Part shown: one piece after another, positions 1-64,000 of the stretch
Layout of the letters: every line of letters begins with the position of its first letter
How positions within the stretch are numbered: the first letter of the stretch is position 1
The notes under the pieces: model-generated
What the model was told of the DNA's origin: nothing
Databases searched by the model: none
The model's input: only the letters and a program-made list of their open reading frames with translations
Position numbers and translations under genes: made by a program
DNA from: a virus
Length of the DNA stretch: 64,000 nucleotides
Strand: one strand, 5' to 3'
UHGV virus genome: UHGV-0073881

Positions 1-148
1 CCATCCCCTCTTACTCCCCTTCCTCCCAAAAGTCAAGAGAAAAATTTGTAGAGAACTGAAAAATAATTCTTGACTAGTTTTCTGTTTTCTGTTAGTTGCG
101 TACACGCGTTTCATTCACAACTTTCCAAAAATATTTTTAAAAATTTTC

Positions 149-177
149 TTGACTCTATGAATCCAGTTTTGTAGTAT
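149..177 (+). promoter_or_regulatory. sigma70-like promoter, TTGACT-N17-TAGTAT
   Basis: -35 TTGACT 149-154, 17-nt spacer, -10 TAGTAT 172-177; upstream of first early ORF. Confidence 0.45.
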
Positions 178-230
178 TTGCATCAACGGGGCAAGCAAGC
201 CCCAACAATCCTAAACTGGAGAATCTAAAA

Positions 231-614
231 ATGAAAAAATACTACATGCCTAAATTCATCAAGAAAGAAAACTTTCGTAATGCTCTGGAAAAATCTATGG
301 GCGAACAATTCAAAGGAAAAATAATTGTTGTTCACGCTTACAATTTTAAGTATGATGTGAATGGAAACAAGATAAACCATTATACCGCTACAATGTTAGA
401 TGGTACACTATCAGGAGAAAAAGCCGTCATAAATGCACTTGCTGGACGTGGAAAAACTCTCATCCGTTGCGATAAACGCCGCTATCAGGGTAGTGCTTAT
501 GGTTATGAAGATGCAATCTATCATCTTGATAACATGGGTTACAATGTCGAAAAAGCTGGCGTATCTCAAATGATTGGCAGTGATGGCTATGTAACAATCT
601 TTGAAATTAACTAA
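231..614 (+). CDS. hypothetical early protein (127 aa)
   Basis: ORF track; ATG preceded by conserved leader CCTAAACTGGAGAATCTAAAA with GGAG RBS. Confidence 0.6.
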   Translation: MKKYYMPKFIKKENFRNALEKSMGEQFKGKIIVVHAYNFKYDVNGNKINHYTATMLDGTLSGEKAVINALAGRGKTLIRCDKRRYQGSAYGYEDAIYHLDNMGYNVEKAGVSQMIGSDGYVTIFEIN

Positions 615-616
615 TA

Positions 617-680
617 AAGTACTTTACATGGGGTTTATAGTTCGATAGGATAAGCCCCAGATAAAGAACTTTATCACTAA
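617..680 (+). repeat. conserved intergenic cassette type A (G4/C4 hairpin, promoter-like TTTACA-N17-TAGGAT)
   Basis: ACTTTACATGGGGTTTAT...ATAAGCCCCAGATAAAG; one of 7 near-identical copies. Confidence 0.6.
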
Positions 681-700
681 CCTAAACTGGAGTTTTAAAA

Positions 701-958
701 ATGGCTACCATTAAAAACATCGTAATTACTGCAAAATCCCGTGATGACGCTCGCGCAACTGCTAAAAAATTAAATGGTAAAGTAGTTGACAACGGAAAAA
801 GTTCTGCTGTAAGATGGGGCGTAAAGACAGACAAGGAATTAACCTTGAAACATAGCTCTAAAAACCTGTTTAAAGGTGTACAGACTATCGGTAAAACAAA
901 TGTATTTACAAAACAAGGTTATAAAATGCACTTGGCATTAACTGACAATTTAATCTAA
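701..958 (+). CDS. hypothetical early protein (85 aa)
   Basis: ORF track; conserved leader and RBS. Confidence 0.6.
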   Translation: MATIKNIVITAKSRDDARATAKKLNGKVVDNGKSSAVRWGVKTDKELTLKHSSKNLFKGVQTIGKTNVFTKQGYKMHLALTDNLI

Positions 959-1025
959 AAAGTACTTTACATGGGGTTTATAAATTGCTAGTATAAGCCC
1001 CAGATAAAGAGCTTTACCACTAAAC
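958..1025 (+). repeat. conserved intergenic cassette type A (hairpin, TTTACA-N17-TAGTAT)
   Basis: same cassette as 617-680; stem GGGGTTTATA/TATAAGCCCC. Confidence 0.6.
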
Positions 1026-1049
1026 AATCCTAAACTGGAGAATCTAAAA

Positions 1050-1562
1050 ATGAAATTTGTTGAAAGTACCTTTGAAGTTCAAAAAGAAAAATTCACCATT
1101 ATCTATGAGGCAATGAATATTTGTGAGCCTTCCCATTGTGTGGATAACTGGCAATTTACTGATGAGCATAAAGGCGGGGTTACAATCAAAGTTAAGAATG
1201 CAGAACGTAACAGCTACAAATATGCAATTCCCACACATTACCCGCTTTCACAACTTACCAGTGACTACGCAAAACAGGGAAGGGATAACCCGTCATTGGA
1301 AGCTTACAAGAGCTTACAGGATGAGCTAGAAAGGGATTTACAGGCTAATAACTACATCTTGTATGCCTCAGTAGTTGACGCTGAAGGCAACACGGTTTTA
1401 AATAGTTTTTCCCTTGCGTATGGTTTCGATTGGTGCTATCTTGACGGGGAAGATTTAGATTCACGCTTAAAAGAGGAAGTCAGTAATTCAGGTGCTGAAG
1501 AGGAAGTTTTAGAGCGTTTGGAAGATTTAAAAGACAGTGTGATGAATATCTTTAACATTTAA
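1050..1562 (+). CDS. hypothetical early protein (170 aa)
   Basis: ORF track; conserved leader and RBS. Confidence 0.6.
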   Translation: MKFVESTFEVQKEKFTIIYEAMNICEPSHCVDNWQFTDEHKGGVTIKVKNAERNSYKYAIPTHYPLSQLTSDYAKQGRDNPSLEAYKSLQDELERDLQANNYILYASVVDAEGNTVLNSFSLAYGFDWCYLDGEDLDSRLKEEVSNSGAEEEVLERLEDLKDSVMNIFNI

Positions 1563-1625
1563 AAGTACTTTACATGGGGTTATCAGGCTGATAAGATAGC
1601 CCCAGATAAAGAGCTTTACCCAATA
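1562..1625 (+). repeat. conserved intergenic cassette type A (hairpin, TTTACA-N17-TAAGAT)
   Basis: same cassette; stem GGGGTTATC/GATAGCCCC. Confidence 0.6.
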
Positions 1626-1646
1626 ACCTAAACTGGAGATTCTAAA

Positions 1647-1943
1647 ATGTTTATCGCTGCAAATGTACGTTCCAAATTGAGCAAGCTTTTACAAGATATC
1701 AAATTTGTAGAATCTATGCGCCGCACTCATGAAGTAACGGAGTGGTATCATGGGAAAATAAATGGTAAAGAAGTTGTTATTTGTATTTGGAATTTTTGTA
1801 AAGAATACAAAAAGCCGTTGCTTCAGGTGGATATCTATGATAATGCAAATAAAAATTCTGTTAAGTCTACAAGGGATATGATAGATTCTTTTGAGATTAG
1901 CCACACTGGCAGACTATTTCACAAAGGAAAATCATCATGCTAA
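1647..1943 (+). CDS. hypothetical early protein (98 aa)
   Basis: ORF track; conserved leader. Confidence 0.55.
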   Translation: MFIAANVRSKLSKLLQDIKFVESMRRTHEVTEWYHGKINGKEVVICIWNFCKEYKKPLLQVDIYDNANKNSVKSTRDMIDSFEISHTGRLFHKGKSSC

Positions 1944-2260
1944 TTTCTGGAGTTGCCTTACTCATTGCTATTTTAGCACTGTATAAATCATGTAAAGCAC
2001 ATCATGCGGCAAGTGATGCAATCACAAGACAAATCAATAATAAACTTGTGACGTCCTTTCTAGAGCGTTTAAACGTGGAACAACTGAAGCGCTTAGAGAT
2101 GGGCTTCAGATTCAAGGCTGATACGTATCAGGTTAGCGACATTCTAAGCGGTGATTTTCAATTGATTGATGATTATAACGCTTTATTAAATGCTTTAAAT
2201 ATCAGTGACTTGAAAGATTATCATGCTGTTATTGTTCACGAAATAAGCAAACGAAAATAA
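1937..2260 (+). CDS. hypothetical protein with N-terminal hydrophobic helix (107 aa)
   Basis: ORF track; ATG 1937 overlaps upstream stop; N-terminus LISGVALLIAILALY. Confidence 0.55.
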   Translation: MLISGVALLIAILALYKSCKAHHAASDAITRQINNKLVTSFLERLNVEQLKRLEMGFRFKADTYQVSDILSGDFQLIDDYNALLNALNISDLKDYHAVIVHEISKRK

Positions 2261-2353
2261 ATTACTAAAAAGGGCTTGCAACTGATAGCAAAAACAAGTA
2301 AATTACTAATCAGACGGGCAAACAAGCCCACTTCCTAAACTGGAGAATCTAAA

Positions 2354-2626
2354 ATGTATACTACCAACAATAGCCGAACTTTAAATGTAACTTTAAAGCA
2401 CTATGTAGAGGGTGTATTAAACTTTGAAGACTTGCAAGCAGAACAGCACTTGTTAGGTTGGCAAGTAGCAGGATTACAAAAAACTGCCACCGGATATGGG
2501 AAGAAAATCCCTACATCGTGGAAAGTGCGCTATTTAGGCAAGTTACGTAGAATTTATCAAGATGTTTATAGCAATAGTGGTGTAAGTTACATTATTGTTA
2601 ACGGTAAGAAGTTGTATTTAATCTAA
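2354..2626 (+). CDS. hypothetical early protein (90 aa)
   Basis: ORF track; conserved leader. Confidence 0.55.
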   Translation: MYTTNNSRTLNVTLKHYVEGVLNFEDLQAEQHLLGWQVAGLQKTATGYGKKIPTSWKVRYLGKLRRIYQDVYSNSGVSYIIVNGKKLYLI

Positions 2627-2629
2627 TAA

Positions 2630-2693
2630 ATTGCTTTACATGGGGTTATCAGGCTGATAAGATAGCCCCAGATAAAGAGATTTACCCAATAAC
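2630..2693 (+). repeat. conserved intergenic cassette type A
   Basis: near-identical to 1562-1625. Confidence 0.6.
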
Positions 2694-2712
2694 CTAAACT
2701 GGAGATTCTAAA

Positions 2713-3114
2713 ATGACTGCTAATCGTGATATCGCTATTCTGAAAGCACGATTGACTGTAAATCGTATTAATTCTATCACATCCACAGCACCCGATGAGA
2801 CATTGCATAACATTATCGGTAAAATTCAAGGTGTAATTTTAGACGTAGAAAACATCAAAAATTCACTTGCAAACGTTGCAAATGGTGCTACACTTGACGG
2901 CGCACAATATGAAATGGCTGATATGTTAGCCAAATCAAAAGTAATGAATAAAGAACTTGATTTGAAAATGTTTCGATTTGCTGTTAAAGTGTGGCTAGCT
3001 ATTGAGTTCGATGCTAATTTTGCAATTGCTGATTTCTTTGCTACATGGTTACAACGTAACCTGTCAAAACAAGACTTTGAAGATATCTGCGACACAATTT
3101 ACGCAGAACTTTAA
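2713..3114 (+). CDS. hypothetical early protein (133 aa)
   Basis: ORF track; conserved leader. Confidence 0.6.
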   Translation: MTANRDIAILKARLTVNRINSITSTAPDETLHNIIGKIQGVILDVENIKNSLANVANGATLDGAQYEMADMLAKSKVMNKELDLKMFRFAVKVWLAIEFDANFAIADFFATWLQRNLSKQDFEDICDTIYAEL

Positions 3115-3217
3115 AAAACGTTTGACACTAATTTTTAGATAGATTAAAGTACTAATCAGACGGGTATGCAATAACCTCCCCAGTAAGTGAAGTCCTTAAA
3201 CTAGGAGATTCTAAAAA

Positions 3218-3421
3218 ATGGCTATTATTAACGGCTTAACCATCGAAAAAACACACATCAAAGACATTAAAGTTGGGGATACAGTTCTTTTTCACGGCGT
3301 AGAAAAAACTGTCACCGCAAAAGATATCAAAGAAGATTCTTTCATGGGTGTGACTCTATTCGGCGACTCTTATCGCTTAGGATACCTTGCAGTTTTAAAA
3401 GTTATCAAAAATAACCGATAA
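3218..3421 (+). CDS. hypothetical early protein (67 aa)
   Basis: ORF track; leader variant CTTAAACTAGGAGATTCTAAAAAATG. Confidence 0.55.
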   Translation: MAIINGLTIEKTHIKDIKVGDTVLFHGVEKTVTAKDIKEDSFMGVTLFGDSYRLGYLAVLKVIKNNR

Positions 3422-3487
3422 AGTACTTTACAGGGGGCTTAAAAGTTGATACCTTAAGCCCCAGATAAAGAGCTTTACCAAATCAAT
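3421..3487 (+). repeat. conserved intergenic cassette type A (hairpin GGGGCTTAA/TTAAGCCCC)
   Basis: same flanking arms AGTACTTTACA ... CCCCAGATAAAGAGCTTTACC. Confidence 0.55.
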
Positions 3488-3507
3488 CCTAAACTGGAGA
3501 TTCTAAA

Positions 3508-4065
3508 ATGAAATGCTTTCACGGTACTACTCAAGAAAACTTTTTAAACCTCATCAATGGCGGCGAAAAACCTACAGGTGCTTGGAATTGCTCTGATATG
3601 GATGGTTATTTTTACGTATACCCTGTCAGTAAGTTCTGCGACGTAGAAGAGATGGACGAAGAACAAATCACAAATGAAGGGTTGCGCAATGCTCTTGATA
3701 GTGCTACAATCACAGCAGCTATCCAAATGAAAACTCAAAATATTGTTATCTTAGAACTTGAAATTCCAGAAGATGAGTTACAAGATGATTGGTCTTGTGA
3801 GAATATGAGTGACATCGCAAGCTTTACAGAGCACTTTGATAAAGATTGGGTTAAAAAGGTTTATACAACTGAATTCAATGCAATGTATTCACCGTTTTTT
3901 GTTCCTAACTTACAAAATCGTAATTTGGGATATATTGATGAAAAGCTTGAAGAGGTTGCAACATTCATCCAAAATGCCGATGATAGCTCAATCATCTATT
4001 GCAATATGCTGGACGCAATGCAAGAAAGCTTAACAGAAAGCGTTTTAAGCGACGTTTTAGCGTAA
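3508..4065 (+). CDS. hypothetical acidic early protein (185 aa)
   Basis: ORF track; conserved leader. Confidence 0.6.
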   Translation: MKCFHGTTQENFLNLINGGEKPTGAWNCSDMDGYFYVYPVSKFCDVEEMDEEQITNEGLRNALDSATITAAIQMKTQNIVILELEIPEDELQDDWSCENMSDIASFTEHFDKDWVKKVYTTEFNAMYSPFFVPNLQNRNLGYIDEKLEEVATFIQNADDSSIIYCNMLDAMQESLTESVLSDVLA

Positions 4066-4128
4066 ACCATACAATCACACTAACGACATTCAAAAGCCCC
4101 GCATAGGGGCTTACAAGGGGATTAAATC

Positions 4129-4365
4129 ATGTTAACAACAATCTATCTCATGCTTGCCGTTTGCTCTGGTGCAAATAATTGTCATTATGGCATTATGGAA
4201 TCTTTCGAAGGCACTAAACAAAATGCAGTAGAGGCTTGCAATATTGCTAGACAGGACTACCCGAAATCGTCTATAATGGACTGTTATGTCTCACAAGGTG
4301 AAGACGAAAGCACAGAATACTACGAAAACGTTAATGAAGATGAATTTTTAGAGATTTACAAATAA
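4129..4365 (+). CDS. hypothetical small protein with N-terminal signal-like segment (78 aa)
   Basis: ORF track; N-terminus MLTTIYLMLAVCSG; RBS AAGGGGA. Confidence 0.5.
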   Translation: MLTTIYLMLAVCSGANNCHYGIMESFEGTKQNAVEACNIARQDYPKSSIMDCYVSQGEDESTEYYENVNEDEFLEIYK

Positions 4366-4423
4366 AGTACTTTACATGGGGCTTAAAAGCTTGATACCAT
4401 AAGCCCCAGATAAAGAGCTTTCC
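4366..4423 (+). repeat. conserved intergenic cassette type A
   Basis: AGTACTTTACATGGGGCTTAAAAGCTTGATACCATAAGCCCCAGATAAAGAGC. Confidence 0.55.
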
Positions 4424-4441
4424 TAAACTGGAGTTTTCACA

Positions 4442-4588
4442 ATGTCAAATATAGTTGAAATGGTTTTTAATAATCCGGTATTCTCAGAGATGATTTTCTC
4501 GTTTATCATGATGTTACTTGTTAAAACCATGAAAAAAGCCGAAAAATTACACTCAAAGAAAAAAGCTATTGCAAACCGTTTTAAGTAA
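4442..4588 (+). CDS. hypothetical small membrane protein (about 49 aa)
   Basis: ATG 4442 behind leader CCTAAACTGGAGTTTTCACA; hydrophobic translation; not in ORF track. Confidence 0.35.
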   Translation: MSNIVEMVFNNPVFSEMIFSFIMMLLVKTMKKAEKLHSKKKAIANRFK

Positions 4589-4635
4589 AGATATAGTATC
4601 AATCAAGCCCACTTCCTAAACTGGAGAATCTAAAA

Positions 4636-4977
4636 ATGGCATACGTAACAATTATCACTGATAAAGAAAACTCTTCTTGGTCCACACAAGTAAGCGATAA
4701 AATGTCGCCTATGCAATGCCTCAAATACTTTGAGCAATGGAACAGGGGGGAAGATGTAAGCCCTTTCCAAGTAATGCAGGTTGTACATGTTGACAATGAC
4801 GGCAACAAAACTACCCTTAACACTGAATACTATGCTACACGTTTTGAGACTCGCAAAGAAGCTATGCGGGAACTAAGAGAAAAGGGCTATAGTCACATTG
4901 CCGCTTTGATTTGGTCTGATTTGCTTAAAAAACAAGCATTAACCTACGTCAAGCCTGAAAAAATCTTTATAAACTAA
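4636..4977 (+). CDS. hypothetical early protein (113 aa)
   Basis: ORF track; conserved leader. Confidence 0.6.
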   Translation: MAYVTIITDKENSSWSTQVSDKMSPMQCLKYFEQWNRGEDVSPFQVMQVVHVDNDGNKTTLNTEYYATRFETRKEAMRELREKGYSHIAALIWSDLLKKQALTYVKPEKIFIN

Positions 4978-5199
4978 TCAACAACTTACAAAATTCTTTG
5001 AAAAAACTGTTGACATTGCCCCTTGACAATAGTACATTTGTTCGAGGGGGTTTATCTAAAGGGATTCACTTAAAAGATTCTTTATAGATAAGCGAAAAAG
5101 TACTTGCAATCAGATTTCAAAACAAGTAAATTACTAAGCAACGGGGAGGGGATGACCTTCCCCACTAAGTAAAGTCCTTAAACTAGGAGATTCTAAAAA

Positions 5200-5448
5200 A
5201 TGTATACTAAAACACAACTCAAAAGCATGGTAAACAGTGGTTTAATGAATGATGTTTATAAGGATTGCAGACGTTACGGGGAAATAAGAGAGATAATTGA
5301 TTATGAGTATACTCACACAATAAATTTCAAAACTAATGAAAAACGGACTGACTTTATAACTGTAGTGATTATTGAATACAAAAATTTATTGTGGACTTTT
5401 GAGCTGGTGAAAGGTGAGTGTATAGAAATCGAATACAAGGCCGCTTAA
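5200..5448 (+). CDS. hypothetical early protein (82 aa)
   Basis: ORF track; leader variant with AGGAG. Confidence 0.55.
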   Translation: MYTKTQLKSMVNSGLMNDVYKDCRRYGEIREIIDYEYTHTINFKTNEKRTDFITVVIIEYKNLLWTFELVKGECIEIEYKAA

Positions 5449-5500
5449 AAGTACTTTATAGGGGGATTAAAAGCTGACACCTTAAGCCCCCAAACACCTT
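5448..5500 (+). repeat. conserved intergenic cassette type A (degenerate copy)
   Basis: AAGTACTTTATAGGGGGATTAAAAGCTGACACCTTAAGCCCCC. Confidence 0.45.
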
Positions 5501-5504
5501 TACA

Positions 5505-5537
5505 GCCCCTTTTGTCTCTCTCATAGGGGCTTTTTTT
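5505..5537 (+). terminator. rho-independent terminator ending the early block
   Basis: stem GCCCCT/AGGGGC, 14-nt loop, then TTTTTTT. Confidence 0.6.
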
Positions 5538-7100
5538 ACGTCTATGTAATAGCCCCTCTCAAATGCTTATATAAACCCTTCCCCTGTCCTTTCCAGAATC
5601 TTACAAGACCTTAAAAAGCAATAACTCTATAGCTTACTCTATAACCTCTTATCAAATCAACTTAAATATAAGCCCATAACCCGAAAGGGAAGGGCAATCC
5701 CTTAAACGCTCTATAACGCTCTATAACGGCTTATCAACTCAACTTAACCAATCATATTAACCCACTCTTAAAAGCCCTCTATAGAGCTTCATAGACCCTT
5801 AAAAGAATCTTATAAGGGGTGTAAGCTTTATCATCTCGTTAGTATCTTGTGAATAGTTAAACAGGGGGCTTGTTATTAGCTTAAAAGTATGTTATAGGGG
5901 CTTAAAAGTAGCTATAAAGTTACGTAAAAGTATCGTAAATGCTAGCCCCCTTAACATTTCTTTAACAATTTCTTAACAATCCCTACATAGTTATGCTTAT
6001 TAGAGACTTGTTAGCACCTTGTTAAATCTCTGTTAAGACTATGTTACAACCTTGTTAGATTCTTTGGAGTCCCTATATAAGCCCCTGTAAAGGGCTATAA
6101 AGAGCTATACAGTCAGTTGGGCTATAGTTACTATGGAGAACCTTAGAAATGGCTGTATAGAGCTATACAGGGCTTTTAAGAGGGCTTTTAAGAGAATCAC
6201 TGAGAAAGATAGGGAACTATAGACCAAGAGATAGTGACATGTTAACAGCTTGTTAAAAAGGTTAAACACTTGTTAGGAACTTGTTAATAATCTTAACAAA
6301 ATAACTCTTAACATTTAACTACTCAACTCTTGTTAGCAATCTGTTAAGACTCTGTAAAGACTATGCAACAACTGTTAAGCACTTGTTACAATCTTGTTAG
6401 CTCTGTTAAGGGTCTATTAAGAACTCTGAAGAGATGTTAAGAGGATGTAGTAACTGTTAAGAAATTGTTAATGATATTTTAAGATTTTGCAAAGGGTATG
6501 TTACAGGGATGTTAAGGGCTACCAAGCAGATATACACCCTAGACAGATATTTTTCAGTTCCTTCAAAGAACCTAAATAAAACACTTGACAGTCTATTTTA
6601 TAAAAATTTTATAGAACTGAATAACTATCTATACACTATCTAGTATAAAACAGGTAATAACAGGCTTATAAGATACCTTGTTAGTACCGTGTTAGACCTT
6701 GTAGGATAAGCCTTAGAAGGGAATACCTGTTTAGTGCTATATAACAGTCTATATAGAGGCTTAGTAAACCCTAGTGAACCATCTATAGAGAGTCACATAG
6801 TTAACATAGAGATTAAGATGGGTATAGGAGCTTCTAAGGGGTTGTTAAGATGTTAGGAAGGGGGTTGTATAGGTGGTTAAGAAGGCTTGTTAGAGAGCTT
6901 GTTAGAGGGCTATTTAGAAGGGGCTATACAGTTCACTATATCGAATCACTAGAAAGAGACTAAGAGGCTATATAGATACTATATAATACTATATAGAGAG
7001 TATGCTTAGATAGGTTGTTTAGAAGGGCTAGATATTTTATCACATATCATGGTGACCCAAGATGAACGTAGTGAATCCAAATTTTATAAAATTATAAATT
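5538..7100. repeat. ORF-free repeat-dense region (short TTGTTA / CTGTTAAG / CTTGTTAG and CTATACAG / CTATATAG repeats)
   Basis: no ORF of 60 aa or more on either strand; dozens of short direct and palindromic repeats, densest 5930-6480 and 6650-7000. Confidence 0.6.
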
Positions 7101-7114
7101 TCGTAAATTTTACT

Positions 7115-7165
7115 CAATAAAAAGCCCCTATGAGATAGATTCTATCGAATCCATATTAAGGGGCT
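7115..7165 (-). terminator. terminator-like hairpin ending the leftward block
   Basis: minus strand: stem AGCCCCT...AGGGGCT followed by TTTTATT; long loop. Confidence 0.4.
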
Positions 7166-7417
7166 GTAAAGTTCTTAGCAAAGGTTATCTATGATAGCCT
7201 GAATAGCTGGAATAGTTGTGTGATAAAAATGAGTGTTTCCATTATGAGCTTCTCTCTCTTGTAACATGATAGAGTGACCCTTTACAGGGAAGCATTGAAT
7301 GTGATAACGATTCCCGTTAAATATTGCTCCACCACCTGAACAGAAACCTTCCAAGACTGACTTAGCAAGGAACTCATTTTCGCTACCTCTAAAGAGGGGC
7401 TGTTACACCCCTTTAAA

Positions 7418-7654
7418 TCACTCTTCAGTCTTCTTCTCATCAGACTTTTTAGTTTTCTTATCAACTTTCTTAGGCTTCTCTTCAACCTTAGCTTCTGGTT
7501 CATTTTGAGTTGCCTGAATAGCAATGTCCAGAAGTTTTGCCAAGTCTGATTTAATCACCGTAACAGGTTGCTCATTGTAGTAGCTCTTGTCAAGGTGCTC
7601 TTTCAGTTCATTAAGAGAGCTAAAGCCGAATGGCTGGATAGGTGTCTTAATCAT
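7418..7654 (-). CDS. hypothetical protein with K/E-rich C-terminus (78 aa)
   Basis: ORF track; preferred over overlapping 7282-7524. Confidence 0.5.
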   Translation of the reverse strand: MIKTPIQPFGFSSLNELKEHLDKSYYNEQPVTVIKSDLAKLLDIAIQATQNEPEAKVEEKPKKVDKKTKKSDEKKTEE

Positions 7655-7728
7655 TCATTACTCCTTATAAGCATCTTCCAAAATGTGTTTATTAATCATC
7701 TCTGCAATTGCATAACGAATACAGATAA

Positions 7729-8235
7729 CTAGAATTTTAGGTTGCATTCTTTACTCACTTCTTCAAATTTCTGTTCATGTTCCAAGGCTTTCTTCCTGTG
7801 GAACCTCATTCTTAAGTAGGCTGCAATCATACCACCTACAGGAAGCACATACAAGAACCAAATTTCTTCGATTTTGTTTATTGACTGCTTAATAGTCATT
7901 TCTTGACCGTAAAAAGCTGTTATAGCCACTGCACAGACCATGATAAAGAACATTGCCAAGAATACAATCATTCCTGCATAGGCTCTTACGTGCTGTTCTG
8001 ATAAAGTCTGCTTGTTCTTTGCATCAATCAGTCCGTTGTAGTCATTTGAAAAGTCCCTGTAGAAAGCTTTCAAGTATTCTCGGCTATAACCTTCAAAACA
8101 ACCTGTGCCAAACCAATCATCCCCTCCAAAGTGGGAAATTACACCCGTTTCACCGTTTGCTTTAACAATCTTGATAGAAACATGGTGCTTAGATTTTGTA
8201 TGGGAAATCTGGTCTCTTTCTTCTAACATAATCAT
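7729..8235 (-). CDS. hypothetical membrane protein (168 aa)
   Basis: ORF track; ATG start; two hydrophobic segments in C-terminal half. Confidence 0.6.
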   Translation of the reverse strand: MIMLEERDQISHTKSKHHVSIKIVKANGETGVISHFGGDDWFGTGCFEGYSREYLKAFYRDFSNDYNGLIDAKNKQTLSEQHVRAYAGMIVFLAMFFIMVCAVAITAFYGQEMTIKQSINKIEEIWFLYVLPVGGMIAAYLRMRFHRKKALEHEQKFEEVSKECNLKF

Positions 8236-8453
8236 TGTTTAATCCTCTCTAAACGTGCATTCCACTCAATGTCAATCATTTTCTTAAAAGTTTTTCCCCT
8301 TGGGGTTACATTTGGAATGCCTTCATCTGCTGTGCAATAGAGAATATCCCCTCTTGCTGCTTTACCGTAGCACTGTTTGATTTTCTTGGCTCTCCTGTAT
8401 GACTCTGCTGCTGCAATCATCCAGTACTCACCTAAAGTTGTAAACTTTTTCAT
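8232..8453 (-). CDS. hypothetical protein (73 aa)
   Basis: ORF track; overlapping start-stop with neighbours. Confidence 0.5.
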   Translation of the reverse strand: MKKFTTLGEYWMIAAAESYRRAKKIKQCYGKAARGDILYCTADEGIPNVTPRGKTFKKMIDIEWNARLERIKQ

Positions 8454-9151
8454 TCGTTCACCATTGCGTTGTAAAACTGTCTTTGAATTTCTTCAGCAAT
8501 TTGATGAGGTGTCAAACCAGCTTTCAGCATCATTCTCACGGTGTATTCAATATTTCCGTGGTTTACTACTCTGTCAGCGATAAAGGCAGCCTCTTTAAAC
8601 TCTTCAGCTTTCTTCTTAGCGTCTTCACATGCCCCTGTCAAGAGGGAAGAAAACTTTTTATGTGGTGGTAACCAATGATGGTGTGGATTGTTGGAAGTAA
8701 ATGCTTTGAAGAACTCTCCAACATGGTCAACAACTCTTGAATCTCCACCTTTTACATTCAGTTCTGTGGTGTAACGGTTTTCATGCTTTGGTAAATCTTC
8801 AATCTGAAGAATCTTATGAGTAGGCTCAATAGTCACGTCTACAGAACGAATCTTTGGAGTTGTCTGAGATTCTTCGTGACGAATGAACAGAATGTCTTTA
8901 AACTGCCCTGTGAACTGACCACTTGAGTACTCATCAGTAGAGTAGATGATACCTGCGTGTAACACTCCGAGAGTACCTTGTGGGTTATGTCGATAATCTT
9001 TAAACATCAGTTTCTTAAGTGGTCTGAAAAAGATACGCCCAGATTCTGCTACGTGCGTAATCTCAGCCTGAGTAGAATCTTGACCATTGTAACGGTTTCC
9101 TAAAGAAACCTGAATAGTAATCTTGTCACCAGCTTTTGGTTTAGTGTTCAT
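8450..9151 (-). CDS. hypothetical protein (about 233 aa)
   Basis: ORF track 8450-9166; start moved to ATG with GAGGA RBS (MNTKPK). Confidence 0.6.
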   Translation of the reverse strand: MNTKPKAGDKITIQVSLGNRYNGQDSTQAEITHVAESGRIFFRPLKKLMFKDYRHNPQGTLGVLHAGIIYSTDEYSSGQFTGQFKDILFIRHEESQTTPKIRSVDVTIEPTHKILQIEDLPKHENRYTTELNVKGGDSRVVDHVGEFFKAFTSNNPHHHWLPPHKKFSSLLTGACEDAKKKAEEFKEAAFIADRVVNHGNIEYTVRMMLKAGLTPHQIAEEIQRQFYNAMVNE

Positions 9152-9224
9152 TTTCTTTCCTCGCATATGAAAAAGGGAACTACCTTTCGATAGTTCCCAT
9201 GTTATACGTTTTTATGTATCACTG

Positions 9225-9827
9225 TCAAGTGTGTTTTTTAGGCAGTAATGCACTTCTTTTATCCCTGACATTATCAAGAATACCAATAAAGGTATCTTTA
9301 GCACCTTTCCAAGGGCTGAAGTCTGGGATGTACTCTCGAATTCCTTCGATAACAACCTTCAAAGCATTGTTCTTCATCCACCAATCAGGACTTGAAGCAG
9401 ACATGACATAGAACTGTTTATCGTCTGTCAAAATAGGTTCTTCAGTCATCGGTGAGATGTAAGTTGTAACAACTGCACCACTATTCATGTAGTAAGTACG
9501 TTTTGTAACCTTACTCAATGTTTTGTGCAGGTCTGCAAACAGTGTCACAACATCTTTGTGGTCAATGTCTTTTTCAAGGTCGATACGATACTTCAATAGA
9601 GCCTCATCAACCTCTTTATCAGTAAACTTGAAGTACTGCACCTCATCAATAAGGCAAACAGACACGTTGTTTACGTTAAAGGTTTGTTTAACAACCTTTG
9701 CAGGTGACGTTATAGTTGGCTGAAAAGCTGCAATCAGACCTTCAATGTTTCCGTAGAAACTTACAAGCTGAACTTGAGGCTGTTGAATGTACTCATCAGG
9801 GGCATTTTTATTTTCTATTTCTGACAT
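9225..9827 (-). CDS. hypothetical protein (200 aa)
   Basis: ORF track; ATG start. Confidence 0.6.
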   Translation of the reverse strand: MSEIENKNAPDEYIQQPQVQLVSFYGNIEGLIAAFQPTITSPAKVVKQTFNVNNVSVCLIDEVQYFKFTDKEVDEALLKYRIDLEKDIDHKDVVTLFADLHKTLSKVTKRTYYMNSGAVVTTYISPMTEEPILTDDKQFYVMSASSPDWWMKNNALKVVIEGIREYIPDFSPWKGAKDTFIGILDNVRDKRSALLPKKHT

Positions 9828-9828
9828 G

Positions 9829-10173
9829 TTACAATTTCCTTACAAGATATTTCTTAAGTGGGGTGTTAGGCTTTTCGAAGACCTCCAGAGAATCTATCTT
9901 AATATGTTCACCTCTCATACCTGTGGCTTGATAGATGTAATATTCAAGCATACCAACCTGTTTAGCTGGTAAGTCATGTTTTACAAACACAACAACTTTA
10001 TCTCTGGATTTATAGATGATTGTACCATCTTTGAAACTTAGTTTCTTAGGTCTCTCATAATCACCTAGTTCACACATAATGAAGAGTTTTGACAGATAGT
10101 TGTCAATTTGTGAAGTCAAAGCTTCTGGGATATCTGCAAAACTCTTGTAAACGACCACATGCAACTTAATCAT
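9829..10173 (-). CDS. hypothetical protein
   Basis: ORF track 9829-10218; start moved to internal Met (MIKLHVV) to reduce overlap. Confidence 0.45.
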   Translation of the reverse strand: MIKLHVVVYKSFADIPEALTSQIDNYLSKLFIMCELGDYERPKKLSFKDGTIIYKSRDKVVVFVKHDLPAKQVGMLEYYIYQATGMRGEHIKIDSLEVFEKPNTPLKKYLVRKL

Positions 10174-10459
10174 CGCGGTATTCCCTGACGAAGAAGTAGT
10201 TAACCTTGTTGCCACCAACTAAAAGGTTAAAGCAGGTGTTTTCAAACTTGACGTTTGCTGCATCGTATGTGTTATACGGGTCTGCAACCTGCTCTGTTGA
10301 GACTTTCTTATTTTGGGGATTCAAGAGGCCACCATAAAGTTTCTTGATAGCCTCTGAAACAACTTCCCAAATCACCTCATCAGTAATTTCTTCGAACAGG
10401 TCAAATTCACGTTCAAGACGAAAGTCACAAATCGGGAATACAACCTGTATCTTACTCAT
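10166..10459 (-). CDS. hypothetical acidic protein (97 aa)
   Basis: ORF track. Confidence 0.5.
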   Translation of the reverse strand: MSKIQVVFPICDFRLEREFDLFEEITDEVIWEVVSEAIKKLYGGLLNPQNKKVSTEQVADPYNTYDAANVKFENTCFNLLVGGNKVNYFFVREYRDD

Positions 10460-10839
10460 TAGCGGATTACCTGAGATACCTGAATAGCTTCTGTTACAGA
10501 AATGTCACCGACCTTTTCTTCAGTGATAAAAGTGAAGGTAACAAGAGATTCTTCAACTTTTTCTTCTTCAAGTGGTACTCCGTTAAGCTCATCAAAGATT
10601 GCTTGTGTAGTCCAATCTTCCTGACCATCTGGGTAATGAATGGCATACAGTGGGAATCCTGTAGCATACCAACCAAATACTGGACAGCCATCTTCATCGT
10701 CACGGAATCTACGTAGAGTTGAACCTGAGCCTGTGAAACGAAGACTTAGATTACCATTGCATTGGAAAATTGTTGCCTCAGCAAGACCTGCGTTGTCATG
10801 AGCATATGTATCAACTTTTACATGAATCTCTTTATTCAT
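10459..10839 (-). CDS. hypothetical protein (about 126 aa)
   Basis: ORF track 10459-10938; start moved to internal ATG (MNKEIHV) next to upstream stop. Confidence 0.5.
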   Translation of the reverse strand: MNKEIHVKVDTYAHDNAGLAEATIFQCNGNLSLRFTGSGSTLRRFRDDEDGCPVFGWYATGFPLYAIHYPDGQEDWTTQAIFDELNGVPLEEEKVEESLVTFTFITEEKVGDISVTEAIQVSQVIR

Positions 10840-11230
10840 AATAACCTCTCTCAGCTTTCTCAATTTTATCCAGAAGTTTGATGCACTGGTTGTTGTGATA
10901 AGTTGCCTCACGGTTGTGCATTGCTTTCTGTCTCTCAAGTAGAGCTTTATAGTAACCTGCTAACTGCTCTCTTGTCAAGGGTTGCTCTGAAATAATATCT
11001 AAAGAACTTTCTCCAAGTGAGCAAAACATACCGTCATCGTTGACTTCATAGAGTTCATTTGTAAAGAAACCCTTGTTAGCCATCGTGATAGGTGAACGAT
11101 TGATAACCTCAATGATAAACTTGGTAACAACCTCCTCACCATAAGTGATTAGCTTGCTTCCATAGATACGTACCTTCATACCACTTCTCGTGTACTTGAA
11201 AGTCCCAACATCACTAGCCCAAATCTTCAT
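10832..11230 (-). CDS. hypothetical protein (132 aa)
   Basis: ORF track; RBS before ATG. Confidence 0.55.
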   Translation of the reverse strand: MKIWASDVGTFKYTRSGMKVRIYGSKLITYGEEVVTKFIIEVINRSPITMANKGFFTNELYEVNDDGMFCSLGESSLDIISEQPLTREQLAGYYKALLERQKAMHNREATYHNNQCIKLLDKIEKAERGYYE

Positions 11231-11281
11231 AACTTTTCTCCATAGAAATAAAAAAGGCTCCCGAAGGAGCCTCTGAATATA

Positions 11282-11746
11282 TTACTTTGGGTATACAGCG
11301 TCAAGATAAATTTTTGCTTCCATTCTACGTCTGTTTTTCAGACCCTTAGAAGGTACTTTCTTACCTTTGACTGTAATCTTGTTCCACCATTGCATAGCTT
11401 CTGCGCATCCAACTTTATCTCCAGCATTATGACGCTTGATAAATGTCGAGGCTTGCATAGCTGCAATACCAATGTTATAAGTCTCAATGACAAGAGCATC
11501 AAACTCATTCTGTGTAGTAGGAACTTTAATCGCTCTTGCTACAGCACCAATGTAGTTTTCAACATCTGCCAGAAGATACTGTTCAGCTTGTTCAGCAGTA
11601 ATCTTCATACCCATAGTTACTGGTTTTCCGTGGATACGGATTGTACCGTATCCAATTGTAGGAATTCCAGCAGAGTCTGGATATGCTTCTAGCTCAAGCC
11701 CTTCAAAGAACTTGATAGCATCAAGACCTTTCTGTGAGAGCCTCAT
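11282..11746 (-). CDS. endolysin, GH24 lysozyme family (T4 e / lambda R-like muramidase)
   Basis: N-terminal FEGLELEAYPDSAGIPTIGYG matches the GH24 lysozyme catalytic motif (Glu ... TIGYG); 154 aa. Confidence 0.85.
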   Translation of the reverse strand: MRLSQKGLDAIKFFEGLELEAYPDSAGIPTIGYGTIRIHGKPVTMGMKITAEQAEQYLLADVENYIGAVARAIKVPTTQNEFDALVIETYNIGIAAMQASTFIKRHNAGDKVGCAEAMQWWNKITVKGKKVPSKGLKNRRRMEAKIYLDAVYPK

Positions 11747-12381
11747 TATTCACCTCCAACTGCATTAACGACAACTGTTGCGGTATTTGAAGTAACACTT
11801 CCACCAGCACCAGTTACAACACATGTGTAAGCTCCTGCATCATCAGCAGTTGTTGCATTTTCTTTAGTATACGTTGCAGATGTAGCAGAAGGGATGTTCA
11901 CATTGTCTTTCTTCCACTGATAGCCAGTAGCATTTGAGGCAACAACCTGTAGAGTCAGAGTATCACCTTCATTAACCGTCTGGTCAGTTGGTTGTGTAGT
12001 AATTGTTGGAGGAACTACAGCATCTTTCAACTTAGCATTCAGCATCGAGAAAGGTTTAACTCTTGCAAGCCATTCATAGTAAATGGTGTCAACATCTTTA
12101 CCATTGATAATTGCATATTGCAAATCCATGAAGAAGTCAGCAGTCCTCATCTGTGAGCCAATTGCATATAGCAACTCTTCATTAAATGGAACGTCATAGT
12201 CTGGAACGTATGTGAAGTTTGTCACTTCAGCAATATCAGCTTCAGGCCAAGGTGAACTGTATGTGAGTGGCAATACAGCAGCTTGGTAAGTTCTGAAGTC
12301 ATATCTTTTACCAGCTTTAACATTCGCAATAAAACCTTTCACGAATTCTTTAAAGTCTGGATATGTTTTTGCTTTAATCAT
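11746..12381 (-). CDS. hypothetical protein with C-terminal Ig-like domain; paralog of the next gene
   Basis: C-terminus TITTQPTDQTVNEGDTLTLQV...YTCVVTGAGGSVTSNTATVVV is Ig/I-set-like; N-terminal 120 aa resembles 12378-12746. Confidence 0.6.
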   Translation of the reverse strand: MIKAKTYPDFKEFVKGFIANVKAGKRYDFRTYQAAVLPLTYSSPWPEADIAEVTNFTYVPDYDVPFNEELLYAIGSQMRTADFFMDLQYAIINGKDVDTIYYEWLARVKPFSMLNAKLKDAVVPPTITTQPTDQTVNEGDTLTLQVVASNATGYQWKKDNVNIPSATSATYTKENATTADDAGAYTCVVTGAGGSVTSNTATVVVNAVGGE

Positions 12382-12746
12382 TTATTAGCCTCTAATCTAG
12401 CATTTAATCTAAAATAACCTCTGTGGTGAGGGGAAACATCACCAACCACAATACCACCAATCTTATAACCTTTCCCCATGACGTATTGAATATCCATTAA
12501 GAAAGTCCCAAGACCAACAATGTGAAACATTGGGTAAAGTAATTCTTCAGAATCTGGTAAGTCAATTACAGGGGTATAATTAAAGGTGTTTAGAGTGGGG
12601 TTGATATCTTCTTCAGGCCATTGGCTATCACGCCATGTTAAGGGTGTTGGAAGTACATCATCAAGATTATACCTTTCACCTTTTTGAACACTTTGAACAT
12701 AAGATTGTAGGAAGCAGTAAAAGTCCTTTCCACTCTTTGCTTTCAT
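12378..12746 (-). CDS. hypothetical protein, tandem paralog of 11746-12381 N-terminal domain
   Basis: shared pattern MxKAKxxxDF...KGxRYxxxxxxxxPLTxxxSxWPExDI...FxYxPxxDxPxxEELLY. Confidence 0.55.
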   Translation of the reverse strand: MKAKSGKDFYCFLQSYVQSVQKGERYNLDDVLPTPLTWRDSQWPEEDINPTLNTFNYTPVIDLPDSEELLYPMFHIVGLGTFLMDIQYVMGKGYKIGGIVVGDVSPHHRGYFRLNARLEANK

Positions 12747-12789
12747 TATCTTTCCTTAACAAAGAAAAGGGGCTTTCGCCCCAAATCAC

Positions 12790-13380
12790 TTAAGCCATAG
12801 TCTTAAGCATGTTTTTAAGTTTTTTGAGATTCATAGCCTCATCTAACTTAAATCCAAATCCATTGACATACTCAATGAAATCAGATTTCTTACTCAGAGA
12901 GAGTGCATAACTCATATCAAAGTCATTACTAGGAGTTGACTCTGGAGAAGTGTTCACATCGAAAGAAATCTCAGTGGCTGTTGACTCTTCCTCTCTCATG
13001 TTATCAATTACAACACACGTATAGTTGGCTGGAGAGAAGTTTGTTGAACCTTCCACATAGATATACTTTTCGTTGTGAATAAGGTTTGAGAATACCTTGA
13101 AGAAAGTTTCAGAATCGTGGCAGACGAGTTTAAATTCACTCTTTCCACCAAGAGCCATAAGTGAATATGGGTTTTCACCATCAATGTTGTAAGCAGGGTT
13201 CATACACTGAACTGTCACACGCATGAGGTTGTTTGCAATAGTCTTCTGTTTAAAAGAATTAGGAACGTAGTGCATACCTCTTGCACACTGATTAACTAAT
13301 TCCTTTAGAAGGTCATCGGAGTATGGCGAAGTGATAGATACAGACCCATCACCATTATAATTAAAACTTACATTTAACAT
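12790..13380 (-). CDS. hypothetical protein (196 aa)
   Basis: ORF track; ATG start. Confidence 0.55.
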   Translation of the reverse strand: MLNVSFNYNGDGSVSITSPYSDDLLKELVNQCARGMHYVPNSFKQKTIANNLMRVTVQCMNPAYNIDGENPYSLMALGGKSEFKLVCHDSETFFKVFSNLIHNEKYIYVEGSTNFSPANYTCVVIDNMREEESTATEISFDVNTSPESTPSNDFDMSYALSLSKKSDFIEYVNGFGFKLDEAMNLKKLKNMLKTMA

Positions 13381-13607
13381 TTGTTAGTTCTCCTACGATT
13401 AATAATTTTGCTGCAATAGAGAAATGAAGCAAATTCACTGGAAGAAACCATTAAAACTTGTTCACTAGATTGAGCTACAGCCCTGAAGTAAATTGCTGTC
13501 AAAGCATCATAGTGTTTATTCTTTCCTACTGAAGTGAAATATCCATGACTCTTTGCAGTTTGATACAAATCTATAATATCTGTGATTTCTAATTGGGAGC
13601 TACACAT
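13374..13607 (-). CDS. hypothetical protein (77 aa)
   Basis: ORF track; ATG start. Confidence 0.4.
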   Translation of the reverse strand: MCSSQLEITDIIDLYQTAKSHGYFTSVGKNKHYDALTAIYFRAVAQSSEQVLMVSSSEFASFLYCSKIINRRRTNKC

Positions 13608-13999
13608 AATAAATCCTCTTGTCTTCTATAATTCTGGAAGTACAGGTACAAACCAATTTCAGAGGACGAATAGTGGATTGCTTCCACACGTTTTGATTCC
13701 TTACAGTGATTGGTATTATTACCTTTCTTCTTTTTGGTAGTTTTTCTCATTAAGTCTCCTTTGTAGAAAGGCAGACCTACAGCTTTAGTAAGATGGTACA
13801 GCAATCCATACAACAAGTCAAGAAAAATTACAATATCAAAATTTTACTTGACAAGCCTCTTGACAAGGTGTAAGTTAATAAAACACTTAGAAGATAACTT
13901 AAAAGACTCTTCTAAAAAGGCTATTTAAACAGATATCTTTCTGGATATCTATCTCTTATCTTAAAAGCCTTTTAAGAAGTCTTCATAGTAGGAGTCCCA

Positions 14000-14374
14000 A
14001 TGACCAAAAGAACAAACAAAGGCCAATTCAAAAAAGGCCAATCTGGTAACCCATCAGGGAGACCAAAAGGTTCCCGTAACAAGAGTTCTCTTGTAAAAGC
14101 CCAATTAACCATTGACAACTCAGCAGAGTTTGCTGCAAAGTTGTTTGAAGCAATCGTCACCAGAGACCCTGTAAAACTTGCAGAGTTTGGTCTTTCACCA
14201 AATGATGTTCAGTTAAAATCTATGATGGAGGCTGGTAAGGTCATCATGACCCACTCAGCAGGTGAGATGAAAGCTATTGCGGTTGATAACAAGAAGAACC
14301 CTGATAACATCGGTGGTAATACTCCACAGGAGAATAAACCAACGTTCTCTCCAGTGGCAGCGATTAAAAGATAA
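14000..14374 (+). CDS. hypothetical basic protein with GNPSGRPKGS motif (124 aa)
   Basis: ORF track; RBS TAGGAG 7 nt before ATG. Confidence 0.6.
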   Translation: MTKRTNKGQFKKGQSGNPSGRPKGSRNKSSLVKAQLTIDNSAEFAAKLFEAIVTRDPVKLAEFGLSPNDVQLKSMMEAGKVIMTHSAGEMKAIAVDNKKNPDNIGGNTPQENKPTFSPVAAIKR

Positions 14375-14454
14375 TTTAAAAAGGTGTTGACAGACTTTAT
14401 TGGTTACTTTAGAGTCTGTCACATCAAACAACAAATGAGAGAAGAGAGATAAAC

Positions 14455-15870
14455 ATGAGCGAATTATTTGACCACTCAAACCTTCATCAAGGTCGTACTG
14501 AAAATGGTGCTGTAAACCACACCTCTTCAATGTCAGCCTCGGTAGACTTCTACAAAGCTGCTGGCTCTAGCCGCAACTACGTAGAGAAACTTCCAAATCT
14601 TTTCTACAAAGCTTTACGGGAAGATATTGATGTTGCTGTACGAATCCTGCTTCATATGCGAGATGCACGAGAAGGTATGGGTGAGCGTAAAGCGTTCAGA
14701 ACTGTTTTGACTGAATCCATCAAAAGCAACATCCTAGACTCTTTCCAAGTTCTACGTATCATGGAAAAGATTTCTGAACTAGGCCGTTATGATGACTTTA
14801 AAATCTTCGTAGGTACTCGATACGAAACAGATGCTTTCAAACAACTTGAAGCAGCACTGTTAGACCCTAACACTGCACAGTTAGCTGCAAAGTGGTTGCC
14901 AAGGGTTAAGCGTCGTCATATGAACTTTGTAAACCGCTTCTGTAAGTTTGCAAAGCTAAGTCAGAAAGAGTACCGACTGTTACTGTCAGCCTTGTCTGAT
15001 ACGGTTGAGCAGAAGATTTCTGCAAATGCTTTTGGAGAGATTGATTACAGTAAAATCCCTTCACTGGCTGCTGCACGTTACCAGAAGCTTTTCGGTCGTA
15101 AAGATGGTGAGCGTTACAAAGCATACATTGAAGCTCTTACTAAAGGTGAGACCAAGATTAATGCTGGTGCAGTTTACCCATACGATGTGATTAAGTCAGT
15201 AAATTACGGAAACGCTACAGTTGCCAATGAACAATGGAAAGCTTTATCAAACTGGATGGCAGATGGTGAAAACATTCTCTGCATGACAGACGTATCAAGC
15301 TCTATGACTTGGGAAAGACACGGTGCAGTTACTGCTTTAGATATTGGTATGTCTCTTGCATTATACGTCGCAGAACGCAACACAGGTTGTTTTAAAGATG
15401 AGTTAATGGTTTACTCCAGCAGACCTCACTTTATTACACTGAGTGGAGATTTAGCACAACGTAAGCGTCAGGTAATGTCTCATGTTGAGTATGGTTCAAC
15501 TAACCTTCAAGCAGCATTTGACAGAATTCTTGAAATTGGTGTTAAAAATGGCTTGACACAAGAAGCTATGCCAAGTAAGCTTATTATCTTCTCTGATATG
15601 GAATTCAATCAGGTTGATGGTGCAAATGGTCTTACTAACTTTGAAGCAATTCAGAGTAAGTACAAAAAAGCTGGATATGAGATGCCACAACTGGTATTCT
15701 GGTACTTAGCTGACCGTAACGGTAATTGCGAAGTATCTGTAAAGGATAACGGAGTAGCAATGGTTTCAGGTTTCTCTCCAGCCACCTTAAAAGCTTTGCT
15801 TGGTGGTGAGAAGTTTGACCCTATCAGCGTAATGCTCAAAGCAGTAATGATTGAACGCTACGATTGGTAA
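14455..15870 (+). CDS. vWA-domain protein with Ro60/TROVE-like architecture (471 aa)
   Basis: C-terminal vWA with MIDAS motif DVSSSM, GSTN and IIFSDMEF segments; order and spacing resemble the Ro60 C-terminal half; N-terminal 270 aa helical domain unassigned. Confidence 0.7.
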   Translation: MSELFDHSNLHQGRTENGAVNHTSSMSASVDFYKAAGSSRNYVEKLPNLFYKALREDIDVAVRILLHMRDAREGMGERKAFRTVLTESIKSNILDSFQVLRIMEKISELGRYDDFKIFVGTRYETDAFKQLEAALLDPNTAQLAAKWLPRVKRRHMNFVNRFCKFAKLSQKEYRLLLSALSDTVEQKISANAFGEIDYSKIPSLAAARYQKLFGRKDGERYKAYIEALTKGETKINAGAVYPYDVIKSVNYGNATVANEQWKALSNWMADGENILCMTDVSSSMTWERHGAVTALDIGMSLALYVAERNTGCFKDELMVYSSRPHFITLSGDLAQRKRQVMSHVEYGSTNLQAAFDRILEIGVKNGLTQEAMPSKLIIFSDMEFNQVDGANGLTNFEAIQSKYKKAGYEMPQLVFWYLADRNGNCEVSVKDNGVAMVSGFSPATLKALLGGEKFDPISVMLKAVMIERYDW

Positions 15871-15888
15871 AAAGTTTTAAAAAGGGTA

Positions 15889-15917
15889 TTGACAAAGTGT
15901 TTAATACCCTTTAATAT
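15889..15917 (+). promoter_or_regulatory. sigma70-like promoter upstream of tRNA array (TTGACA-N17-TAATAT)
   Basis: -35 TTGACA 15889-15894, 17-nt spacer, -10 TAATAT 15912-15917; inside a hairpin AGGGTATT/AATACCCT. Confidence 0.5.
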
Positions 15918-15978
15918 GTTCTACATAGAAACGAAAAAGAAGTTTTCTGAAATAAATCAAATTATTTTAAAAAACCTC

Positions 15979-16008
15979 TTGACAAACACTAAAAAATAGT
16001 GTTATAGT
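15979..16008 (+). promoter_or_regulatory. sigma70-like promoter upstream of tRNA array (TTGACA-N17-TTATAG)
   Basis: -35 TTGACA 15979-15984, -10 TTATAGT at 16002-16008, about 28 nt before first tRNA. Confidence 0.5.
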
Positions 16009-16035
16009 TGTTACATAGGTTGTTAAAAAGATTAT

Positions 16036-16112
16036 CTCTGTTTAGCTCAGTTTGGTAGAGCGTTCCGTTTGGGGCGGTAAGGCCAGAGGTTCAAGTCCTC
16101 TAACAGAGACCA
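16036..16112 (+). tRNA. tRNA-Pro (anticodon TGG), isotype tentative
   Basis: acceptor CTCTGTT/AACAGAG, D-stem GCTC/GAGC, T-arm AGAGG-TTCAAGT-CCTCT, anticodon loop TTTGGGG, CCA encoded. Confidence 0.7.
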
Positions 16113-16119
16113 AATTAAT

Positions 16120-16194
16120 GTCGTAGAAGGCAAATGGTTAGCCACCTGACCTTCAATCAGTTGCTCGCGGGTTCGAATCCCGTCTACGACTCCA
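16120..16194 (+). tRNA. tRNA, anticodon TTC (Glu?), isotype uncertain
   Basis: acceptor GTCGTAG/CTACGAC, T-arm GCGGG-TTCGAAT-CCCGT, CCA encoded; anticodon loop CCTTCAA has C at position 33. Confidence 0.6.
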
Positions 16195-16200
16195 AATTTG

Positions 16201-16269
16201 ACAGAAGACCAAATACAGCAAACAACTTTTACTTTTCGCGCATAGAAAACATAAAAAGCTTGGTCTGGT
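16201..16269 (+). repeat. tRNA-array spacer module A (ACAGAAGACC ... ACAGCAA ... GGTCTGGT)
   Basis: conserved 5-prime ACAGAAGACC and 3-prime GGTCTGGT ends with AT-rich core; 4 copies in array. Confidence 0.6.
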
Positions 16270-16279
16270 CATTAAGAAT

Positions 16280-16356
16280 TGCGGGTATAGAGAAAGGGCG
16301 TCTCACATGTCTCATTAGCATGGTATCGGTAGGTTCGACTCCTGCACCCGCCTCCA
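16280..16356 (+). tRNA. tRNA-Met-like (anticodon CAT)
   Basis: acceptor TGCGGGT/ACCCGCC (1:72 mismatch), T-arm GTAGG-TTCGACT-CCTGC, loop CTCATTA, CCA encoded; weak D-stem. Confidence 0.6.
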
Positions 16357-16361
16357 AATTT

Positions 16362-16425
16362 ACAGAAGACCGTTTACAGCAATTCAAACAATTTTATCGG
16401 AAAATTAAAATGAATACGGTCTGGT
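16362..16425 (+). repeat. tRNA-array spacer module B
   Basis: ACAGAAGACCGTTTACAGCAA ... ACGGTCTGGT. Confidence 0.6.
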
Positions 16426-16437
16426 AATGTTAAACAT

Positions 16438-16514
16438 GGTTAGGAAGCACATAAGGCATGTGCGGTCGGCTGTTAACCGAATGGCACAGGGTTCGAATCC
16501 CTGACTAACCGCCA
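16438..16514 (+). tRNA. tRNA-Asn (anticodon GTT)
   Basis: acceptor GGTTAGG/ACTAACC, D-stem GCAC/GTGC, T-arm CAGGG-TTCGAAT-CCCTG, loop CTGTTAA, CCA encoded. Confidence 0.75.
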
Positions 16515-16524
16515 AAATTTAAAT

Positions 16525-16612
16525 GCGTCGTTATCCCGTAGATGGAAGCGGTGGTGACTGTAAATCACTTGTCATTACGACTCGGTAGGTTCGACTCCTT
16601 CACGGCGCACCA
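16525..16612 (+). tRNA. tRNA-Tyr (anticodon GTA), class II with long variable arm
   Basis: 88 nt; acceptor GCGTCGT/ACGGCGC, anticodon stem GGTGA/TCACT loop CTGTAAA, T-loop TTCGACT, CCA encoded. Confidence 0.7.
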
Positions 16613-16618
16613 AATAAA

Positions 16619-16696
16619 GGTTATGTAGTTTAATCTGGTTAAAATACCTCCCTGTCACGGAGGAAGATGTGGGTTCGAATCCCATCGTAACCGCCA
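16619..16696 (+). tRNA. tRNA-Asp (anticodon GTC)
   Basis: acceptor GGTTATG/CGTAACC, anticodon stem CCTCC/GGAGG loop CTGTCAC, T-arm GTGGG-TTCGAAT-CCCAT, CCA encoded. Confidence 0.75.
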
Positions 16697-16754
16697 ATTT
16701 TGAGAAGGGCTTTTTAGCCCCTCCCTTAAAGAGTTCTTGCGAGTATTCTTTAAA

Positions 16755-16835
16755 GGAGCAGAAGACCAAATTCAGCAAGCAACAAAAATATTTCAAGCCA
16801 ATTAATTTGAAAAATTTAAAACTTGGTCTGGTTCC
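16755..16835 (+). repeat. tRNA-array spacer module C
   Basis: GCAGAAGACCAAATTCAGCAA ... CTTGGTCTGGT. Confidence 0.55.
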
Positions 16836-16844
16836 AACAAATTT

Positions 16845-16969
16845 ACAGAAGACCGTTTACAGCAAGTTAAACAATCTAATTCTCTATGAAAGAAAGGGCG
16901 AAGGTTCGATTCCTTCACACGTTACGGCGTGTTGGTGTAATGGCAGCACTTAAGATGATACGGTCTGGT
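16845..16969 (+). repeat. tRNA-array spacer module D, carrying a tRNA-like T-arm and acceptor-like hairpin
   Basis: ACAGAAGACCGTTTACAGCAA ... GAAGG-TTCGATT-CCTTC (16900-16916), ACACG-TTACGG-CGTGT hairpin (16917-16932) ... ACGGTCTGGT; no full cloverleaf. Confidence 0.55.
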
Positions 16970-17118
16970 AATCCTCTTTGCAGTGACTTATGGAGCTAAT
17001 ATATCGTCCCATGAGTGCCGATGAATCTCTTGAGCATGATTCTAGATTAGCTTACTAAGAGATGACTCTACAAACCCTTTAGCAAGGTTTGCGTAGGTTA
17101 CTGCAAAGATGATTTAAT

Positions 17119-17194
17119 GGAAGTGTAGCAGAATGGTGATGCGGCAGACTTTTAATCTGACAGGCGATGGGTTCGAATCCCTCCACTTCTACCA
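17119..17194 (+). tRNA. tRNA-Lys (anticodon TTT)
   Basis: acceptor GGAAGTG/CACTTCT, anticodon loop CTTTTAA, T-loop TTCGAAT, CCA encoded. Confidence 0.7.
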
Positions 17195-17279
17195 AATTCG
17201 CCCTTAATTGAAGAATACCTACTTCGCGGCTGGAAACACCCACGAAAAATCAATTCTTCTCCAAAGGGCAACTTATTAC

Positions 17280-17356
17280 GGTTCAGTCGCAGATAAGGTA
17301 ATGCAAGGGTTTCATAAGCCCTATGAATGTGGGTTCGACTCCCATCTGAACCTCCA
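17280..17356 (+). tRNA. tRNA with anticodon CAT (Met or Ile2)
   Basis: acceptor GGTTCAG/CTGAACC, anticodon stem AGGGT/GCCCT loop TTCATAA, T-arm GTGGG-TTCGACT-CCCAT, CCA encoded. Confidence 0.75.
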
Positions 17357-17358
17357 AT

Positions 17359-17433
17359 TGTGGGTTAGCATAAATGGTAATGCAAACGGCTGATAACCGT
17401 TAGAAGAGGGTTCGATACCCTCACCTACAACCA
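17359..17433 (+). tRNA. tRNA-Ile (anticodon GAT)
   Basis: acceptor TGTGGGT/ACCTACA, D-stem GCA/TGC, anticodon stem AACGG/CCGTT loop CTGATAA, T-arm GAGGG-TTCGATA-CCCTC, CCA encoded. Confidence 0.75.
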
Positions 17434-17448
17434 ATTCCAATAAAGTTG

Positions 17449-17477
17449 TTGACATTAACATGTGACCACTTTATAGT
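17449..17477 (+). promoter_or_regulatory. strong sigma70-like promoter inside tRNA array (TTGACA-N17-TATAGT)
   Basis: -35 TTGACA 17449-17454, 17-nt spacer, -10 TATAGT 17472-17477; followed by about 320 nt with no ORF and no canonical tRNA. Confidence 0.55.
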
Positions 17478-17801
17478 AACTAAAATACTTCATAATATGT
17501 ATAATTCAAACACCAATACATGAGCGTTAGACGTAACACAATGTGGGGAAATTTGTTGTACATATTCTGAATAGTTTTCGTTAGTGTAGCGTCTATTTTG
17601 CAAACTTAAAAATAAATGCAAACGATAATGTTTTTCTGGCAGTAGCTTAATAGGCTAAACACCAGTGAGGTCTTCCAATCCCTCATCAAAGAATTTGGCG
17701 TACTAGCCCACGGTATGATTAATAAAGTGGGCGACATTCTAAAGGGTATCCCTTATGGGGCTTGGCTTAAATGCAATGAGTACCCTTTAAAATGTTAATT
17801 A

Positions 17802-17883
17802 CGGGGCGTATCTCAGCGGTCTTCTAAACCGCCGTTAACCGAGTAAGTGGAGTATGCGGGTTCGAGTCCTGCCGCCTCGACCA
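17802..17883 (+). tRNA. atypical tRNA-like gene (Arg TCT-like anticodon arm), possible pseudogene
   Basis: acceptor CGGGGCG/CGCCTCG, T-arm GCGGG-TTCGAGT-CCTGC, CCA encoded; stem GCGGT/ACCGC with loop CTTCTAA but no canonical D-arm and a 23-nt segment before the T-arm. Confidence 0.4.
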
Positions 17884-17898
17884 ATTTTGGATGAAATC

Positions 17899-18246
17899 AT
17901 GAAGACTTGTATTAGGTGCAAACTTAGCAAGGATGAAAATGATTTCTACATGAAAGATGGTAGGAGAACTCATTCATACTGTAAAAAGTGTGTTAATGAG
18001 CAAACCATAGAAAGACAAAGAGCACTTAAACTTTCAGCTGTTGAGTACAAAGGTGGGGTTTGTCATGATTGTGGTAAAAGGTATCATCCAGCAGTGTATG
18101 ACTTCCATCATTTGAATCCTTCAGAGAAAGATTTTAACATTGGTCATAGAAAAAGTCTTAAGTTCTCTCAGGAGCTAAAGAACGAACTTGACAAATGTGT
18201 TTTGCTATGTTCAAATTGCCATAGGGTAAGACATGCAAAGTATTAG
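17899..18246 (+). CDS. HNH endonuclease (zinc-finger plus HNH) embedded in tRNA array
   Basis: CxxC...CxxC and FHHLNPSEKD...LLCSNCHRVRH motifs; ORF track 17854 start lies inside the tRNA, so start moved to ATG 17899. Confidence 0.8.
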   Translation: MKTCIRCKLSKDENDFYMKDGRRTHSYCKKCVNEQTIERQRALKLSAVEYKGGVCHDCGKRYHPAVYDFHHLNPSEKDFNIGHRKSLKFSQELKNELDKCVLLCSNCHRVRHAKY

Positions 18247-18383
18247 TTAGCAGATTGCTTAGACGACCTTAACGGGTCTCCTGTAAGGAGGTGGTCTGTA
18301 TCTCATGTTTCCAGAGCATGTAAAAATATTCTGAGAAGGGGCTTTACAGTGTTGTGATAATACGGTAAGCTTCGAATTATAAT

Positions 18384-18466
18384 ATGGGACGATGTTAAGA
18401 CTCTAAGGCATGAGCAACGGCTTCCAACACCGTTTCAAAGGGGTTCAACTCCTCCGTCCCATGCCA
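18384..18466 (+). tRNA. tRNA, possibly Trp (anticodon CCA); atypical
   Basis: acceptor ATGGGAC/GTCCCAT, T-loop TTCAACT, CCA encoded; stem AACGG/CCGTT around TTCCAAC; extra nucleotides between acceptor and D region. Confidence 0.45.
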
Positions 18467-18478
18467 AAGTCTTATTAG

Positions 18479-18567
18479 GGGTAGGTAGCGGCTAATGGTA
18501 GCCAAACTGTCTTGAAAACAGTTGCCACTGTAGAGATACGGTGAGGGTTCGACTCCTTTACTTACCG
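18479..18567 (+). tRNA. tRNA-Ser (anticodon TGA), class II
   Basis: acceptor GGTAGGT/ACTTACC, D-stem GGC/GCC, anticodon stem ACTGT/ACAGT loop CTTGAAA, long variable arm, T-loop TTCGACT; CCA not encoded. Confidence 0.7.
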
Positions 18568-18817
18568 CCTAATAAGATTTAAAGCCGCGCTTCGTTCGGA
18601 TGTTGCGTTAGGTTTCACTTCGTGTATTGTCGTACACGATGTTGAGAAAGCACCTAGTAGGTGTCACGGAGAAGAGATAGCATCAAGCTCTCCAAAGGTT
18701 CTAGTCACCGGATTAAACAAGACTATGCAAAGACTGATTAGGTCTTTTTAGATAACTTCTGAGGCAAACTATACCATTGTTGCTTTGGGTCTTGGAAGTT
18801 CTCTACAAAGATTTAAT

Positions 18818-18894
18818 GCACCTATAGCCCAATTGGAAGAGGCAGCAGACTTAGAATCTGTTCAGTGTGAGTTCGACTCTCTCTAGGTGTACCA
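18818..18894 (+). tRNA. tRNA with anticodon TAG (Leu-type anticodon, class I length)
   Basis: acceptor GCACCTA/TAGGTGT, D-arm CCCAATTGGAAGAGG, anticodon stem GCAGA/TCTGT loop CTTAGAA, T-loop TTCGACT, CCA encoded. Confidence 0.6.
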
Positions 18895-18901
18895 AATTAA
18901 T

Positions 18902-18977
18902 GCAGGTGTAGCAAAATGGTTATGCGGCTGACTCTTAATCAGTAAGACGATGGGTTCAATTCCCTCCACCTGTACCA
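18902..18977 (+). tRNA. tRNA with anticodon CTT (Lys?)
   Basis: acceptor GCAGGTG/CACCTGT, anticodon stem GCTGA/TCAGT loop CTCTTAA, T-loop TTCAATT, CCA encoded. Confidence 0.6.
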
Positions 18978-18983
18978 AACATT

Positions 18984-19059
18984 GGGGATGTAGTTTACAT
19001 GGTTAAAACATAAGTTTTGCAAACTTAAGTACAGGGTTCAATTCCATGCTTCTCCACCA
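18984..19059 (+). tRNA. tRNA-Ala (anticodon TGC)
   Basis: acceptor GGGGATG/CTTCTCC with G3:U70 identity pair, anticodon stem TAAGT/ACTTA loop TTTGCAA, T-loop TTCAATT, CCA encoded. Confidence 0.75.
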
Positions 19060-19065
19060 ATTAGT

Positions 19066-19140
19066 GCATCCATAGTTTAAACGGGAAAATTACAGTCTTC
19101 CAAACTGAGGTTGAGGGTTCGATTCCCTCTGGATGCTCCA
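19066..19140 (+). tRNA. tRNA-Gly (anticodon TCC)
   Basis: acceptor GCATCCA/TGGATGC, T-arm GAGGG-TTCGATT-CCCTC, anticodon loop CTTCCAA, CCA encoded. Confidence 0.75.
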
Positions 19141-19146
19141 ATTCAT

Positions 19147-19222
19147 GCTCCTATCGTATAACTGGCTATTACGGTTGTCTTGTAAGCAACTTATCAGGGT
19201 TCGAATCCTTGTGGGAGCACCA
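19147..19222 (+). tRNA. tRNA-Thr (anticodon TGT)
   Basis: acceptor GCTCCTA/TGGGAGC, D-stem CGTA/TACG, anticodon stem GTTGT/GCAAC loop CTTGTAA, T-arm CAGGG-TTCGAAT-CCTTG, CCA encoded. Confidence 0.7.
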
Positions 19223-19316
19223 ATTTGAGGTCAAGTGAAAGACCGCTTGAGTCAACTGAAGACCGTAACAAATTCCACGGAGTTGAGTTAGCGGCACAAC
19301 TTCAGACCTCTTTAAA

Positions 19317-19391
19317 GCTCGCTTAGTTTATATGGTAAAGCCCCATCCTTACAAGTTGGTGAAGAAGGTTCAAGTCCTTCAGCGAGTACCA
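19317..19391 (+). tRNA. tRNA-Val (anticodon TAC)
   Basis: acceptor GCTCGCT/AGCGAGT, T-arm GAAGG-TTCAAGT-CCTTC, anticodon loop CTTACAA, CCA encoded. Confidence 0.7.
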
Positions 19392-19392
19392 A

Positions 19393-19470
19393 GTTCCAGT
19401 ATCCCAATTGGCAGAGGATGCAAGCTCAAACCTTGTATTAGTGACGGTTCGAATCCGTCTTGGAACACCA
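19393..19470 (+). tRNA. tRNA with anticodon CAA (Leu-type anticodon, class I length)
   Basis: acceptor GTTCCAG/TTGGAAC, D-stem ATCC/GGAT with loop CAATTGGCAGA, anticodon stem GCAAG/CTTGT loop CTCAAAC, T-arm GACGG-TTCGAAT-CCGTC, CCA encoded. Confidence 0.65.
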
Positions 19471-19487
19471 AATTTTAGGAGATTCCT

Positions 19488-19700
19488 ATGAAGCCTTATG
19501 GTAGACACGGTAAAGTTGAAATTGCAAGTTGTGGTTGCTGTGCTTCTCACGATGGTGAAGAAGATTACTACAAGTGGCGTACAGACCATCGTAGACGCTT
19601 TCTCAGAAGAGATAAGAAGAAAGCTAGACAGGAATCTCGAAAAGATATTGCAGAATTAGTTCAAATGGATAGAGCAGCAACCTACGAAGTTGTTAGTTAG
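19488..19700 (+). CDS. hypothetical small basic protein (70 aa); 3-prime end overlaps tRNA-Arg
   Basis: ORF track; RBS AGGAG 7 nt before ATG; last 50 nt overlap the tRNA at 19650. Confidence 0.35.
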   Translation: MKPYGRHGKVEIASCGCCASHDGEEDYYKWRTDHRRRFLRRDKKKARQESRKDIAELVQMDRAATYEVVS

Positions 19701-19723
19701 GGGTTCGAATCCCTTATTCTGCA
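19650..19723 (+). tRNA. tRNA-Arg (anticodon ACG)
   Basis: acceptor GCAGAAT/ATTCTGC, D-stem GTTC/GAGC, anticodon stem GCAAC/GTTGT loop CTACGAA, T-arm AGGGG-TTCGAAT-CCCTT; CCA not encoded. Confidence 0.75.
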
Positions 19724-19744
19724 CAAATTTTAGAAGGTAATTAT

Positions 19745-19972
19745 ATGCGTAAACTCATTATTGAAAGGCATAAAGATGCTGACAAGATTGAAACAACACA
19801 AGTTGGGGACACTGACTTCATTCTTGTAGGTTGGAAATGTGACCCAATAGCAGCTATGAAGGTTGTTCATGGTTTTGCAGGAATTGAATTTAATCAAATC
19901 ATATTTGAAACGCTATTACCAGAAAATCAGGATACGTGTAATAACGCATATATCCTGACAAGAGTTCGTTAG
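19745..19972 (+). CDS. hypothetical protein (75 aa) between tRNA genes
   Basis: ORF track; ATG start; stop abuts tRNA-Gln. Confidence 0.4.
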   Translation: MRKLIIERHKDADKIETTQVGDTDFILVGWKCDPIAAMKVVHGFAGIEFNQIIFETLLPENQDTCNNAYILTRVR

Positions 19973-20046
19973 GGGATTAGTTTACAAGGTTAAAACCTCG
20001 GTCTTTGAAATCGAAGAAGTTGGTTCAATTCCAACATCCCCCGCCA
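19971..20046 (+). tRNA. tRNA-Gln (anticodon TTG)
   Basis: acceptor AGGGGAT/ATCCCCC (1:72 mismatch), anticodon stem TCGGT/ATCGA loop CTTTGAA, T-arm GTTGG-TTCAATT-CCAAC, CCA encoded. Confidence 0.7.
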
Positions 20047-20048
20047 AT

Positions 20049-20127
20049 GCTCCATTACTCCAATTGGCAGAGAGGCCAGACTTAAAATCTGTGTTATGTA
20101 TCGGTTCGAATCCGATATGGAGTACCA
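20049..20127 (+). tRNA. tRNA with anticodon TAA (Leu-type anticodon, class I length)
   Basis: acceptor GCTCCAT/ATGGAGT, D-arm CCAATTGGCAGAG, anticodon loop CTTAAAA, T-arm ATCGG-TTCGAAT-CCGAT, CCA encoded. Confidence 0.65.
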
Positions 20128-20133
20128 AATATT

Positions 20134-20209
20134 AGCAGTGTAGCATAACTGGCAATGCTCCAGCCTCTGAAGCTGAAAGATTAAGGTTCAAATCCTTACA
20201 CTGCTGCCA
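20134..20209 (+). tRNA. tRNA with anticodon CTG (Gln)
   Basis: acceptor AGCAGTG/CACTGCT, D-stem GCAT/ATGC, anticodon loop CTCTGAA, T-arm TTAAG-GTTCAAAT-CCTTA, CCA encoded. Confidence 0.65.
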
Positions 20210-20240
20210 CTTCTAAGGGTTCTTACGAGAGTCCTTAAAT

Positions 20241-20317
20241 GTGGCCTTATCATAAATGGATAATGACCCATGCTGTGAACATGGTCTATACGGGTTCGAT
20301 TCCCGTAGGTCACCCCA
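20241..20317 (+). tRNA. tRNA-His (anticodon GTG)
   Basis: acceptor GTGGCCT/AGGTCAC with C73, D-stem TCAT/ATGA, anticodon stem CCATG/CATGG loop CTGTGAA, T-arm ACGGG-TTCGATT-CCCGT, CCA encoded. Confidence 0.75.
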
Positions 20318-20324
20318 ATTTTAA

Positions 20325-20401
20325 TAGCTCAATTAGCTTATATGGTTAAAGCGCGTGTCTGAAAAACATGAGAACAGGGTTCAAATCCCGATGGGCTACC
20401 A
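20325..20401 (+). tRNA. tRNA-Phe (anticodon GAA), irregular acceptor/D junction
   Basis: anticodon stem CGTGT/ACATG loop CTGAAAA, D-stem GCTT/AAGC, acceptor TAGCTCA/TGGGCTA, T-loop TTCAAAT, CCA at 20399-20401. Confidence 0.6.
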
Positions 20402-20417
20402 ACTTTATAGGTGCATA

Positions 20418-21152
20418 ATGAAAGAGATGACAGGACAAGGTAAAGAGATTTTCAATCTCCTTAAATCCGGTAACGGGTTCTCTAACCCTCTTATTACTGG
20501 TGCAGCAGTTCTTGGTGGTACAGTTGCTGCTTCTCAGTCATTAATCACTTCAATTAGTTCTGTATCAGACCCAGCTACCCAGCAAATCCTTATTGCTGCT
20601 GGCTTGACAACTGCCTTACTAAGCAGCTTTACAACAAGCCTTGGTAGCACCACTTCAACGACAACTACTTTAACTGACTATGGACAGAAGTCTGTAGATG
20701 AGTTTTCACAGCGTATGCAGGTAGCCAAAGGATACTCTAATGTTATGGGAGCAGCGGGTGAACAAGTTGGATGTACACCGTTTAGTGGAATCATGGGAGT
20801 TGCTACTGAATACGGTAACAAGGCTATGGATTTGATTAACACCTCCATAGATGCCGTAAACAGCGTTCTAAGCGACTTACAGGATGCAATTGATAAAGGA
20901 CTAGCAACCATCTCTGACCTCGCTACACAAGCTGTTACAGCGATTAATGAAGGTATGGCAAAGATTACTGCCTACGCTAATGAAGTGGCTCAGATGATTG
21001 CAGACGAAGCAGCAATGATTGCAGAGTATCTAAAAACCAATATTAATGGTTTCCTTGCAAATGTTTTACCAGATTGGTTTAACGATGATTGTAAGACGGG
21101 TGTAATTGATACAATTGCAACTCCAGAGATGAAAGAAGCTCTAAACAAATAA
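20418..21152 (+). CDS. hypothetical Ala/Ser/Thr-rich protein embedded in tRNA operon (about 244 aa)
   Basis: ORF track 20355-21152; start moved to first ATG after tRNA-Phe (MKEMTGQ) with AGGTG RBS. Confidence 0.6.
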   Translation: MKEMTGQGKEIFNLLKSGNGFSNPLITGAAVLGGTVAASQSLITSISSVSDPATQQILIAAGLTTALLSSFTTSLGSTTSTTTTLTDYGQKSVDEFSQRMQVAKGYSNVMGAAGEQVGCTPFSGIMGVATEYGNKAMDLINTSIDAVNSVLSDLQDAIDKGLATISDLATQAVTAINEGMAKITAYANEVAQMIADEAAMIAEYLKTNINGFLANVLPDWFNDDCKTGVIDTIATPEMKEALNK

Positions 21153-21155
21153 TTT

Positions 21156-21248
21156 GGAAGATTAACCCTAAAAGGTAAGGGAGCAGTTTGCTAAACTGCC
21201 AGTAGCTGAGAAATTGGTGTACCAGTTCAAGTCTGGTATCTTCCTCCA
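21156..21248 (+). tRNA. tRNA-Ser (anticodon GCT), class II
   Basis: 93 nt; acceptor GGAAGAT/ATCTTCC, D-stem CCC/GGG, anticodon stem GCAGT/ACTGC loop TTGCTAA, long variable arm, T-arm ACCAG-TTCAAGT-CTGGT, CCA encoded. Confidence 0.75.
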
Positions 21249-21254
21249 AATTTT

Positions 21255-21330
21255 GCATTGGTGTCAGAAATGGATATGTACCTGTCTGCAAAACAGGTTT
21301 ATGAGGGTTCGAGTCCCTTCCAATGCTCCA
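21255..21330 (+). tRNA. tRNA-Cys (anticodon GCA)
   Basis: acceptor GCATTGG/CCAATGC, anticodon stem CCTGT/ACAGG loop CTGCAAA, T-arm GAGGG-TTCGAGT-CCCTT, CCA encoded. Confidence 0.8.
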
Positions 21331-21364
21331 ATTTACTTTAATATCTCTCTCTCAAAGTATATAT

Positions 21365-21426
21365 GCCCTGCTATGAGTATTCTCCCTTTCGCTACCGGAG
21401 AGTATTTTTAGACAGGGCTTTTTTAT
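21365..21426 (+). terminator. terminator-like nested hairpin after tRNA array
   Basis: outer stem GCCCTG...CAGGGC followed by TTTTTTAT; inner CTCC/GGAG hairpin; large loop. Confidence 0.4.
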
Positions 21427-21490
21427 AGAGTTATACTTTATAGGAAAGACCTATACAGTATGTCTCTGACATACATTGTGGTTTCTCCTT

Positions 21491-21515
21491 GACGGTCTCT
21501 GCGCCGTCTTTTTTC
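21491..21515 (+). terminator. rho-independent terminator
   Basis: stem GACGG/CCGTC, loop TCTCTGCG, then TTTTTTC. Confidence 0.6.
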
Positions 21516-21552
21516 AGGGGAACCATTAACTTATTATCTTTGGAGAAATACA

Positions 21553-21753
21553 ATGAACGAGACTAACATTTATAAAGATTTTTACGAAGCACAGCAGCAA
21601 GTTAATCTGCTGAAAAATACTATCATGTCTATTGCTGAACGTCTAATTACGGCTACCGGTATTAAACCAGAAGAAGCAACAATGGACAGTCTTCTTGATG
21701 CTGTAGATGCCAAGTTTGGTGTATGTAAAGAAGAAGAAGCTAAACCTGAATAA
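21553..21753 (+). CDS. hypothetical small protein upstream of terminase (66 aa)
   Basis: ORF track; RBS GGAGAAATACA before ATG. Confidence 0.5.
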   Translation: MNETNIYKDFYEAQQQVNLLKNTIMSIAERLITATGIKPEEATMDSLLDAVDAKFGVCKEEEAKPE

Positions 21754-21774
21754 TTCTATTTGCAGAGGTGCTTA

Positions 21775-23376
21775 ATGGATTTAAATGCTATTAAGCAGAA
21801 GCGAGTGGAAGATGTAAGGAAAGTCCTAGCTGGAGAGTTGGGGCTTTCTGAAGAAGTAAAAGAAATTATCAAATCATTTGGTAAAGACCCGTCTAAATTC
21901 CTTCCTACTCAGATTCTGACTTTATTAAGATATTCACCAGACCAAGTAAGACTCATCTTTAAATTGATGACTGACAAGAACTACGTAGCTCCACAGCCTG
22001 GGTCTCAGGAAGTATTCTTGAACACTAATGCTGACTTGGTGCTATATGGTGGTGCTGCTGGTGCTGGTAAAACGGCTGCCCTTTTAATGGACTCATTACG
22101 ATTCATTGAAGACCCTAACTATAATGCTGTATATTTCCGTCGAAATACTACGCAGCTACAAGGGGGTTTATGGCCTGCTGCTAAAAAGCTATTTGGTAAG
22201 TTTGGTGGTACTCCACACGAACAGAAAATGACTATTACATTCCCTTCAGGAGCTACTATTAAGTTTACTTACTTGGAACTTGAAAAACACTCAGAAGGTC
22301 ACCAAGGGATTGAATACTCTGCTATCTACTTTGACGAAGGTACACACTTCTCAGCTTCACAGATTTCATATCTGCAAACACGTTTACGTTCTGGTGCTGA
22401 AGGTGACTCATACATGAAGATTTCTATGAACCCTGATAGAGACCACTTCATCTATGATTGGGTAGAACCTTTCCTTGATGAAGACGGTTATCCAGACCCT
22501 GACAAGTGCGGTAGAATTCGTTGGTATGTTATGAATGATGGTGTGATGGTTTCTGATTGGGACAGAGATAAGATTCTCGAAATGTTTCCTCTTGAGATTC
22601 CTCAAACATATACCTTCATTTCTGGTACAATTGATGATAACCCAATCCTTGACTTCTTGGAGCCTAAGTATCGTGGTAAGCTTGAAAACAACACTCCAGT
22701 TAACGTAGCAAGACTTCGTTTTGGTAACTGGAAAGCTCGTGCTGAAGGTTCTAACTATTGGCAAAGGCAATGGTGTGAGATTGTTGACAGTGTTCCACCA
22801 GATATCTTTGATGTTCGAGCATGGGACTTAGCGGCTACTTTACCATCTGAAGTCAACCCTAACCCTGACTGGACAGCGGGTGTCAGAATGGCTAAATCTA
22901 AAAAAGATGGTTGCTATTATGTCATGAACGTAGTAAGATTTAGGGATAGACCTTCTGGAGTCGAGACACAAATTAACTTGACTGCTGAAAGCGACGGTAA
23001 GCGCACAGGTATTTTTATCCCTCAAGACCCCGGCGCTGCTGGTAAATCCTACGCAACATCCCTTATCAGAAAGCTTGCTGAGAAAGGCTACAGAGCAAGA
23101 GCAAAACCAACAAACAAAGATAAAGTCACCCGTTTTGCGGGTTTCTCTGCTGCTTCTGAAGCAGGATTGGTTAAGATTGTCAGAGGTAGCTGGAACGAAG
23201 CTTACTTCCAAGAACTAGAAGGTTTTTGTGGAGATGGTAAGACCAAGGATGACCAAGTGGATGCTACAAGTGATGCTTTCAACAGTCTCAATGAGGTAAA
23301 ACTGTTTAAGCCACCTTCAATGGGAACTCACACAGATTTAGTGAGAAATAACCCTTATGAGGGACTTAGACGCTAA
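21775..23376 (+). CDS. terminase large subunit
   Basis: Walker A LYGGAAGAGKTAAL and Walker B-like IYFDEGTHF; start moved from TTG 21760 to ATG 21775 with GAGGTG RBS; heads the morphogenesis module. Confidence 0.85.
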   Translation: MDLNAIKQKRVEDVRKVLAGELGLSEEVKEIIKSFGKDPSKFLPTQILTLLRYSPDQVRLIFKLMTDKNYVAPQPGSQEVFLNTNADLVLYGGAAGAGKTAALLMDSLRFIEDPNYNAVYFRRNTTQLQGGLWPAAKKLFGKFGGTPHEQKMTITFPSGATIKFTYLELEKHSEGHQGIEYSAIYFDEGTHFSASQISYLQTRLRSGAEGDSYMKISMNPDRDHFIYDWVEPFLDEDGYPDPDKCGRIRWYVMNDGVMVSDWDRDKILEMFPLEIPQTYTFISGTIDDNPILDFLEPKYRGKLENNTPVNVARLRFGNWKARAEGSNYWQRQWCEIVDSVPPDIFDVRAWDLAATLPSEVNPNPDWTAGVRMAKSKKDGCYYVMNVVRFRDRPSGVETQINLTAESDGKRTGIFIPQDPGAAGKSYATSLIRKLAEKGYRARAKPTNKDKVTRFAGFSAASEAGLVKIVRGSWNEAYFQELEGFCGDGKTKDDQVDATSDAFNSLNEVKLFKPPSMGTHTDLVRNNPYEGLRR

Positions 23377-23392
23377 TGAAGCGGTGAGATGA

Positions 23393-24859
23393 ATGACAGA
23401 TATTACAGAAACACAAGAAAGCCTACCACCATTTAGAATGGGTGAGGTTGGGAGTCTTGGTATCAAAGTTCGTAATGGAAGAATCTATGAAGAACCTAGA
23501 CAAGCCTTAAGATTCCCAGAAAGTATCAAGACTTTCCAACTTATGATGCGTGACCCTGCTGTAGCAGCATCTGTAAACATTATTAAGATGTTTGTTAGAA
23601 AAGTCAACTGGAGATTTGTTCCACCGAAAGGTAAAGAGCAAGACCAGAAGATGATTGAGCGAGCAGACTTCTTTAACTCTCTGATGGATGACATGGAGCA
23701 TGATTGGGCTGACTTTATTAACTCTGTAATGTCATTCTGTACTTACGGATTCTGCGTGAATGAGAAAGTTTACAAGAAGCGTCAGGGTAATAAAGGGAAA
23801 TATCCTTCAAGATATAATGACGGATTAATTGGTTGGGCTAAACTCCCAATTAGAAATCAGTCAACTCTTGATAAGTGGTATTTTGACGAAGACTACAGAA
23901 AAGTAATTGGTGTTAGACAGAACCTTAGAAATGTTTCACATATTGCTGGAGCAATTAATCTTGGAGAAAGACCTCTGACAAGGAAACTTCCAAGAAGTAA
24001 ATTTATGCTGTTCAAATATGACGACGAATATGGAAACCCAGAGGGACGTTCACCATTACTTAATGCTTATGTACCTTGGAAATATAAAGTTCAGATTGAA
24101 GAGTACGAAGCTGTAGGTGTTTCCAGAGACTTAGTAGGTATGCCAAAGATTGGTTTACCACCTGATTATCTGGATGAGAATGCAGAACCTGAAAAGAAAG
24201 CTTTCGTAGAATACTGCAAAGCTGTAGTAAATGATATGATTGCAAATGACCGAGCAGGTTTAATCTGGCCTAGATTTATCGACCCAGAAACTAAAGAGGA
24301 TATTTTCGAGTTCTCCCTAGTTTCTAGACAGGGTGCTAAAGCATACGACACAGGGGCTATCATTGACCGTTATTCAAAACAGATTATGATGGCGTTTATG
24401 TCCGATGTACTTGCAATGGGACAATCAAAGTACGGTTCATTCTCTTTGGCAGATTCTAAGACAAGCTTACTGGCAATGTCTGTAGATATTCTTCTGAAAC
24501 AAATTAAGAACGTTATTAATCGTGACCTAGTAGCACAGACTTATGCTCTTAATATGTGGGATGATGAAGAACACGTCGAAATTGTCTATGACGATATTGA
24601 AACCCCAGACCTAGAAGCTATCGGTGCTTATATTCAGAAGACCGTTGCAGTTGGTGCTATGGAAGTTGACAAGCAATTGTCAGATAAGCTTAGAGAGAAT
24701 ATTGGCTTGCCACCTGCTGATGAATCTAAACCTGTGTCTGAAGCTTTATCTCCAAATACTCAGAGTCGTTCTGGTGATGGTTATAAGACTGCTGGAGAGG
24801 GAACTGCTAAGACTCCTTCAGCAAAAGACCCAAGTACAGCTAATAAGGCAAACAAATAA
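23393..24859 (+). CDS. portal protein (putative)
   Basis: 488 aa ORF immediately after large terminase; position and size; no motif verified. Confidence 0.7.
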   Translation: MTDITETQESLPPFRMGEVGSLGIKVRNGRIYEEPRQALRFPESIKTFQLMMRDPAVAASVNIIKMFVRKVNWRFVPPKGKEQDQKMIERADFFNSLMDDMEHDWADFINSVMSFCTYGFCVNEKVYKKRQGNKGKYPSRYNDGLIGWAKLPIRNQSTLDKWYFDEDYRKVIGVRQNLRNVSHIAGAINLGERPLTRKLPRSKFMLFKYDDEYGNPEGRSPLLNAYVPWKYKVQIEEYEAVGVSRDLVGMPKIGLPPDYLDENAEPEKKAFVEYCKAVVNDMIANDRAGLIWPRFIDPETKEDIFEFSLVSRQGAKAYDTGAIIDRYSKQIMMAFMSDVLAMGQSKYGSFSLADSKTSLLAMSVDILLKQIKNVINRDLVAQTYALNMWDDEEHVEIVYDDIETPDLEAIGAYIQKTVAVGAMEVDKQLSDKLRENIGLPPADESKPVSEALSPNTQSRSGDGYKTAGEGTAKTPSAKDPSTANKANK

Positions 24860-25359
24860 TGGCAGAAGTTATCTCTATTTCCAATGCTACGAGAGTGCAT
24901 TCTTATAGAGGTGTCTTAGTCATTACTGACAATTTAACTGTGGAGGCTGGCTCAAGGGTCAGCCTTACAGGGTTTGTTAGTGATGGTGGAACCTCGAATG
25001 TTTTCACAATTTGCAGGTTACTTGATGCTCTAATGAGCGGAAAATCGTTTATTTCACAAAATTGTTACGAAATTGTTAAAATTCCATTTGACAGTTCATG
25101 CCTTTTGGGTGTAAAGTTATATAACTGTGAGAATAAACGTATTAACGTTAACAGCGTTGAAGCTGCTTTCATTACCATTGACACAGCATTTCAATCCCCT
25201 ATGACAGTAAACAAAGAGACTAACAGACTTGAATACATTTTTTCACAAAATGATTACAAAGTACTTGTCAAAGGTAAAGTTTATGATATGATTGTAAATG
25301 TGGTGGATGAATCTGGTAACCATTCAACAGCCCTTAAACAGAAAGTAAGGTTTAATTAA
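24859..25359 (+). CDS. hypothetical head-module protein (166 aa)
   Basis: ORF track; ATGA start-stop overlap with portal. Confidence 0.55.
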   Translation: MAEVISISNATRVHSYRGVLVITDNLTVEAGSRVSLTGFVSDGGTSNVFTICRLLDALMSGKSFISQNCYEIVKIPFDSSCLLGVKLYNCENKRINVNSVEAAFITIDTAFQSPMTVNKETNRLEYIFSQNDYKVLVKGKVYDMIVNVVDESGNHSTALKQKVRFN

Positions 25360-25691
25360 TGGGAACATTAACTATTGATGGTAAGAATAAAATCCTAGCC
25401 ACACTAACCCCGACGACAATTGTTTTACACAATGTAGACCCAACGGCAGACCCTACAGCAAACAAGGTTACTCAGCCAGTGGCTATTCTATTTTCAGAAC
25501 CTAACAACGGGCTAATTGCCTCAGAAGATGCAGTTAATATTACTGTACCAGCTTCTGCTACGGTTTCTCATTATAGCCTGTGGGATGACAATAACAAGTG
25601 CATGGCAACGGGTGCTTTAAGTAGTCCTCAATTCTTTGCTGAAGAAGGTATTTATGTTATCTCTTCAGTATCTGTGGATTTAAACAAATAG
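25359..25691 (+). CDS. hypothetical head-module protein (110 aa)
   Basis: ORF track; coupled to upstream ORF. Confidence 0.55.
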   Translation: MGTLTIDGKNKILATLTPTTIVLHNVDPTADPTANKVTQPVAILFSEPNNGLIASEDAVNITVPASATVSHYSLWDDNNKCMATGALSSPQFFAEEGIYVISSVSVDLNK

Positions 25692-25702
25692 GGTGAAAAA
25701 GA

Positions 25703-27040
25703 ATGAGTTCGAATATCTTCAGACTTGCTGATAGATTATTCAACCAGCCTTTACTAGCCACAGAATCACTAGCTCACTCAGCAGCGACTTATGTTAATAA
25801 CCGTCTGTTAGGTGAAGTTCAAGCAGCAGTAAACTTTGACAAACCTAAAGGTGAAGCAAGAAGTCTTTTAAAAGTAAAAGATGACATTGCTATTATCCCT
25901 ATTATGGGTGGCCTTACACATCGTATGACCTTTATGGATGCTATGTGTACTGGTGGTCTAAGTTCTTATGAAGGTTTACGCAGAGGCTTCGACGAAGCTT
26001 TAGCAGATGAATCTATCAATACTATCTTGCTGCATATTGATTCAGGTGGTGGTGAAGCGTCAGGTTGTTTTGAGTTGGCACGTCATATCATGGCCTCAAG
26101 AGGCAAAAAGAAAATTATTGCTTATGTAGATGAGTTCGCATGTTCCGCTGCATATGCTCTTGCATCTTCTGCTGACGAAGTTATTGCTTCTCCAGATGCT
26201 GATGTTGGTTCAATTGGTGTAATTATGGTTCACCAAGAATTAACTAAGGCATTTGAAAAGAATGGCGTAACAATTAACGTTATTAAAGCTGGAGAATTTA
26301 AAGGTATGGGTTCCCCATTCCAAACTCTCTCAGAAGAAAGTAAAGCAAGACTTCAGAAACGTATTGACGACACCTACTCAACCTTTACAGGTTTTGTTGC
26401 AGAATCTCGTAATATCTCTGAAGAAGCTGTAAAGAATACTGAGGCGAATGTTTATTCTGCTCAGGAAGCTCTTGAACTTGGTTTAATTAATTCAATCATG
26501 TCTCAAGATGATTTCTTAAATTACTTACAAGGTTCTGAAGAAGCTCCTGTAAGTTTAAACGTTAACAATTCAGGTGAAGAAATGACTGAACAAGAAAAGC
26601 AAGAACTAGAAGCTTTGCGTCTTCAGGTTGCTCAAATGAAAGCTAAAGAACAAGAAGCTGCTCTGTCAGATTTAACTGGCAAGATTTCTGCTTCTGCCGA
26701 AGCTTTTGGGTTTGATGCAAAAGAAGCTGCAACAGCTATTTTAGGTGCTGGTCTTGATAACCCTCTGAGTGTTCTGTTTATGAATGCTATGGAAGGTGCT
26801 AACCAGAAACTTAATGAAACTATCGCGTCCCATGCTTCTGCCATGTCTGAGAAGGACACAGAAATCACTAAGCTGAAAGAAACTGCTGGTGCTGTTCTGG
26901 AACACTCAAACGCAATGGAAGAACTTGGCAATGACGGTGAAGCAGAACTTGAAGTTGAAAAACCAGCTTCCGAAGCAAATGCTGAACCTGACCAACGCAA
27001 ACTGGCTCTCCAGAATGCTTTGAAATCTCTTATCAAATAA
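25703..27040 (+). CDS. prohead protease (S49/ClpP-like) fused to scaffold-like C-terminal domain
   Basis: N-terminal half has ClpP/SppA-like segments (LLHIDSGGGEASG, AYALASSADE); C-terminal 150 aa Ala/Glu-rich coiled-coil-like. Confidence 0.7.
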   Translation: MSSNIFRLADRLFNQPLLATESLAHSAATYVNNRLLGEVQAAVNFDKPKGEARSLLKVKDDIAIIPIMGGLTHRMTFMDAMCTGGLSSYEGLRRGFDEALADESINTILLHIDSGGGEASGCFELARHIMASRGKKKIIAYVDEFACSAAYALASSADEVIASPDADVGSIGVIMVHQELTKAFEKNGVTINVIKAGEFKGMGSPFQTLSEESKARLQKRIDDTYSTFTGFVAESRNISEEAVKNTEANVYSAQEALELGLINSIMSQDDFLNYLQGSEEAPVSLNVNNSGEEMTEQEKQELEALRLQVAQMKAKEQEAALSDLTGKISASAEAFGFDAKEAATAILGAGLDNPLSVLFMNAMEGANQKLNETIASHASAMSEKDTEITKLKETAGAVLEHSNAMEELGNDGEAELEVEKPASEANAEPDQRKLALQNALKSLIK

Positions 27041-27052
27041 GGAACACAAATA

Positions 27053-27430
27053 ATGGCATATCAAGGTTTTACACACTTGGGTAACAGAGAACCTCTGAAT
27101 GATATCATCCTATGGGAACAGATTACTCCAACTGGTCACTCTCGTAAAGAGTATGCTCCTGTAGCGAGCACAGAATACCGTGTAGGTGAAGTTCTGAAAG
27201 CTGACGGCTCTAAAGTAGCTGCTGGTCAAGAAGCTCAGGCTGATTCTATCTGTATCGTAAACTTCTACGCAGACCTACAACTGTCTTATCATGGTCAGTT
27301 GAAAGTTGTTGGTATCTACCGTGACGCCGAACTGAAGGACATGCTGACACTTGAAGATGGTGTTGACGCTGCTGCTGTTAAAGCTGCCCTGAAAGCGAAA
27401 GGCATTGATTTTGTACCAACTGGCCTGTAA
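27053..27430 (+). CDS. head decoration protein (putative)
   Basis: 125 aa ORF between protease/scaffold and capsid gene, the position of decoration genes in lambda-type head modules. Confidence 0.45.
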   Translation: MAYQGFTHLGNREPLNDIILWEQITPTGHSRKEYAPVASTEYRVGEVLKADGSKVAAGQEAQADSICIVNFYADLQLSYHGQLKVVGIYRDAELKDMLTLEDGVDAAAVKAALKAKGIDFVPTGL

Positions 27431-27461
27431 TTAATTATAAGACATTCTGGAGAATTTTATA

Positions 27462-28571
27462 ATGGCATTAACTAATTCTGAAAAAAGCAGATTTTTCCTT
27501 GCTGACCTGACTGGCGAAGTTCAGTCTATCCCAAATACTTACGGTTATATTTCCGGTTTGGGTCTTTTCCGTTCTGCTCCACAGACTCAGACAACTTTCC
27601 TGATGGACTTGACTGATTGGGACATTAGCTTGCTTGACGCTGTAGACCGTACCAGCCGTAAGGCTGAAACAAGCTCTCCAGAGAGAGTTAAGCAGATTAG
27701 CTTCCCAATGATGTATTTCAAGGAAGTTGAAAGCATTACTCCTGATGAGATTCAGGGTGTACGTCAGCCAGGCACTGCAAACGAACTGACTACTGAAGCT
27801 ATCGTTCGTGCTAAGAAGCTGATGAAGATTCGTACCAAGTTCGATATTACTCGTGAGTTCTTGTTCATGCAAGCTCTGAAGGGTAAAGTAATCGACGCTA
27901 ACGGTGTTCTGTACGCTGACCTGTACAAGCAGTTCGATGTTACTAAGAAGACTATCTACTTCGACCTTGACAACCCTAACTCTGATATCGATGCGCACAT
28001 TGAAGACCTGCGTATGCACATGGAAGACGAAGCTAAGACAGGTACTGTAATCAACGGTGAAGAAATTCATATCGTTGTTGACAGAACTTTCTTCAGTAAG
28101 CTTATCAAGCATCCGAAGATTCGTGATGCGTATCTGGCTCAACAGACTCCTCTGGCATGGCAACAGATTACTGGCTCTCTGAGAACTGGTGGTGCTGATG
28201 GTGTTCAGGCTCATATGAACACGTTCTACTATGGTGGTGTTAAGTTTGTCCAGTACAACGGTAAGTTCAAAGATAAGCGTAACAAGACCCACACTCTGGT
28301 GAGCATTGATGGTGTTGCTCAGGATGGAACTGTAGGTGTAGGTCACGCATTCCCTAACGTAGCAATGTTGGGTGAAGCTAACAACATCTTTGAAGTGGCT
28401 TACGCTCCATGTCCTAAGATGGGTTATGCAAATACTCTTGGTCAGGAACTGTACGTATTTGAATACGAAAAAGACCGTGACGAAGGTATTGATTTCGAAG
28501 CTCACTCTTACATGCTGCCATACTGCACACGCCCTCAGTTACTGGTAGACGTTCGTTCTGACGCTGCTTAA
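27462..28571 (+). CDS. major capsid protein (putative)
   Basis: 369 aa ORF after protease/scaffold and decoration genes; strong RBS CTGGAG; call by position and size. Confidence 0.75.
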   Translation: MALTNSEKSRFFLADLTGEVQSIPNTYGYISGLGLFRSAPQTQTTFLMDLTDWDISLLDAVDRTSRKAETSSPERVKQISFPMMYFKEVESITPDEIQGVRQPGTANELTTEAIVRAKKLMKIRTKFDITREFLFMQALKGKVIDANGVLYADLYKQFDVTKKTIYFDLDNPNSDIDAHIEDLRMHMEDEAKTGTVINGEEIHIVVDRTFFSKLIKHPKIRDAYLAQQTPLAWQQITGSLRTGGADGVQAHMNTFYYGGVKFVQYNGKFKDKRNKTHTLVSIDGVAQDGTVGVGHAFPNVAMLGEANNIFEVAYAPCPKMGYANTLGQELYVFEYEKDRDEGIDFEAHSYMLPYCTRPQLLVDVRSDAA

Positions 28572-28591
28572 GACTTGAAAGGAGGGTTATA

Positions 28592-29041
28592 ATGTGTTAT
28601 ACAGGCGACCCCGCCAATAACCCTCTTGATAGAGTTAGAATTCTCTGCACCGACACTAATAATGATGAAATTCTTATTGAGCAATCGGTGCTAGAGTGGT
28701 TCTACCAAGAATCTGGAAAGGATGAAAAGAAAGCAGCCATCAAAGCTCTTAAATATTTACTCTTTCAAGTAGCCAAGATGGGAGATGAGAAAGTTGGTGG
28801 TGTTTATTTACGTAACTCTTCCAGATTCAAATCTCTGAAAGCTGTTTATGACGACCTTATTAAAAGCTCTGTTTCAGGACTACCCTATGTAGGTGGTATT
28901 AATCAGTGTGATATTAATATGCGTAGTCAAAATCCTTGCTCTGTCAAGAAATATACTGAATATGGCGATGCTGCAAGATACGAGGGTAGAGATTACTGCA
29001 ATCGTGTTAATGGCGTATTTGTAATTGAGCGAGATGAATAA
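28592..29041 (+). CDS. hypothetical head-tail joining module protein (149 aa)
   Basis: ORF track; RBS GGAGGG. Confidence 0.55.
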   Translation: MCYTGDPANNPLDRVRILCTDTNNDEILIEQSVLEWFYQESGKDEKKAAIKALKYLLFQVAKMGDEKVGGVYLRNSSRFKSLKAVYDDLIKSSVSGLPYVGGINQCDINMRSQNPCSVKKYTEYGDAARYEGRDYCNRVNGVFVIERDE

Positions 29042-29523
29042 TGGTAAAAAGGGTTATTCACCCCGCTAGAGCTAAATTAGTCGGGGCTATGAAGAACTTG
29101 CAAACGGCTAATGCTCAAGTTGGGTATTTTCAAGAACAAGGTCAACATAGCTCTGGTTTTTCTTATCCTGCTTTAATGTACTTACACGAAGTTATAGGGG
29201 TTCCCTCAGCTTCTGGTAAGGTTTATCGTAGGCTGTTTGAAATCACTATGATGCTACACAAACAGACCTTGTTAGAGCAGACTAAGAAGAATCTCTATAA
29301 GCAACTAAACAGTCTTACTGTAGACCCTTCAAATACCTTGGAAGCATTCGCAAAGAGTGCTCAAGGGGCAATTAAAAGAGGTTTTGGTAATACTGCTATC
29401 CTTCCTCCTAACGCACCTTCCACAGTAGCTAAAAAAGGTTTTAACGCTCCACTTGTGGAAACAGGTGACTTAAGAGAAAACCTTGCTTATAAAATTTCTA
29501 CTAAAAAGGGCATTAAGAAATGA
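29041..29523 (+). CDS. hypothetical head completion/neck protein (160 aa)
   Basis: ORF track; overlapping start-stop. Confidence 0.5.
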   Translation: MVKRVIHPARAKLVGAMKNLQTANAQVGYFQEQGQHSSGFSYPALMYLHEVIGVPSASGKVYRRLFEITMMLHKQTLLEQTKKNLYKQLNSLTVDPSNTLEAFAKSAQGAIKRGFGNTAILPPNAPSTVAKKGFNAPLVETGDLRENLAYKISTKKGIKK

Positions 29524-29921
29524 GACTCTTAAACAGACACAGCTTTGTAGTTAAACGCAAAGTATCTGAAGACGGCTATTACAATAACGATGGTGATTGG
29601 ATTGCTTCTCAAGATATTGTTGAGGTAAACTGCAAAGGTAATATTCAACCTTATATTAAGGGTTCTGTAAAGAATGGTACACAGATTGTTTTACCTGAAG
29701 GTATCAGACTGACAGATACAAGAATCCTTTTCACTGTAGCTGAGTTAAGAACGTCAGATGACGTTGATTGGACTGAGGCTGATATTGTTATGATTAAAGG
29801 ACACGAATACGAAGTCTTTATGACAATGGATTGGTCAGAACAGTTAGCTCACACATCCCATTATGAATATATCATCATTAGAAGGGATAAGATGAATGCA
29901 GTTAGAAACAGCAGAACTTGA
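29520..29921 (+). CDS. hypothetical neck/tail completion protein (133 aa)
   Basis: ORF track; 4-nt overlap. Confidence 0.5.
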   Translation: MRLLNRHSFVVKRKVSEDGYYNNDGDWIASQDIVEVNCKGNIQPYIKGSVKNGTQIVLPEGIRLTDTRILFTVAELRTSDDVDWTEADIVMIKGHEYEVFMTMDWSEQLAHTSHYEYIIIRRDKMNAVRNSRT

Positions 29922-30495
29922 GAAAGGGATTGTCAGAACTTTGGTTGATGTTATTGGTCACCGTCTAGCACGAGATAAGAATAACAGACCAAACGTTATC
30001 AGGGCATACCCATCTGACAACTCAAATGATAAAGGTCTAAAACCTGACCAGCCATTTATTACAGTTTACTGTCAAGATGCTACAACGCCTTATGGGTGGG
30101 TACTTGATAAATTCGTGGAAGATGATGTAGTTTGTTATAGAATTGCTTTTCAGATTCCAGTGTTAATTACTGTGAATGGTAAAGGTGCTCATAGTATTAT
30201 GCTAGAGCTAAAACAGAGATTAGAGATGAGTTCCACAAGGGATTTATTAGCTGAGGAAACAGGAGCATCTGTTCTTGATACCGGAGCTATCCCAAATGAT
30301 TACACTTATCTTAATACAGACTTTGAAAATTCTGCACCTCTTGTTGTAACACTCGTAAAAAATTCAGTATTAAAAGATGAACGTGGAAGTATTATTGAAC
30401 GTGTCATTGTTGATGGTGAGTTAGTTTATGAGGAAGGACAGGAGCCACCAGAATATACTATCCATCTAGATGTAGACTCCAAAGGGGTAAAATAA
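29896..30495 (+). CDS. hypothetical neck/tail completion protein (199 aa)
   Basis: ORF track. Confidence 0.5.
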   Translation: MQLETAELEKGIVRTLVDVIGHRLARDKNNRPNVIRAYPSDNSNDKGLKPDQPFITVYCQDATTPYGWVLDKFVEDDVVCYRIAFQIPVLITVNGKGAHSIMLELKQRLEMSSTRDLLAEETGASVLDTGAIPNDYTYLNTDFENSAPLVVTLVKNSVLKDERGSIIERVIVDGELVYEEGQEPPEYTIHLDVDSKGVK

Positions 30496-31848
30496 ATGTG
30501 GAATCCAATTGTTAATGTAGATATTACATTGAACACAGCAGGGACTACGAGAGAAGGTTTTGGACTGCCATTATTCTTAGCTTCAACAGATAACTTTGAA
30601 GAAAGAATTCGTGGTTATACTTCACTAACTGAAGTTGCCGAAGACTTTGATGAAAGTTCTGCTGCATACAAAGCTGCAAAACAGCTATGGAGTCAGACTC
30701 CAAAAGTAACTCAACTTTATATTGGTAGACGTTCTATGCAGTATACCGTTGCTGTTCCTGATGCCGTTGCTGAGAGCACAGAATACTCTCTTACAGTTGC
30801 TGTAGGTGGTGGTGTATCTCAGCCATTCCAGTACACAGCTAAGGCCGATGATACAGCCCTGATTGTTCTGAATGAATTTAAAACTCAGATTGAAGCAAGC
30901 CCTGCTGTTAAAGATGATGTTCAGGTTAATGTAACAGGTGCTGGTGACTCAGCTACAATGATTATCTCCAAAGCAGGTGATAATGATTTCGTAAAAGTTA
31001 CCACAACTGGTAAGACTCTTTCAATCTCTTCTACGACTGCTGACAGTGCATCAACTGCTCTCTCTGCAATTGAAACGTACTCAACAGATTGGTACTTCAT
31101 TGCAACAGAAGACAGAACTTCACAGTTTGTCTTGGCAATGGCATCTGAAATTCAGGCTCGTAAGAAGATTTTCTTCACAGCTAACTCTGATGTGAAAGCT
31201 CTACAGGGAACCGACCTAGCTTCTGCTACAGACGTACCAGCACAGCTTGCTAAATCCAAGTACACTCGTACAGTTTGCTTGTGGCATCACACTGCAAGAT
31301 ACGACTACCCAGAAATGGCTTACATTGCTTACGGTGCTCCATATGACGCAGGTTCCATTGCTTGGGGTAACGCTCAGTTGACGGGTGTTGAAACATCTTA
31401 TCAGCCAGCTAACAAGAGACCTCTGACAAGCATTCAGAAATCTGCACTAGATGCACGTAGCTGTAACTTCATTGACCTTGATGGTGGTGTTCCGGTTGTG
31501 CGTAGAGGTATCACTTCAGGTGGGGAATGGATTGATATCGTTCGTGGTGTCGATTGGCTGACTTCTGACTTGAAAACTTCTCTGAGAGACTTGCTAATTA
31601 ATCAGAAGGGTGGTAAGATTACTTATGATGATACTGGTATTACTCGTATTCGTCAAGTCATTGAAACATCTCTTCAGAGAGCGGTTAACAGAAACTTTTT
31701 ATCATCTTACACCGTTAATGTACCTAAAGCTTCTCAGGTTTCTTTAGCAGACAAGAAAGCACGTATCCTGAAAGATATTACCTTCCACGGTATTATCGCA
31801 GGTGCTATCTTGGATGTTGACCTGAAAGGTACAGTGGCTTACGAATAA
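30496..31848 (+). CDS. tail sheath protein (putative)
   Basis: 450 aa ORF followed by a 148 aa ORF, two chaperone-sized ORFs and a tape measure gene, the usual contractile-tail order. Confidence 0.55.
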   Translation: MWNPIVNVDITLNTAGTTREGFGLPLFLASTDNFEERIRGYTSLTEVAEDFDESSAAYKAAKQLWSQTPKVTQLYIGRRSMQYTVAVPDAVAESTEYSLTVAVGGGVSQPFQYTAKADDTALIVLNEFKTQIEASPAVKDDVQVNVTGAGDSATMIISKAGDNDFVKVTTTGKTLSISSTTADSASTALSAIETYSTDWYFIATEDRTSQFVLAMASEIQARKKIFFTANSDVKALQGTDLASATDVPAQLAKSKYTRTVCLWHHTARYDYPEMAYIAYGAPYDAGSIAWGNAQLTGVETSYQPANKRPLTSIQKSALDARSCNFIDLDGGVPVVRRGITSGGEWIDIVRGVDWLTSDLKTSLRDLLINQKGGKITYDDTGITRIRQVIETSLQRAVNRNFLSSYTVNVPKASQVSLADKKARILKDITFHGIIAGAILDVDLKGTVAYE

Positions 31849-31863
31849 TAGGAGTACTTTGGA

Positions 31864-32310
31864 ATGGCTATGTATCAGCAATATTCCCCTAAAGACGTAG
31901 TTTGTAGCTGGAATGGTATTGCCATCGAAGGCTTTGCTCCAGACTCTTTCCTACGCCTACAGAGAACATCACCACTTGTTACACCAGTTGTTGGTGCAGG
32001 TGGTCAGGTAGCTCTGACAAGAAACGCAGATAAGACAGGCACTATTGAGATTGAGCTAATGCAGACCTCTCTATCTAACCAGATTCTTTCTGCGATTCAA
32101 GCTAAACAGGACGATATGGAACTTGAAGAAGATATCTCTTCTAACTTCGTAATCTATGACCCTTCGGGGTCTGTAATGGCAACTGGTATTAATGCTTGGT
32201 TGCAAGAACTTCCACAGGTTGAGTTAGGTCGTGACCAGAACTCTAAGACGTGGATTTTCGGATGCGAACGTTTAGACTATACTTCTACAGTACCAGCGTC
32301 AAGCGTTTAA
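31864..32310 (+). CDS. tail tube protein (putative)
   Basis: 148 aa ORF directly after putative sheath; RBS TAGGAG. Confidence 0.5.
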   Translation: MAMYQQYSPKDVVCSWNGIAIEGFAPDSFLRLQRTSPLVTPVVGAGGQVALTRNADKTGTIEIELMQTSLSNQILSAIQAKQDDMELEEDISSNFVIYDPSGSVMATGINAWLQELPQVELGRDQNSKTWIFGCERLDYTSTVPASSV

Positions 32311-32388
32311 TAAATCCTAATAAGGGGGAGACTGTAAAAGGTCTTCCCCTTTTGTGTTTTTGTACACCAATAATTTTAAGGAATCACA

Positions 32389-32796
32389 ATGAAGACTCAA
32401 ACCAAACACATTAATGGAAAGAAAGTAACTATTATTCTTTTAGGTGCAAGAGAAGGTATTAAAATGTCTATGAAGCTCGGTAAAGTAGTTGTACCGACAT
32501 TTGCACAGATGCTTTCTAGTTTAACTGGAAATAAAGAAGCTGAAGAAGCTCCGAAGGTTCCATTTAAAGAACTTGTAGAAGCTTGCTTTGACAGAATTGA
32601 TGAGTTGGATATTGACTCAATGGCAGAATTACTATTTCAGGGGGCAACAGTTGATGACTTCCCACTGAAAGTTGACTCTTACTTCCAAGGAAACTACGGA
32701 GAATTTATTGACTTCTTAGCATTTGCTCTGGAGGCTAATTTCGGAAGTTTTTTCGAGGCAAGCATTTTCAAAAGCCTAACTTCTCAGGAAGCTTAA
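32389..32796 (+). CDS. tail assembly chaperone (putative)
   Basis: 135 aa acidic ORF immediately upstream of tape measure region. Confidence 0.5.
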   Translation: MKTQTKHINGKKVTIILLGAREGIKMSMKLGKVVVPTFAQMLSSLTGNKEAEEAPKVPFKELVEACFDRIDELDIDSMAELLFQGATVDDFPLKVDSYFQGNYGEFIDFLAFALEANFGSFFEASIFKSLTSQEA

Positions 32797-32804
32797 GATA
32801 TGCT

Positions 32805-33032
32805 ATGCAGACCCCACTGACTGATGGGGCTGTAGAAGCAACTTATGAAGAAGCAGATGAGATGAAATTTGTGCTTGCTATTTACGGTATGGAAGGGTGC
32901 AAAGAAACACTTGACCAACTTTTCTCTATGTCCTTCACTGACCTACTATCATTACGTCAGTATCTGGAAATCCAGAGGTCATACAAAGAGGAAATTGCTT
33001 ACAACGAACTTAGAAAGGCAGGTAAAATTTAA
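32805..33032 (+). CDS. second tail assembly chaperone ORF (putative)
   Basis: 75 aa ORF in a different frame between chaperone and tape measure gene. Confidence 0.4.
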   Translation: MQTPLTDGAVEATYEEADEMKFVLAIYGMEGCKETLDQLFSMSFTDLLSLRQYLEIQRSYKEEIAYNELRKAGKI

Positions 33033-35239
33033 TGGCACAATATACAGTTGATAGTTTTATTGTTGAGTTGGGCTTTAGTGAAAAGGTTGTGAAGGGTTTA
33101 CAAAGAGTTGAAAAGATGGCTATGCAATCTGCACAACGAATTGAAAGAAACCTGAATAAAGCCTTTGCTGTGAAGCCAAATAAAAACTCTCAAGAAGCTT
33201 TAAACAGACTTGTTAAAAACGCTCAGACTGCTTCGGGCAGAATCAATAAAGCCCTGAACAACTCCCTTAACTTAGACTCCCAAGGTGCAAAGTCTCTGAA
33301 GAAATTAGAGACACAAGGTAAGAAGACTGCCAAAGAAATTAATAAGGCTCTAAGACAGGCTATGAATGTTGATGGTAAAGTCAAGATTCGTGGTGTTGGT
33401 AGAGGCCGTGGTAATTCTAATCCTCCAATTGGTGGAGGTTCACCAAGAGTTAGACCTGATATTGCTCAGAGACAAATGGAAAGAATGTTTAATAACAATT
33501 TCTACTCTGGCCTTACTCGTCGTCTTGAAACTATTGGTGGACAGGGTAACCAAATGGCTGCTTCTTTCAGAGGCAACTTGCAAGGAATCTATAACAAGTA
33601 TAAAGGGAGTGGTAAGGTTGGTGAATATGAGATGGAAGTTAAAAAACTCATTGACACAACCAAAAGATGGGTAATTGCAGAAAATGCTAGACTTAAGGCA
33701 GTCAAAGAATCAGCATGGCTACAGGATAGAGCAAACTCTTCACTAAGACAACTAGTAGGTGGTTTTGTTTCTGCATACGCTATGTTAGAATTGGCTCAGA
33801 AGACTATTGATGCAGGTGTTAAAAGACAATCTGCACAGTTAGCTTCTACGGCAATCTTTGGAGCAGATACACAGCAAGCTAGAATGTTCGCTGCATCGTT
33901 CGCTCACCAGATTGGACAGAACTACACAGACACTATGAAGCAGTATTCAAACTTTGCTGCTGGTGCTCAACCAACACTTGGTTTCCAAGGTACTCAAGAG
34001 TTCTATAAGAATGCTGCTATGTTTGCCCGTATTAGAGGGGCATCTGACGAAGACCTGAAAGGTATCATGGTTGCTTTCCAACAGATGGCTTCTAAGGGTA
34101 AGATTCAGGCTGAAGAACTTCGTGGACAGTTAGGTGACCGTTTAGCTGGTGCTGTACAACTGTTTGCTGACGCGATTGGTAAGACCCCACAGGAACTGGA
34201 TAAACTGATGAAGGATGGTAAACTTCTTGCTAAAGACGTTCTTCCTCAAGTTTCTGAGAAGATGAGAGAGTTAGTAGAAGCAGCAGGTGGTATGAATGCC
34301 GTGTCTAAGCAGACAGCTACTTCTATGGGTCAAGCAAAAGCTATGTGGGACAATACCCTCGTAGCACTGTTTAACAACTCTAGTGAAGGTATTTCACAGT
34401 TGTCTAACTCAATTTCAATGTTCTTACAAGGTTCCCTTGGTACTGCTGAAGCTTTAGGTACTGGTATTGGATACCTGTTAAAAGGTGCTGGAAACTTACT
34501 TGATTTCATTACAGACATTATGTATAGAATCTCTGGGCTGTACTACCTATCTATGGGTTATTACAACGAATTAGATGCTAGTCAACAGAAACTTGTAAAA
34601 GAAGCTTCTGAGTTCCTTGCAACAGTTATTGCTATTGGTGCTGCTGTAGCAACGGTCGCTAAAGTGGCGAAGCTTATCACTGGATTCTTTGATACAGCAA
34701 TTGTACGAAAGATTCTTCAGAGATTTGGCATTGAGGTGGCTGAGAAAGTTGCACCAAGAGCAGCTCCATTTTTAATGCCACCTCAAGTAAAGGTGGCCTT
34801 GGCAACAATTGCACTATCTAGGTCTTCTGACCCTAATGCTGGAAAGAGATACAATGAGGTCACTCTTCCAAAACCTTTTGAAGATGCTGTATCAAGTGTT
34901 ACCAACGCTAAACGCCCAATGTTCTTTGACCAGAATGGACAGTTGCAGTTTGCACAATATACGACTGACACTGATGGTAACATCCAAAGAGTTGATAATG
35001 GTATGTCAAATTGGGATATCATTATGAACAACTTGTCAGAGTCTTTAAACAACTTTGCAAACAAGTTCAATCAGACCCCTATGATGATGACACCTTCTGG
35101 ATTACCTATGCAAACTAAGCAGACTCTTAATGTCACGTTTAACCTTGATGGTAACCAGATTGCTACTAAGATGGTCGATATTACTAACAAGAACCAAGAA
35201 GATATTTTGTTAAACTCAGCTTACCCAGAGGATAATTAA
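33032..35239 (+). CDS. tail tape measure protein
   Basis: 735 aa, long low-complexity helical protein with Gly-rich segments, after chaperone ORFs. Confidence 0.8.
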
Positions 35240-36050
35240 TGTTATGGGATAACAACATGCAAATCAAGTACTCTGGAAAGGATGGTATTTATTTCCATCT
35301 TAGAGATAATGTAGACGCATTCTTGACATTATCTGCAACAGAGCAAATGGAGTATGATTCACCTATGTTGGTGACTACTCAAGCAATGCAAAGTGGTCAG
35401 ACTATTACTGACAACGTGCAACGTTCCCCTAAGACAATTTCTATTTCTGGTGTTGTGGTAGTTGGCTACGAAGGTAGCCTTCTACGTACTCGTCAAGGCC
35501 AATTAGTAGAAAACTTTATTTCAACTGTAGAGACTTGGAGAGACCAGAAGCAAATTATTTCAATCGTCTGTAAAGATGGTATTAAGATTGACGACGCTGT
35601 AATTACCCAATTTAAAGCTTCTAAAGAACACACAATTTCTAATGGTCTTCGTATTCAGATGACCTTCCAAGAAATTAACTTTAAAGCCGTTGTAGGGACT
35701 ACAGATGTTAGTGCAGCAACTGGTAAAACATCCACAACTAAAGATGACGGTGTAACTTCTAAAAAGAACACTGGTAATACTACAACATCTCTTGGAAGTG
35801 GTAAATTGAATTGTCAATTGCTTTATGATATCCAAGCAAGTGGTGTGAGGATTCTTTCTAGTGCAGAGCAAAAAGCACTAGGTAACTGTGGTTTATCTGC
35901 AAACACTAATAAAGGTGTAACCACATTTAGTGACAAAGCTAATGCTGGAGCAGCTAATGCAATCAGACAAACCTCAGCCAACCAATCAGCAGGTAAAGGG
36001 AATGCTTTACAGACTCATTCAGTAAATCCTAACAAGAAAGGAAATTATTA

Positions 36051-36051
<1 letters not shown>
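35239..36051 (+). CDS. baseplate/tail hub module protein (270 aa)
   Basis: ORF track; ATGA overlap with tape measure stop. Confidence 0.5.
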
Positions 36052-37368
<1,317 letters not shown>

Positions 37369-37369
<1 letters not shown>

Positions 37370-38010
37370 TGAAATCCCCTGTAACAAGAATGTCAGGGTA
37401 CGTTACTGAGTGTTTGGATGAATTTAAAAAGGAACTCTACACTGGTTTACCAGCTATTATTGTTTCCTATGATGCTAAAACACAATCTGCAACGGTAAGG
37501 CCATTATATTCTATTGATGGTCTTCCAATGCCAGAGATTACAGGTGTTCCAGTTCAGTTCCCTAGTGGTGGTGGAGCATCTTTAACGTTCCCTGTAAAGA
37601 CAAATGACAGATGCTGGTTAGCATTCTCTATGCTTCCACTTGATGACTATGTAGTTAATGACAAGAACGTACAGATGGAAACAAATCTAAGAAGAACACA
37701 TGATATGACTGACTGTGTAGCTTTTGTAGGTATCTGTACAAGAACTCAGAACTTTAATCCTGACCCAACAGCAGTCAGATTACACTACGGAGATTCAGTA
37801 TTAAGAATCACTGATGATGGTAATTTTTGGTTCACTGGTGATGTTCATATTTCTAAGAATCTTTACGTTGAAGAAGATGTAATTGCCAAAGGTGAAGTTC
37901 ATGGTTCAGATTTTGTCAGTGATACTACAGGTGTTAGTTTCAATGAGCATAACCACCATTATTACTGGACTGACGGTGGCGGTGAAGCTGATACAACAGA
38001 GGCACAATAA
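37369..38010 (+). CDS. baseplate spike/assembly protein V-like (putative)
   Basis: 213 aa; size and position. Confidence 0.4.
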
Positions 38011-38426
38011 TGAAGACAGATTTTGCAATTAACCTTGGTGGAGACTACGTAGCTAAAATGGGTTCAGACTCTGTTTACGTAGCCCACGGAGACTTAAAAA
38101 TTATTGGTAACCAAATTAGAATTATCCCTGAAGATGATAAAGCTACACAGGTTGCACAAAGATTACATATTAGATGTTTACTAAGGGCTGGAGAAGTATT
38201 CTTTAATACGTCTGCTGGATTCCCTTATTTGCAACTTGCTAAGTTCAAACAGAGAACATCAATTTTTGACAACTATATGAAAGGCTATCTTGTTGAAACG
38301 AGAGATGTGACAAACATCTACAATTATTCTTCAACAATCGATAGTGCCATGAGAAAAGTTTCAGTTAGCTTTAGTGCAACTACAACTGCTGATACTGTAG
38401 AAATTAATGAAGAGGTAAACATTTAA
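38010..38426 (+). CDS. baseplate wedge protein W/gp25-like (putative)
   Basis: 138 aa ORF between V-like and J-like ORFs. Confidence 0.4.
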
Positions 38427-39895
38427 TGGCTGGATTAACTACAACTGGTTTGCAGACAAAAAGATATCAAGAAATCTTAGATGATATTAAAGAAAGACTA
38501 TACAGAGATATTTCACCTAACCTTGACGTATCTGAAGATAGCCAGCTTGGACTCTTCTTAGCTTCTGTTTGTAGAGCCTTGGCAGATGCACATGAAATCT
38601 TGTCAGAAATCTATGACGGTGGCACTATTGACAAAGCTGAGGGATTTAGCCTTGATGATGTAACAGCACTGAATGCTGTATACAGATATGTTGCACAAGC
38701 TACGAGAGGTCAGGCTGAGTTTACTGGTGCATCCGGTTCTCCAGTTCCATCTACAACAAGGCTGAGAAGTACAGCAGGTAATATTTTCTACCCTGTATCA
38801 ACATTTACGCTAACTCCGTCTTACTGCGTTGAAGCAAATTTGGAAGTTAACTCTTTACGTACTGACTCAAACTATGTTATTATTATTGATAACGTTGAAT
38901 ACTCATATCAACCAACAAGCTCAGATACTGTTACAACACTTTTACAGCACTTAGCAGACTCTATCAATGGTGGTCTCGTTGCTAAAGCGGAAGTTGTTAA
39001 TGATGGTTCTGTGTTGAAAATCTATAAAGACACTGGAGATATTGTTGCCAGAACAAACCCTATGGTTGTAACTGCAACAACCTTCTTGACATTCACAAAG
39101 ATTACTACAATTAATGATGTAGTGGCTGAACAGACAGGTGCTTTACCAACTCTGGCAGGAACACTTATTGAGATTGAAACAACTGTAGATGGTCTTGACG
39201 GTGTATTTAACAGGTATGACCTAGTAACTGGACGTGATGAAGAGTCTGATACAGAACTACGTCAGCGTTACCTAGAATCTTTAGCAGTTACTGGTGTGGG
39301 TACTTTAGATGCTATCGTTGCTGCTGTCAAGAGAGTTCAAGGTGTATCTGATGCTTCTGGTGTAGAAAATGACACAGAGACTACTTCTTCTGATGAGTTA
39401 CCTCCAAAGTCTTTCAAGATTGTCGTTGTAGGTGGTCAGAACGACAACGTAGCACAGGCTATCTGGGATGCTAAACCTGCTGGTATTAGAGCATACGGCT
39501 CTATCTTTGGAACAGCTTATGACTTAGGTGACTTACCACATAATGTCTACTTTAGCAGACCAATGCCTAAGTATGTTTTTGTCAAGGTAAAATACTCAAT
39601 GTACGATGAAGAATCTTTGAACATCCCTGAACAGGATATCCATGACAGAATTGTGCAGGGTATTAACGCTTATGGTAGAACCTTGAAAGTTGGTAATGAC
39701 GTTATCCCTAACAGAATCTATGGATATGTTTATGACGTTATCCAAGGTATTGAGATTAATGAAATCAAAGTAGCCTTGGCAAATAACCAATCAGTTCCTC
39801 CAGCAGATGACCAGTACACAACTGCAAGAATCACAGTTGATGGTGACCAGTATACCGTATGGGAAAGCAGTCAGTATACCATTACTAAGGAATAA
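38426..39895 (+). CDS. baseplate J-like protein (putative)
   Basis: 489 aa; position in coupled baseplate operon. Confidence 0.45.
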   Translation: MAGLTTTGLQTKRYQEILDDIKERLYRDISPNLDVSEDSQLGLFLASVCRALADAHEILSEIYDGGTIDKAEGFSLDDVTALNAVYRYVAQATRGQAEFTGASGSPVPSTTRLRSTAGNIFYPVSTFTLTPSYCVEANLEVNSLRTDSNYVIIIDNVEYSYQPTSSDTVTTLLQHLADSINGGLVAKAEVVNDGSVLKIYKDTGDIVARTNPMVVTATTFLTFTKITTINDVVAEQTGALPTLAGTLIEIETTVDGLDGVFNRYDLVTGRDEESDTELRQRYLESLAVTGVGTLDAIVAAVKRVQGVSDASGVENDTETTSSDELPPKSFKIVVVGGQNDNVAQAIWDAKPAGIRAYGSIFGTAYDLGDLPHNVYFSRPMPKYVFVKVKYSMYDEESLNIPEQDIHDRIVQGINAYGRTLKVGNDVIPNRIYGYVYDVIQGIEINEIKVALANNQSVPPADDQYTTARITVDGDQYTVWESSQYTITKE

Positions 39896-39898
39896 TTA

Positions 39899-40756
39899 AT
39901 GTTACAAAAAATTGACAACATCTATGAAAAGACGTTGGACGAGAGAACTGTAACACAATTCAAAGACAAGTTTATTTACACAAGTCTATTGAAATCTATC
40001 ACAGATGAGTTACAATTGATTGAGGATATTAGTTTTCAGTTATACACTGAACGTAATATTCGTACAGGTGTAGGCCAGCAATTAGATAACATTGGGGCTT
40101 TGATTAAAGTCCCTAGACCTATTGGTGCTACAGATGAAGCTTACAGAGCTATCCTATATATCCAAATCTTTCTAAGACGTTCTGACACAACTCCAACGTT
40201 TCTTCAAAGAGCTATTATGACTCTTTACAATGCTACGTTCAGTCAAATCTTTGAGCATATTACTCCTATGACTGGCGGTATTGTTATAAGAGTTAATACC
40301 AGAAACAACGTTGTAGATACAGCATACACACTTTCAAAGATTGCTGCAACAACTATTGGTTCAGCAGTTATCTTGAGAGATGTGACTTTGAATGGTACTG
40401 CATGGACACCTGTAGAGGTTGCTGACTCAGCTTTAGCAATCACTGATGACAAGAATAGCTGGTTCGTTACAGATAACAACAAAGGTCTTGTAACAAACAA
40501 CACAGGTGGCTCTCTTGAGGCAAACTTACTAGGAAGTTTAGCAGATGCTGGTGTAAAGGATGGCTACATGAGGGTTGATAAAACTGGTGGGAGTACCAGT
40601 AAAGACTACTTCAAAGTCTCTAAGACAGCAAACGGTAATGACTATTTCATTGCTGGTAAAGAAACAGTCGCAGGTGGTGATTACGGTGTAATGGCTGAGG
40701 TTGCACAAATCATCAAAGGCAGAAAAGATAAATCCCAACAAGAAGGAAGTTCATAA
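39899..40756 (+). CDS. baseplate/tail fiber attachment protein (putative)
   Basis: 285 aa; precedes tail fiber genes. Confidence 0.4.
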
Positions 40757-41058
40757 TGGCAGATTTAAATTGGGCTACAGGCTCAGTAGATGCTGATGGT
40801 AACCAGCTTAAAGTATTACCACCACCAGAAGTTCAAGCAACTGGCCTTTTAAGGGGTGAACCTATGGGCCGTCAGTGGTTTAACTATATCTTAAACTACC
40901 TTCTGGTAAAAGTAAACGGGACGGTAGGTGAAGTCAAATCTTTTGCCACTGAACAACCTGATTTAGTTGAAAGTGGTTGGACGCTTATTAAAACAGAAAC
41001 AGGTACTGCAACAACATCGACAACAAACCTATACACATATGAATATGTAGGGAGCTAA
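40756..41058 (+). CDS. hypothetical protein (100 aa), possibly fiber-associated
   Basis: ORF track; coupled. Confidence 0.45.
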
Positions 41059-41060
41059 TA

Positions 41061-42269
41061 ATGGCAGTTGGTGAAATTCAAATTAGTGCATTACCTCAAG
41101 CCTCTCTACCAATCGGGCTTAGTGATATTTTTCACTTGAAGCAGGGTATTGAGGATAAAAGGTGTACACTAGAGCAATTACTTGCTCCACACGCATCTTT
41201 AAAGAATAACCCACACGAAGTTACAAAAAATCAGGTTGGTTTGAGTAGTGTTATTAACGCACTCCAATTAGTTGCTGCTAATAACTTGTCAGATGTTGTT
41301 AATGTTCAGGAAGCAAGAGCAAACTTAGGAATCCTTTCAAGTGACCAAGTTAATGCTCTTATTCAGACTCACATTGATGACAAGAATAACCCTCACAATA
41401 CTACGAAGGGTCAAGTTGGATTAGGTAACCTCCAGAACTGGACATACTCCAATTCATACTCTGAAGATGCTGACAAATATGCTACAGCAAGGGCTGTAAA
41501 CGCACTGTACAGGGCTATTCAGAATAGTTACCCGATTGGTTCTATTCACCTGACTGTGAACCCTGCAAACCCCACTACGTACCTTCTTTGTGGGGGTACT
41601 TGGGAACTTGTCTCTAAAGGTAGAGCACTTGTAGGTTATGATACAGATTCCAGACCAGTTGATTCAACATTTGGTAGTCAGAATGTGACATTGAACAGTA
41701 ACCACTTACCTGCTCACAGCCACTCAATTTACCTAACTGGTGGTACTCACAAGCATGGTAATAGTGTTTCTGTATCAAGCTTTGACTACGGAACAAGAAC
41801 TACAAGTGGTTTTGACTATGGCACAAAGGCTACTAGTGGTTTTGACTATGGAAGCAAATCAACGACTCCATTTGATTATGGAAACAAATCTACGGATTAT
41901 AGTGGCGACCATACCCATACGATTCCAGATTTTCCTGCTTATGAATGGAAAAATGCCACCGACAATGGTCGTTACAGAATGGGGATTAACACTAGAGATG
42001 GGGTAACAGGCTCATCCGGGAATCACGCGCATACAGTCTATATTGGTGCTCATAGCCATTCTGTGTATATCGGTGCTCACAACCACACACTTGATATCGG
42101 TGCTCACAACCATACTTTGGCAATTGGTGCTCACACACATACAGTAACTGTAGACATTGAAGATGCTGACCATACACACTCTGGTACAACTGGTAACACT
42201 GGTAGTGGACAAGCTTTTAGTGTGGAGCAACCTTCCTATGTAGTTTACATCTGGAAGAGAGTAGCTTAA
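41061..42269 (+). CDS. tail fiber protein with tandem FDYG repeats and His-x-His C-terminal repeats
   Basis: four tandem (S/G)FDYG(T/S)K repeats; C-terminal GAHSHSVYIGAHNHTLDIGAHNHTLAIGAHTHTV resembles metal-binding HxH motifs of T4-type fiber tips. Confidence 0.7.
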   Translation: MAVGEIQISALPQASLPIGLSDIFHLKQGIEDKRCTLEQLLAPHASLKNNPHEVTKNQVGLSSVINALQLVAANNLSDVVNVQEARANLGILSSDQVNALIQTHIDDKNNPHNTTKGQVGLGNLQNWTYSNSYSEDADKYATARAVNALYRAIQNSYPIGSIHLTVNPANPTTYLLCGGTWELVSKGRALVGYDTDSRPVDSTFGSQNVTLNSNHLPAHSHSIYLTGGTHKHGNSVSVSSFDYGTRTTSGFDYGTKATSGFDYGSKSTTPFDYGNKSTDYSGDHTHTIPDFPAYEWKNATDNGRYRMGINTRDGVTGSSGNHAHTVYIGAHSHSVYIGAHNHTLDIGAHNHTLAIGAHTHTVTVDIEDADHTHSGTTGNTGSGQAFSVEQPSYVVYIWKRVA

Positions 42270-42315
42270 TTATTTTTAAGGGGGCTGTAAAGCCCTCTAT
42301 TAAGAGGATTGATAA

Positions 42316-44664
42316 ATGGCTGAATACAAACTAAGTGAACTAAACAGTATTGATACAGTTCGCTCAGACGACCTATTACATTTGAGAGTTATTAAAAGAC
42401 CTGAAATGTTAGGTGACGAAGACCGTAAAATTACTTACGCAAATTTTCTAGCCTCATTTAGACTTGAAAGATTCCTGCAATTATCTGGTGGAACTATGAC
42501 AGGTAATTTGGGAATTGTGAAGTTAACTTACGGTGGAAAAGATTTATTTGACCCTACAAATTCTTCTGAAATTTCTATTGGGGATACTGCAAAGACTTTT
42601 AAAGTTAATGCAAATGGTCTTGCTTTAAAAGTTGCCGATGCAACAAGAACTGCATTTGTTTATCACACTCTGAATAAACCAAGCCCAGCAGATTTGGGTA
42701 TGAGAACAAATGCTGAAAATGATGCAAGATATGCTATTAAGAATGCAGATAACACCTTTGCAGCTAGGCAGATTGTTAATATCAACGGTGCTGGTATTAC
42801 CCTGAAAAGTATCTTCCCAGATGCTGGAGCATATTTTGAAGCAAGAGACTCTAACAATGCTTTGAGATTTACTGTAGGTAACTTGGATGCAAGTTCAGAT
42901 GTTACTTTAGTAAATAGCAAGGGTGCTAAGTTGACTCTTGGGACAAACGCTGTTAGTGTTGATAAGGATTTTGCAATTACTGGTCAAGTATTACCAAGTG
43001 ATTTGTCTAACTTCGATGCAAGATACTACACTCAGAATGCTGCTGACCAGAGATTTGCAAGACTGACTGCAAATAACACCTTCTCAGGTACTAACAATTT
43101 CACAAACTATCAGACAATCACTTCTGATGGGGCTTTGCTGAGATTGAAGCCAGCTACAGCAAATGGTGCAGTGTTTGTTCAAGCTTATGCAGGTTCTGGC
43201 TCAGAGTCTTGGTATCTTGGTCAACCTGACGGGACTAAGCAGGATGTTAACTTGTTTAACCAGATGACAGGTGCAACTATGAGACTCTCTACAGAGTTCT
43301 TCTTCAGTAAAGCACTAAACGTTACTGGACAGGTTAAGCCAAGTGACTACAACAACTTTGACTCAAGATACCTGCCAGCTTCTTTAGGTAGCACACTTGC
43401 TAGGACTAACTCTGCAAATACTTTTAATGGTATTCAGACTATCCTATCTGATGAAACTCCGCTTCTACTGAAGAATAATACACTTAATGCACCATTGTAT
43501 ATTTCAGGGATTAATGCAAACAACATTAGAAGATGGTATCTTGGTAATGGAGACCGTTACAATCCAGAATCCCTATTTTTGTCTAATGACACAACAGGTG
43601 CAGCGATTGTATTAAGTAACACCATTAATATGACTAAGACCATTAATGTTACTGGTCAGGTTCAACCAAGTGATTTGTCTAACTTTGATGCAAGATACTT
43701 CTTAAAAGGTTATTTCATTGGTCAATCAGTTATGACAAGAACGGTCAATGCTCTTGACAAACCAAACACTTTTGACATTAACTACGCAGGGTTTGTGAGA
43801 GCAAATGGTATGATTGATGGGTTAGGCTCTTTAGCTATTCATGTTCCACACTCTGCTGGTTGTGAGCATGGTAGAGGCATTAGTTTTGACTATGGAAGTG
43901 TGGGTTCGGGTCTTGGTCTAGGCACATATGCCTATGATGCAAGTGGTAATTACCGTGGTTCAGCAGAAATCTACACAACTGCCAGAAAACCAACAACTGC
44001 GGAGTTAGGTGTGTACAGTAAAGCAGAAACTGACCAGAGAATTGCAACAGCTATCACAAACTCAACAGACCTAAACAAGATTTACCCTGTAGGTATGGTT
44101 ACACTGTTTGCTTCTAATGTCAACCCTAACGTAGCCTTTGCAGGAACTACTTGGGCTTACTTGGCAAATGGACAGTTTAGAACTATCCGTATTGCATCGT
44201 CAACTGGTGAAGATGTTGGTTCGGTTGGTGGTTCAGATACTAAGAGTATTGCCGTTGGGCATCTTCCAAACCACACGCACAGTTTCTCAGGTACTGTATC
44301 GACATTTGACCACGGAACAATTGGTACTTCACTAAACGGTTGGCATGGTCACTCTGTGAGTGGCTCTACTGCTGCTGCTGGTGCTCACAACCACACATCA
44401 TTTGCACTTGGTTGGCAGAAGGGATGGGGTTTCCCAGCCGGTAACCAGAACATGGGTGAGTATGCAAAACCAACGTCAACTAATGGTGAACACGCTCACT
44501 CATTCTCCGGCACTGCTGCTGGCGATGGTAACCACACTCACACTGTTCCAGTTGGTGCTCACAACCATACTTTCAGTGGTAACACTGGTGGTACGGGTTC
44601 TGGTTCAGCATTTGACGTTACTAACGCATTCATTAAATTGATGGCATGGGTTAGAACTGCGTAA
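42316..44664 (+). CDS. long tail fiber protein with His-x-His C-terminal repeats
   Basis: 782 aa; repeated PSDxxNFDxRY motif three times; C-terminal HTHSFSG...GAHNHT...GEHAHSFSG...GNHTHTVPVGAHNHT. Confidence 0.75.
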   Translation: MAEYKLSELNSIDTVRSDDLLHLRVIKRPEMLGDEDRKITYANFLASFRLERFLQLSGGTMTGNLGIVKLTYGGKDLFDPTNSSEISIGDTAKTFKVNANGLALKVADATRTAFVYHTLNKPSPADLGMRTNAENDARYAIKNADNTFAARQIVNINGAGITLKSIFPDAGAYFEARDSNNALRFTVGNLDASSDVTLVNSKGAKLTLGTNAVSVDKDFAITGQVLPSDLSNFDARYYTQNAADQRFARLTANNTFSGTNNFTNYQTITSDGALLRLKPATANGAVFVQAYAGSGSESWYLGQPDGTKQDVNLFNQMTGATMRLSTEFFFSKALNVTGQVKPSDYNNFDSRYLPASLGSTLARTNSANTFNGIQTILSDETPLLLKNNTLNAPLYISGINANNIRRWYLGNGDRYNPESLFLSNDTTGAAIVLSNTINMTKTINVTGQVQPSDLSNFDARYFLKGYFIGQSVMTRTVNALDKPNTFDINYAGFVRANGMIDGLGSLAIHVPHSAGCEHGRGISFDYGSVGSGLGLGTYAYDASGNYRGSAEIYTTARKPTTAELGVYSKAETDQRIATAITNSTDLNKIYPVGMVTLFASNVNPNVAFAGTTWAYLANGQFRTIRIASSTGEDVGSVGGSDTKSIAVGHLPNHTHSFSGTVSTFDHGTIGTSLNGWHGHSVSGSTAAAGAHNHTSFALGWQKGWGFPAGNQNMGEYAKPTSTNGEHAHSFSGTAAGDGNHTHTVPVGAHNHTFSGNTGGTGSGSAFDVTNAFIKLMAWVRTA

Positions 44665-44750
44665 TCAACTTATTGACTAATTGTTAAGATGGTGTTAATA
44701 TTTCTTAGTAGGTATTCTCACCATCTTGGCTTAAGAAGTAAGGTGATTAA

Positions 44751-44945
44751 ATGCCAACTATCCTAGCAATCCTCTTAAAAAACCTTGGGGCATTCTTCTG
44801 GAAGCTTGCACTTTCTCTTCTAAGTGAATACATGATTGAAAAAGCATTCTTCAGACTTGCAAGATACCTTGCGAGTAAGACTGATACGCCTATCGACGAT
44901 GAATTTGTAGATAACTTGGAAAAAGCTTTTAAAGGTGAGAAATAA
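44751..44945 (+). CDS. hypothetical small protein (64 aa), possible membrane protein
   Basis: ORF track; hydrophobic N-terminal half. Confidence 0.45.
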   Translation: MPTILAILLKNLGAFFWKLALSLLSEYMIEKAFFRLARYLASKTDTPIDDEFVDNLEKAFKGEK

Positions 44946-45319
44946 TGAAGTGGTTAGAAGATGCTTTCAAGAATAATATCGGTGCAATTGTTGTAGGTAT
45001 TTTCAGTGTAATTGGGATGTACACTACAATGCAGGTCTCTGACGGAAAGCAAGAAGTTTCTATCAACACAAAGTTACAACAGTTGGATAGTTACTCAAAA
45101 GGTAACTATTCATCTATTCGTGATTTGCAGTCTGATATGAGACTTCTTCAGTTAGGTATGGAGAACCAGAAGGTACAGCTAGAGAACGTTAAGGGGGAAA
45201 ACGCTAAGTTGACCAAAACCCTTGATAAATTCTCAGATAGTGTGAACAACTTAGCACAGTCTGTATCAGCTTTACAAGCAATTACCGAACAAAATACACA
45301 AAGCACTAAGAAAAAATAA
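44945..45319 (+). CDS. hypothetical protein with N-terminal transmembrane helix and coiled-coil C-terminus (124 aa)
   Basis: IGAIVVGIFSVIGMYTTM hydrophobic segment, then Q/L-rich heptad-like region. Confidence 0.5.
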   Translation: MKWLEDAFKNNIGAIVVGIFSVIGMYTTMQVSDGKQEVSINTKLQQLDSYSKGNYSSIRDLQSDMRLLQLGMENQKVQLENVKGENAKLTKTLDKFSDSVNNLAQSVSALQAITEQNTQSTKKK

Positions 45320-45323
45320 TGTT

Positions 45324-45352
45324 AAGGCTCCCGTAAAAAGGAGCCTTTTTCT
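45324..45352. terminator. bidirectional rho-independent terminator between convergent blocks
   Basis: stem AAGGCTCC/GGAGCCTT, loop CGTAAAA, flanked by A-run and T-run. Confidence 0.6.
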
Positions 45353-45355
45353 TAT

Positions 45356-46255
45356 CTACTTACCAACTGACAAGGGAGCTTCAATCTTCCCTGCATGACG
45401 GTAATCTTTCAAGCCACCTATGAAGTCACTTGCAGTTTTATGTTTAATGTCTTCAAGGCATTTCAAGTCTTGAACAATCTCAAATTTAGGTGCTGGAAAC
45501 TCTTCATTACCTAGCAACTGGAAAACCTGAGACATATGGTTTTGATAAATTTGAGTATCCCCAAAAGTGCCTACCAAGTATCTTGGAGTGTACCCTGTCA
45601 TCTTACACAGAACATGCAAAATAAAACCATATGATGCAATATTAAATGGTAAACCTAAGAAGGTGTCACATGACCTTTGATACCATTTCAAATCCATCTC
45701 TCCAGTATTCGAAACATAAATCTGGAAAAGAACATGACAAGGTGCTAATGCCATAGAACCACTTGCAATATCTGCTGCATTCCAAGCATTAACCAGCATG
45801 TAACGGTCTGTAGGAGACTTTTTAACCTTATCAATAAGAATGTCTAACTGGTCAACTACAACGCCACCATGACCTTCTGAAGCCCTCCACTGGACACCAT
45901 AGATTCGTCCACCTGCATCTTCCAGCCAATCCTTCTCAGTCGCATAAGAAGTCTTCAACCAACGCTTGAAGTCATCTGTCCAGATAGTCCAACGTTCTCC
46001 GTCATTCTCTCCCCAAGTTCTGTATCGAAGAGTTCCAAGGGTGTTTTCACCATTTAAGAACCAAAGTGCTTCCCCAATTACCTGACGCATGAAGGTTTGC
46101 TTTGAAGTGATTAATGGGAATCCAGAACGCATATCAAAGCGAAACTCTGGTGGAGCAAAGGTGGTAACAACTTTACCAGTTCGTGTATCACGCTGCTCAC
46201 CGACTGTTAAAACATGGTTCAAAATATTCTTGTAACTTACATCTGCTTGTGACAT
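45356..46255 (-). CDS. thyA: thymidylate synthase (ThyA type)
   Basis: RDTRTGKVVTTFAPPEFRFDMRSGFPLITSK, active-site MALAPCH and YQRSCDTFLGLPFNIASY motifs. Confidence 0.9.
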   Translation of the reverse strand: MSQADVSYKNILNHVLTVGEQRDTRTGKVVTTFAPPEFRFDMRSGFPLITSKQTFMRQVIGEALWFLNGENTLGTLRYRTWGENDGERWTIWTDDFKRWLKTSYATEKDWLEDAGGRIYGVQWRASEGHGGVVVDQLDILIDKVKKSPTDRYMLVNAWNAADIASGSMALAPCHVLFQIYVSNTGEMDLKWYQRSCDTFLGLPFNIASYGFILHVLCKMTGYTPRYLVGTFGDTQIYQNHMSQVFQLLGNEEFPAPKFEIVQDLKCLEDIKHKTASDFIGGLKDYRHAGKIEAPLSVGK

Positions 46256-46256
46256 A

Positions 46257-46802
46257 TCAGAAACGTCCTCTTACTTGTGGAACATAAATGTTGAATACAA
46301 CGCTGTCATCCTTCGATGGTTTTGACTGTATTCTAGCAAAAGTTGACTCATCATACAAGTACTCAAAGAAACCCTTGTAAGGAAGCTTCACAGTTGCTTC
46401 TTCAGTCACTTCACGAATATATGTTTGACAAACTGCATCTGCATATGGTAAAGCTTGGATTAGAATGCTTGCCCCGCCAATTATACAAACATCTTGCTCG
46501 ATACTATTATCAAGATGTTTTAAGAATGCCCCAAAAGCGTCTGAATGAACCTTAGCAAACATTACATCTTCTCTACCAAAATCTATACCTTCATACGGTA
46601 ATGAGTTTGTCAGAACAATATTATCACGGTCTGGTAAAGGTTTGCTTCCAAGACTCTTGAAAGTGTCATTACCCATAACTACCAATTGACCTGTGGTAAT
46701 CTTTTTGAACTCTTGCATGTCTTGCTTATTACGAGGCCAAGGCATACCAGAAGGACAACCAAACTCCCCGTTAAGACCATTTGCAAAAACTAATTTAATC
46801 AT
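46257..46802 (-). CDS. folA: dihydrofolate reductase
   Basis: MPW ... VVMGNDTFKSLGSKPLPDRDNIVLTN pattern of DHFR; adjacent to thyA. Confidence 0.85.
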   Translation of the reverse strand: MIKLVFANGLNGEFGCPSGMPWPRNKQDMQEFKKITTGQLVVMGNDTFKSLGSKPLPDRDNIVLTNSLPYEGIDFGREDVMFAKVHSDAFGAFLKHLDNSIEQDVCIIGGASILIQALPYADAVCQTYIREVTEEATVKLPYKGFFEYLYDESTFARIQSKPSKDDSVVFNIYVPQVRGRF

Positions 46803-47071
46803 TGTGTGAACCCCTTTACAATAAACCAGTTAGCAATATTTTTAACAAATTTAACTGGGTGAAATACTAAATGTGGTTGTGGTTCATAACCACCATAAGC
46901 CCAGAAAGAGATAATGTTATTACAATCCGTGCAACGTGTATACTCTTCGGCTACATTACCTGCGACAATCTCTGTAATCTCACCTTGGAAATTTGTACCT
47001 CCACAATGTGGGCATTTTAAAGGTTCGCCGTCTTGACTGTAACAGTGTTCAAACTTCTCAAACAGTTTCAT
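46799..47071 (-). CDS. hypothetical zinc-ribbon protein (90 aa)
   Basis: CPHCGG ... CTDCNN cysteine pairs. Confidence 0.5.
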   Translation of the reverse strand: MKLFEKFEHCYSQDGEPLKCPHCGGTNFQGEITEIVAGNVAEEYTRCTDCNNIISFWAYGGYEPQPHLVFHPVKFVKNIANWFIVKGFTQ

Positions 47072-47589
47072 TTTTTGTTTACCTTAAAAGTTTGCTGGAT
47101 ATCAACTACGAAGTCTAAATCATCACACTCACTTGATAGGAAATCTTCAAAGTGTTTTGGTATAAAACTTAGGAAATCCATAGAACCCAAATCACCTACT
47201 AAGCGAATGTAATAATCGTTCTCGCAAGTTGCATTAACTAAATGCCGTCCTATGTATGGCTTCACAATATCTCTTATATCATCTACGAAGATATTCAAAA
47301 GAGCTTTGAAGGATTTAGGGTACTGAGTTCCTCCATACAAGTCAATGCTTGCTTCAGTCTTTACAGAGATTGATTTAGCATCTCTGAACTCAGTTGAGAA
47401 AAGATGAGCAGGGAGAATACAAAGTGAATCTCCAGTATCTTCATCAACCAACTCAATAGTTCCTGCATCATAGTTTGTTTCAATCAGTATTTCACCCTCT
47501 TGTATCTTTCTTGCTTCAAGGTGAGTTGTGATAATACCTCTCAGTATTGATGCTTCAGGGAGAAATAAGTTGATTCCTATTTTCTGCAT
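47068..47589 (-). CDS. hypothetical protein (173 aa)
   Basis: ORF track; coupled. Confidence 0.5.
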   Translation of the reverse strand: MQKIGINLFLPEASILRGIITTHLEARKIQEGEILIETNYDAGTIELVDEDTGDSLCILPAHLFSTEFRDAKSISVKTEASIDLYGGTQYPKSFKALLNIFVDDIRDIVKPYIGRHLVNATCENDYYIRLVGDLGSMDFLSFIPKHFEDFLSSECDDLDFVVDIQQTFKVNKK

Positions 47590-47590
47590 A

Positions 47591-48094
47591 TCAAACCTCT
47601 ACAAATGTTTGCTTCATGTTATCGTATGAATAGAATTTTATACACTTTTGAGTATTCCAGTCAACCTTTTCTTTGTAAGAAAGACCTTTTGAGATTCGCT
47701 TACCAAGAGTCTGATAGACGATATCTCGAAGCTTTCTGTACTCAGGTGCATCATCTAAAGCTTTTGCATCTGTAGTTGCCTTGTAACCGTCTATAGAACG
47801 TTGATTCCAATCCTGCTGAGTTGGTGACATTGGCTTGTAAAGCTGTGGCAGATGATTGTAAAGCATGTTACCTTCTTCTAAAGCAAGCTTCAGTTGGTGA
47901 AGGTACTCATTCAAACGACCATCCTCTTCAAGCCACTCATACAGAGACTGTAAAGCCCCTAGATTGTTGTTGTAATGGGCAGCACGTTTTACAGAACCCT
48001 TGTCAGTACGATAAGGTGACTTTGGAAGACTCAGTATCTGACCTTTCAAAACGTTGAATCCAAAGACCAAATCTATTTTCATGGGAAGAGACAT
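47591..48094 (-). CDS. hypothetical protein (167 aa)
   Basis: ORF track. Confidence 0.5.
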   Translation of the reverse strand: MSLPMKIDLVFGFNVLKGQILSLPKSPYRTDKGSVKRAAHYNNNLGALQSLYEWLEEDGRLNEYLHQLKLALEEGNMLYNHLPQLYKPMSPTQQDWNQRSIDGYKATTDAKALDDAPEYRKLRDIVYQTLGKRISKGLSYKEKVDWNTQKCIKFYSYDNMKQTFVEV

Positions 48095-48438
48095 TTGATA
48101 TCCTCATTTTTAAAAGTGAATGTTGTGTAGATAGTACCTTCAACATCTAACCAGATAGCAGTGGCATCCACACCATCAAGGTTATTGAAAAGTTCTTTGA
48201 TGAACGAGTTACGAATATCCTTTGCACAGGTTGTCTCAAGTTTAATGTTTGAGATTGCTGAACCAATTGCCATATAGCCTTTGACACGATTCTTCTCAGA
48301 ATGCTTGATATCACCTTTCTGTAGTTTAGCAATCATCTCTACAAGAATCTCATGCCCCCATACCTTCTCAGCCTCTGTAGGCTTACTATAAAAACCAATT
48401 GCAAAGTTACCTTTAAAGATTGCATTTTCACGTTTCAT
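48079..48438 (-). CDS. hypothetical protein (119 aa)
   Basis: ORF track. Confidence 0.5.
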   Translation of the reverse strand: MKRENAIFKGNFAIGFYSKPTEAEKVWGHEILVEMIAKLQKGDIKHSEKNRVKGYMAIGSAISNIKLETTCAKDIRNSFIKELFNNLDGVDATAIWLDVEGTIYTTFTFKNEDIKCLFP

Positions 48439-48439
48439 A

Positions 48440-48739
48440 CTAATCTACCTTACTTAAGTTGAAGTTTAAGCCAAGTTTATCACAAACACTAATCATGTAG
48501 TCAAGAGATACTTTCCCACTACCATTCAGGATGTTTGAGACTCTGGCTTGAGATATTTCACAAATCTTTGCTACCTGAATCTGTGAAAGGTTGTTTCTTT
48601 TCATGTGTATGTTTAACTTTTTAGAGATGTAAAACTTCATCTCATCAACATCCATTCCTGCTATATAAGCTTCCATTTCGGCCTCTCTATCTGCCTCCCA
48701 ATCATCTTGAGGTGCATAAGGGTCAAAGATACTATTCAT
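48440..48739 (-). CDS. helix-turn-helix (XRE-like) DNA-binding protein
   Basis: LSQIQVAKICEISQARVSNILNG is a typical HTH_XRE segment. Confidence 0.65.
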   Translation of the reverse strand: MNSIFDPYAPQDDWEADREAEMEAYIAGMDVDEMKFYISKKLNIHMKRNNLSQIQVAKICEISQARVSNILNGSGKVSLDYMISVCDKLGLNFNLSKVD

Positions 48740-48935
48740 CTTTCTTTCTCCGTTTACGAGAAGTGTCGATTAACGAATCAAGGTTAGTAGCTCTAACTTG
48801 TTCACGAGTACCATTGATGTAGTTATCAAGGGACTCTACAACAGTGTTGAAGTCTTTAGCCCAAACTCTGTAAATAACTACGCCGTCATCGTCAATAACT
48901 TCACCATAGTCTACTCTACAGATATTCTTCTTCAT
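48732..48935 (-). CDS. hypothetical protein (67 aa)
   Basis: ORF track. Confidence 0.45.
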   Translation of the reverse strand: MKKNICRVDYGEVIDDDGVVIYRVWAKDFNTVVESLDNYINGTREQVRATNLDSLIDTSRKRRKKDE

Positions 48936-49312
48936 TGTGGAAGACCCATGCAGTGACGGTTAATGATAAAGTGTTCAACACCGTCTAAAGCACCCTGAGA
49001 AACGTGCTCTTTCACAACTTCAATTTCAGTAATCTGCTCAGGGTTAAGAACGTCAATGTTTTCTGTAACCATCATATCAGAAACATCAAGGTAGTACTGC
49101 CCCATTGTGTGGTAATTGAAATCAATTATCTTGTCAGTTAATTCAGAAACAGTGTCTTGAGAAATCGGCTTTGTCAATTCTCCAGCTTTAGAAACAACCT
49201 TTTGAGCAACCTGACAAGCTTCTACTCTGACGTTGTTGTAATCAATCTTTGGCATATCTGCATAAGCATTGAAGCTTAGTGCGGCAAAGATACATAGTAC
49301 AATCTTTTTCAT
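48932..49312 (-). CDS. hypothetical secreted protein with signal peptide (126 aa)
   Basis: N-terminus MKKIVLCIFAALSFNAYA. Confidence 0.55.
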   Translation of the reverse strand: MKKIVLCIFAALSFNAYADMPKIDYNNVRVEACQVAQKVVSKAGELTKPISQDTVSELTDKIIDFNYHTMGQYYLDVSDMMVTENIDVLNPEQITEIEVVKEHVSQGALDGVEHFIINRHCMGLPQ

Positions 49313-49486
49313 AACTTACTCCTATATAATATTTTGTATACCTACGAGTATAAAAATAAGCTATAACACCTGACTTGTCAACAGATTTTATAGCTTATTT
49401 GGCAGATTTTTTATAAAGCTACTGCCATCCTTCCATACCTTACCACACAAGACCAAACCATGCCGTACTCCACTTCACAGGACCAA

Positions 49487-49527
49487 GCATCACTTAAAAA
49501 TCCTCTTAGAAGACTCTTAAGTGATGC
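49487..49527. promoter_or_regulatory. 41-bp palindrome GCATCACTTAA-N19-TTAAGTGATGC (candidate operator or terminator)
   Basis: perfect 11-bp inverted arms; near-identical copy at 51022-51062. Confidence 0.45.
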
Positions 49528-49685
49528 AATCGAATTTTAATGTAGCTCCGATTAACTACCCATACCTGACCGAACCTTACCGAGCCTTACCAGACACTAC
49601 AGAACAGGACCGCACCGCACCTCATTAAAAGACCCTCTTTAAAGACCTTTTAATAAGGAGCCTCCGAAGAGGCTACCTAGTCAAC

Positions 49686-50126
49686 TTAGAAGGGTTTTCT
49701 ACGTTGCTTGTTAATATTAGCTTTCATAGCAGCTAAGTGGTTTTGCTGTTCAATCAGTCGTGAACGTTCTTGATGGCTAAGTGTCATAGTGTTCACATTC
49801 TCAATTGCTTGAGTGGCTTGTTTTAAAGCACGACCAATCTTACCAGACATTTTACGTTTTGCAATAGTTGCTTGATGTTTTGGCTCAACTACTCGATAAC
49901 CGACACCCATTGAAGCAACCAGATAAATCTTCTCTTCTTTAAGAAGCTTCTCAATAAACTTCTCAAGTCGATTTAGGCGTGTAAGTGCGTAAGCCTTCAT
50001 TTCATCTTCGTACTTAACAATGTCACCTTGATAAGTTGGCTTCACAATACCTAAGAAGGTGTCCATCTCAGAATGTGATACGGTGTCACCGTAACTAAAC
50101 TTTGCTGCTAATGCTTTTGTATTCAT
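49686..50126 (-). CDS. hypothetical protein (146 aa)
   Basis: ORF track; flanked by paralogous intergenic regions. Confidence 0.55.
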   Translation of the reverse strand: MNTKALAAKFSYGDTVSHSEMDTFLGIVKPTYQGDIVKYEDEMKAYALTRLNRLEKFIEKLLKEEKIYLVASMGVGYRVVEPKHQATIAKRKMSGKIGRALKQATQAIENVNTMTLSHQERSRLIEQQNHLAAMKANINKQRRKPF

Positions 50127-50128
50127 AA

Positions 50129-50734
<606 letters not shown>

Positions 50735-51021
50735 TTAGTTGATTGTTAAGTTGTTTGTAAAGAACCCTCAACAGAAGACTCTTTAGAAACTTGGTAGATT
50801 TTTAACGTGGCTACTACCATCCACCCATATCATACCAAACCTGACCAAATCTTACCGCACCCAACATCGCCTAACCTTACCACACCTCATTAAAAGACCC
50901 TGTTTAAAGACCTTTTAAAAAGGTAAGTCTCATTTTAATGTAGCTGAGACTAACTACCCATACTAAACCTCACCGCACCTCACCGAGCCGCGCATTACCA
51001 AACCAGACCAAACCTTGCCTC

Positions 51022-51062
51022 ACATCACTTAAAAATCCTCTTAGAAGACTCTTAAGTGATGC
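51022..51062. promoter_or_regulatory. second copy of palindrome (ACATCACTTAA-N19-TTAAGTGATGC)
   Basis: 10 of 11 arm positions paired; same loop as 49487-49527. Confidence 0.45.
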
Positions 51063-51125
51063 TGGTGAGTACCCGTTGGTTTATGCTGCTTAGTATACTC
51101 ACCAAATTTTCTAGGTCAACAACTT

Positions 51126-52229
51126 TTATTCATAGTCTCGAATAACTAACCCAACAGGGAACTGTAAAGACCCCTTGCGAGTCATCTTCTGGAACTGAAC
51201 CGTTAAAGGTTTCCCGATAAACTCTTCAGGGTGTTCAGCAAGATACTGTTTCTTCTCATGGGTAGTTTTCCATGAAACATCTACAAAGACATTTGGAAGT
51301 GTCTCTACAACAAACTTACCATGACCCCGCTTATCGGTCTTCACACCAGTAATTTTAAACTCCTCTGTGTGCATCTTCTTATGTTTAATCAGGAAGTATG
51401 AACGGTGACCACACTCATAGAAGGACTCTGGAGAGATTGAGCGGTACATTGCACCTTCAAACTTAGCTTCAACCCACTTATCATGAGCTTCATCAAACTC
51501 TTCCCAAGAATTTACACGACGAGATTTAACAGGGACAACTCTACAGCCATCTCTAAAGTCATTCAATGGTGAAGTCTCAATAATACTTCTACGCTCAGGC
51601 CATGTCTTAGTGCTGTCACAGATATCATACCAGTAAAACTTGAGTAAATGTCGGTCAGGATTGTCTTCATTTTTAATCATGGAGACAATATCTTCTAAGT
51701 CCAACCCATGAGCATAGATTTCACCATCAAATTCATCAACGTCTTTATGGAGCCTCAACATTGCCATAATGTCAGGTATTAGCTCAGTAGGAATTTTATA
51801 AATAGTGTTCTCACGAGAATATGCTGTAAATACACTGCCAATACTTAAGTGTCTTGAAATCCTACAACGTACACCATCCAGTTTTGGTTGAGCATCAGCA
51901 GGAAATTTCAGATACTTTGCATGACTAACCTTTGCAGCATCATGAGCAAGCTGTACACCTACCTTCTCAGTATTCTGTGCAGACTCTTTTGTGTAAGCGT
52001 AACCTTTACGGTCTACTTGTTTCTTGTACTTAGCAGAAACTTCAAAGAGAGCTTGCTGTTCAGCATTACGCTCATTCTTTTTACCGATGTTCTTAGGCTC
52101 TGCTGTGTACTCTTCAAACATCATCTTGCCATTTTCTTTACCGTAGGTTGTAACCACCTTATCACCTACAGCAACACACGACCAAACGTTAAAAGAGCCA
52201 TCTTTATTTTGTTTGTACAGAATTGTCAT
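51126..52229 (-). CDS. ATP-dependent DNA ligase (putative)
   Basis: nucleotidyltransferase motif I KLDGVR (QPKLDGVRCRI); 367 aa, similar in size to T7-type ligases. Confidence 0.7.
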   Translation of the reverse strand: MTILYKQNKDGSFNVWSCVAVGDKVVTTYGKENGKMMFEEYTAEPKNIGKKNERNAEQQALFEVSAKYKKQVDRKGYAYTKESAQNTEKVGVQLAHDAAKVSHAKYLKFPADAQPKLDGVRCRISRHLSIGSVFTAYSRENTIYKIPTELIPDIMAMLRLHKDVDEFDGEIYAHGLDLEDIVSMIKNEDNPDRHLLKFYWYDICDSTKTWPERRSIIETSPLNDFRDGCRVVPVKSRRVNSWEEFDEAHDKWVEAKFEGAMYRSISPESFYECGHRSYFLIKHKKMHTEEFKITGVKTDKRGHGKFVVETLPNVFVDVSWKTTHEKKQYLAEHPEEFIGKPLTVQFQKMTRKGSLQFPVGLVIRDYE

Positions 52230-52483
52230 TTTCTCTTACCACCAATCTCTACGTCGATAACTTGAGTGTCTCCACAAACATCAAACTTGTGAATGACATT
52301 TTCTACAGTGTAAGTCCAACCATCAATCCTTACCCACTCACCTTCTCGTGGTACGATAGGGTTACGTTGGGCAACTGTAGTAGTTGAGTGTATAACGTCA
52401 TATAGGTGAATAAAGTTTACCAGTACTTGCATCTTAATATCCTTCGTCAATAACGGTGATGTGTTGAGTGCTTGACTTACCAT
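52226..52483 (-). CDS. hypothetical protein (85 aa)
   Basis: ORF track. Confidence 0.45.
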   Translation of the reverse strand: MVSQALNTSPLLTKDIKMQVLVNFIHLYDVIHSTTTVAQRNPIVPREGEWVRIDGWTYTVENVIHKFDVCGDTQVIDVEIGGKRK

Positions 52484-52679
52484 ACCTGTAAGAAGTTGTT
52501 GTCTGTGAATTTGGGCAACGGACTACTATTAAGTCATATTTAAATGTTGACCAATTAAGTTTGTATATTGAACAATCTCTCATCTCTGGAGGTAACTCAT
52601 AGCTACTGTCTTGTTTGTCATAACTTGGGTTACAGCCAGTTAGAAAAAGCACTCCAAGTGCAATGATTGTTTTCCACAT
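52434..52679 (-). CDS. putative lipoprotein (81 aa)
   Basis: N-terminus MWKTIIALGVLFLTGCNP with lipobox LTGC. Confidence 0.5.
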   Translation of the reverse strand: MWKTIIALGVLFLTGCNPSYDKQDSSYELPPEMRDCSIYKLNWSTFKYDLIVVRCPNSQTTTSYRYGKSSTQHITVIDEGY

Positions 52680-52900
52680 AGTTGATTTCCTTTTTCACAG
52701 TTTTCTTCGTAACCTTCTTGGACGGTCTTGTAAAGTTCCTTGAAAGTTTCTTCTTTCACTGGCTCTACAGACTTTGTTTTACACAAGTCCAAGTACCATT
52801 GATAGTCTAACCCACGACACCATGCTTCAGACACAAAAGAAATCTGAGGGTTTATGTTTCGGATTATTGCTAAACCAGCTTCTTCTTTACTGCTCATCAA
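52640..52900 (-). CDS. hypothetical protein (86 aa)
   Basis: ORF track; overlaps lipoprotein ORF start region. Confidence 0.4.
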   Translation of the reverse strand: MMSSKEEAGLAIIRNINPQISFVSEAWCRGLDYQWYLDLCKTKSVEPVKEETFKELYKTVQEGYEENCEKGNQLCGKQSLHLECFF

Positions 52901-53026
52901 ACTTAACCTCTCTAAAAGTTCTTAAGTAATATAGTTTGTAGTAAACTATTTCGCAACTACGAACGTTTGTTTTCAAAAGGTTCCAATCAAAACCTTCACC
53001 CATACTTCCCCAGATGCTGTAGAGCT

Positions 53027-53230
53027 TCACTGTAAAATGCTCCATCCAGTTTTCTGCCAATCACACCCACGATACCATGTAGCCATTGGGTAACCCATTT
53101 CACAGACAATCTTCCCATCTTTCATTTCGAAGAACTCATCAGATGTGAAATTTTCATTACGTACTTTGTGACCACTCTTCATGGCTTCAATAGCTTCTTC
53201 ATAAGTCATTTTGATTTCTCCAATACTCAA
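53027..53230 (-). CDS. hypothetical protein (67 aa)
   Basis: ORF track. Confidence 0.45.
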   Translation of the reverse strand: MSIGEIKMTYEEAIEAMKSGHKVRNENFTSDEFFEMKDGKIVCEMGYPMATWYRGCDWQKTGWSILQ

Positions 53231-53439
53231 AAGTTAATGTCAATGCGTTCACCCTTAAGGACTCCAGTGTGGTCTTTTGCAATCTTACCATCAACAATAA
53301 GGATATGTGCAAACCTTAAAGAGTCACGATTAAAACCTTTTACGAACTTACTAGGCATCACTACAATAAGCATCTCCTGAATCAACTCTGGAGTATAGCA
53401 ATTGTCGTGAAGTTGTTGGATAACGTCTGAAAGTGTCAT
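53227..53439 (-). CDS. hypothetical protein (70 aa)
   Basis: ORF track. Confidence 0.45.
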   Translation of the reverse strand: MTLSDVIQQLHDNCYTPELIQEMLIVVMPSKFVKGFNRDSLRFAHILIVDGKIAKDHTGVLKGERIDINF

Positions 53440-53490
53440 AAATCCTCCTATACAAGATATAGTATAAGGTACTCTTCCATGAGCACCTTG

Positions 53491-54003
53491 TCAACTTAGT
53501 TTTGCAAACTCTCCGTGGAGTTTCATAGCAGCTTCACAGTAAGCTTCATGGGCTTCTTCAGGGGTGTCATACATCCCAAGATGATAATTCTTACCTTGTA
53601 AACGAATCATTGCCCTAAACCTTTTCCCTATCTTCTGTACACCTTTTGGTAAACCTGATATGGACTTTCTAGACCGATTGCAAGAGTTTTGTGAAGCCGT
53701 ACAAACCCTCAAATTCAAATACCTATTATCCCAACCATCACAATTCTTGTGGTCAACCTGTAAGGTTTTATCAGGTAGGTATCCATCCATATACAAGATA
53801 ACTAAACGATTTGCTTGGTAACTCCTTCCATCAATCAGCAATTGGACAGACTTGTGACCATCAGTGTTTGTTCTGTAGTTTCCAGCCCTCTTACCTCCAA
53901 ATCTAGAGTTAAAGTTTGCATTACCTTCTCTAAATTTCCAAGTAAAGACCCCTGTATCGGGGTCGTACTCTAAAAGCTCCTTTAAACGAATTTCTGTAAT
54001 CAT
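53491..54003 (-). CDS. HNH homing endonuclease (NUMOD4-like N-terminus, HNH, AP2-like C-terminus)
   Basis: LKELLEYDPDTGVFTW, VDHKNCDGWDNRYLNLRVCTASQN, GVQKIGKRFRAMIRLQGKNYHLGMYDTPEEAHEAY; start moved from TTG 54042 to ATG 54003. Confidence 0.85.
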   Translation of the reverse strand: MITEIRLKELLEYDPDTGVFTWKFREGNANFNSRFGGKRAGNYRTNTDGHKSVQLLIDGRSYQANRLVILYMDGYLPDKTLQVDHKNCDGWDNRYLNLRVCTASQNSCNRSRKSISGLPKGVQKIGKRFRAMIRLQGKNYHLGMYDTPEEAHEAYCEAAMKLHGEFAKLS

Positions 54004-54013
54004 TTCAACACCA

Positions 54014-56713
54014 TCAATGTACTTCCAACCAGCTCTTACCAACCTTACCAGTACCTGTAACCATAGTTTCTTTTCTTAGACCAAGGTTTTTAGAAGCCTG
54101 CCCGTACATCCAGTCAGTGATAGCTTTAACCTCTTGAGTCATACTTTCTGGACATTCCCAACTATTTTCATCGTGATATGCCAGAAGAAGTCTAGCTCCA
54201 ATAGCTGGCTTACGTCCATTCAGCTTCATCAACCCTTCATCATAGGCTCTACGACATGCAAGGTTAATTGCTTCATTCTGTACTTGACTTTCTGAACCCA
54301 TCAAAAGGTAATTTAACAGCTTGTGTGGAGACTTACACCATAACCAAGCTCCAGCAACCTTTACAAAACCCCCTTTAGAGATTGCAGCAGTCTTACCAAA
54401 GACCTCTTCAAGAGCCTTCTTAGTCGCTTTAAAGTCAGCTTCTAAGTTATCAATCAGTTTCTTAATCTTCGGCAAACGAACGAAGTAAGTCTGTTTAGTC
54501 AATGCACCCTCCTGAGTAGTTGCTGCTTTAATGGTCTTAGCAAACTTCTCATCCCCTGCACCAAACAGCAGTGCATAGATGCCATTCTTAGCTTTCTTAC
54601 GACCTTTACTGATTTCGTGAAGAAGATTTTCATCCTGAGTCATACGACAAGTCAAGATATCCTGCTCATCATTCAAGCTGAAGTAGATACTGTTCAGTGT
54701 GTGAGCATCAGTGCCTGAGTAAACTACGTACAAGTCGTTTTCAGAGTCATAACGCAGATACTTGTCAACCTCTGGATTCAGGTATTCGTCAAAGTGTTTG
54801 CAGTAGTAGCGACCATCTTCTTGACGAACAAATTCAATCTCTTCTTTACCTTCGGTTACCGCTTTGGTGAACTCTTTATCACCCATAAAGTTACACAGTA
54901 AAACAAGCTGTGCAGAGTTCATATCCACAGAGACTACGTTGGTTCCCTTCTCACAAATCCAAACTGCCCTCATTGGTTCACCATAAACAGCAGCACCGGA
55001 AGGTACGTTTACAATACCATACTGTGTCATACGTCCAGTGGATGTACCAAACACCATTGCACCAGCACTTAAACGACCATCTGGACGAATCTGATTCAAC
55101 CAACCTTTCTCATCATCCTTTGAGTTCTCAATAGTTCTGCGTCGGTGCATCAAAGTATAGTACTTCGCAATCTTCTGCCCAAGTTCACCTTCGATAGTGT
55201 CATAAGAAGATTCAGTCAGTTTTGGTGAAGTACGAATCAAGCAAGGTTCAAGAACATCTGTGTATTTCTTCACAGACCAATTATGCTCGATGTACTGTAC
55301 CCCTTCATGCTCAACGTAGTTTAAACCACAACGTTCAACCATTTCATCCCACTTAGGATGTTTACGAATCATCTTCTTATTATCTTTGAAGCGACAAACC
55401 TTAACAGGACGACCATCTGAGTCTTTCTTGTAGTTCCAATCATCAGGAATCCAACCAACAGATTTCAGATACTCTTTAACTACTGCAACCTGAGTCATGC
55501 GTGAAACTTCAAACTCAATCGGTGTATATGGTGCATCAATCAAACCCGTGTAACGACTTGACTCAAGTTCAAAGTGATTAACAACATGATTGTTGTAGTA
55601 CTTGACAATCTTAACAGTTTTAACTGGCTTCCAATCTTTGCACTTCTTGTCAACCTTCGCATTTAGCTCATTACATACTGCACGAGCATCTTTCATTGCC
55701 ACGAAACCTTCTTTGTACTCTTCTCCGGTTACCGTGTTAGTTGGTGTGTAGCAGTTACGTTTCTCTACGCTGAAAATCTTGGTAGTTGGTTTACCAAATG
55801 GCTTAATAGGATAACTTTGCATTTCCCCATTACGAACCTGCTGACGATACTTTGTCTTAGGATACTTGGTAATACGTTTCAAACCATCTGCTTCACCAAA
55901 AGTTTCAACATACTCATTCCAAGCTTTTGCAAATTCTTCACCAGTAACTTTCCCTTTTGTCTTGATAGTTGGTGGTAAGAATGGCTCAACCTCTGAAGCA
56001 AGGTCAGCAGTCATCTTATCAAGTTCTTTAACACAACTCTTCATCATGTTAATGTCAGCTTTCCAACCATTGATAGCTTGCTGGCTCATCCAGAAAGATG
56101 TTTCTTTAGCTCGCATGTAGGTTTCGTAGGTATCCACACCACACTTCTTCAGCTTCACATACTCATTATCAAGAGCACGTTTAGTTTTGGCGTTGATTCG
56201 AATATCTTCAACAACACGAGTTAAGATTTCAGCGTTCCAAACTCCCCACTCTTCAATCTCAGGCTTACGGACACCAACACGAGCACCCCATGCAGCCAAA
56301 CCATGAGAACCCTTGTAACCTTTCGGTGTAGGTCTATCCATCCACTGAACACGAGATTGGATAAGTGAATCTTGGAAGAAATTACTCCAAGGCTTACATT
56401 TAGGGTTATCAAAGTTCCACAGGTCAGGTGCAATGTGGTTGAACACCCACCAGTCATAACCAAGACCGTTGTGAATGCAAAGACGTTTCGCCTTTAAAGC
56501 AAACTCAACACCCTCTCTTAAGCCACCCTTGATATACTTGGTGTACTTGTGACCAAGAATAGGCTCATCAGTGAATACCCACACAGGTGGTTCATCACTG
56601 TCATCTTTGTAATCTGCAAAAGCCATTACGTGAGCTTTAGTGAACTCAAGCAGCAATCCGTCAGTTTCTGTATCGCCTACCAGATGCAAATTTTTAAAGT
56701 CTACGTTTTCCAT
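54014..56713 (-). CDS. DNA polymerase, family A with 3-5 exonuclease domain
   Basis: exo motif HLVGDTETDGL, polymerase motif B-like KNGIYALLFGAGDEKF and motif C YHDE; start at ATG 56713 (MENVDF) with GAGGGAG RBS. Confidence 0.9.
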   Translation of the reverse strand: MENVDFKNLHLVGDTETDGLLLEFTKAHVMAFADYKDDSDEPPVWVFTDEPILGHKYTKYIKGGLREGVEFALKAKRLCIHNGLGYDWWVFNHIAPDLWNFDNPKCKPWSNFFQDSLIQSRVQWMDRPTPKGYKGSHGLAAWGARVGVRKPEIEEWGVWNAEILTRVVEDIRINAKTKRALDNEYVKLKKCGVDTYETYMRAKETSFWMSQQAINGWKADINMMKSCVKELDKMTADLASEVEPFLPPTIKTKGKVTGEEFAKAWNEYVETFGEADGLKRITKYPKTKYRQQVRNGEMQSYPIKPFGKPTTKIFSVEKRNCYTPTNTVTGEEYKEGFVAMKDARAVCNELNAKVDKKCKDWKPVKTVKIVKYYNNHVVNHFELESSRYTGLIDAPYTPIEFEVSRMTQVAVVKEYLKSVGWIPDDWNYKKDSDGRPVKVCRFKDNKKMIRKHPKWDEMVERCGLNYVEHEGVQYIEHNWSVKKYTDVLEPCLIRTSPKLTESSYDTIEGELGQKIAKYYTLMHRRRTIENSKDDEKGWLNQIRPDGRLSAGAMVFGTSTGRMTQYGIVNVPSGAAVYGEPMRAVWICEKGTNVVSVDMNSAQLVLLCNFMGDKEFTKAVTEGKEEIEFVRQEDGRYYCKHFDEYLNPEVDKYLRYDSENDLYVVYSGTDAHTLNSIYFSLNDEQDILTCRMTQDENLLHEISKGRKKAKNGIYALLFGAGDEKFAKTIKAATTQEGALTKQTYFVRLPKIKKLIDNLEADFKATKKALEEVFGKTAAISKGGFVKVAGAWLWCKSPHKLLNYLLMGSESQVQNEAINLACRRAYDEGLMKLNGRKPAIGARLLLAYHDENSWECPESMTQEVKAITDWMYGQASKNLGLRKETMVTGTGKVGKSWLEVH

Positions 56714-56969
56714 TTTCACTCCCTCTCAAACATATGACTCCATACCTTACTGCAAAACGACACAAAAAGCAAGTTGACAAATAACTTGACAGGGTGTTAG
56801 TCTTGTATGCAGTGGGTTTTAACTTAAAAGACTCCCTTTACAGATTAACTATACAGATTCTTTAAAACCCTTAAAAGATTTTAATAGCTTTTAAAAAGCT
56901 TTAAAGTATTACGTATAGAATACGTAAAGAAAGAGATTAAGACTTAATAGAAACTATAAAGAGGCTGCC

Positions 56970-57392
56970 ATGCAGAGAATGTTTGTTCACCCTGACGTAG
57001 CAAATTTCCTAAAAGCTTTGGAGAAGTTAGAAGAACTTGACATAGCTGCTCAGAAGGAATATGCTTACCATCATCGTCGAATGGTTGATGTTCAACACGA
57101 AATAGAACTTTCAGAAGGTTACGACGAAGATTTGAAATGCTCTGTTTTCGAGCATATGAAAGAGATTGCTTCTGATAGGCGTAAAGCAAAAGATACATGT
57201 TTTTTGATAGATGCCTTAAAAAAGAAGTTGCAAAGTGGAACAGACTTGTGTAGTCTAGCAACACTTCTTCAGGATGTTGAGAGTTCTTGGGACAGACATT
57301 ACTTCCCAAGGTCTGAAAAGACACTTGACTTCTCTTCACCGGAAGGATTAAAATTATCACGACTTACATTAAACAAAATGAGAGAGAAATAA
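56970..57392 (+). CDS. hypothetical protein (140 aa)
   Basis: ORF track; RBS AAGAGG. Confidence 0.55.
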   Translation: MQRMFVHPDVANFLKALEKLEELDIAAQKEYAYHHRRMVDVQHEIELSEGYDEDLKCSVFEHMKEIASDRRKAKDTCFLIDALKKKLQSGTDLCSLATLLQDVESSWDRHYFPRSEKTLDFSSPEGLKLSRLTLNKMREK

Positions 57393-57393
57393 T

Positions 57394-58194
57394 ATGAAAA
57401 CTGTAAATGAAATGCTGGCAGAAAAGAACATCAACGAACAATTCCTGTTAACTACTGTGGAAAGCCTTGCTGTAATTTTCCGTAGCAATACGTTCACTCG
57501 TGGCTTTATGCCAGAATCACTTCAAGTTACAGATATTGACAGTGACGAATCTTTCCGCTCAACTGTAGAGTTACTTACCAGCAATCGTAAAATTGCTCTG
57601 ACCTCTATCGTTGTTGGTGTTGACTCTCTGGCTAAATTCCTGTTTGAGAACATGCAGAGTGGTGATTACTCTAGCATGGATGAGCAAAGCATTAATATGC
57701 TGCTTAATGAGATGACTGAACAGCAAATGGTCATGGGTATTGTTGGTGGAGTATCAAGTGTCATGGCTATGCTGGAAAAGCGTATGGAAGATAAATCTTC
57801 ACGCTATGACAAACTTGATTGGGGTTTCAATGTAATCTCTGAACGTGCTAAAGCGCTGGCTATTGAAACTTACCAGAAACTGGAAGACTTGACTAAACAG
57901 GACGCAGATATTAAGCTTGACGACATTCAGGTTATGGTTACTGCTCTGACACCTGCAATCATGACTATCATGAATATTCACGCAATTCTTGAAGTTGCAG
58001 ATTTGCTGAAGTCTCCACCTTCTTTCATTGAAGAAATCAGTGGTGGTGCAAGTGCATCTGCTTTGCAAGATGTTCTTATGCAGACCAACGTAGCAATTGT
58101 ACGTGAGAAGATTGCCATTAACTTTGGCGATGAATTTTTGCAGCAGATTGAAGCAATGGCTGAAAAGAACGGTGAAGATATTACAATTCACTAA
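57394..58194 (+). CDS. hypothetical protein (266 aa)
   Basis: ORF track; coupled to upstream ORF. Confidence 0.6.
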   Translation: MKTVNEMLAEKNINEQFLLTTVESLAVIFRSNTFTRGFMPESLQVTDIDSDESFRSTVELLTSNRKIALTSIVVGVDSLAKFLFENMQSGDYSSMDEQSINMLLNEMTEQQMVMGIVGGVSSVMAMLEKRMEDKSSRYDKLDWGFNVISERAKALAIETYQKLEDLTKQDADIKLDDIQVMVTALTPAIMTIMNIHAILEVADLLKSPPSFIEEISGGASASALQDVLMQTNVAIVREKIAINFGDEFLQQIEAMAEKNGEDITIH

Positions 58195-58209
58195 TTGTTA
58201 ATACCCAAA

Positions 58210-58238
58210 TAGCCTCCTTAATTGGGGGCTTTTTATTA
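58210..58238 (+). terminator. rho-independent terminator-like hairpin
   Basis: stem AGCCTCC/GGGGGCT, loop TTAATT, then TTTTATT. Confidence 0.5.
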
Positions 58239-58252
58239 TGGAGAGGTTGAGT

Positions 58253-58993
58253 ATGAAAAGTATTATTGCATTCACTGGTAAGGCTCGTTCTGGAAAAGAC
58301 ACTTCCTGTACTCTGGTAAGAAATGCCTTGACTGAGAAAGGTTACAAAGTTAAAGTTTTTGCGTTTGCAGATAACCTTAAAAACACTGCTGGAGATATCT
58401 TCAACCTGACTTGGGAAGATTTGTATGGAGACACAAAAGAAACTCCACAGGTCTTCACACTGACTCATTCAGCATTATCTTCACAGGTTATTTGGGCTTT
58501 TTACAGACACATGCAAGATAAGGATATCCACAAGGATTTAAAGCTGTGTGGTGAATTAACCGACAAACTAATCAAAGAATTGAAAAAGGTTGGTAAACCG
58601 ACATTACTCACCAGACTCGGCTTGCGTAATGAATATAAAATCTCTTCACGTCAAATCCAACAAGTTTGGGGAAGTGAAGTTGTCCGTAAAATCTTGGGTG
58701 AAAGGTTCTGGATTATTGACTTAGCAGAACGCATGGAGAAGTTCTTTGGTGAATGCCATACAGAAGACCATGAAGGTATTGCACTAATCTGTGATTTAAG
58801 ATTTGACATTGAGGCTGAGTTTCTTCAAAGTTATGACAGTAAAATCATTGAGGTGAAGAGGGACAATACTACACAAGTTGCTTCACATCATTCTGAGAAA
58901 GGTATTTCAACCTTGTTTGAGCGTGACATTATTCAAAACAATGGCACAATGGATGAGCTTGAAAGTAAACTAAAAGCTATCATTGGAATTTAA
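58253..58993 (+). CDS. deoxynucleoside monophosphate kinase (T4 gp1-like, putative)
   Basis: P-loop FTGKARSGKDT resembles the T4 dNMP kinase N-terminus; start taken at ATG 58253. Confidence 0.65.
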   Translation: MKSIIAFTGKARSGKDTSCTLVRNALTEKGYKVKVFAFADNLKNTAGDIFNLTWEDLYGDTKETPQVFTLTHSALSSQVIWAFYRHMQDKDIHKDLKLCGELTDKLIKELKKVGKPTLLTRLGLRNEYKISSRQIQQVWGSEVVRKILGERFWIIDLAERMEKFFGECHTEDHEGIALICDLRFDIEAEFLQSYDSKIIEVKRDNTTQVASHHSEKGISTLFERDIIQNNGTMDELESKLKAIIGI

Positions 58994-59201
58994 AAAGAGA
59001 GATATTAAGATGAGAGTAGATAATTTAAAAGTAATTGACCACCGTTCTGTAGAACTCTCATCTCTTTCTAAGGAAGTAATGATGGAGCGACTTGAAAGGG
59101 TCACTTCACGAAGGAAAGAGATTGCTGAAGAAATTCATGAACTAGACAAGATTGAAAATGGTTTAAAAGCTGAACTGCAACGTAGAGGTGCTAATGTCTA
59201 A
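58983..59201 (+). CDS. hypothetical protein (72 aa)
   Basis: ORF track. Confidence 0.45.
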   Translation: MEFKKRDIKMRVDNLKVIDHRSVELSSLSKEVMMERLERVTSRRKEIAEEIHELDKIENGLKAELQRRGANV

Positions 59202-61179
59202 AGGTCGTAAATTGAAAGAGGCTGGTCAGTTTGTTGGTCACTGTGCATGTCCTAAGTGTGGTTCATCAGATGCAGGGTCTATCTATCATCATGACGATGA
59301 TTCTTATTCGATGACTTGCTTTAGCTGTAACAAAGGGTTTCCAGAGTGGGATTTTGATAAGGGTCAGATTGTGAGCACATATTCTACAGGTTCTGATAAT
59401 AATAGCCGTACTTTCCGTGGTATGGATTTAGATGAAGTAAAAGAGAACCTTGAAGCAATGGATTTAAAAGACAGGAAGATTCCTGCAAAGGTTCTTGAAC
59501 GTCTTGGTATTAAGGTTGACATTGATGAAAACGGTGATATTGACGCTCACTTTTACCCAACTTATAAGAAAGATGAAAATGGGAAGCTGAAGCATGTTGG
59601 TTATCGTGTTCGCCACAAATACCCTGAAGACCATCCTAAAGAGCATCTTCGTGGCAAGTTAAAAGACTTCTCAGGTGGTGTAGGAGATATTAAAGGTGAA
59701 CTGGCTATGTTCGGTTCATGGATTGCTCCAGAAGGTGGTAACCGTCTTTTCATTTGGGAAGGAGAGATGGAATGTGCTACAGCAATCTATATGACTTCTT
59801 TGGCAATCAAAGATAAGTCACGTAGAAAGAATTACTGTCACGTTTCTGTACCATCTGGTGCAAACATTAAGTCTATCAAAGAAAACTATCAGTACATTAC
59901 ATCGTTTGATGAGATTTACCTGTGCTTTGATAATGACGAAGCTGGAGCCAAAGTAACTAAAGAAGCTGCTGGTATTCTGCCTATTGAGAAGGTTCGTTTA
60001 TTCCAGTACCCAGAAGGTGTTAAAGACCTTAGCGAGTGGTGGACTAAATTCTTCAAAGACAAAGATACAGTCCTTGAAGGGTTTAAGCAGAGAATTTACA
60101 ATGCACCTCGTTACTGCCCTGCTGGTATCAAGAACTTCGCAGATGGTTTTGAGGCTATGAAGAATCGTGGTCAGATTCCACTGATTCCCTTCCCAGATTC
60201 CTTCGGAGACCTTAACAGGTTGACTTATGGAGGTTATGGCTTAGGGGAAATTACAACTCTGGCTGCACCATCTTCAGTTGGTAAATCTGCATACACTCGT
60301 GAAATGATTTACACAGCTTGGAAAGAAACTGACTACAATATCGGTGTAATTCCTGTGGAAGACACCTATGAAGAGTTAATGGAAATGCTCTGTGCAATTC
60401 ACCTGAGTAAGCAGATTTCAGAAATTAATTATGATGAACGGGATTGGGATGAAATCAAAGTTGCACATGCTGAGTTGTCTGCTGGTCGTCGTATCCATAT
60501 CGTTGACCACCAAGGGGCAATTGACCAAGACAACCTTCTAGAGTTTGTTGACTATCTGGTTAACAGTCTAGGTTGCAAGATTATTATTCTTGACCCTATT
60601 ACGTTGGCACTGTCACGTTCTGATACAGATGAAGAAGAAGTTCTGTCTGAGTTACTTCGTCGTTGTAAGCGTTATCAATACGCTCAAGTAAACGTCTGTC
60701 ACGTTCGTAAGAGTGCAGGTGGTCAGAAAGCTAACTCTGAAGGTGGAGATATCTCTGAAGAGGATATCAAGGGTTCTGGTGCATACTTCCAGATTTCTAT
60801 GAACAACATTCTGTTAATGCGTAACAAGGTTGACCCAGACCCTGTTAAGAAAAACTTGACTAAAATCAAGTTAACAAAATGTCGTCGTCATGGTAAGTCA
60901 ACTGGTATTGCTGGTCACACTTGGTATAACCCAGATACAGGTCGTCTTATCAAGGCTGCTGGTAGTGGTGTTGATATTGACGGTGCAGCAGAGAATATCC
61001 GTCAGCAATTTGGTATCGGTGAACCGGAAGACCACTATGATGATTCTATGCCACACTATGAAGATGGAGACTTTGACAAAGATACTGGTGAAATCTACAC
61101 TGAAGAACAACGTCAAAGTTCTACCATTCCACCTGTGATTAATGAGGATGATGATGACTGCCCGTTTGAAACTGAATGA
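59194..61179 (+). CDS. primase-helicase (zinc-finger primase fused to DnaB-like helicase, T7 gp4-type)
   Basis: N-terminal CACPKCGSS...CFSCNKGF zinc ribbon; Walker A LAAPSSVGKSAYT; 663 aa; start ATG 59194 with AGAGGTG RBS. Confidence 0.85.
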   Translation: MSKGRKLKEAGQFVGHCACPKCGSSDAGSIYHHDDDSYSMTCFSCNKGFPEWDFDKGQIVSTYSTGSDNNSRTFRGMDLDEVKENLEAMDLKDRKIPAKVLERLGIKVDIDENGDIDAHFYPTYKKDENGKLKHVGYRVRHKYPEDHPKEHLRGKLKDFSGGVGDIKGELAMFGSWIAPEGGNRLFIWEGEMECATAIYMTSLAIKDKSRRKNYCHVSVPSGANIKSIKENYQYITSFDEIYLCFDNDEAGAKVTKEAAGILPIEKVRLFQYPEGVKDLSEWWTKFFKDKDTVLEGFKQRIYNAPRYCPAGIKNFADGFEAMKNRGQIPLIPFPDSFGDLNRLTYGGYGLGEITTLAAPSSVGKSAYTREMIYTAWKETDYNIGVIPVEDTYEELMEMLCAIHLSKQISEINYDERDWDEIKVAHAELSAGRRIHIVDHQGAIDQDNLLEFVDYLVNSLGCKIIILDPITLALSRSDTDEEEVLSELLRRCKRYQYAQVNVCHVRKSAGGQKANSEGGDISEEDIKGSGAYFQISMNNILLMRNKVDPDPVKKNLTKIKLTKCRRHGKSTGIAGHTWYNPDTGRLIKAAGSGVDIDGAAENIRQQFGIGEPEDHYDDSMPHYEDGDFDKDTGEIYTEEQRQSSTIPPVINEDDDDCPFETE

Positions 61180-61432
61180 GTGTTATCTGAAGGAGGGTTT
61201 CACGCCCTTCTATTCAGAAGAGACTACTAAAAAATTCGCAAAAGAGTGCTTGACTAAGATTGAACAGTTCGCTAAAGTACTCATCAACAAGGGGCACGAT
61301 GTTACTTTTGAACATGAAAGCCGTAAAGATAAAGACTTGTTTGCACTGTCAATTGACAAAGCTGATACAATTTATCTTTTCACCTTGACTTTAAAAACAT
61401 TTGAATATGAAATATATCGGAGCACAAAATGA
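61142..61432 (+). CDS. hypothetical protein (96 aa)
   Basis: ORF track; overlaps primase-helicase 3-prime end. Confidence 0.4.
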   Translation: MRMMMTARLKLNECYLKEGFTPFYSEETTKKFAKECLTKIEQFAKVLINKGHDVTFEHESRKDKDLFALSIDKADTIYLFTLTLKTFEYEIYRSTK

Positions 61433-61653
61433 AACACTCTAAAGCATTTGAAGCAGTATTTGGCGATTCCATGAAAGCAACTGCTGGTAAGTCTGCTGCA
61501 CATTATGAAGCGAAGCGTGTACGTACTGGCAAGACTGCTCGCAAAGCTGCTAAGAAAGCTGCTTAAAAAGATTTGACAAAGGAGTATGAAGTCTGTAACA
61601 TTGTACTCCTTCGAGTTTGAGTTAAAAGTTTAATTGAGTAAAGAGGTATTAAA

Positions 61654-62496
61654 ATGTCTAAAGTTGTTAAAATGAAATCTCCGGTAGAAAAGTACAACGG
61701 TCAAGAGCGCGAGACAATGCGTTATCTGCTGAAAGATGTTTGGTTCTACTACCTGAACACTATTCCACGCCCGGGAAAAGGTAAGTCAGTAGATAAGAAA
61801 TTCCCAGGCAAAGATTGCAACTACAGCGTTTCAATTCTTGCAAAGGATGGTAACAAGCTGTTTAAAGAGTTTACCAAGACCAAGAAGAGTCCTGAAGGTT
61901 GGGATAAGGTCACCACTGAAGTTGTTGATGCAGATGACTTTGAAGAAAAATTTGGTTGTGAGCCTCCATTTGAAGCTGACACCTATCACATCTTGAAAGT
62001 TAGTCGTGCTGCTGCTTACAAAGATGGTGCTGTGTGGACAGCTAAACAGTCTTTCCCTGTAAGTCTGATTGAAGAAATTAACGGGAAGCGTGTTGCAGTT
62101 AAGCAGCCTATGAAGAAAATCAAAGCGCTTAAATCTGATAAGCACGAAGATGATAAGAACTATGACGTAGTTCACCCAGACATTGCAGTTGGTAACGGTT
62201 CTTTTGGTAGTGTTATCTTGGCAACTCACTTCTACACATTTGAAGGTGCTGTGTTGACGAAACCAATTCAAGAGCAGTTTATCATTGATACTCTGGTTCC
62301 GTACACTGGTGGTACAGGTAGCAACTCTGATACTGAACTGGATGAAGACGAACTGGCAATGCTTGGTCTGGATGGTGTTGAAGATAATGGTACTATCACT
62401 GAAGAAGAACCTACAGAAAATGATGGTGACGACGACGATGATGACCTTCCAACTCCAGACGACGATGACGACGATGACTTTGATACTGAAGAATAA
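61654..62496 (+). CDS. single-stranded DNA-binding protein-like with acidic C-terminal tail
   Basis: C-terminus DGDDDDDDLPTPDDDDDDDFDTEE resembles acidic tails of phage SSBs; sits between helicase and FEN genes. Confidence 0.55.
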   Translation: MSKVVKMKSPVEKYNGQERETMRYLLKDVWFYYLNTIPRPGKGKSVDKKFPGKDCNYSVSILAKDGNKLFKEFTKTKKSPEGWDKVTTEVVDADDFEEKFGCEPPFEADTYHILKVSRAAAYKDGAVWTAKQSFPVSLIEEINGKRVAVKQPMKKIKALKSDKHEDDKNYDVVHPDIAVGNGSFGSVILATHFYTFEGAVLTKPIQEQFIIDTLVPYTGGTGSNSDTELDEDELAMLGLDGVEDNGTITEEEPTENDGDDDDDDLPTPDDDDDDDFDTEE

Positions 62497-62511
62497 TCGT
62501 TAAAACTAATA

Positions 62512-62542
62512 CTAAGCCCTGTACTATGTATGGGGCTTTTTC
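62512..62542 (+). terminator. terminator-like hairpin
   Basis: stem AGCCC/GGGCT with 15-nt loop (CTGTACTATGTATGG), then TTTTT. Confidence 0.45.
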
Positions 62543-62556
62543 GTATGGAGATTAAA

Positions 62557-63603
62557 ATGGAAAAGTATACACTTACAAAACTCCCAGATACTGTGACACA
62601 CGTCTTTATTGACTCTGATAGCATTGCCTATAAAGGTGCTTGTGTAGTTGAGAAAGCAAAGTACAAGTATGTGAACAAAATCACTGCTGAAGAGTCTGAA
62701 GGGTTTGACAGTGCAAAGCTTGCTAATCAATGGTTGTCAGACCAGAGAACTTTGACAGAAGAACTTGGCCTCAGCTTTGATGAAGATGAATGGGAAAGAC
62801 AAACTTGGAAAGAAGCTAAGAGTGAAAAAGAAGCTATTATGGCAACTCAACAAGTTCTTCAAGAATGGTTGAAGGTTGTCGGAAAAGAAAGACATTGGGA
62901 AGGTTACCTCACAGAGAAAGGTGTTCACAAACACAAAGACATTAAAGGTCTTGAACATCAATACCAAGGTAACAGGAAAGATGCTGTAACACCAACGCAC
63001 CTAGTTGCTTGTCGTGAGTATCTTCTGTCACGACCAGAGTTTAAGCTTTTAAAGGGAGGCTTTGAAGCTGACTCTATTGTAATTGCCAAAGCTGAGAAGA
63101 TGGGTAAAAAAGCTGCATTGATGAGTATTGATAAAGACCTTCGTCAAGCTGAAGGCACATACTGCATCGATATGACTTATGAGAAAGCCCCATTAATCTT
63201 TATCGCTGATGGTAATGTGGGAGAGATTTGGGATTGTCCTATCAAATCTAAACCAAAAGCTAAGAAGACGGTTGGAGTAGGCTTCAAATTCCTCTGCTAT
63301 CAAGCTGTAGCAGGTGATAATGCCGATAACTACTTTGGCCTTAAGGGTGCTGGTAAAGTTGCTGTAATGAACGCTCTGGAAGGTAAAACAACCTATAAAG
63401 AGTGTCTTGATGCAATCTATGAACTGTATGCTAAGAAAGACTCTTACACATACGTATCGTGGGACGGTGAAACAATTACAAGAACACCTCTTGAGTTGAT
63501 GGAACAACATTTCTTCTTAGCATACCAAGAGCGAAACAAATCAGATGACTTCTCATTTGAAAAGTATGGTTGGACTCCAAATGTTGACTCAGCAGACACT
63601 TAA
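62557..63603 (+). CDS. 5-3 exonuclease / flap endonuclease (FEN family)
   Basis: VFIDSDSIAYKGA, MSIDKDLRQ and AGDNADNYFGLKGAGKVAV resemble FEN/Pol I 5-prime nuclease motifs; start taken at ATG 62557. Confidence 0.8.
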   Translation: MEKYTLTKLPDTVTHVFIDSDSIAYKGACVVEKAKYKYVNKITAEESEGFDSAKLANQWLSDQRTLTEELGLSFDEDEWERQTWKEAKSEKEAIMATQQVLQEWLKVVGKERHWEGYLTEKGVHKHKDIKGLEHQYQGNRKDAVTPTHLVACREYLLSRPEFKLLKGGFEADSIVIAKAEKMGKKAALMSIDKDLRQAEGTYCIDMTYEKAPLIFIADGNVGEIWDCPIKSKPKAKKTVGVGFKFLCYQAVAGDNADNYFGLKGAGKVAVMNALEGKTTYKECLDAIYELYAKKDSYTYVSWDGETITRTPLELMEQHFFLAYQERNKSDDFSFEKYGWTPNVDSADT

Positions 63604-64000
63604 AGAGTATCTTCATTATGACCCCGAAACAGGGGTCTTTACTTGGTTGAAGAAATCGGCTAATAGGACAGTCATTGGTTCAGTTGCTGGAACACCCCAT
63701 AAAAGGGGCTATATCAGGATTACCATAAAGAGAAAATCATACATGGCTCATGATTTAGCCATTCTTTACACAGAGGGATTCTTACCAGACCGTGTAGACC
63801 ATCGTAACGGAATTACTAATGACAACCGAAGAATGAACTTGAGAGTTTGCACTCAAGCTGAAAATTGTTGGAATAGAAAAATACACTCCAACAATACATC
63901 TGGCGTAAAAGGTGTATCATTCAACAAAGCTTCACAGAGGTGGAGAGCAAGGATTATGGTTCACGGTGTAACACATTTCCTTGGTCTGTTTGACAATGTT
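63581..64000 (+). CDS. HNH homing endonuclease (partial, runs off window end)
   Basis: frame 2 from ATG 63581: LHYDPETGVFTW, VDHRNGITNDNRRMNLRVCTQAEN, GVKGVSFNKASQRWRARIMVHGVTHFLGLF; paralog of 53491-54003. Confidence 0.75.
   Translation, partial: MLTQQTLKEYLHYDPETGVFTWLKKSANRTVIGSVAGTPHKRGYIRITIKRKSYMAHDLAILYTEGFLPDRVDHRNGITNDNRRMNLRVCTQAENCWNRKIHSNNTSGVKGVSFNKASQRWRARIMVHGVTHFLGLFDNV

Follow-up and report, generated by a model that had tools for sequence, protein, structure and literature searches.

Two unannotated genes in the tRNA cluster of a Felix O1-like phage: predicted non-canonical tRNA-Arg(UCU) and tRNA-Trp(CCA) genes flanking an optional HNH gene

Are the two tRNA-like sequences that flank an HNH endonuclease gene in the tRNA cluster of a Felix O1-like phage damaged tRNA genes, or working ones built on another plan? 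The window analyzed here is a 64,000-nucleotide stretch of virus genome UHGV-0073881. Element 1 and element 2 are unannotated genes within it, and they lie in tRNA arrays on the same strand (Table 1). A preliminary description, made from the sequence alone, had proposed damaged or non-canonical tRNAs near a homing endonuclease. It placed both elements where Table 1 does; direct reading confirms its account of element 1 (acceptor, T arm, loop CUUCUAA, no canonical D arm) and of element 2 (perfect acceptor, loop UUCCAAC, extra nucleotides past the acceptor stem), as does a profile match for the reading frame between them. It overlooked the helix that stands in for the D arm of element 1, and also the breadth of the class to which element 1 belongs. 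Judging from sequence comparison, we consider it probable that both elements are functional phage tRNA genes, that is, decoders with non-standard cores, and that the HNH gene is a separate arrival.

Table 1. Features of the two elements and the intervening cassette, in window coordinates.
Feature	Coordinates	Strand	Remarks
Element 1, predicted non-canonical tRNA-Arg(UCU) gene	17802..17883	+	82 nt, CCA encoded
Element 1 acceptor 5' strand	17802..17808	+	Partner 17873-17879; 7/7 pairs changed on both sides in A1 (43 sequences)
Element 1 linker U8-A9-U10	17809..17811	+	A1 columns 8-10 invariant in main family
Element 1 D' helix 5' strand CUC	17812..17814	+	Partner GAG 17841-17843; anticodon arm enclosed
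Element 1 anticodon arm GCGGU / CUUCUAA / ACCGC	17816..17832	+	Anticodon UCU 17823-17825; 5/5 stem pairs with compensatory changes
Element 1 8-nt strand CGUUAACC	17833..17840	+	From anticodon stem to D' 3' strand
Element 1 D' helix 3' strand GAG	17841..17843	+	Basis as for 5' strand 17812-17814
Element 1 D-loop-like strand UAAGUGGAGUAU	17844..17855	+	Holds AAYUGGA motif (window: AAGUGGA); GGAGUAU invariant
Element 1 T arm GCGGG / UUCGAGU / CCUGC	17856..17872	+	3/5 pairs changed on both sides; GUUC.A..C kept
Element 1 acceptor 3' strand 17873-17879, discriminator A 17880, CCA 17881-17883	17873..17883	+	Sequence
HNH homing-endonuclease cassette, optional, 357 bp	17888..18244 (ORF 17899-18246)	+	Inserted 5 nt past element 1 CCA
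Element 2, predicted non-canonical tRNA-Trp(CCA) gene	18384..18466	+	83 nt, CCA encoded
Element 2 acceptor 5' strand AUGGGAC(G)	18384..18391	+	Partner 18455-18462; A1-U72, G3-C70, G4-C69, G5-C68
Element 2 9-nt connector AUGUUAAGA, acceptor stem to D stem	18392..18400	+	Invariant in 12/12 distinct sequences
Element 2 D arm CUC / UAAGGCAU / GAG	18401..18414	+	Middle pair U-A 7, A-U 5; first pair C-G 11, U-G 1
Element 2 anticodon arm AACGG / C-UUCCAAC-A / CCGUU	18416..18434	+	Anticodon CCA 18424-18426; 4/5 pairs with compensatory changes
Element 2 T arm GGGG / UUCAACU / CCUC	18440..18454	+	First pair G-C 10, U-A 2 (Moogle lineage)
Element 2 acceptor 3' strand, discriminator G 18463, CCA 18464-18466	18455..18466	+	Sequence

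The acceptor stem of element 1, CGGGGCG/CGCCTCG, has 7 bp including one G-U, and only seven nucleotides (UAUCUCA) lead from it to the 5-bp anticodon stem, with no D hairpin. A 23-nt stretch separates the anticodon arm from the T arm, and the 3' end is ACCA. The 3-4 bp stem and 8-11 nt loop that a standard D arm places between position 9 and the anticodon stem are missing. The remaining hallmarks of a tRNA are present, and all covary: a 7-bp acceptor, a 5-bp anticodon stem with a 7-nt loop (U33, purine 37), a 5-bp T stem, a GUUCRA loop, a single discriminator and CCA. U8 and A14 are both retained.

The Rfam tRNA model RF00005 scores element 1 at 31.7 bits, above the gathering score of 29, in an alignment that drops the D arm, setting 4 nt against 15 model positions, and opens a 20-nt insertion in the variable region; at gathering and permissive thresholds no Rfam family besides tRNA matches. 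ARAGORN does not call element 1 at default settings or with -ps80, nor in mitochondrial mode (-mt), which reports no D-replacement-loop tRNAs. The 'tRNA-Ala(cgc)' obtained with -ps60 is a wrong, forced fold that disregards the conserved loop. The preliminary description had named standard cloverleaf folds by such software as what would refute it; ARAGORN, relaxed settings included, and Rfam yielded no such fold for either element. Our own covariance model, R1, gives element 1 102.3 bits, against at most 36.6 bits for the canonical tRNAs of the window. The stability of the window copy computed by RNAfold is no greater than that of shuffled sequences (z = 0.04).

The structure of element 1 is under selection. 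In an alignment of 43 distinct homologs (A1), 99.0% of the cells assigned to proposed pairs are paired, and 16 of the 20 pairs have changed on both sides; none of 500 shuffles reaches the observed pairing, and slid controls give 33-49%. The helix designated D' has three pairs and encloses the anticodon arm. Its middle pair appears as U-A (38), A-U (4), G-C (2) and C-G (1) and is unpaired in none; mutual information between columns 12 and 41 of A1 equals the full entropy of column 12, with which no other column covaries. Across the wider class, D' is fully paired in 85 of 103 members, using 15 triplet types, where shuffled partners give a mean of 25.9 and a maximum of 38. RNAalifold, run on the element 1 family, found the acceptor, anticodon and T helices independently and no D arm; D', at only 3 bp, is absent from its prediction. 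The anticodon loop keeps the pattern C-U-NNN-A-A/C. The main family never varies at C32 and UUAA of the strand CGUUAACC; in other subfamilies the corresponding strand is 3-20 nt long and differs in sequence. The linker begins with UA in 99 of 103 members of the wider class.

The 23-nt stretch could instead be drawn as a class II variable arm, with 38-40 pairing to 47-49. We rejected this reading in favor of D' because changes in the two strands are one-sided only and the arm is unformable in subfamilies with a short bulge. An extra helix between U8-A9-U10 and G51-U52-A53 is a possibility: both of its strands are invariant, and the hints come only from two outliers, L007 and L030, where the register is shifted. 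A GUUAA motif common to elements 1 and 2 was set aside; it is lost in other element 1 subfamilies, and its sharing is therefore probably coincidence.

Unrelated phages share the architecture of element 1, in about 100 distinct sequences with members in IMG/VR and in 263 phage records, and the class is restricted almost wholly to arginine anticodons. Among 103 members the anticodons are UCU (77), ACG (13), UCG (6) and CCU (3), which makes 99 of Arg type, plus two Ile (GAU) and two spurious matches. One of the ACG members lies on contig L007, which was located through relatives of the HNH protein, few of them Felix-like. CCA is encoded in 59 of the 103. The class is also nearly confined to phages: a pattern search of the species genomes of bacteria and archaea (185,579) gave 69 matches, of which about 5 are real, all on short MAG contigs, and 5,426 E. 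coli genomes contain no match. On these counts a host origin was rejected. In 51 contexts searched within 2.5 kb for a partner protein, such as a dedicated synthetase or modifier, the only recurring neighbors are nuclease families. A search of the open full-text literature, whose coverage stops short of subscription-only articles, found the architecture described nowhere.

Bacterial ArgRS recognizes C35, U or G at 36, A, G or U at 73, and A20 in the D loop, the last being the main determinant (PMC9976931 Table 1). All 99 Arg-type members have C35, U36 or G36, and G, A or U at 73, and in the AAYUGGA motif an A, the candidate counterpart of A20, always follows GG. Discriminators across the class are G in 53, A in 30, U in 20 and C in none.

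Element 1 is an allelic alternative to an ordinary tRNA. A Felixounavirus contig (L184) carries a canonical tRNA-Arg(UCU) at the exact site that element 1 occupies in the window, as do Moogle, Sf16, EcSzw-2, P778 and Arno18; the D loop of the L184 tRNA, AACUGGA, matches the AAYUGGA of element 1. Canonical Arg(tct) is present in 3 of 25 arrays with element 1 and in 19 of 25 arrays without it; replacement is thus not absolute, and since the loci compared are mutually related the counts exceed the number of independent events. AGA, a codon rare in enterobacterial hosts, is the commonest Arg codon of the window; it makes up 40.7% of them and occurs 17 times per 1000. In the paper on the Felix O1 genome a tRNA for AGA was expected but not found, and other 'pseudo' tRNAs are listed in the same array (PMC3185647).

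These observations bear on the suggestion, which we regard as unlikely, that the elements are tRNA mimics working outside translation. They would be decoys or inhibitors, with the anticodon loop and the acceptor/T minihelix as bait for a host nuclease directed at tRNAs, for some other defense or for a tRNA-binding protein, and the altered core would keep them off the ribosome. Such a role would suit a non-standard core combined with an anticodon loop, a T loop and an acceptor end that are strictly retained, as well as a class that is essentially phage-only; host defenses that cut tRNAs are known, some reported to act on D loops (PMC12916289), and three arrays hold element 1 plus a canonical tRNA-Arg(UCU). 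A decoy, however, should stand alongside a decoder and not in place of it, whereas the two forms are mostly exclusive alternatives at one site, and the window would then be left without its own AGA decoder despite its heavy use of AGA. Four Arg anticodons on a single scaffold suit decoding better than bait for a single nuclease, and the discriminator and the A20-like base obey the ArgRS rules.

Free-standing homing endonucleases are known from phage tRNA clusters, among them SegB of T4 and the endonucleases of the T5 tRNA region. Like those genes, the HNH reading frame of the window is optional, lies between tRNA genes and is present or absent among close relatives (T4 mobile elements are reviewed in PMC2988022). 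It matches PHROG 2255 (E 3.8e-39), and Pfam HNH below threshold (15.4 bits). In phage LMP33 a precise 357-bp stretch is missing with both elements intact, and in MK482689, NC_071010 and MN994499 about 143 bp separate element 1 from element 2. The insertion therefore did not shape the elements, although the gene does sit between them as first described. In the mechanism we propose, the gene would be a free-standing homing endonuclease that landed just 3' of element 1.

Of 51 contexts with element 1, 15 have a nuclease-like reading frame no more than 60 nt away from it; for the canonical tRNAs of these contexts the figure is 19 of 210 (odds ratio 4.2, Fisher p = 3.6e-4, kinship ignored). The reading frames represent five unrelated nuclease families, and in eight contexts they start 4-45 nt past the 3' end of element 1. 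L216 shows a replacement footprint. Homing nucleases seem to favor the very conserved element 1 gene as a landing zone, and this has probably aided its movement between unrelated phages. We know of no earlier report of nuclease enrichment beside one particular tRNA type. Carried to its limit, this pattern would make the elements DNA-level features, a recognition or landing site for homing endonucleases with a co-converted flank, spread by endonuclease drive and not by any benefit of an RNA. The enrichment and its five families, the recurrent start just 3' of the gene, the L216 footprint and the 82-90% identity of element 1 across unrelated phage families all agree with that account. It leaves unexplained the RNA-type covariation, G-U pairs included, in four helices and the restriction to Arg anticodons, and 27 of the 51 contexts have no nuclease gene within 2.5 kb. 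We give it little credence as a full explanation; it accounts for mobility and not for existence, and so complements our preferred reading of the elements as tRNA genes without substituting for it.

Element 2 departs from the standard tRNA in another way. Its acceptor stem is perfect, with 7 bp, or 8 bp if G8-C is counted. The D stem, 3 bp closing an 8-nt loop, stands 9 nt from the acceptor stem, against 2 nt in a standard tRNA. Because G8-C65 is always pairable and never varies, an 8/4 fold and a 7/5 fold with an A.C mismatch both fit. The loop UUCCAAC is closed by a C.A mismatch (C.C in P778 and Arno18) and can equally be drawn as a 9-nt loop. Given the C.A mismatch at 31-39 and the A.C at 49-65 (or the 8/4 fold), the arm sizes are those of a tRNA. 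The element occurs in 236 phage records, all of Ounavirinae type. In an alignment of 12 distinct sequences (A2), whose diversity stems from only about five lineages, 99.6% of proposed-pair cells are paired and 8 of 20 pairs have changed on both sides, against none in slid controls. Acceptor pairs 1 and 2 covary (A-U, G-U, G-C; U-A, C-G), and the anticodon stem takes the forms AACGG/CCGUU, GACGG/CCGUU, GUAAG/CUUAC and GUAGG/CCUAC; P778 and Arno18 have a bulge or a G.U pair in the acceptor stem. An alternative D stem, AUGU/GCAU, was rejected: it lacks covariation and clashes with the covarying CNC/GNG helix.

RF00005 does not match element 2 even at E <= 10, and its best Rfam match, tRNA-Sec at 16.9 bits (E 1.9, threshold 47), is insignificant; only the mitochondrial mode of ARAGORN (-mt) calls it, as mtRNA-Trp(cca). 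In VpaE1_ev78 its site is taken by an ARAGORN-callable tRNA-Trp and an HNH gene. Identity elements for bacterial TrpRS are G73, A1-U72, G2-C71 through G5-C68, A9, and C34, C35 and A36 (PMC9976931 Table 1). Element 2 holds G73, A1-U72, G3-C70, G4-C69, G5-C68, A9 and the CCA anticodon, with U2-A71 in place of G2-C71. A promoter scan gave no excess of promoter-like matches over shuffles. Two candidate promoters were seen upstream of element 2, TTTACA-17-TAAGCT (18343-18371, read by eye) and GTGATA-18-TATAAT (18354-18383, a scan match); neither is relied on here.

We attach almost no probability to the idea that the elements are tRNA pseudogenes in decay, with damage done by recombination or by endonucleases acting on the array. 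Standard tools do miss both, 'pseudo' tRNAs are reported from the same Felix O1 array (PMC3185647), endonuclease genes adjoin, and truncated copies exist elsewhere, such as L216:1458-1520. Decay does not predict that compensatory changes should reach all helices of elements 1 and 2 (99.0% of cells paired in A1, 99.6% in A2), nor does it predict unpaired strands invariant across unrelated phage families, one architecture with Arg anticodons common to about 100 distinct sequences, or elements that are intact both with and without the HNH gene. Of the two adjectives first applied to these genes, 'damaged' finds no support, given the wide occurrence of the element 1 class in unrelated phages and a fold of element 2 held by compensatory changes across four Ounavirinae lineages. 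'Non-canonical' is supported by conserved, covarying helices, by Arg and Trp identity nucleotides and by same-site exchange, in sister genomes, for software-callable tRNAs with the same anticodon.

Retention of identity elements on a different core would also be compatible with RNAs that are charged and then used outside ribosomal decoding, as amino-acid donors or regulators, and regulatory roles have been proposed for other irregular tRNAs (PMC5389517). No partner gene recurs beside element 1, only nucleases within 2.5 kb, and replacement at the same site by canonical decoders favors an ordinary job, so we hold this explanation to be improbable.

On the reading we prefer, that of functional tRNA genes, element 1 would be a tRNA-Arg(UCU) whose 5' part is standard through A14, comprising U8, A9 and the 5' strand of the D stem. 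That stem would then close around the anticodon arm in place of the D loop, and the sequence AAYUGGA (A14-A15-Y16-U17-G18-G19-A20 of tRNA-Arg), with the equivalent of A20, would sit past the 3' strand of the D stem and before the T arm. Arranged in this way, the molecule would form a three-way junction, with an acceptor/T stack and one long D'/anticodon arm. Element 1 would be excised from the transcript of the tRNA array as its neighbors are, host ArgRS would charge it by way of C35, U36, purine 73 and the A20-like base, and the charged form would read AGA. Element 2 would be a tRNA-Trp(CCA) that is set apart by its 9-nt connector and short D stem of 3 bp, is otherwise normal in its acceptor, anticodon and T parts, and is charged by host TrpRS. 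For both elements, expression, processing, charging and use by the ribosome are what we infer from these features.

Canonical tRNA-Arg(UCU), as in L184, Mooglevirus Sf16 and phage T4, shares with element 1 the 7-bp acceptor, the 5-bp T stem, GUUCRA, CUUCUAA, U8, A9, A14, AAYUGGA, a purine discriminator and often CCA; it has a four-way junction with a D hairpin, whereas element 1 is drawn with a three-way junction, its anticodon arm enclosed by a 3-bp D stem and its D-loop motif lying past that stem. Class II tRNAs (Leu, Ser, Tyr) resemble element 1 in the long stretch from anticodon to T arm (23 nt in element 1), which Rfam aligns as a variable-region insertion, but element 1 has no covarying variable-arm hairpin, and part of its stretch pairs 5' of the anticodon arm. 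Mitochondrial tRNAs without a D arm, such as metazoan mt-tRNA-Ser(AGY) and the 'minimal' tRNAs of nematodes and mites, likewise lack the D hairpin and retain the acceptor, anticodon and T arms, and they work in translation even though they form no cloverleaf (PMC4394434, PMC2797822). They are about 55-65 nt long, with a simple replacement loop and adapted mitochondrial factors, while element 1, at 82 nt, exceeds the normal length, has reordered D-stem and D-loop sequences and would need to work with unmodified bacterial host factors. The 8/4 and 9/3 irregular tRNAs and allo-tRNAs, some of them in phages (Mukai et al. 2017, PMC5389517), also depart from the 7/5 cloverleaf, and an 8/4 drawing fits element 2. 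In allo-tRNAs the variable arm is long, as is the D stem, which carries a tetraloop, and the identity is Ser-, His-, Cys- or Sec-like; in element 2 the variable loop has 5 nt, the D stem after the 9-nt connector has 3 bp, and the identity is that of Trp. Element 1 is 7/5.

A larger claim, which we advance tentatively and rate somewhat below even, is that the element 1 class is a second natural build of tRNA, previously undescribed: a three-way junction with D loop and anticodon arm swapped, served by ordinary ArgRS and ribosomes, nearly Arg-only and phage-confined. We know of no demonstration that a bacterial translation system uses tRNAs lacking a standard D arm. That element 1 persists because it is invisible to host or phage factors recognizing the standard D arm of tRNA-Arg is pure conjecture.

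As a rewired tRNA-Arg, the class would offer a natural test of what ArgRS, RNase P, EF-Tu and the ribosome need from the tRNA core, and its scaffold may find use in tRNA engineering. The endonuclease enrichment beside element 1 suggests a route by which tRNA genes spread between unrelated viruses. Canonical and rewired alleles at one site in close relatives provide a ready comparison for asking why phages carry particular tRNAs. The two elements may explain the AGA and UGG decoders that seem to be 'missing' after annotation of Felix O1-, phi92-, rV5- and T5-type phages and of jumbo phages, several of which groups are under development for therapy and biocontrol.

The window belongs to a Felix O1-like phage (Felixounavirus, Ounavirinae); 284 phage records match the 1.5 kb around the two tRNA-like genes studied here, and Felix O1 itself is 95% identical. 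ARAGORN and Rfam each report 23 tRNAs in its array, in lists that are not identical. The additional Rfam hits are 16120-16191 and 17802-17880, the latter within element 1, a tRNA-Arg(UCU)-like gene. Element 2, a tRNA-Trp(CCA)-like gene, is in neither default list for the window. The preliminary description gave element 1 an acceptor, a T arm and an Arg-like anticodon arm with no D arm, and element 2 an acceptor, a Trp-like loop and extra nucleotides; the sequence agrees with both base for base. Its non-cloverleaf reading also withstood the software: ARAGORN misses both elements by default and at -ps80, and no standard cloverleaf was obtained. At -ps60 element 1 is forced into a wrong fold, while element 2 is called in mitochondrial mode alone, as mtRNA-Trp(cca). 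The Rfam tRNA model scores element 1 at 31.7 bits, only with the D arm deleted and a 20-nt insertion in the variable region; element 2 has no significant Rfam match. The intervening gene, described as an HNH endonuclease, matches PHROG 2255 (E 3.8e-39).

Coordinates of the two elements and associated features (window unless a locus is named)
Feature	Location	Strand	Sequence or remark
tRNA array	16036-21330	+	
tRNA-Glu(UUC)-like gene	16120-16194		
Atypical tRNA-Tyr(GUA)	16525-16612		
Sub-threshold tRNA match	16861-16924		T-arm-like GAAGGUUCGAUUCCUUC
Permuted-tmRNA match	17376-17650		
Conserved spacer	17434-17801		
Promoter-like site	17449-17477		TTGACA-17-TATAGT
Hairpin, second UUCCAA loop	near 17665-17690		in spacer
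Element 1	17802-17883	+	CGGGGCG UAUCUCA GCGGU CUUCUAA ACCGC CGUUAACCGAGUAAGUGGAGUAU GCGGG UUCGAGU CCUGC CGCCUCG A CCA
Insertion relative to LMP33	17888-18244		
HNH gene	17899-18246		
Overlapping promoter-like sites	18343-18383		directly upstream of element 2
Promoter-like site	just upstream of element 2		TTTACA-17-TAAGCT; read by eye; TTGACA in Sf16
Promoter-like site	just upstream of element 2		GTGATA-18-TATAAT; scan match
Element 2	18384-18466	+	AUGGGACG AUGUUAAGA CUC UAAGGCAU GAG C AACGG CUUCCAACA CCGUU UCAAA GGGG UUCAACU CCUC CGUCCCAU G CCA
Short tRNA-Trp and HNH-like ORF, VpaE1_ev78	L002:1287-1776		
Permuted 'tmRNA*', phage Moogle	L168:323-1071		
Irregular tRNA, Klebsiella phage Roth37	L023:113-197		
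Irregular tRNA, phi92	L025:2135-2210		annotated tRNA-Lys
Irregular tRNA, Mydo	L026:1063-1137		annotated tRNA-Ser
Neisseriaceae MAG contig CALFYC010000064.1	L216:1458-2182		5' 62 nt of a main-type element 1, ending inside T stem; then HNH_2 ORF and intact variant copy

Several other features of the array were recorded. The Glu-like gene, missed by ARAGORN (Rfam 53.7 bits), matches tRNA #2 (Glu TTC) of the Felix O1 paper in position. The Tyr gene, with a long variable arm and imperfect D and T stems, scores only 22.8 bits, is not called by ARAGORN and is listed as 'Pseudo (Tyr)' in Felix O1 (PMC3185647); it would make a third irregular tRNA of the array. A 26.9-bit match that is hardly more than T-arm-like may be a tRNA remnant. 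The spacer, 370 nt from tRNA-Ile to element 1, is preceded by a strong promoter-like site; the permuted-tmRNA match is weak (Rfam 25.9 bits), and the homologous region in Moogle yields a permuted-tmRNA call by ARAGORN.

Searches with blastn match the 82-nt element 1 to 263 phage records. Carriers outside Felixounavirus include Klebsiella and Serratia T5-like phages, phi92-like phages, jumbo Asteriusvirus, one Vibrio phage, rV5-like Vequintavirinae (Proteus phage Mydo, Escherichia phage W70) and Klebsiella phages of about 145 kb such as KNP2, with 82-90% identity between groups. Existing annotation, where there is any, reads 'tRNA-OTHER' or 'tRNA-Undet'. Pattern scans of IMG/VR added dozens of members. 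When 43 distinct sequences are aligned without gaps (alignment A1), substitutions are free in the acceptor, anticodon and T stems yet pairing is kept, while the unpaired strands UAU, A14, C32, UUAA, GUAA and GGAGUAU are invariant. The middle base of CNC (columns 11-13) is always complementary to that of GNG (columns 40-42), as U-A 38 times, A-U 4, G-C 2 and C-G 1; mutual information between columns 12 and 41 equals the full entropy of column 12, and the runner-up column reaches less than half. This covariation points to a helix, here called D', that stands in the D arm's place and encloses the anticodon arm. With D' included the alignment is 99.0% paired, with both-side changes at 16 of 20 pairs; none of 500 shuffles matches this result, and slid registers pair at 33-49%. 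RNAalifold, unaided, predicts the acceptor, anticodon and T helices without a D arm. A small hairpin proposed by RNAfold in the 23-nt stretch was rejected: it shows one-sided changes only and is unable to form in relatives with a shorter bulge. Element 1 is under RNA-level selection for a defined non-cloverleaf structure, which upholds the second term of the earlier phrase 'damaged or non-canonical'. Because D' would enclose the anticodon arm, the molecule becomes a three-way junction, an acceptor/T stack plus one long arm made of the 3-bp D' helix, a 1 x 8 nt internal loop, the 5-bp anticodon stem and its loop.

Element 1 reads as a rearranged tRNA-Arg in which D loop and anticodon arm would in effect have swapped places. 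Its 5' part, U8-A9-(U10)-C11-N12-C13-A14, is a standard tRNA core start; G-N-G-U is the matching 3' strand of a D stem, and the AAYUGGA that follows is the D loop A14-A15-Y16-U17-G18-G19-A20 of canonical tRNA-Arg(UCU). In L184, a sister Felixounavirus contig, the canonical gene at this locus has the D loop AACUGGA. A20 is the principal bacterial ArgRS determinant, along with C35, U/G36 and A/G/U73 (PMC9976931). A covariance model built on A1 gives family members 79-104 bits and canonical tRNAs at most 37 bits, and also found intermediate variants (48-70 bits) with the same topology and different linkers and anticodons, such as ACG in two loci (L007, L165) and one CCU plus one UCU copy in another (L159). 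At least 120 stretches match when the sole search criterion is a D-loop motif placed 7-14 nt ahead of the T loop. Among the matches listed, the parsed loci give 103 distinct sequences of 78-95 nt, with anticodons UCU (77), ACG (13), UCG (6) and CCU (3); the remaining four comprise two spurious parses and two genuine Ile (GAU) members. Also among the matches listed, D' is fully paired in 85 of 103 (shuffled partners: mean 25.9, maximum 38) with 15 triplet types, including CUC/GAG, CGG/CCG, CAC/GUG, CCC/GGG, ACC/GGU, CGC/GCG and GCC/GGC, and discriminators there are G 53, A 30, U 20 and no C, within bacterial Arg rules. The architecture thus forms a large class with near-exclusively Arg anticodons and putative ArgRS-type signals. 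The Ile genes (L291 and L311; IMG/VR 3300033070_000598 and 3300022752_000079) are the only non-Arg members of about 101 among the matches listed.

Other kinds of irregular phage tRNA were seen. The 85-nt Roth37 gene, a second 'tRNA-OTHER', has normal acceptor, D and T arms, but its anticodon region is interrupted by a GC-rich hairpin. The phi92 and Mydo genes, ARAGORN 'tRNA-???' with two-base anticodons, would add to the irregular anticodon loops, and their arrays bear element 1 as well.

Element 2 is a milder, lineage-restricted oddity; the interesting part is element 1. Element 2 occurs in 236 records, all Ounavirinae-type, and an IMG/VR scan independent of acceptor sequence found none outside that group. 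Across 12 distinct sequences (A2) the anticodon stem changes in compensation (AACGG/CCGUU, GACGG/CCGUU, GUAAG/CUUAC, GUAGG/CCUAC). The same holds for the two outer acceptor pairs, for the T stem at its first pair (G-C or U-A) and for the 3-bp D stem at its middle pair (U-A or A-U). In all, 99.6% of cells are paired, with both-side changes at 8 pairs; slid registers show no such pair. All 12 share one and the same 9-nt connector, AUGUUAAGA. Outside the D region element 2 is ordinary in standard numbering, bar C31.A39 and either an A49.C65 mismatch or an eighth acceptor pair, G8-C65, which would fit the data alike. A1-U72, G3-C70, G4-C69, G5-C68, A9, G73 and CCA would supply nearly the whole bacterial Trp identity set. 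ARAGORN calls no tRNA-Trp in the window or in the fetched arrays of relatives carrying element 2; in Escherichia phage VpaE1_ev78 it calls a 71-nt tRNA-Trp that takes the place of element 2, with an extra HNH-like ORF (134 aa). A transcription unit may begin with element 2. Counts of promoter-like sites around it do not exceed chance.

The clean 357-bp insertion that distinguishes the window from phage LMP33 begins 5 nt past the element 1 CCA. LMP33 lacks it and has both elements intact, 143 bp apart, so the endonuclease damaged neither gene, and that part of the preliminary description falls. The HNH gene is nevertheless a non-random neighbour of element 1. A nuclease-like ORF lies within 60 nt of element 1 in 15 of 51 distinct contexts, compared with 19 of 210 for the canonical tRNAs of those stretches (odds ratio 4.2, p = 3.6e-4, relatedness ignored). 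These ORFs belong to five unrelated families (HNH_2-like, HNH_3/NUMOD4, HNH_3-like, HNH/HNH_5 and endonuclease I-like), and eight start 4-45 nt downstream. Beyond nucleases, no gene (a dedicated enzyme, for example) recurs near element 1 across the 51 contexts. On the Neisseriaceae contig a truncated element 1 is followed by an HNH_2 ORF on the opposite strand and then by a fresh, intact variant copy, which looks like the footprint of endonuclease-driven gene replacement. We infer that the invariant strands of element 1 suit it well as a homing target, in which case co-conversion would partly account for the near-identical copies shared by unrelated phages.

The class is nearly restricted to phages. 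A main-family motif scan of 185,579 bacterial and archaeal species, each represented by a single genome, gave 69 matches, about five of them real, each on a short metagenome-bin contig; 5,426 complete E. coli genomes contain no match to either element. Canonical decoders alternate with the elements at the same sites. In L184 an ARAGORN-callable tRNA-Arg(UCU) lies within the flanks that surround element 1 in the window, and a canonical gene replaces element 1 in Mooglevirus (Sf16, Moogle), Suspvirus (EcSzw-2), Yersinia phage P778 and Pectobacterium phage Arno18. Two sites vary among Felixounaviruses: one holds either element 1 or a canonical Arg gene, the other either element 2 or the short Trp gene together with HNH. 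Among arrays of at least five tRNAs, canonical Arg(tct) occurs in 3 of 25 with element 1 and 19 of 25 without it, related loci that make the comparison indicative only. The chief rival explanation is a decoy against tRNA-directed host nucleases; such defences are known, some reported to cut D loops (PMC12916289), but replacement of the canonical gene, rather than addition beside it, fits a decoy less well.

As working tRNAs, both elements would be transcribed along with the array, processed by RNase P and at the 3' end, charged by host ArgRS (element 1) or TrpRS (element 2), and used by the ribosome. The main doubt is geometry: D' placed like a normal D stem would send the anticodon arm from the elbow-facing end, so that this arm must be arranged differently for an L-like shape. 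Recent papers hold all known bacterial tRNAs to be cloverleaves (PMC11551756), and the irregular 8/4 and 9/3 tRNAs (Mukai et al., PMC5389517) depart from the cloverleaf in another way than element 1. The element 1 architecture is not described in the full-text literature searched; subscription-only articles lay outside that scope, and an earlier description is possible. We rate element 1 as a new structural variant of tRNA.

ARAGORN finds no other UCU tRNA in the window, where AGA is the commonest Arg codon (40.7%, 17 per 1000). In the Felix O1 genome paper the 22 listed tRNAs leave the interval from Ile to Leu(TAG) empty, and the authors remark that AGA is over-represented and a tRNA for it 'might have been expected' (PMC3185647). 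Element 1, as a candidate AGA tRNA, would fill this gap in the Felix O1 tRNA list.

Follow-up and report, generated by a model that had tools for sequence, protein, structure and literature searches.

A short palindrome stands in front of a tRNA gene in a phage tRNA cluster and repeats both strands of the acceptor stem of that tRNA, with no tRNA body between them. The question is whether it is the trace of a lost tRNA, a binding site, or part of something larger. The DNA analysed here (the window) is a stretch of 64,000 nt. BLAST placed it in the Ounavirinae, the FelixO1-like myoviruses of E. coli, Salmonella, Shigella and Citrobacter, and the best match was the Shigella phage Henu11, a Mooglevirus (94.6%). 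Positions 16036-21330 contain 23 tRNA genes found by ARAGORN and a few more found by Rfam alone, all on the plus strand. The palindrome, here called H3, lies in the 248-nt spacer between two of them:

18480-18569, plus strand: tRNA-Ser(UGA), the upstream boundary of the spacer
18650-18664, plus strand: palindrome hairpin H3, stem 18650-55/18659-64, loop AGU, present in 55 of 55 related loci
18818-18894, plus strand: tRNA-Leu(UAG) allele a, called by ARAGORN and Rfam

An HNH gene occupies 17854-18246. A scan located sigma70-like promoters upstream of the spacer at 17449-17477 and 18354-18383, the former being 'P45' of FelixO1 (PMC3185647). The same cluster holds further conserved non-tRNA elements at 17584-17733 and 18386-18470. 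Some of its tRNAs, such as Glu(ttc) and Leu(caa), share acceptor arms, and the spacers of outgroup phages contain T-arm-like remnants.

The sequence at 18650-18664 reads GCACCTAGTAGGTGT, that is, GCACCTA-G-TAGGTGT. The tRNA-Leu(UAG) allele a has the acceptor stem GCACCUA/UAGGUGU with a G1.U72 pair, an A73 discriminator and an encoded CCA (tail ACCA). The identity between the palindrome and both arms of this tRNA, which the earlier note had pointed out, is exact over GCACCTA and TAGGTGT. The arms of 24 tRNAs were searched as 5' arm, 0-12 nt and 3' arm on both strands of the window, and H3 was the single 7+7 hairpin recovered. When the acceptor-arm hairpins of every tRNA were searched in six long related or outgroup loci, none was found besides H3. 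The similarity between tRNA-Leu and the sequence around H3 was confined to the arms, with none further out. In 18570-18817, neither ARAGORN nor Rfam at E up to 10 gave a tRNA-like call; only the two 7-nt arms matched.

The chance estimate for this match varies with the search space. In the widest space (the whole window, both strands, gaps of up to 12 nt), 26 of 300 dinucleotide shuffles contained a 7+7 match, a chance of about 0.09. On the plus strand of the tRNA cluster with gaps of up to 5 nt, the figure fell to 5 of 3000 shuffles. For the arms of allele a within the 248-nt spacer directly upstream of tRNA-Leu, it was 0 of 20000. The suspicion, raised at the outset, that chance explains a match of this length thus finds some room in the widest space and little in the two restricted ones. 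Because the match is statistically unusual in the latter (5/3000 and 0/20000), a true kinship of H3 with the tRNA acceptor stem is likely as judged from sequence.

The spacer between tRNA-Ser(UGA) and tRNA-Leu(UAG) matches 254 GenBank phage records, in which its length is nearly constant (approximately 240-257 nt). From GenBank, IMG/VR, metagenomes and Logan assemblies, 55 spacer-bearing loci were gathered. H3 was present in all 55 loci covering its position, always at the same offset. The variants were GCACCTAGTAGGTGT (n = 44), ACACCTAGTAGGTGT (n = 9) and ACGCCTAGTAGGTGT (n = 2). The variant forms, which begin with ACACC and ACGCC, stay paired through changes from G.U to A-U and from A-U to G.U. 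All changes in H3 were one-sided wobble changes, with no double compensatory change. The comparison proposed in the earlier note, a search of related genomes for an intact tRNA at this position, yielded none. Neither an intact tRNA nor an insertion was found at H3 in the 254 GenBank records, 23 IMG/VR contigs and 16 metagenome stretches. A gapped pattern scan allowing 42-105 nt between the neighbouring hairpins H2 and H4 gave 0 matches, and the normal gap gave 23 in IMG/VR and 16 in metagenomes.

Positions 18620-18753, approximately, are almost invariant while the flanks vary. In the metagenomic phages L041 and L042, whose Ro-like protein is 62-63% identical to that of the window and whose synteny is kept, this core is still about 95% identical, comparable to the tRNAs themselves. 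The core ends abruptly at the 62% level of protein identity. It is absent, and the gene order is different, in L043-L046 and Yersinia phage P778 (protein identity of 57% or less) and in Erwinia phage phiEa104. A search with nhmmer found neither paralogues nor distant homologues of the core in the window, phiEa104 (L038), P778 (L039) and the metagenomic outgroups L043-L046. The near-invariance among close relatives could come partly from gene conversion driven by homing endonucleases instead of purifying selection.

Some further candidates were tried and rejected. A 10-nt copy, TGGCGTAATA, upstream of tRNA-Leu(CAA) in phiEa104 looked like a second case and belongs to a tmRNA-like tag element (GTG GCG TAA TAG). 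The tRNA-Leu(CAA) of phiEa104 is also not the ortholog of allele a. Antisense targets of the core were sought within the window, and the complementary matches were just 11-12 nt, which is chance level.

A consensus structure was calculated with RNAalifold from 29 unique spacers and from a wider set of 14. The results showed a block of about 130 nt (18620-18753) with hairpins H2 to H5 and a terminator-like hairpin T, followed by a long stem, H7. The predicted elements other than H3 are as follows:

18585-18612, plus strand: H1, a hairpin of variable sequence directly 3' of tRNA-Ser, from reading of the alignment
18620-18639, plus strand: H2, hairpin (U)CGUGUA-UUGU/G-CGUACACG(A), the 5' edge of the conserved block
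18668-18693, plus strand: H4, hairpin GGAGA/UCUCC with an inner GAU/AUC stem, from the RNAalifold consensus
18702-18725, plus strand: H5, hairpin UAGUC/GACUA with a 14-nt loop containing variable positions, from the RNAalifold consensus
18729-18749, plus strand: T, terminator-like hairpin AAAGACY/RGGUCUUU followed by U5, with A-U/G.U and C-G/U.G variants
18737-18817, plus strand: H7, long stem whose upper 16-bp core covaries strongly, ending 1 nt before tRNA-Leu

Within the core, the variable positions all fell in predicted loops and each stem substitution preserved pairing. The sequence of H1 changes entirely, and its pairing is kept by compensatory changes (GCGC/GCGU, AAGC/GCUU, ACGCU/AGCGU and AUGC/GCAU), and RNAalifold missed this hairpin because of indels. 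H2 folds at -8.8 kcal/mol (z = -3.4), with a stem that is invariant except for one change from A-U to G.U. H3 as RNA has a 6-bp stem with an AGU triloop, at -6.5 kcal/mol (z = -2.8); a 1-nt loop is impossible, and therefore the seventh pair is unable to form. The variable dinucleotide of H4 sits in its apical loop, and in L049 the change from UCUCC to UCUCU turns a G-C into a G.U pair and preserves pairing. H5 carries a double compensatory change from U-A to C-G (TAGCC/GGCTA) in L041, L042 and L054. In H7, seven pairs were changed on both sides and many single changes were wobble-compatible; it folds at -28 kcal/mol (z = -3.45), and 0 of 200 shuffles folded equally well. Its apical loop contains a conserved CCWUUGUUGCU. 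The block as a whole folded no better than its shuffles (z = -0.86).

Many of the G.U pairs on the plus strand would be C.A on the other strand, and therefore the folded species is the plus-strand RNA; this is also the strand of the tRNAs. H3 is a real, selected RNA feature. H7 can be extended to about 27 bp when UUAGGUCUUU, the 3' arm of T, pairs with AAAGAUUUAA just before the tRNA, which makes T and the lower part of H7 mutually exclusive. The models predict that the RNA forms either a terminator-like hairpin or a long duplex like those cut by RNase III, each excluding the other. The stem of T has 7 bp with 2-3 G-C pairs, followed by U5 in most genomes and by UUUGU in L041 and L042; a scan for consensus terminators did not list it. 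No family in Rfam 15 matched the block. Neither a scan nor reading of the alignment gave a conserved sigma70-like -35/-10 pair with consistent spacing inside it. In the literature, no description was found of the element or of small RNAs in Ounavirinae, and the FelixO1 genome paper lists neither a terminator nor an RNA at the spacer.

The tRNA-Leu(UAG) downstream exists as two unrelated alleles at exactly one position. The window and about one third of the relatives have allele a (GCACCTA.../...TAGGTGT), and the remaining two thirds or so have allele b (GGGAGAT.../...GTCTCCT). A stub of allele b (its first 11 nt), an HNH gene and a complete allele a follow one another in mistaenkt, EcSzw-2, L028 and L037. 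This order is the signature of homing-driven allele replacement. The outer stem of H4, GGAGA/TCTCC, equals pairs 2-6 of the acceptor stem of allele b, a match that arose in 330 of 20000 spacer shuffles. The GCACCTA and GGGAGAT acceptor stems are limited to the clade that carries the core. In outgroup b-like tRNAs, the body is the same and the acceptor stem is another one (GCGTGAT, GGGGATG or GGATAAC), and the in-clade allele b differs from them precisely at the acceptor positions that match H4. H3 was equally conserved beside either allele, and H3 variant and allele were not associated. The ACACC and ACGCC forms of H3 were seen beside a tRNA that still has GCACCTA and does not mirror them; therefore, the present role of H3 does not need identity with the tRNA.

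Taken together, we believe that H3 is a stem-loop of a conserved, structured, non-coding plus-strand RNA of the Ounavirinae tRNA cluster, and that it is functional and akin to the acceptor stems of tRNA-Leu, whether through its origin or through mimicry. We give this reading a probability of approximately 0.6. The block is conserved at tRNA-like levels, whichever tRNA-Leu allele follows. The pre-tRNA transcript may release it as a stable small RNA, whose 3' end would lie at T or be made by RNase III-type cleavage of H7; such cleavage would also trim the leader of tRNA-Leu. H3 would be an RNA helix read by a protein or nuclease. That H3 equals the helix of allele a and H4 the helix core of allele b would mean that both descend from tRNA-Leu genes and were then co-opted, or that selection made them mimic acceptor micro-helices. 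The most concrete candidate for a partner would be the Ro60-like protein encoded upstream. The earlier note had suggested a remnant of a duplicated tRNA with a deleted body, or else a binding site. With respect to the remnant, a relation to the acceptor stem is likely and such an origin is possible; as a description of its present state the remnant is unsupported, since H3 has no intact tRNA counterpart in relatives, does not decay and is kept with either allele. A binding site is plausible at the RNA level alone. The outer G.T, the variants that pair only as G.U or A-U on the plus strand, and the single copy speak against a symmetric DNA operator.

Besides selected mimicry, descent or accident may explain how H3 came to resemble the tRNA. 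H3, and perhaps H4, may come from tRNA-Leu genes that lost their bodies, for example by repeated HNH-driven allele replacement, and left acceptor hairpins that were later fixed in a functional RNA. We hold this co-opted relic to be possible, though we would not count on it. It explains an origin and is compatible with a functional hairpin at present. It is favoured by the 0/20000 result for the local match, by the 11 nt of allele b that do remain at this locus in four phages, by the T-arm-like remnants of outgroup spacers, by the acceptor arms common to several tRNAs of the cluster (Glu(ttc) and Leu(caa) among them), and by the restriction of allele a and core to one clade. However, no intact or part-deleted tRNA intermediate was seen at H3 in approximately 300 genomes and contigs, the similarity stops at the arms, and simple deletion between the TAG repeats of the tRNA predicts GCACCTATAGGTGT, not GCACCTAGTAGGTGT. 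Alternatively, H3 may be functional as a hairpin and share its 7-bp stem with the acceptor stem of one tRNA allele by accident. This is consistent with its conservation beside either allele when about two thirds of the relatives have allele b, with a tRNA that does not mirror the H3 variants, with the 26/300 of the widest search, and with a match that was chosen post hoc. The restricted nulls (5/3000 and 0/20000) speak against such a coincidence, as do the adjoining H4, which independently matches the other allele, and the departure of allele b from outgroup b-like tRNAs exactly at the H4-matching positions; we consider it unlikely, though still a live rival. A real link between H3, H4 and the tRNAs, by common descent with co-option or by selected mimicry, is favoured on the strength of these comparisons, because 0 of 20000 local shuffles gave the match, H4 equals pairs 2-6 of allele b, and the acceptor stems are clade-restricted.

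The role of the hairpins can also be read without a trans-acting RNA. In a purely cis-acting element, they would guide cleavage of the pre-tRNA by RNase E, III or P, or its termination and read-through. The position within a polycistronic tRNA transcript, the upstream promoters, and T with its mutually exclusive stem of about 27 bp ending 1 nt before tRNA-Leu agree with this. However, processing stems usually tolerate sequence change, as H1 and H7 do, and H2-H5 are invariant in sequence over about 75 nt, a sign of sequence-specific recognition; in L041 and L042, T also has a broken U-run. A cis-only role is conceivable to us without being the expected one. At the level of DNA, H3 could be an operator for a dimeric DNA-binding protein or a recognition or cleavage site of a phage homing endonuclease, as an inverted repeat (6+3+6 or 7+1+7) with HNH genes close by, at 17854-18246 in the window and upstream of tRNA-Leu in some relatives. 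The FelixO1-type ACACC variants even form a perfect 15-bp palindrome. However, the outer position is G..T in most genomes, the ACGCC variant loses DNA symmetry and keeps RNA pairing, the HNH insertions of relatives lie 150 nt off at the 5' end of the tRNA, there is no adjacent conserved promoter, and there is one copy in 64 kb with near matches at chance level. A genome-wide regulator site was rejected likewise, the best near match being antisense within an ORF of 735 aa. A binding site on the DNA is unlikely, and we put the odds of it very low. The least credible reading, in our opinion, is a small protein-coding gene such as FelixO1 'ORF102' or wV8 gene 51, which are annotated across the spacer. 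All relatives keep the frame ..PSRCHGEEIxSSSPKVLVTGLNKTM.. open, ESh22 has two changes that are synonymous in it, and some records annotate hypothetical proteins here. Against this, there is no conserved start codon and the annotated ORF begins inside tRNA-Ser, H1 indels shift the frame between relatives, about 25 codons show no third-position substitution, the C-terminus varies and is cut short by premature stops in ESh22 and L012, and no Pfam or PHROG match was found.

The candidate partner of the RNA is encoded directly upstream of the tRNA cluster, 2.75 kb before the element and on the same strand:

14455-15870, plus strand: Ro60-like gene (TROVE ring plus vWA; DUF2828 and DUF7788), candidate partner

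The product belongs to PHROG 850, 'RNA-binding protein', and is 34% identical to mycobacteriophage proteins annotated as 'Ro-like RNA binding protein'. Its AlphaFold model has a pLDDT of 85.5 and a pTM of 0.86. With Foldseek, the nine best PDB matches were all full-length Ro60/TROVE proteins (E 1e-8 to 6e-7, TM 0.41-0.67); the matches include Xenopus Ro60 with misfolded RNA, Deinococcus Rsr and a Thermus phage Ro60. The Ro fold of this ORF is confirmed at the level of the predicted structure. Y RNAs typically share the strand of the Ro60 gene and lie less than 4 kb from it, and those of bacteria mimic tRNA (PMC4201824). The element agrees with this location rule (up to about 4 kb, same strand), with the end of the Ro60-like ORF at 15870 and its own start at about 18620. 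In the mycobacteriophage MiniMac, a YrlA Rfam match lies 140 nt 3' of the homologous Ro-like gene, with 37.7 bits and an E of 3e-5, sub-threshold but significant.

Compared with the YrlA Y RNAs (RF02553), the partners of Ro60/Rsr, the element shares the strand and the distance of less than 4 kb (PMC4201824), a piece that imitates tRNA, here the acceptor helix, and a similar architecture, in that H7 is a long terminal stem, conserved in sequence in its lower part and variable in its upper part, under a pyrimidine-rich loop. It differs from them in other respects. The Ro-binding motif GNCGAAN0-1G is absent, with no CGAA anywhere in the spacer. Rfam YrlA had no match in 18240-18830 at E up to 10, and the sole YrlA match in the tRNA cluster overlaps tRNA-His/Phe. 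Mimics of the T-arm or D-arm were not found in the element: there is no T-loop motif with a paired stem, and the identity is that of the acceptor helix alone. Within the Ro fold, the protein belongs to the DUF2828 branch and is no canonical TROVE ortholog, and binding is putative. A Y-RNA-like role of the element with the Ro60-like protein would have a low to moderate probability, and the conserved elements at 17584-17733 and 18386-18470 could be equally good candidates for the Ro partner. A fuller version makes the spacer RNA a new tRNA-mimicking partner RNA, in which H3 and H4 copy the acceptor helices of both tRNA-Leu(UAG) alleles, H7 docks the Ro60-like protein, and the RNP surveys, protects or regulates phage tRNA-Leu. 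The RNA might act there as a decoy for a host nuclease or enzyme that reads acceptor stems, or as a guide whose arms would pair with both strands of a misfolded acceptor stem. We regard this version as rather improbable.

The element is best filed as closest in kind to the species 1 and 2 RNAs of phage T4 (rnaC and rnaD), which are likewise small RNAs, other than tRNAs, encoded within the tRNA cluster of a phage. According to the T4 annotation, these adjoin the homing endonuclease gene segB and are matured from the tRNA precursor transcript. The T4 RNAs have tRNA-like ends, a T-arm for rnaC and ..CACCA at the 3' end for rnaD, whereas the element has neither T-arm nor CCA and ends in a terminator-like hairpin or a long stem. 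On reading by eye, there was no sequence similarity between them. Acceptor-stem microhelices and minihelices are minimal substrates of aminoacyl-tRNA synthetases, RNase P and the CCA-adding enzyme. H3 is like them a short hairpin that reproduces an acceptor helix including the G1.U72 closing pair. Unlike them, it lacks a single-stranded ACCA 3' end (the flank is CACGG), can form only 6 bp, and is embedded in a longer RNA. The tRNA fragments left by HNH cassettes, as in the T4 segB region (PMC2330249), are a further parallel, since the same locus here has an HNH allele replacement that leaves an 11-nt tRNA 5' fragment. Such scars are lineage-specific and decaying, whereas H3 is universal and invariant in the clade, with both arms present.

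Overall, the most fitting label for the element is a new family, so far unannotated, of small RNAs or processing modules in phage tRNA clusters. Phage tRNA clusters are now viewed as counter-defence tools. The T4 species 1 and 2 RNAs have been known since the 1970s, and we know of no function for them to date. The element is a second, easily testable family of non-tRNA RNA in such clusters. It is a structured RNA with tRNA-level conservation in several hundred sequenced FelixO1-like phages, many of which are used for typing or biocontrol. An entry in an RNA family database is warranted and would keep spurious ORFs such as FelixO1 ORF102 and wV8 gene 51 from being annotated across the element. 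Even if the mimicry has no function, the element remains a clear case of a conserved processing module. A functional mimicry would tie the Ro-like proteins of phages and Y-like RNAs to the biology of phage tRNAs.

A block shortly 3' of a sigma70-like promoter (17449-17477) carries a tmRNA-like tag frame. It lies in the tRNA cluster, as do a tRNA and a tRNA-like gene:

17584-17733: ultra-conserved non-tRNA block, a second one in the cluster, with the tag frame at 17617-17652
17797-17880, plus strand: tRNA, annotated in relatives as tRNA-Arg(TCT), with acceptor stem CGGGGCG/CGCCTCG
18386-18470: tRNA-like gene whose acceptor stem pairs perfectly over 7 bp (TGGGACG/CGTCCCA), with T-arm GGGGTTCAACTCC and the ending GCCA

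The tag frame reads GCA AAC GAT AAT GTT TTT CTG GCA GTA GCT TAA TAG and is translated to ANDNVFLAVA followed by two stops, a peptide similar to the E. coli SsrA tag ANDENYALAA. The block and its tag were also found in Erwinia phage phiEa104 (L038, approximately 3320-3425), in the metagenomic phages L041 and L042, and in every FelixO1-like locus. The peptide is ANDNAFLAVA in SUSP1 and ANDAQFLAVA in phiEa104; the remaining differences in the frame between phages are synonymous changes or swapped stop codons. The tmRNA matches of the block in Rfam were weak, and ARAGORN detected its resume consensus and tag only at 80% thresholds, using the tRNA domains of neighbouring tRNAs. No tRNA-like domain belonging to the block itself was found. 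The literature searched contained no mention of such a block.

The tRNA at 17797-17880 has a G3.U70 pair and A73. G3.U70 is the alanine identity pair. The start of an HNH endonuclease ORF (17854-18246) falls within its T-arm, and the N-terminus of this protein, MRVRVLPPRP.., is encoded by GGGTTCGAGTCCTGCCGCC. The tRNA-like gene at 18386-18470 has an odd middle with an apparently 9-nt anticodon loop, is 92-100% identical in L041 and L042, and was called neither by ARAGORN nor by the Rfam tRNA model. The tRNA at 16120-16191, with a good Rfam call (53.7 bits), was missed by ARAGORN; it occupies the position of tRNA-Glu(ttc) in relatives, where the first 9 nt (GTTCCAGTA) are common to tRNA-Glu(ttc) and tRNA-Leu(caa). 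A long variable arm is a normal feature of bacterial tRNA-Leu; the three "tRNA-Leu" genes of the cluster (18818-18894, 19393-19470 and 20049-20127; 77-79 nt each) all lack it. An unusual G1.U72 closing pair is common to several tRNAs, namely Leu (tag and taa), Lys (ttt and ctt) and Val.

Immediately 5' of the cluster, the DUF2828/DUF7788 protein (14455-15870, plus strand) has a Ro60 fold over its full length (TROVE ring and vWA). Its homologues occur in 710 phage records from many hosts, including Vibrio, Listeria, Staphylococcus, Campylobacter and Mycobacterium. One of them is the "Ro-like RNA binding protein" of Mycobacterium phage MiniMac (L047), and 140 nt 3' of its gene lies a match to Rfam YrlA, a Y RNA-like family (5560-5631; 37.7 bits, E 3e-5, under the gathering score).

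Isolated T-arm-like pieces (e.g., AAAGGTTCGATTCCTTT) were found in spacers 5' of tRNA-Leu(UAG) in the metagenomic outgroup phages L043 (13484-13594) and L044 (13235-13346), which indicates that tRNA fragments are common debris in these clusters. The position of tRNA-Leu(UAG) itself (18818-18894) holds either of two unrelated alleles, a (acceptor GCACCTA, as here) or b (GGGAGAT). Between the allele-b sub-variants (L001-L037), the entire anticodon stem is exchanged through compensatory changes (CTATCTCG..CGAGATG versus CTACCATC..GTTGGTG), and outside this stem they do not differ. Some genomes carry a fragment of allele b, 11 nt from its 5' end, then an HNH endonuclease gene, and then a complete allele a (loci cited for the alleles and this arrangement: mistaenkt, L003 726-1178; L006, L028 and L037). 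The GGGAG of the fragment could serve as the Shine-Dalgarno sequence of the HNH gene. The arrangement looks like a homing cassette that brings its own cleavage-resistant replacement tRNA.

Follow-up and report, generated by a model that had tools for sequence, protein, structure and literature searches.

The window, that is, the whole 64,000-nucleotide stretch of the viral genome UHGV-0073881 that we analysed, belongs to a Felix-O1-like enterobacterial phage (Ounavirinae) and carries a tRNA array, the features of which are listed in Table 1. ARAGORN at its default settings found 23 tRNAs in the array, and the tRNA-Tyr(GUA) is 98.9% identical to the annotated tRNA-Tyr of Sf14. Since the spacers between array members are often only 1–8 nt, transcription probably yields polycistronic precursors; tRNA-Leu(CAA) begins 1 nt past tRNA-Val, and tRNA-Leu(UAA) begins 2 nt past tRNA-Gln(UUG). 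A promoter-like site lies 28 nt upstream of the first array tRNA, and sites of this kind were no more frequent in the region than expected from shuffled sequence. Working from the letters alone, the original prediction had placed three paralogous tRNAs with anticodons TAG, CAA and TAA at positions 18818, 19393 and 20049, with lengths of 77–79 nt and a short variable region, and had proposed that they are either unusual phage leucine tRNAs or wrongly assigned. ARAGORN and Rfam gave the same three genes with the same anticodons and lengths, the lengths including an encoded CCA.

Table 1. Features of the tRNA array and its upstream region (positions in the window)
Feature	Position	Strand	Basis and remarks
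Promoter-like site (TTGACA, 18-nt spacer, TATAGT, with TG)	15979..16008	+	Consensus match only
tRNA array holding the three tRNA-Leu	16036..21330	+	ARAGORN, Rfam; synteny with Sf14 and Felix O1
tRNA-Glu	16120-16194	+	Added by relaxed ARAGORN or Rfam
tRNA-Tyr(GUA), comparator	16525..16612	+	Relaxed ARAGORN (missed by default ARAGORN); 88 nt, long arm kept
tRNA-like element	17802-17880		Degenerate member, in array
tRNA-Ser(UGA), comparator	18480..18569	+	ARAGORN, folding; 90 nt, 7-bp variable-arm hairpin kept
tRNA-Leu(UAG)	18818..18894	+	ARAGORN (tag, 77 nt), Rfam 54.1 bits, arm split, MFE fold a cloverleaf
tRNA-Leu(CAA)	19393..19470	+	ARAGORN (caa, 78 nt), Rfam 44.0 bits, arm split
tRNA-Leu(UAA)	20049..20127	+	ARAGORN (taa, 79 nt), Rfam 47.5 bits, arm split
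tRNA-Ser(GCU), comparator	21156..21248	+	ARAGORN; 93 nt, long arm kept

All three tRNA-Leu covered positions 1–71 of the Rfam tRNA model RF00005 and exceeded its gathering score of 29 bits, matching the cloverleaf over its full length. An arm-by-arm split gave variable regions of UCAGU (5 nt), AUUAGU (6 nt) and GUUAUGU (7 nt) for the UAG, CAA and UAA tRNAs, respectively, and folding revealed that no stem can form in any of them, which bears out the predicted short variable region. They therefore lack the variable arm of more than 10 nt with a stem-loop that marks class II tRNALeu, and have the short-arm form, a stemless loop of at least 5 nt that ends at nucleotide 48. For comparison, the variable region measures 13 nt in the host genes leuW and leuX and 15 nt in leuZ, and 15 nt and 13 nt in the tRNALeu of phages T4 and T5. 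The D-arm string CCAATTGG(A/C)AGAG is common to all three tRNAs, as the original prediction had described it, and lies in a Leu-type D arm of 17 nt with a 3-bp stem (NNN-C-AAUUGG-N-A-G-A-NNN). The UAG tRNA has U8 and A9, C12-G23, C13, A14, A15, G18, G19, A20a, U48 and A73, with A37 following G36, which leaves no m1G37, and a T stem interrupted by the mismatch U50-U64; the CAA and UAA tRNAs have the same D-arm architecture with U48, A73 and the encoded CCA, and the UAA tRNA has a C27-U43 mismatch.

The core of the three tRNAs also departs from that of class II. All of them have A9, C12-G23 and C13, whereas the class II core has G9, G12-C23 and a purine at position 13 (in the long-arm Leu tRNAs sampled: G9, 97%; G12, 94%; G or A13, 98%; C23, 96%). 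C13 was found in 77% of viral and 91% of genomic short-arm Leu tRNAs and in none of the long-arm ones sampled. The short form has a core signature of its own (A9, C12-G23 and C13), which all three window genes carry along with the 17-nt Leu-type D arm and A73. Among 165 unique viral short-arm Leu sequences, the variable loop was 5 nt long in 142, 6 nt in 19, 7 nt in 3 and 4 nt in 1, with A73 present in 164 and U48 in 162. The median core identity of the window tRNA-Leu was 0.63–0.68 to short-arm and 0.58–0.60 to long-arm viral Leu tRNAs, with one D-loop and T-loop pattern used to pick both samples (Mann-Whitney p ≤ 7e-17), and the nearest neighbour belonged to the same arm class in 82% of cases vs. 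54% upon permutation.

Independent deletion of the arm from host isoacceptors is unlikely, because core identity to leuW, leuX and leuZ (only 0.52–0.65) is below that to short-arm tRNAs from unrelated sources. With regard to the predicted paralogy, the three share 69–75% core identity but are about as close to short-arm Leu tRNAs whose sources are unrelated. Among the tRNAs of the window they are mutual best matches at 0.73–0.74, except for the TAG-CAA pair (0.67), which for TAG ranks just under tRNA-Lys(UUU) (0.68); these similarities hint weakly at paralogy.

Single-sequence folding gave unremarkable z-scores (+0.08, −1.78 and −1.59), and the MFE fold of tRNA-Leu(UAA) was not a cloverleaf. 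Since folding of single sequences gave no useful support, we turned to covariation for structural support. In an alignment of 68 distinct viral short-arm Leu tRNAs, these three included, 98.0% of cells pair compared to 59.5% in shuffled alignments and 33–46% in slid controls, and the covariation score was 1.007, which none of 500 shuffles reached, compared to 0.229 for shuffled alignments.

The three genes are also conserved. About 260 phage records already annotate all of them as tRNA-Leu; in 216 of 264 phage records the TAA gene shows at least 99% identity, as does the CAA gene in 160 of the 292 that match, whereas the flanking 2 kb are mostly 80–95% identical. Near-invariance amid diverging flanks suggests that the TAA and CAA genes are under purifying selection. 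A search of 5,426 complete E. coli genomes gave no hit to the phage Leu(UAA) gene, indicating that it is not a host or prophage gene in E. coli. Comparison with the tRNA sets of related phages, which had been proposed as a check, revealed an array syntenic with those of Sf14 and Felix O1 and near-identical Leu genes in Sf14 (3, 0 and 1 nt differences for TAG, CAA and TAA, respectively).

The short form reaches well beyond these phages. T5-like, Herelleviridae, mycobacterial, Streptomyces and Erwinia phages have it, more than 120 IMG/VR contigs carry it, and it is also present in tRNA arrays and, as single genes, on the chromosomes of Actinomycetota. In our samples of viral loci (at least 120 loci), short genes made up about 20–25% of the Leu genes of tRNA-rich loci, as estimated from one pattern-matched sample, and tRNA-Ser was short in none of 97 genes from loci with a short Leu. 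Phage FG1m has a hybrid Leu gene. Our literature search found no explicit description of short-arm tRNALeu in phages, and neither the Sf14 tRNA paper nor the eLife phage-tRNA paper mentions the variable arm. Being common in phages and Actinobacteria, short-arm tRNALeu is a modest curiosity and no new kind of molecule.

Leucine identity elements in E. coli, as given in PMC9976931 and in the introduction of PMC6614811, include A73 and the D/T elbow, the long arm being dispensable. All three window tRNAs have A73, the core elements U8-A14, A15-U48, G18G19 at the Leu-specific D-loop position and A20a, and the nucleotides for the elbow contacts G18-U55, G19-C56 and U54-A58; the T loops read UUCGACU, UUCGAAU and UUCGAAU, and the tertiary contacts are predicted from these nucleotides. 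We rejected the D-loop string alone as a leucine marker, as U8-N5-AAYUGGNANA was present in 59 of 1829 sampled non-Leu tRNAs. The full 17-nt Leu-type D arm was present in only eight of the 1829, all of them Glu, Gln or Ile, and the combination of this arm and A73 is practically restricted to Leu.

If the isotype or the anticodon were wrong, as the original prediction had allowed, another amino acid would be charged or the anticodon loop would be misregistered, and the leucine label would be an artefact of three bases. Such a reading could draw on the tRNAscan-SE isotype scores of the Sf14 orthologues, where Leu (67.4) is narrowly above Ile2 (65.7) and Lys (63.4) for the TAG tRNA, and on 13 other Sf14 tRNAs in which the top-scoring isotype disagrees with the anticodon (PMC12482277). 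Against it, Leu is the highest-scoring isotype for all three orthologues (CAA, 49.1; TAA, 60.2; PMC12482277), the Leu-type D arm with A73 points almost exclusively to leucine, and ARAGORN and the Rfam model agree on 7-nt anticodon loops that keep U33 and a purine (A37) at position 37. The 3:70 pairs are A-U, U-A and U-A, so that G3-U70, and with it alanine identity, is absent from the three, as is the long arm that serine identity would call for, and the Ile, Lys, Val, Met and Phe synthetases need anticodon bases that are absent here (established identity rules; PMC9976931). Nor do the anticodons suit a suppressor or recoding tRNA: UAG, CAA and UAA read CUA, UUG and UUA and no stop codon. Covariance models gave no other anticodons and no long arm, and we regard misassignment as extremely unlikely. 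The three genes are rightly labelled tRNA-Leu, which settles the annotation worry. Identity elements, the nearly Leu-exclusive D arm, the Sf14 isotype scores and strong covariation all identify them as leucine tRNAs without a long arm; what the original prediction overstated was the word unusual, given that the form is widespread and has already been described.

The tRNA-Ser and tRNA-Tyr genes of the same array keep their long arms, indicating that arm loss is specific to Leu, and the contrast between three short Leu tRNAs out of three and uniformly long Ser and Tyr tRNAs is not a chance pattern. Of the synthetases that serve long-arm tRNAs, LeuRS alone can do without the arm, so the loss of the arm would be tolerated only for Leu. 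We consider it likely that the three are functional leucine isoacceptors of a Felix-O1-like phage, built on a short-variable-loop (class I or type I) architecture. They would be transcribed along with the remaining + strand array and freed by host RNase P and 3' trimming (the spacers measure 1–8 nt and CCA is encoded), and host leucyl-tRNA synthetase would then attach leucine to all three. The UAA tRNA would decode UUA and UUG, the CAA tRNA UUG, and the UAG tRNA CUA as well as other CUN codons by wobble. A phage of 39% GC would thereby have a nearly complete leucine decoding set of its own in a host with a tRNA pool suited mainly to CUG; Leu codons in the window are TTA (23%), TTG (18%), CTT (28%), CTA (9%) and CTG (17%). 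The codon usage check that accompanied the original prediction came out in part, as Sf14 uses TTA and CTA more than its host but UUG no more than its host (PMC12482277). Compensation for UUG codons is weak by that comparison. The missing arm itself may be a trait of the lineage, a tRNALeu type that is widespread and common to many phages, tRNA arrays and Actinomycetota; with it goes the remodelled core (A9, C12-G23 and C13 in place of G9, G12-C23 and R13).

Charging is expected because engineered arm-less tRNALeu reveals that E. coli LeuRS does not need the arm. It is not a given, since in vitro charging by E. coli LeuRS was reported to fail for the short-arm tRNALeu(CAA) from Streptomyces coelicolor (PMC6614811); that tRNA has C48 rather than U48, a possible reason for the failure. 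The U50-U64 and C27-U43 stem mismatches, in the UAG and UAA tRNAs respectively, count against functional isoacceptors.

The reported charging failure is likewise an argument for regarding the genes as tRNA-shaped but not as working leucine adaptors in enterobacteria, that is, as poorly charged or uncharged relics of horizontal acquisition, which might instead serve as processing punctuation in the array transcript, as recombination or homing-endonuclease substrates, or as decoys. The mismatched stems and weak folding energies of the window tRNA-Leu, the report that Sf14 tRNAs are less stable than host tRNAs, and the existence of degenerate array members (the tRNA-like element of Table 1 and the FG1m hybrid) are compatible with this. 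Relics, however, would not be expected to show compensatory changes that hold all four stems across the short-arm Leu family, nor does decay agree with TAA and CAA genes that are nearly invariant over about 260 phages while their flanks diverge, or with the retention of all leucine identity nucleotides, U33, the purine at 37 and the encoded CCA. We find this account quite improbable.

A short arm could also be an adaptation in a conflict over tRNAs, hiding the leucine tRNAs from a nuclease or modifying toxin able to sense the long arm or class II shape of host tRNALeu. Such an enzyme might be encoded by the host, a prophage or the phage itself, in the last case aimed at the host pool, and the phage would still decode leucine after host tRNALeu is lost. 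Yudelevich is said to have described, in 1971, the cleavage of host tRNALeu upon T4 infection, which would fit. The phage Leu set covers all or nearly all Leu codons rather than just the rare ones, and the UAG and CAA anticodon loops are also unlike those of the host. Human SLFN11 is reported to cut type II tRNAs selectively, and three papers describe phage tRNAs of other isotypes that evade tRNA-targeting defences (PMC10264068, PMC11555353, PMC11464382). On the other hand, our literature search brought up no enzyme from bacteria or phages for which the long arm of tRNALeu is a known determinant, and the bacterial Schlafen that has been studied cleaves the anticodon arm. The same short form is the ordinary chromosomal tRNALeu in many Actinomycetota, where no conflict is needed to account for it; T4 and T5 carry long-arm Leu tRNAs in the same host; and only the minor share of Leu genes given above is short in tRNA-rich viral loci. 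We therefore hold such an adaptation to be unlikely. Equally doubtful is its broader version, in which short-arm tRNALeu is a mobile lineage moving among phages, tRNA arrays and Actinomycetota, and would be retained in hosts having only long-arm tRNALeu, enterobacteria for example, because arm-less tRNAs make up a pool separate from that of the host and immune to a putative factor that recognises the long arm of host tRNALeu. If that were true, the presence or absence of the arm would mark leucine tRNAs as self or non-self during infection, and the factor could be a nuclease, a toxin or a regulator, encoded by the host, a prophage or the phage.

To the rule that bacterial tRNALeu is class II, the short form is a large and little-discussed exception that reaches well-studied families of coliphages and Salmonella phages. 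E. coli LeuRS has been reported to charge 'only type II' (PMC6614811), yet three short-arm Leu tRNAs with the complete E. coli identity set are conserved in phages growing on E. coli, Salmonella and Shigella. Either enterobacterial LeuRS accepts short arms given the right A15-U48 and similar elements, or the genes do something other than ordinary decoding. Short-arm Leu tRNAs are also candidate compact scaffolds for suppressor or orthogonal tRNAs, and they remind us that phage tRNAs are scored poorly by isotype models trained on cellular tRNAs.

The closest described relative is the type I tRNALeu(CAA) of S. coelicolor (Fan et al., NAR 2019, PMC6614811), which like the window tRNAs has no long arm and has A73, U8-A14 and a AAUUGGNAGA D loop, with a variable loop of 5 nt. 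The minimum loop for charging, reported in the same paper as 5 nt, fits the 5–7 nt found here. The two systems differ in that the window phage has a short arm in all three of its isoacceptors, compared to one of five in S. coelicolor, in that two of the window tRNAs have loops of 6 and 7 nt, and in that nucleotide 48, given as C in PMC6614811, is U in the phage; moreover, the host of the window phage is an enterobacterium without short-arm tRNALeu, whose LeuRS failed on the Streptomyces tRNA. Like the window tRNAs, the chromosomal short-arm genes in Nocardia, Mycobacterium and Corynebacterium have A9, C13 and a variable loop of the form NNAGU; their D arm is one base off that of the UAG tRNA. 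A short-variable-loop tRNALeu(TAG) has also been noted in Mycobacterium tRNA clusters (Behra et al., BMC Evol Biol 2019, PMC6582537), where, as in the window, it lies in a dense, probably mobile tRNA array with an HNH endonuclease gene and is unlike the 'normal' long-arm isoacceptor of the host; that case is a chromosomal array described in one sentence (PMC6582537), whereas ours is a lytic enterobacterial phage with three genes.

We had expected classic coliphages to share the short form, which they do not: the tRNALeu(UAA) of T4 (87 nt) and the tRNALeu(UAG) of T5 (85 nt) are long-armed. T4 and T5, which grow in the same host, resemble the window phage in supplying leucine isoacceptors for A/U-ending codons from tRNA arrays that contain homing endonucleases, but theirs have variable arms of 15 and 13 nt, a G9 core and a core identity of 0.52–0.66 to the window tRNAs. 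Animal mitochondrial tRNALeu, compared through the literature, resembles the window tRNAs in its short variable loop and in having A73 and A14 as identity elements (PMC9976931); it differs in its degenerate, AT-rich cloverleaves and dedicated mitochondrial LeuRS, and no sequence kinship is implied. Finally, arm-less engineered E. coli tRNALeu (Larkin et al. 2002; Asahara et al.; both as cited in PMC9976931) indicates that the E. coli enzyme depends on A73 and on D/T elbow interactions and can dispense with the long arm. Those molecules were made in the laboratory by deletion from a class II tRNA and retain the G9/G12-C23/R13 core, whereas the phage tRNAs are natural and have A9/C12-G23/C13.

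Using ARAGORN with default settings, we found 23 tRNA genes on the + strand at 16036-21330, among them the three Leu genes with the same ends and the same anticodons (TAG, CAA and TAA) as in the original prediction, and the Rfam tRNA model (threshold 29 bits) matched all three over their full length. In each gene the CCA is encoded and counted within the length given in the table. An arm-by-arm split left variable regions of UCAGU (TAG; 5 nt), AUUAGU (CAA; 6 nt) and GUUAUGU (TAA; 7 nt), with no variable-arm hairpin possible in any of the three, so the predicted short variable region at 77-79 nt was borne out; the D-arm string that they had been said to share was likewise present in each, the common arm being NNN-C-AAUUGG-(A/C)-A-G-A-NNN. 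The array holds at least 25 tRNAs once tRNA-Glu(UUC) and tRNA-Tyr(GUA) are included, both absent from the default ARAGORN calls; the latter, also absent from the Rfam output at E <= 0.01, is 98.9% identical to the annotated gene of Shigella phage Sf14. Since this tRNA-Tyr and the two tRNA-Ser of the same array (90 and 93 nt) are long, arm loss is limited to Leu.

Features in and beside the tRNA array of the window
Feature	Coordinates	Strand	Length	Remarks
tRNA-Leu(tag)	18818-18894	+	77 nt	ARAGORN; Rfam tRNA model 54.1 bits
tRNA-Leu(caa)	19393-19470	+	78 nt	ARAGORN; Rfam tRNA model 44.0 bits
tRNA-Leu(taa)	20049-20127	+	79 nt	ARAGORN; Rfam tRNA model 47.5 bits
tRNA-Glu(UUC)	16120-16194	+		Rfam tRNA model 53.7 bits
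tRNA-Tyr(GUA)	16525-16612	+	88 nt	Long arm
tRNA-like element	17802-17880	+		Rfam tRNA model 31.7 bits
HNH endonuclease-like ORF	17854-18246	+	130 aa	Adjoins tRNA-like element; no Pfam match
ORF	19488-19700	+	70 aa	Cys-rich, very basic; 51 nt overlap into tRNA-Arg(ACG) 19650-19724; no Pfam match
ORF	19745-19972	+	75 aa	Insertion relative to Sf14, where the Arg(ACG)-Gln(UUG) gap is 10 nt; no Pfam match
DUF7788/DUF2828 ORF	14455-15870	+	471 aa	Directly upstream of array; E = 4.7e-43 (DUF7788), 3.9e-27 (DUF2828)
Promoter-like site	15979-16008			Strong; count of such sites not above chance

The original prediction had also allowed that the isotype might be wrong. The E. coli Leu identity set consists of A73, U8-A14, A15-U48, the placement of G18G19, A20a and elbow pairs; the enzyme needs neither the anticodon nor the long arm, and minimal tRNALeu variants without the arm can still be charged and edited (PMC9976931; PMC6614811). 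Every nucleotide of this set is present in all three window tRNAs by the arm split. The D-loop string by itself was rejected as a Leu marker, as it occurs in 59 of 1829 non-Leu tRNAs; the full 17-nt D arm with a 3-bp stem is found in 8 of these 1829, all of them Glu, Gln or Ile. Alanine identity is excluded by the absence of G3-U70 and serine identity by the absence of a long arm. The Leu genes of Sf14 differ from the window's by 3 (TAG), 0 (CAA) and 1 (TAA) nt, and tRNAscan-SE isotype models were applied to the Sf14 tRNAs in a 2025 paper: Leu leads narrowly for TAG (67.4; next Ile2, 65.7), and for CAA and TAA it scores 49.1 (next best 36.1) and 60.2 (next best 54.2), respectively (PMC12482277). 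Leu ranks first for each of the three orthologues, and the covariance models therefore give no result against the original prediction. With identity nucleotides, D-arm architecture and the Sf14 isotype scores all giving Leu, a wrong isotype was not borne out.

We aligned 68 distinct viral short-arm Leu tRNAs, the window's three included, and found 98.0% of cells paired, compared with 59.5% after shuffling and 33-46% in slid controls; the covariation score was 1.007 (shuffled: 0.229; 0 of 500 shuffles reached 1.007), and both-sided changes occurred in 19 of the 20 stem pairs. The short-arm Leu cloverleaf shows strong covariation and is a coherent structural type. Its core, which the window's three tRNAs carry, has A9, C13 and C12-G23; that of long-arm Leu tRNAs has G9 (97%), G/A13 (98%) and G12-C23. 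Median core identity of the window tRNAs was 0.63-0.68 to short-arm viral Leu tRNAs (maximum 0.89 outside the family) and 0.58-0.60 to long-arm ones (Mann-Whitney p <= 7e-17), and identity to the E. coli genes of the same anticodon was 0.52-0.65. In Nocardia and Mycobacterium, the D arm of the chromosomal tRNALeu(UAA) matches that of the window UAG tRNA at all but one base. Over some 60 aligned positions, this likeness of the core may stem from shared ancestry or from convergence towards a single core that works.

BLAST searches with the three genes revealed short tRNA-Leu in the T5-like Demerecviridae (Aeromonas phage AhP_Mru1, with UAG, CAA and UAA genes all of 77 nt, and EPS7), in Lactobacillus phage LpeD (Herelleviridae), in Mycobacterium Bixzunavirus phages (76, 75 and 74 nt), and in Streptomyces, Enterococcus, Synechococcus, Erwinia, Acinetobacter and Vibrio phages; T4 and T5 themselves carry long-arm tRNA-Leu. 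In IMG/VR, the combination of a Leu-type D loop with an N-A-N anticodon, a short distance to the T loop and A73 matched at least 120 loci; the matches listed, pooled with the window and the phages named above, give 165 unique short-arm Leu tRNAs. The variable region measures 5 nt in most of them (142); 19 have 6 nt, 3 have 7 nt and one has 4 nt. A73, itself part of the search pattern, is present in 164, and U48, which the pattern does not enforce, in 162. With spacing for either class allowed, 17 of the 120 loci among the matches listed had the short form; in the tRNA-rich viral loci roughly 20-25% of Leu genes were short, and short tRNA-Ser numbered 0 of 97 in loci carrying short Leu. The short-arm pattern was also searched in species-representative genomes, where 81 of 117 loci among the matches listed were single-tRNA loci, mostly of Actinomycetota (Nocardia, Mycobacterium, Rhodococcus, Corynebacterium, Bifidobacterium and others) and all with a 5-nt loop, A73, U48 and C13; another 21 were tRNA arrays.

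We also observed intermediate forms. The 81-nt tRNA-Leu(tag) of EPS7 (L126, NC_010583.1) has a variable region of 9 nt (UCUUCGGGU), which places it between short-arm (5-7 nt) and long-arm (13-15 nt) Leu tRNAs; EPS7 carries a Leu(UAA) with a 5-nt loop as well, and three further 9-nt regions occur in loci L170 and L344. The AhP_Mru1 array (L001) with the three short-arm Leu tRNAs also holds, at 796-869, a tRNA with anticodon UCA, named suppressor tRNA in the record and SeC by ARAGORN.

The tRNA region had matches of 80-99% identity in about 260 phage records, all Felix-O1-like myoviruses of the Ounavirinae (Felixounavirus, Mooglevirus) infecting E. coli, Salmonella, Shigella and Citrobacter, in which all three genes are already annotated as tRNA-Leu; the counterparts in Felix O1 (AF320576) are 78, 78 and 79 nt. 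Identity is 99% or higher for the UAA gene in 216 of 264 records and for the CAA gene in 160 of 292; the UAG gene varies more, with two or more alleles across the family. The host genes leuW, leuX and leuZ are 85-87 nt with arms of 13-15 nt, and the phage UAA gene had no match among 5,426 complete E. coli genomes. Salmonella phage FG1m (L003, PP068123.1) carries at 5999-6076 a hybrid gene: Leu(CAA) supplies its 5' part, as far as the opening bases of the T stem's 3' strand, and Leu(UAA) supplies the T-stem end and 3' acceptor strand, in consequence of which the acceptor stem is unpaired. The hybrid appears to have arisen by deletion, through recombination of the two Leu copies across the common GGTTCGAATCCG, with loss of tRNA-Arg(ACG), tRNA-Gln(UUG) and the intervening ORFs.

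Small ORFs are interspersed among, and overlap, the array tRNAs. In the tRNA-like element the acceptor stem spans 7 bp and just 4 nt stand at the D-arm site; its anticodon-like hairpin is GCGGU-CUUCUAA-ACCGC (UCU, Arg), the variable region carries a 20-nt insertion, and a normal T arm and CCA are present. The element had no ARAGORN call and is unannotated in related records. Together with the adjoining ORF, HNH endonuclease-like by annotation in related phage records, it fills the slot of an ordinary 77-nt tRNA-Arg(UCU) in Sf14, and 27 records, Felix O1 among them, share this cassette at 96-97% identity. The element may be a tRNA-Arg in decay, an odd but functional tRNA, or something left behind by endonuclease homing. 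The FG1m counterpart of the DUF7788/DUF2828 ORF is annotated 'RNA-binding protein', and its conserved placement beside the tRNA array may merit attention.

We propose that the three Leu tRNAs would be co-transcribed with the array, matured across 1-8-nt spacers with their encoded CCA, and leucylated by host LeuRS through A73 and elbow and core elements; they would then decode UUA/UUG (UAA), UUG (CAA) and CUA with other CUN codons (UAG). CUG makes up about half of the Leu codons of E. coli. The window has 39% GC and, among its Leu codons, uses TTA at 23%, TTG at 18%, CTT at 28%, CTC at 5%, CTA at 9% and CTG at 17%. Sf14 uses TTA and CTA, though not TTG, significantly more than its host (PMC12482277). 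The long arm is described as the major identity element for SerRS and dispensable for E. coli LeuRS (PMC9976931), and the arm would be lost in Leu alone because of this difference between the enzymes. A more adventurous and improbable explanation is that the missing arm would shield the phage tRNAs from a factor recognising host tRNALeu by its long arm.

The three genes are long annotated and not new; the breadth of the short form and its distinct core are a side result of some interest. Our literature search found no statement that phage tRNALeu, in particular of enterobacterial phages, is short-armed, and the most relevant papers, on the Sf14 tRNAs (PMC12482277) and an eLife paper on phage tRNAs, leave the variable arm unmentioned. 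A short-arm tRNALeu is mentioned in one sentence on a Mycobacterium tRNA cluster (PMC6582537). Host leuW has the anticodon loop UUUAGGU with G37, a position normally methylated by TrmD. In the phage tRNALeu(UAG) the loop is CUUAGAA and G36 is followed by A37, so this tRNA would escape TrmD; viral short-arm Leu(UAG) tRNAs carry CUUAGAA more often than any other loop. The main uncertainty for leucylation by host LeuRS comes from S. coelicolor, where a natural short-arm tRNALeu(CAA) was biochemically characterised and was not charged by E. coli LeuRS (PMC6614811). That tRNA has C48, whereas all three window tRNAs carry A15-U48, the pair said to be needed by the E. coli enzyme; we suggest that this difference in sequence may be a reason for the failure on the Streptomyces tRNA.
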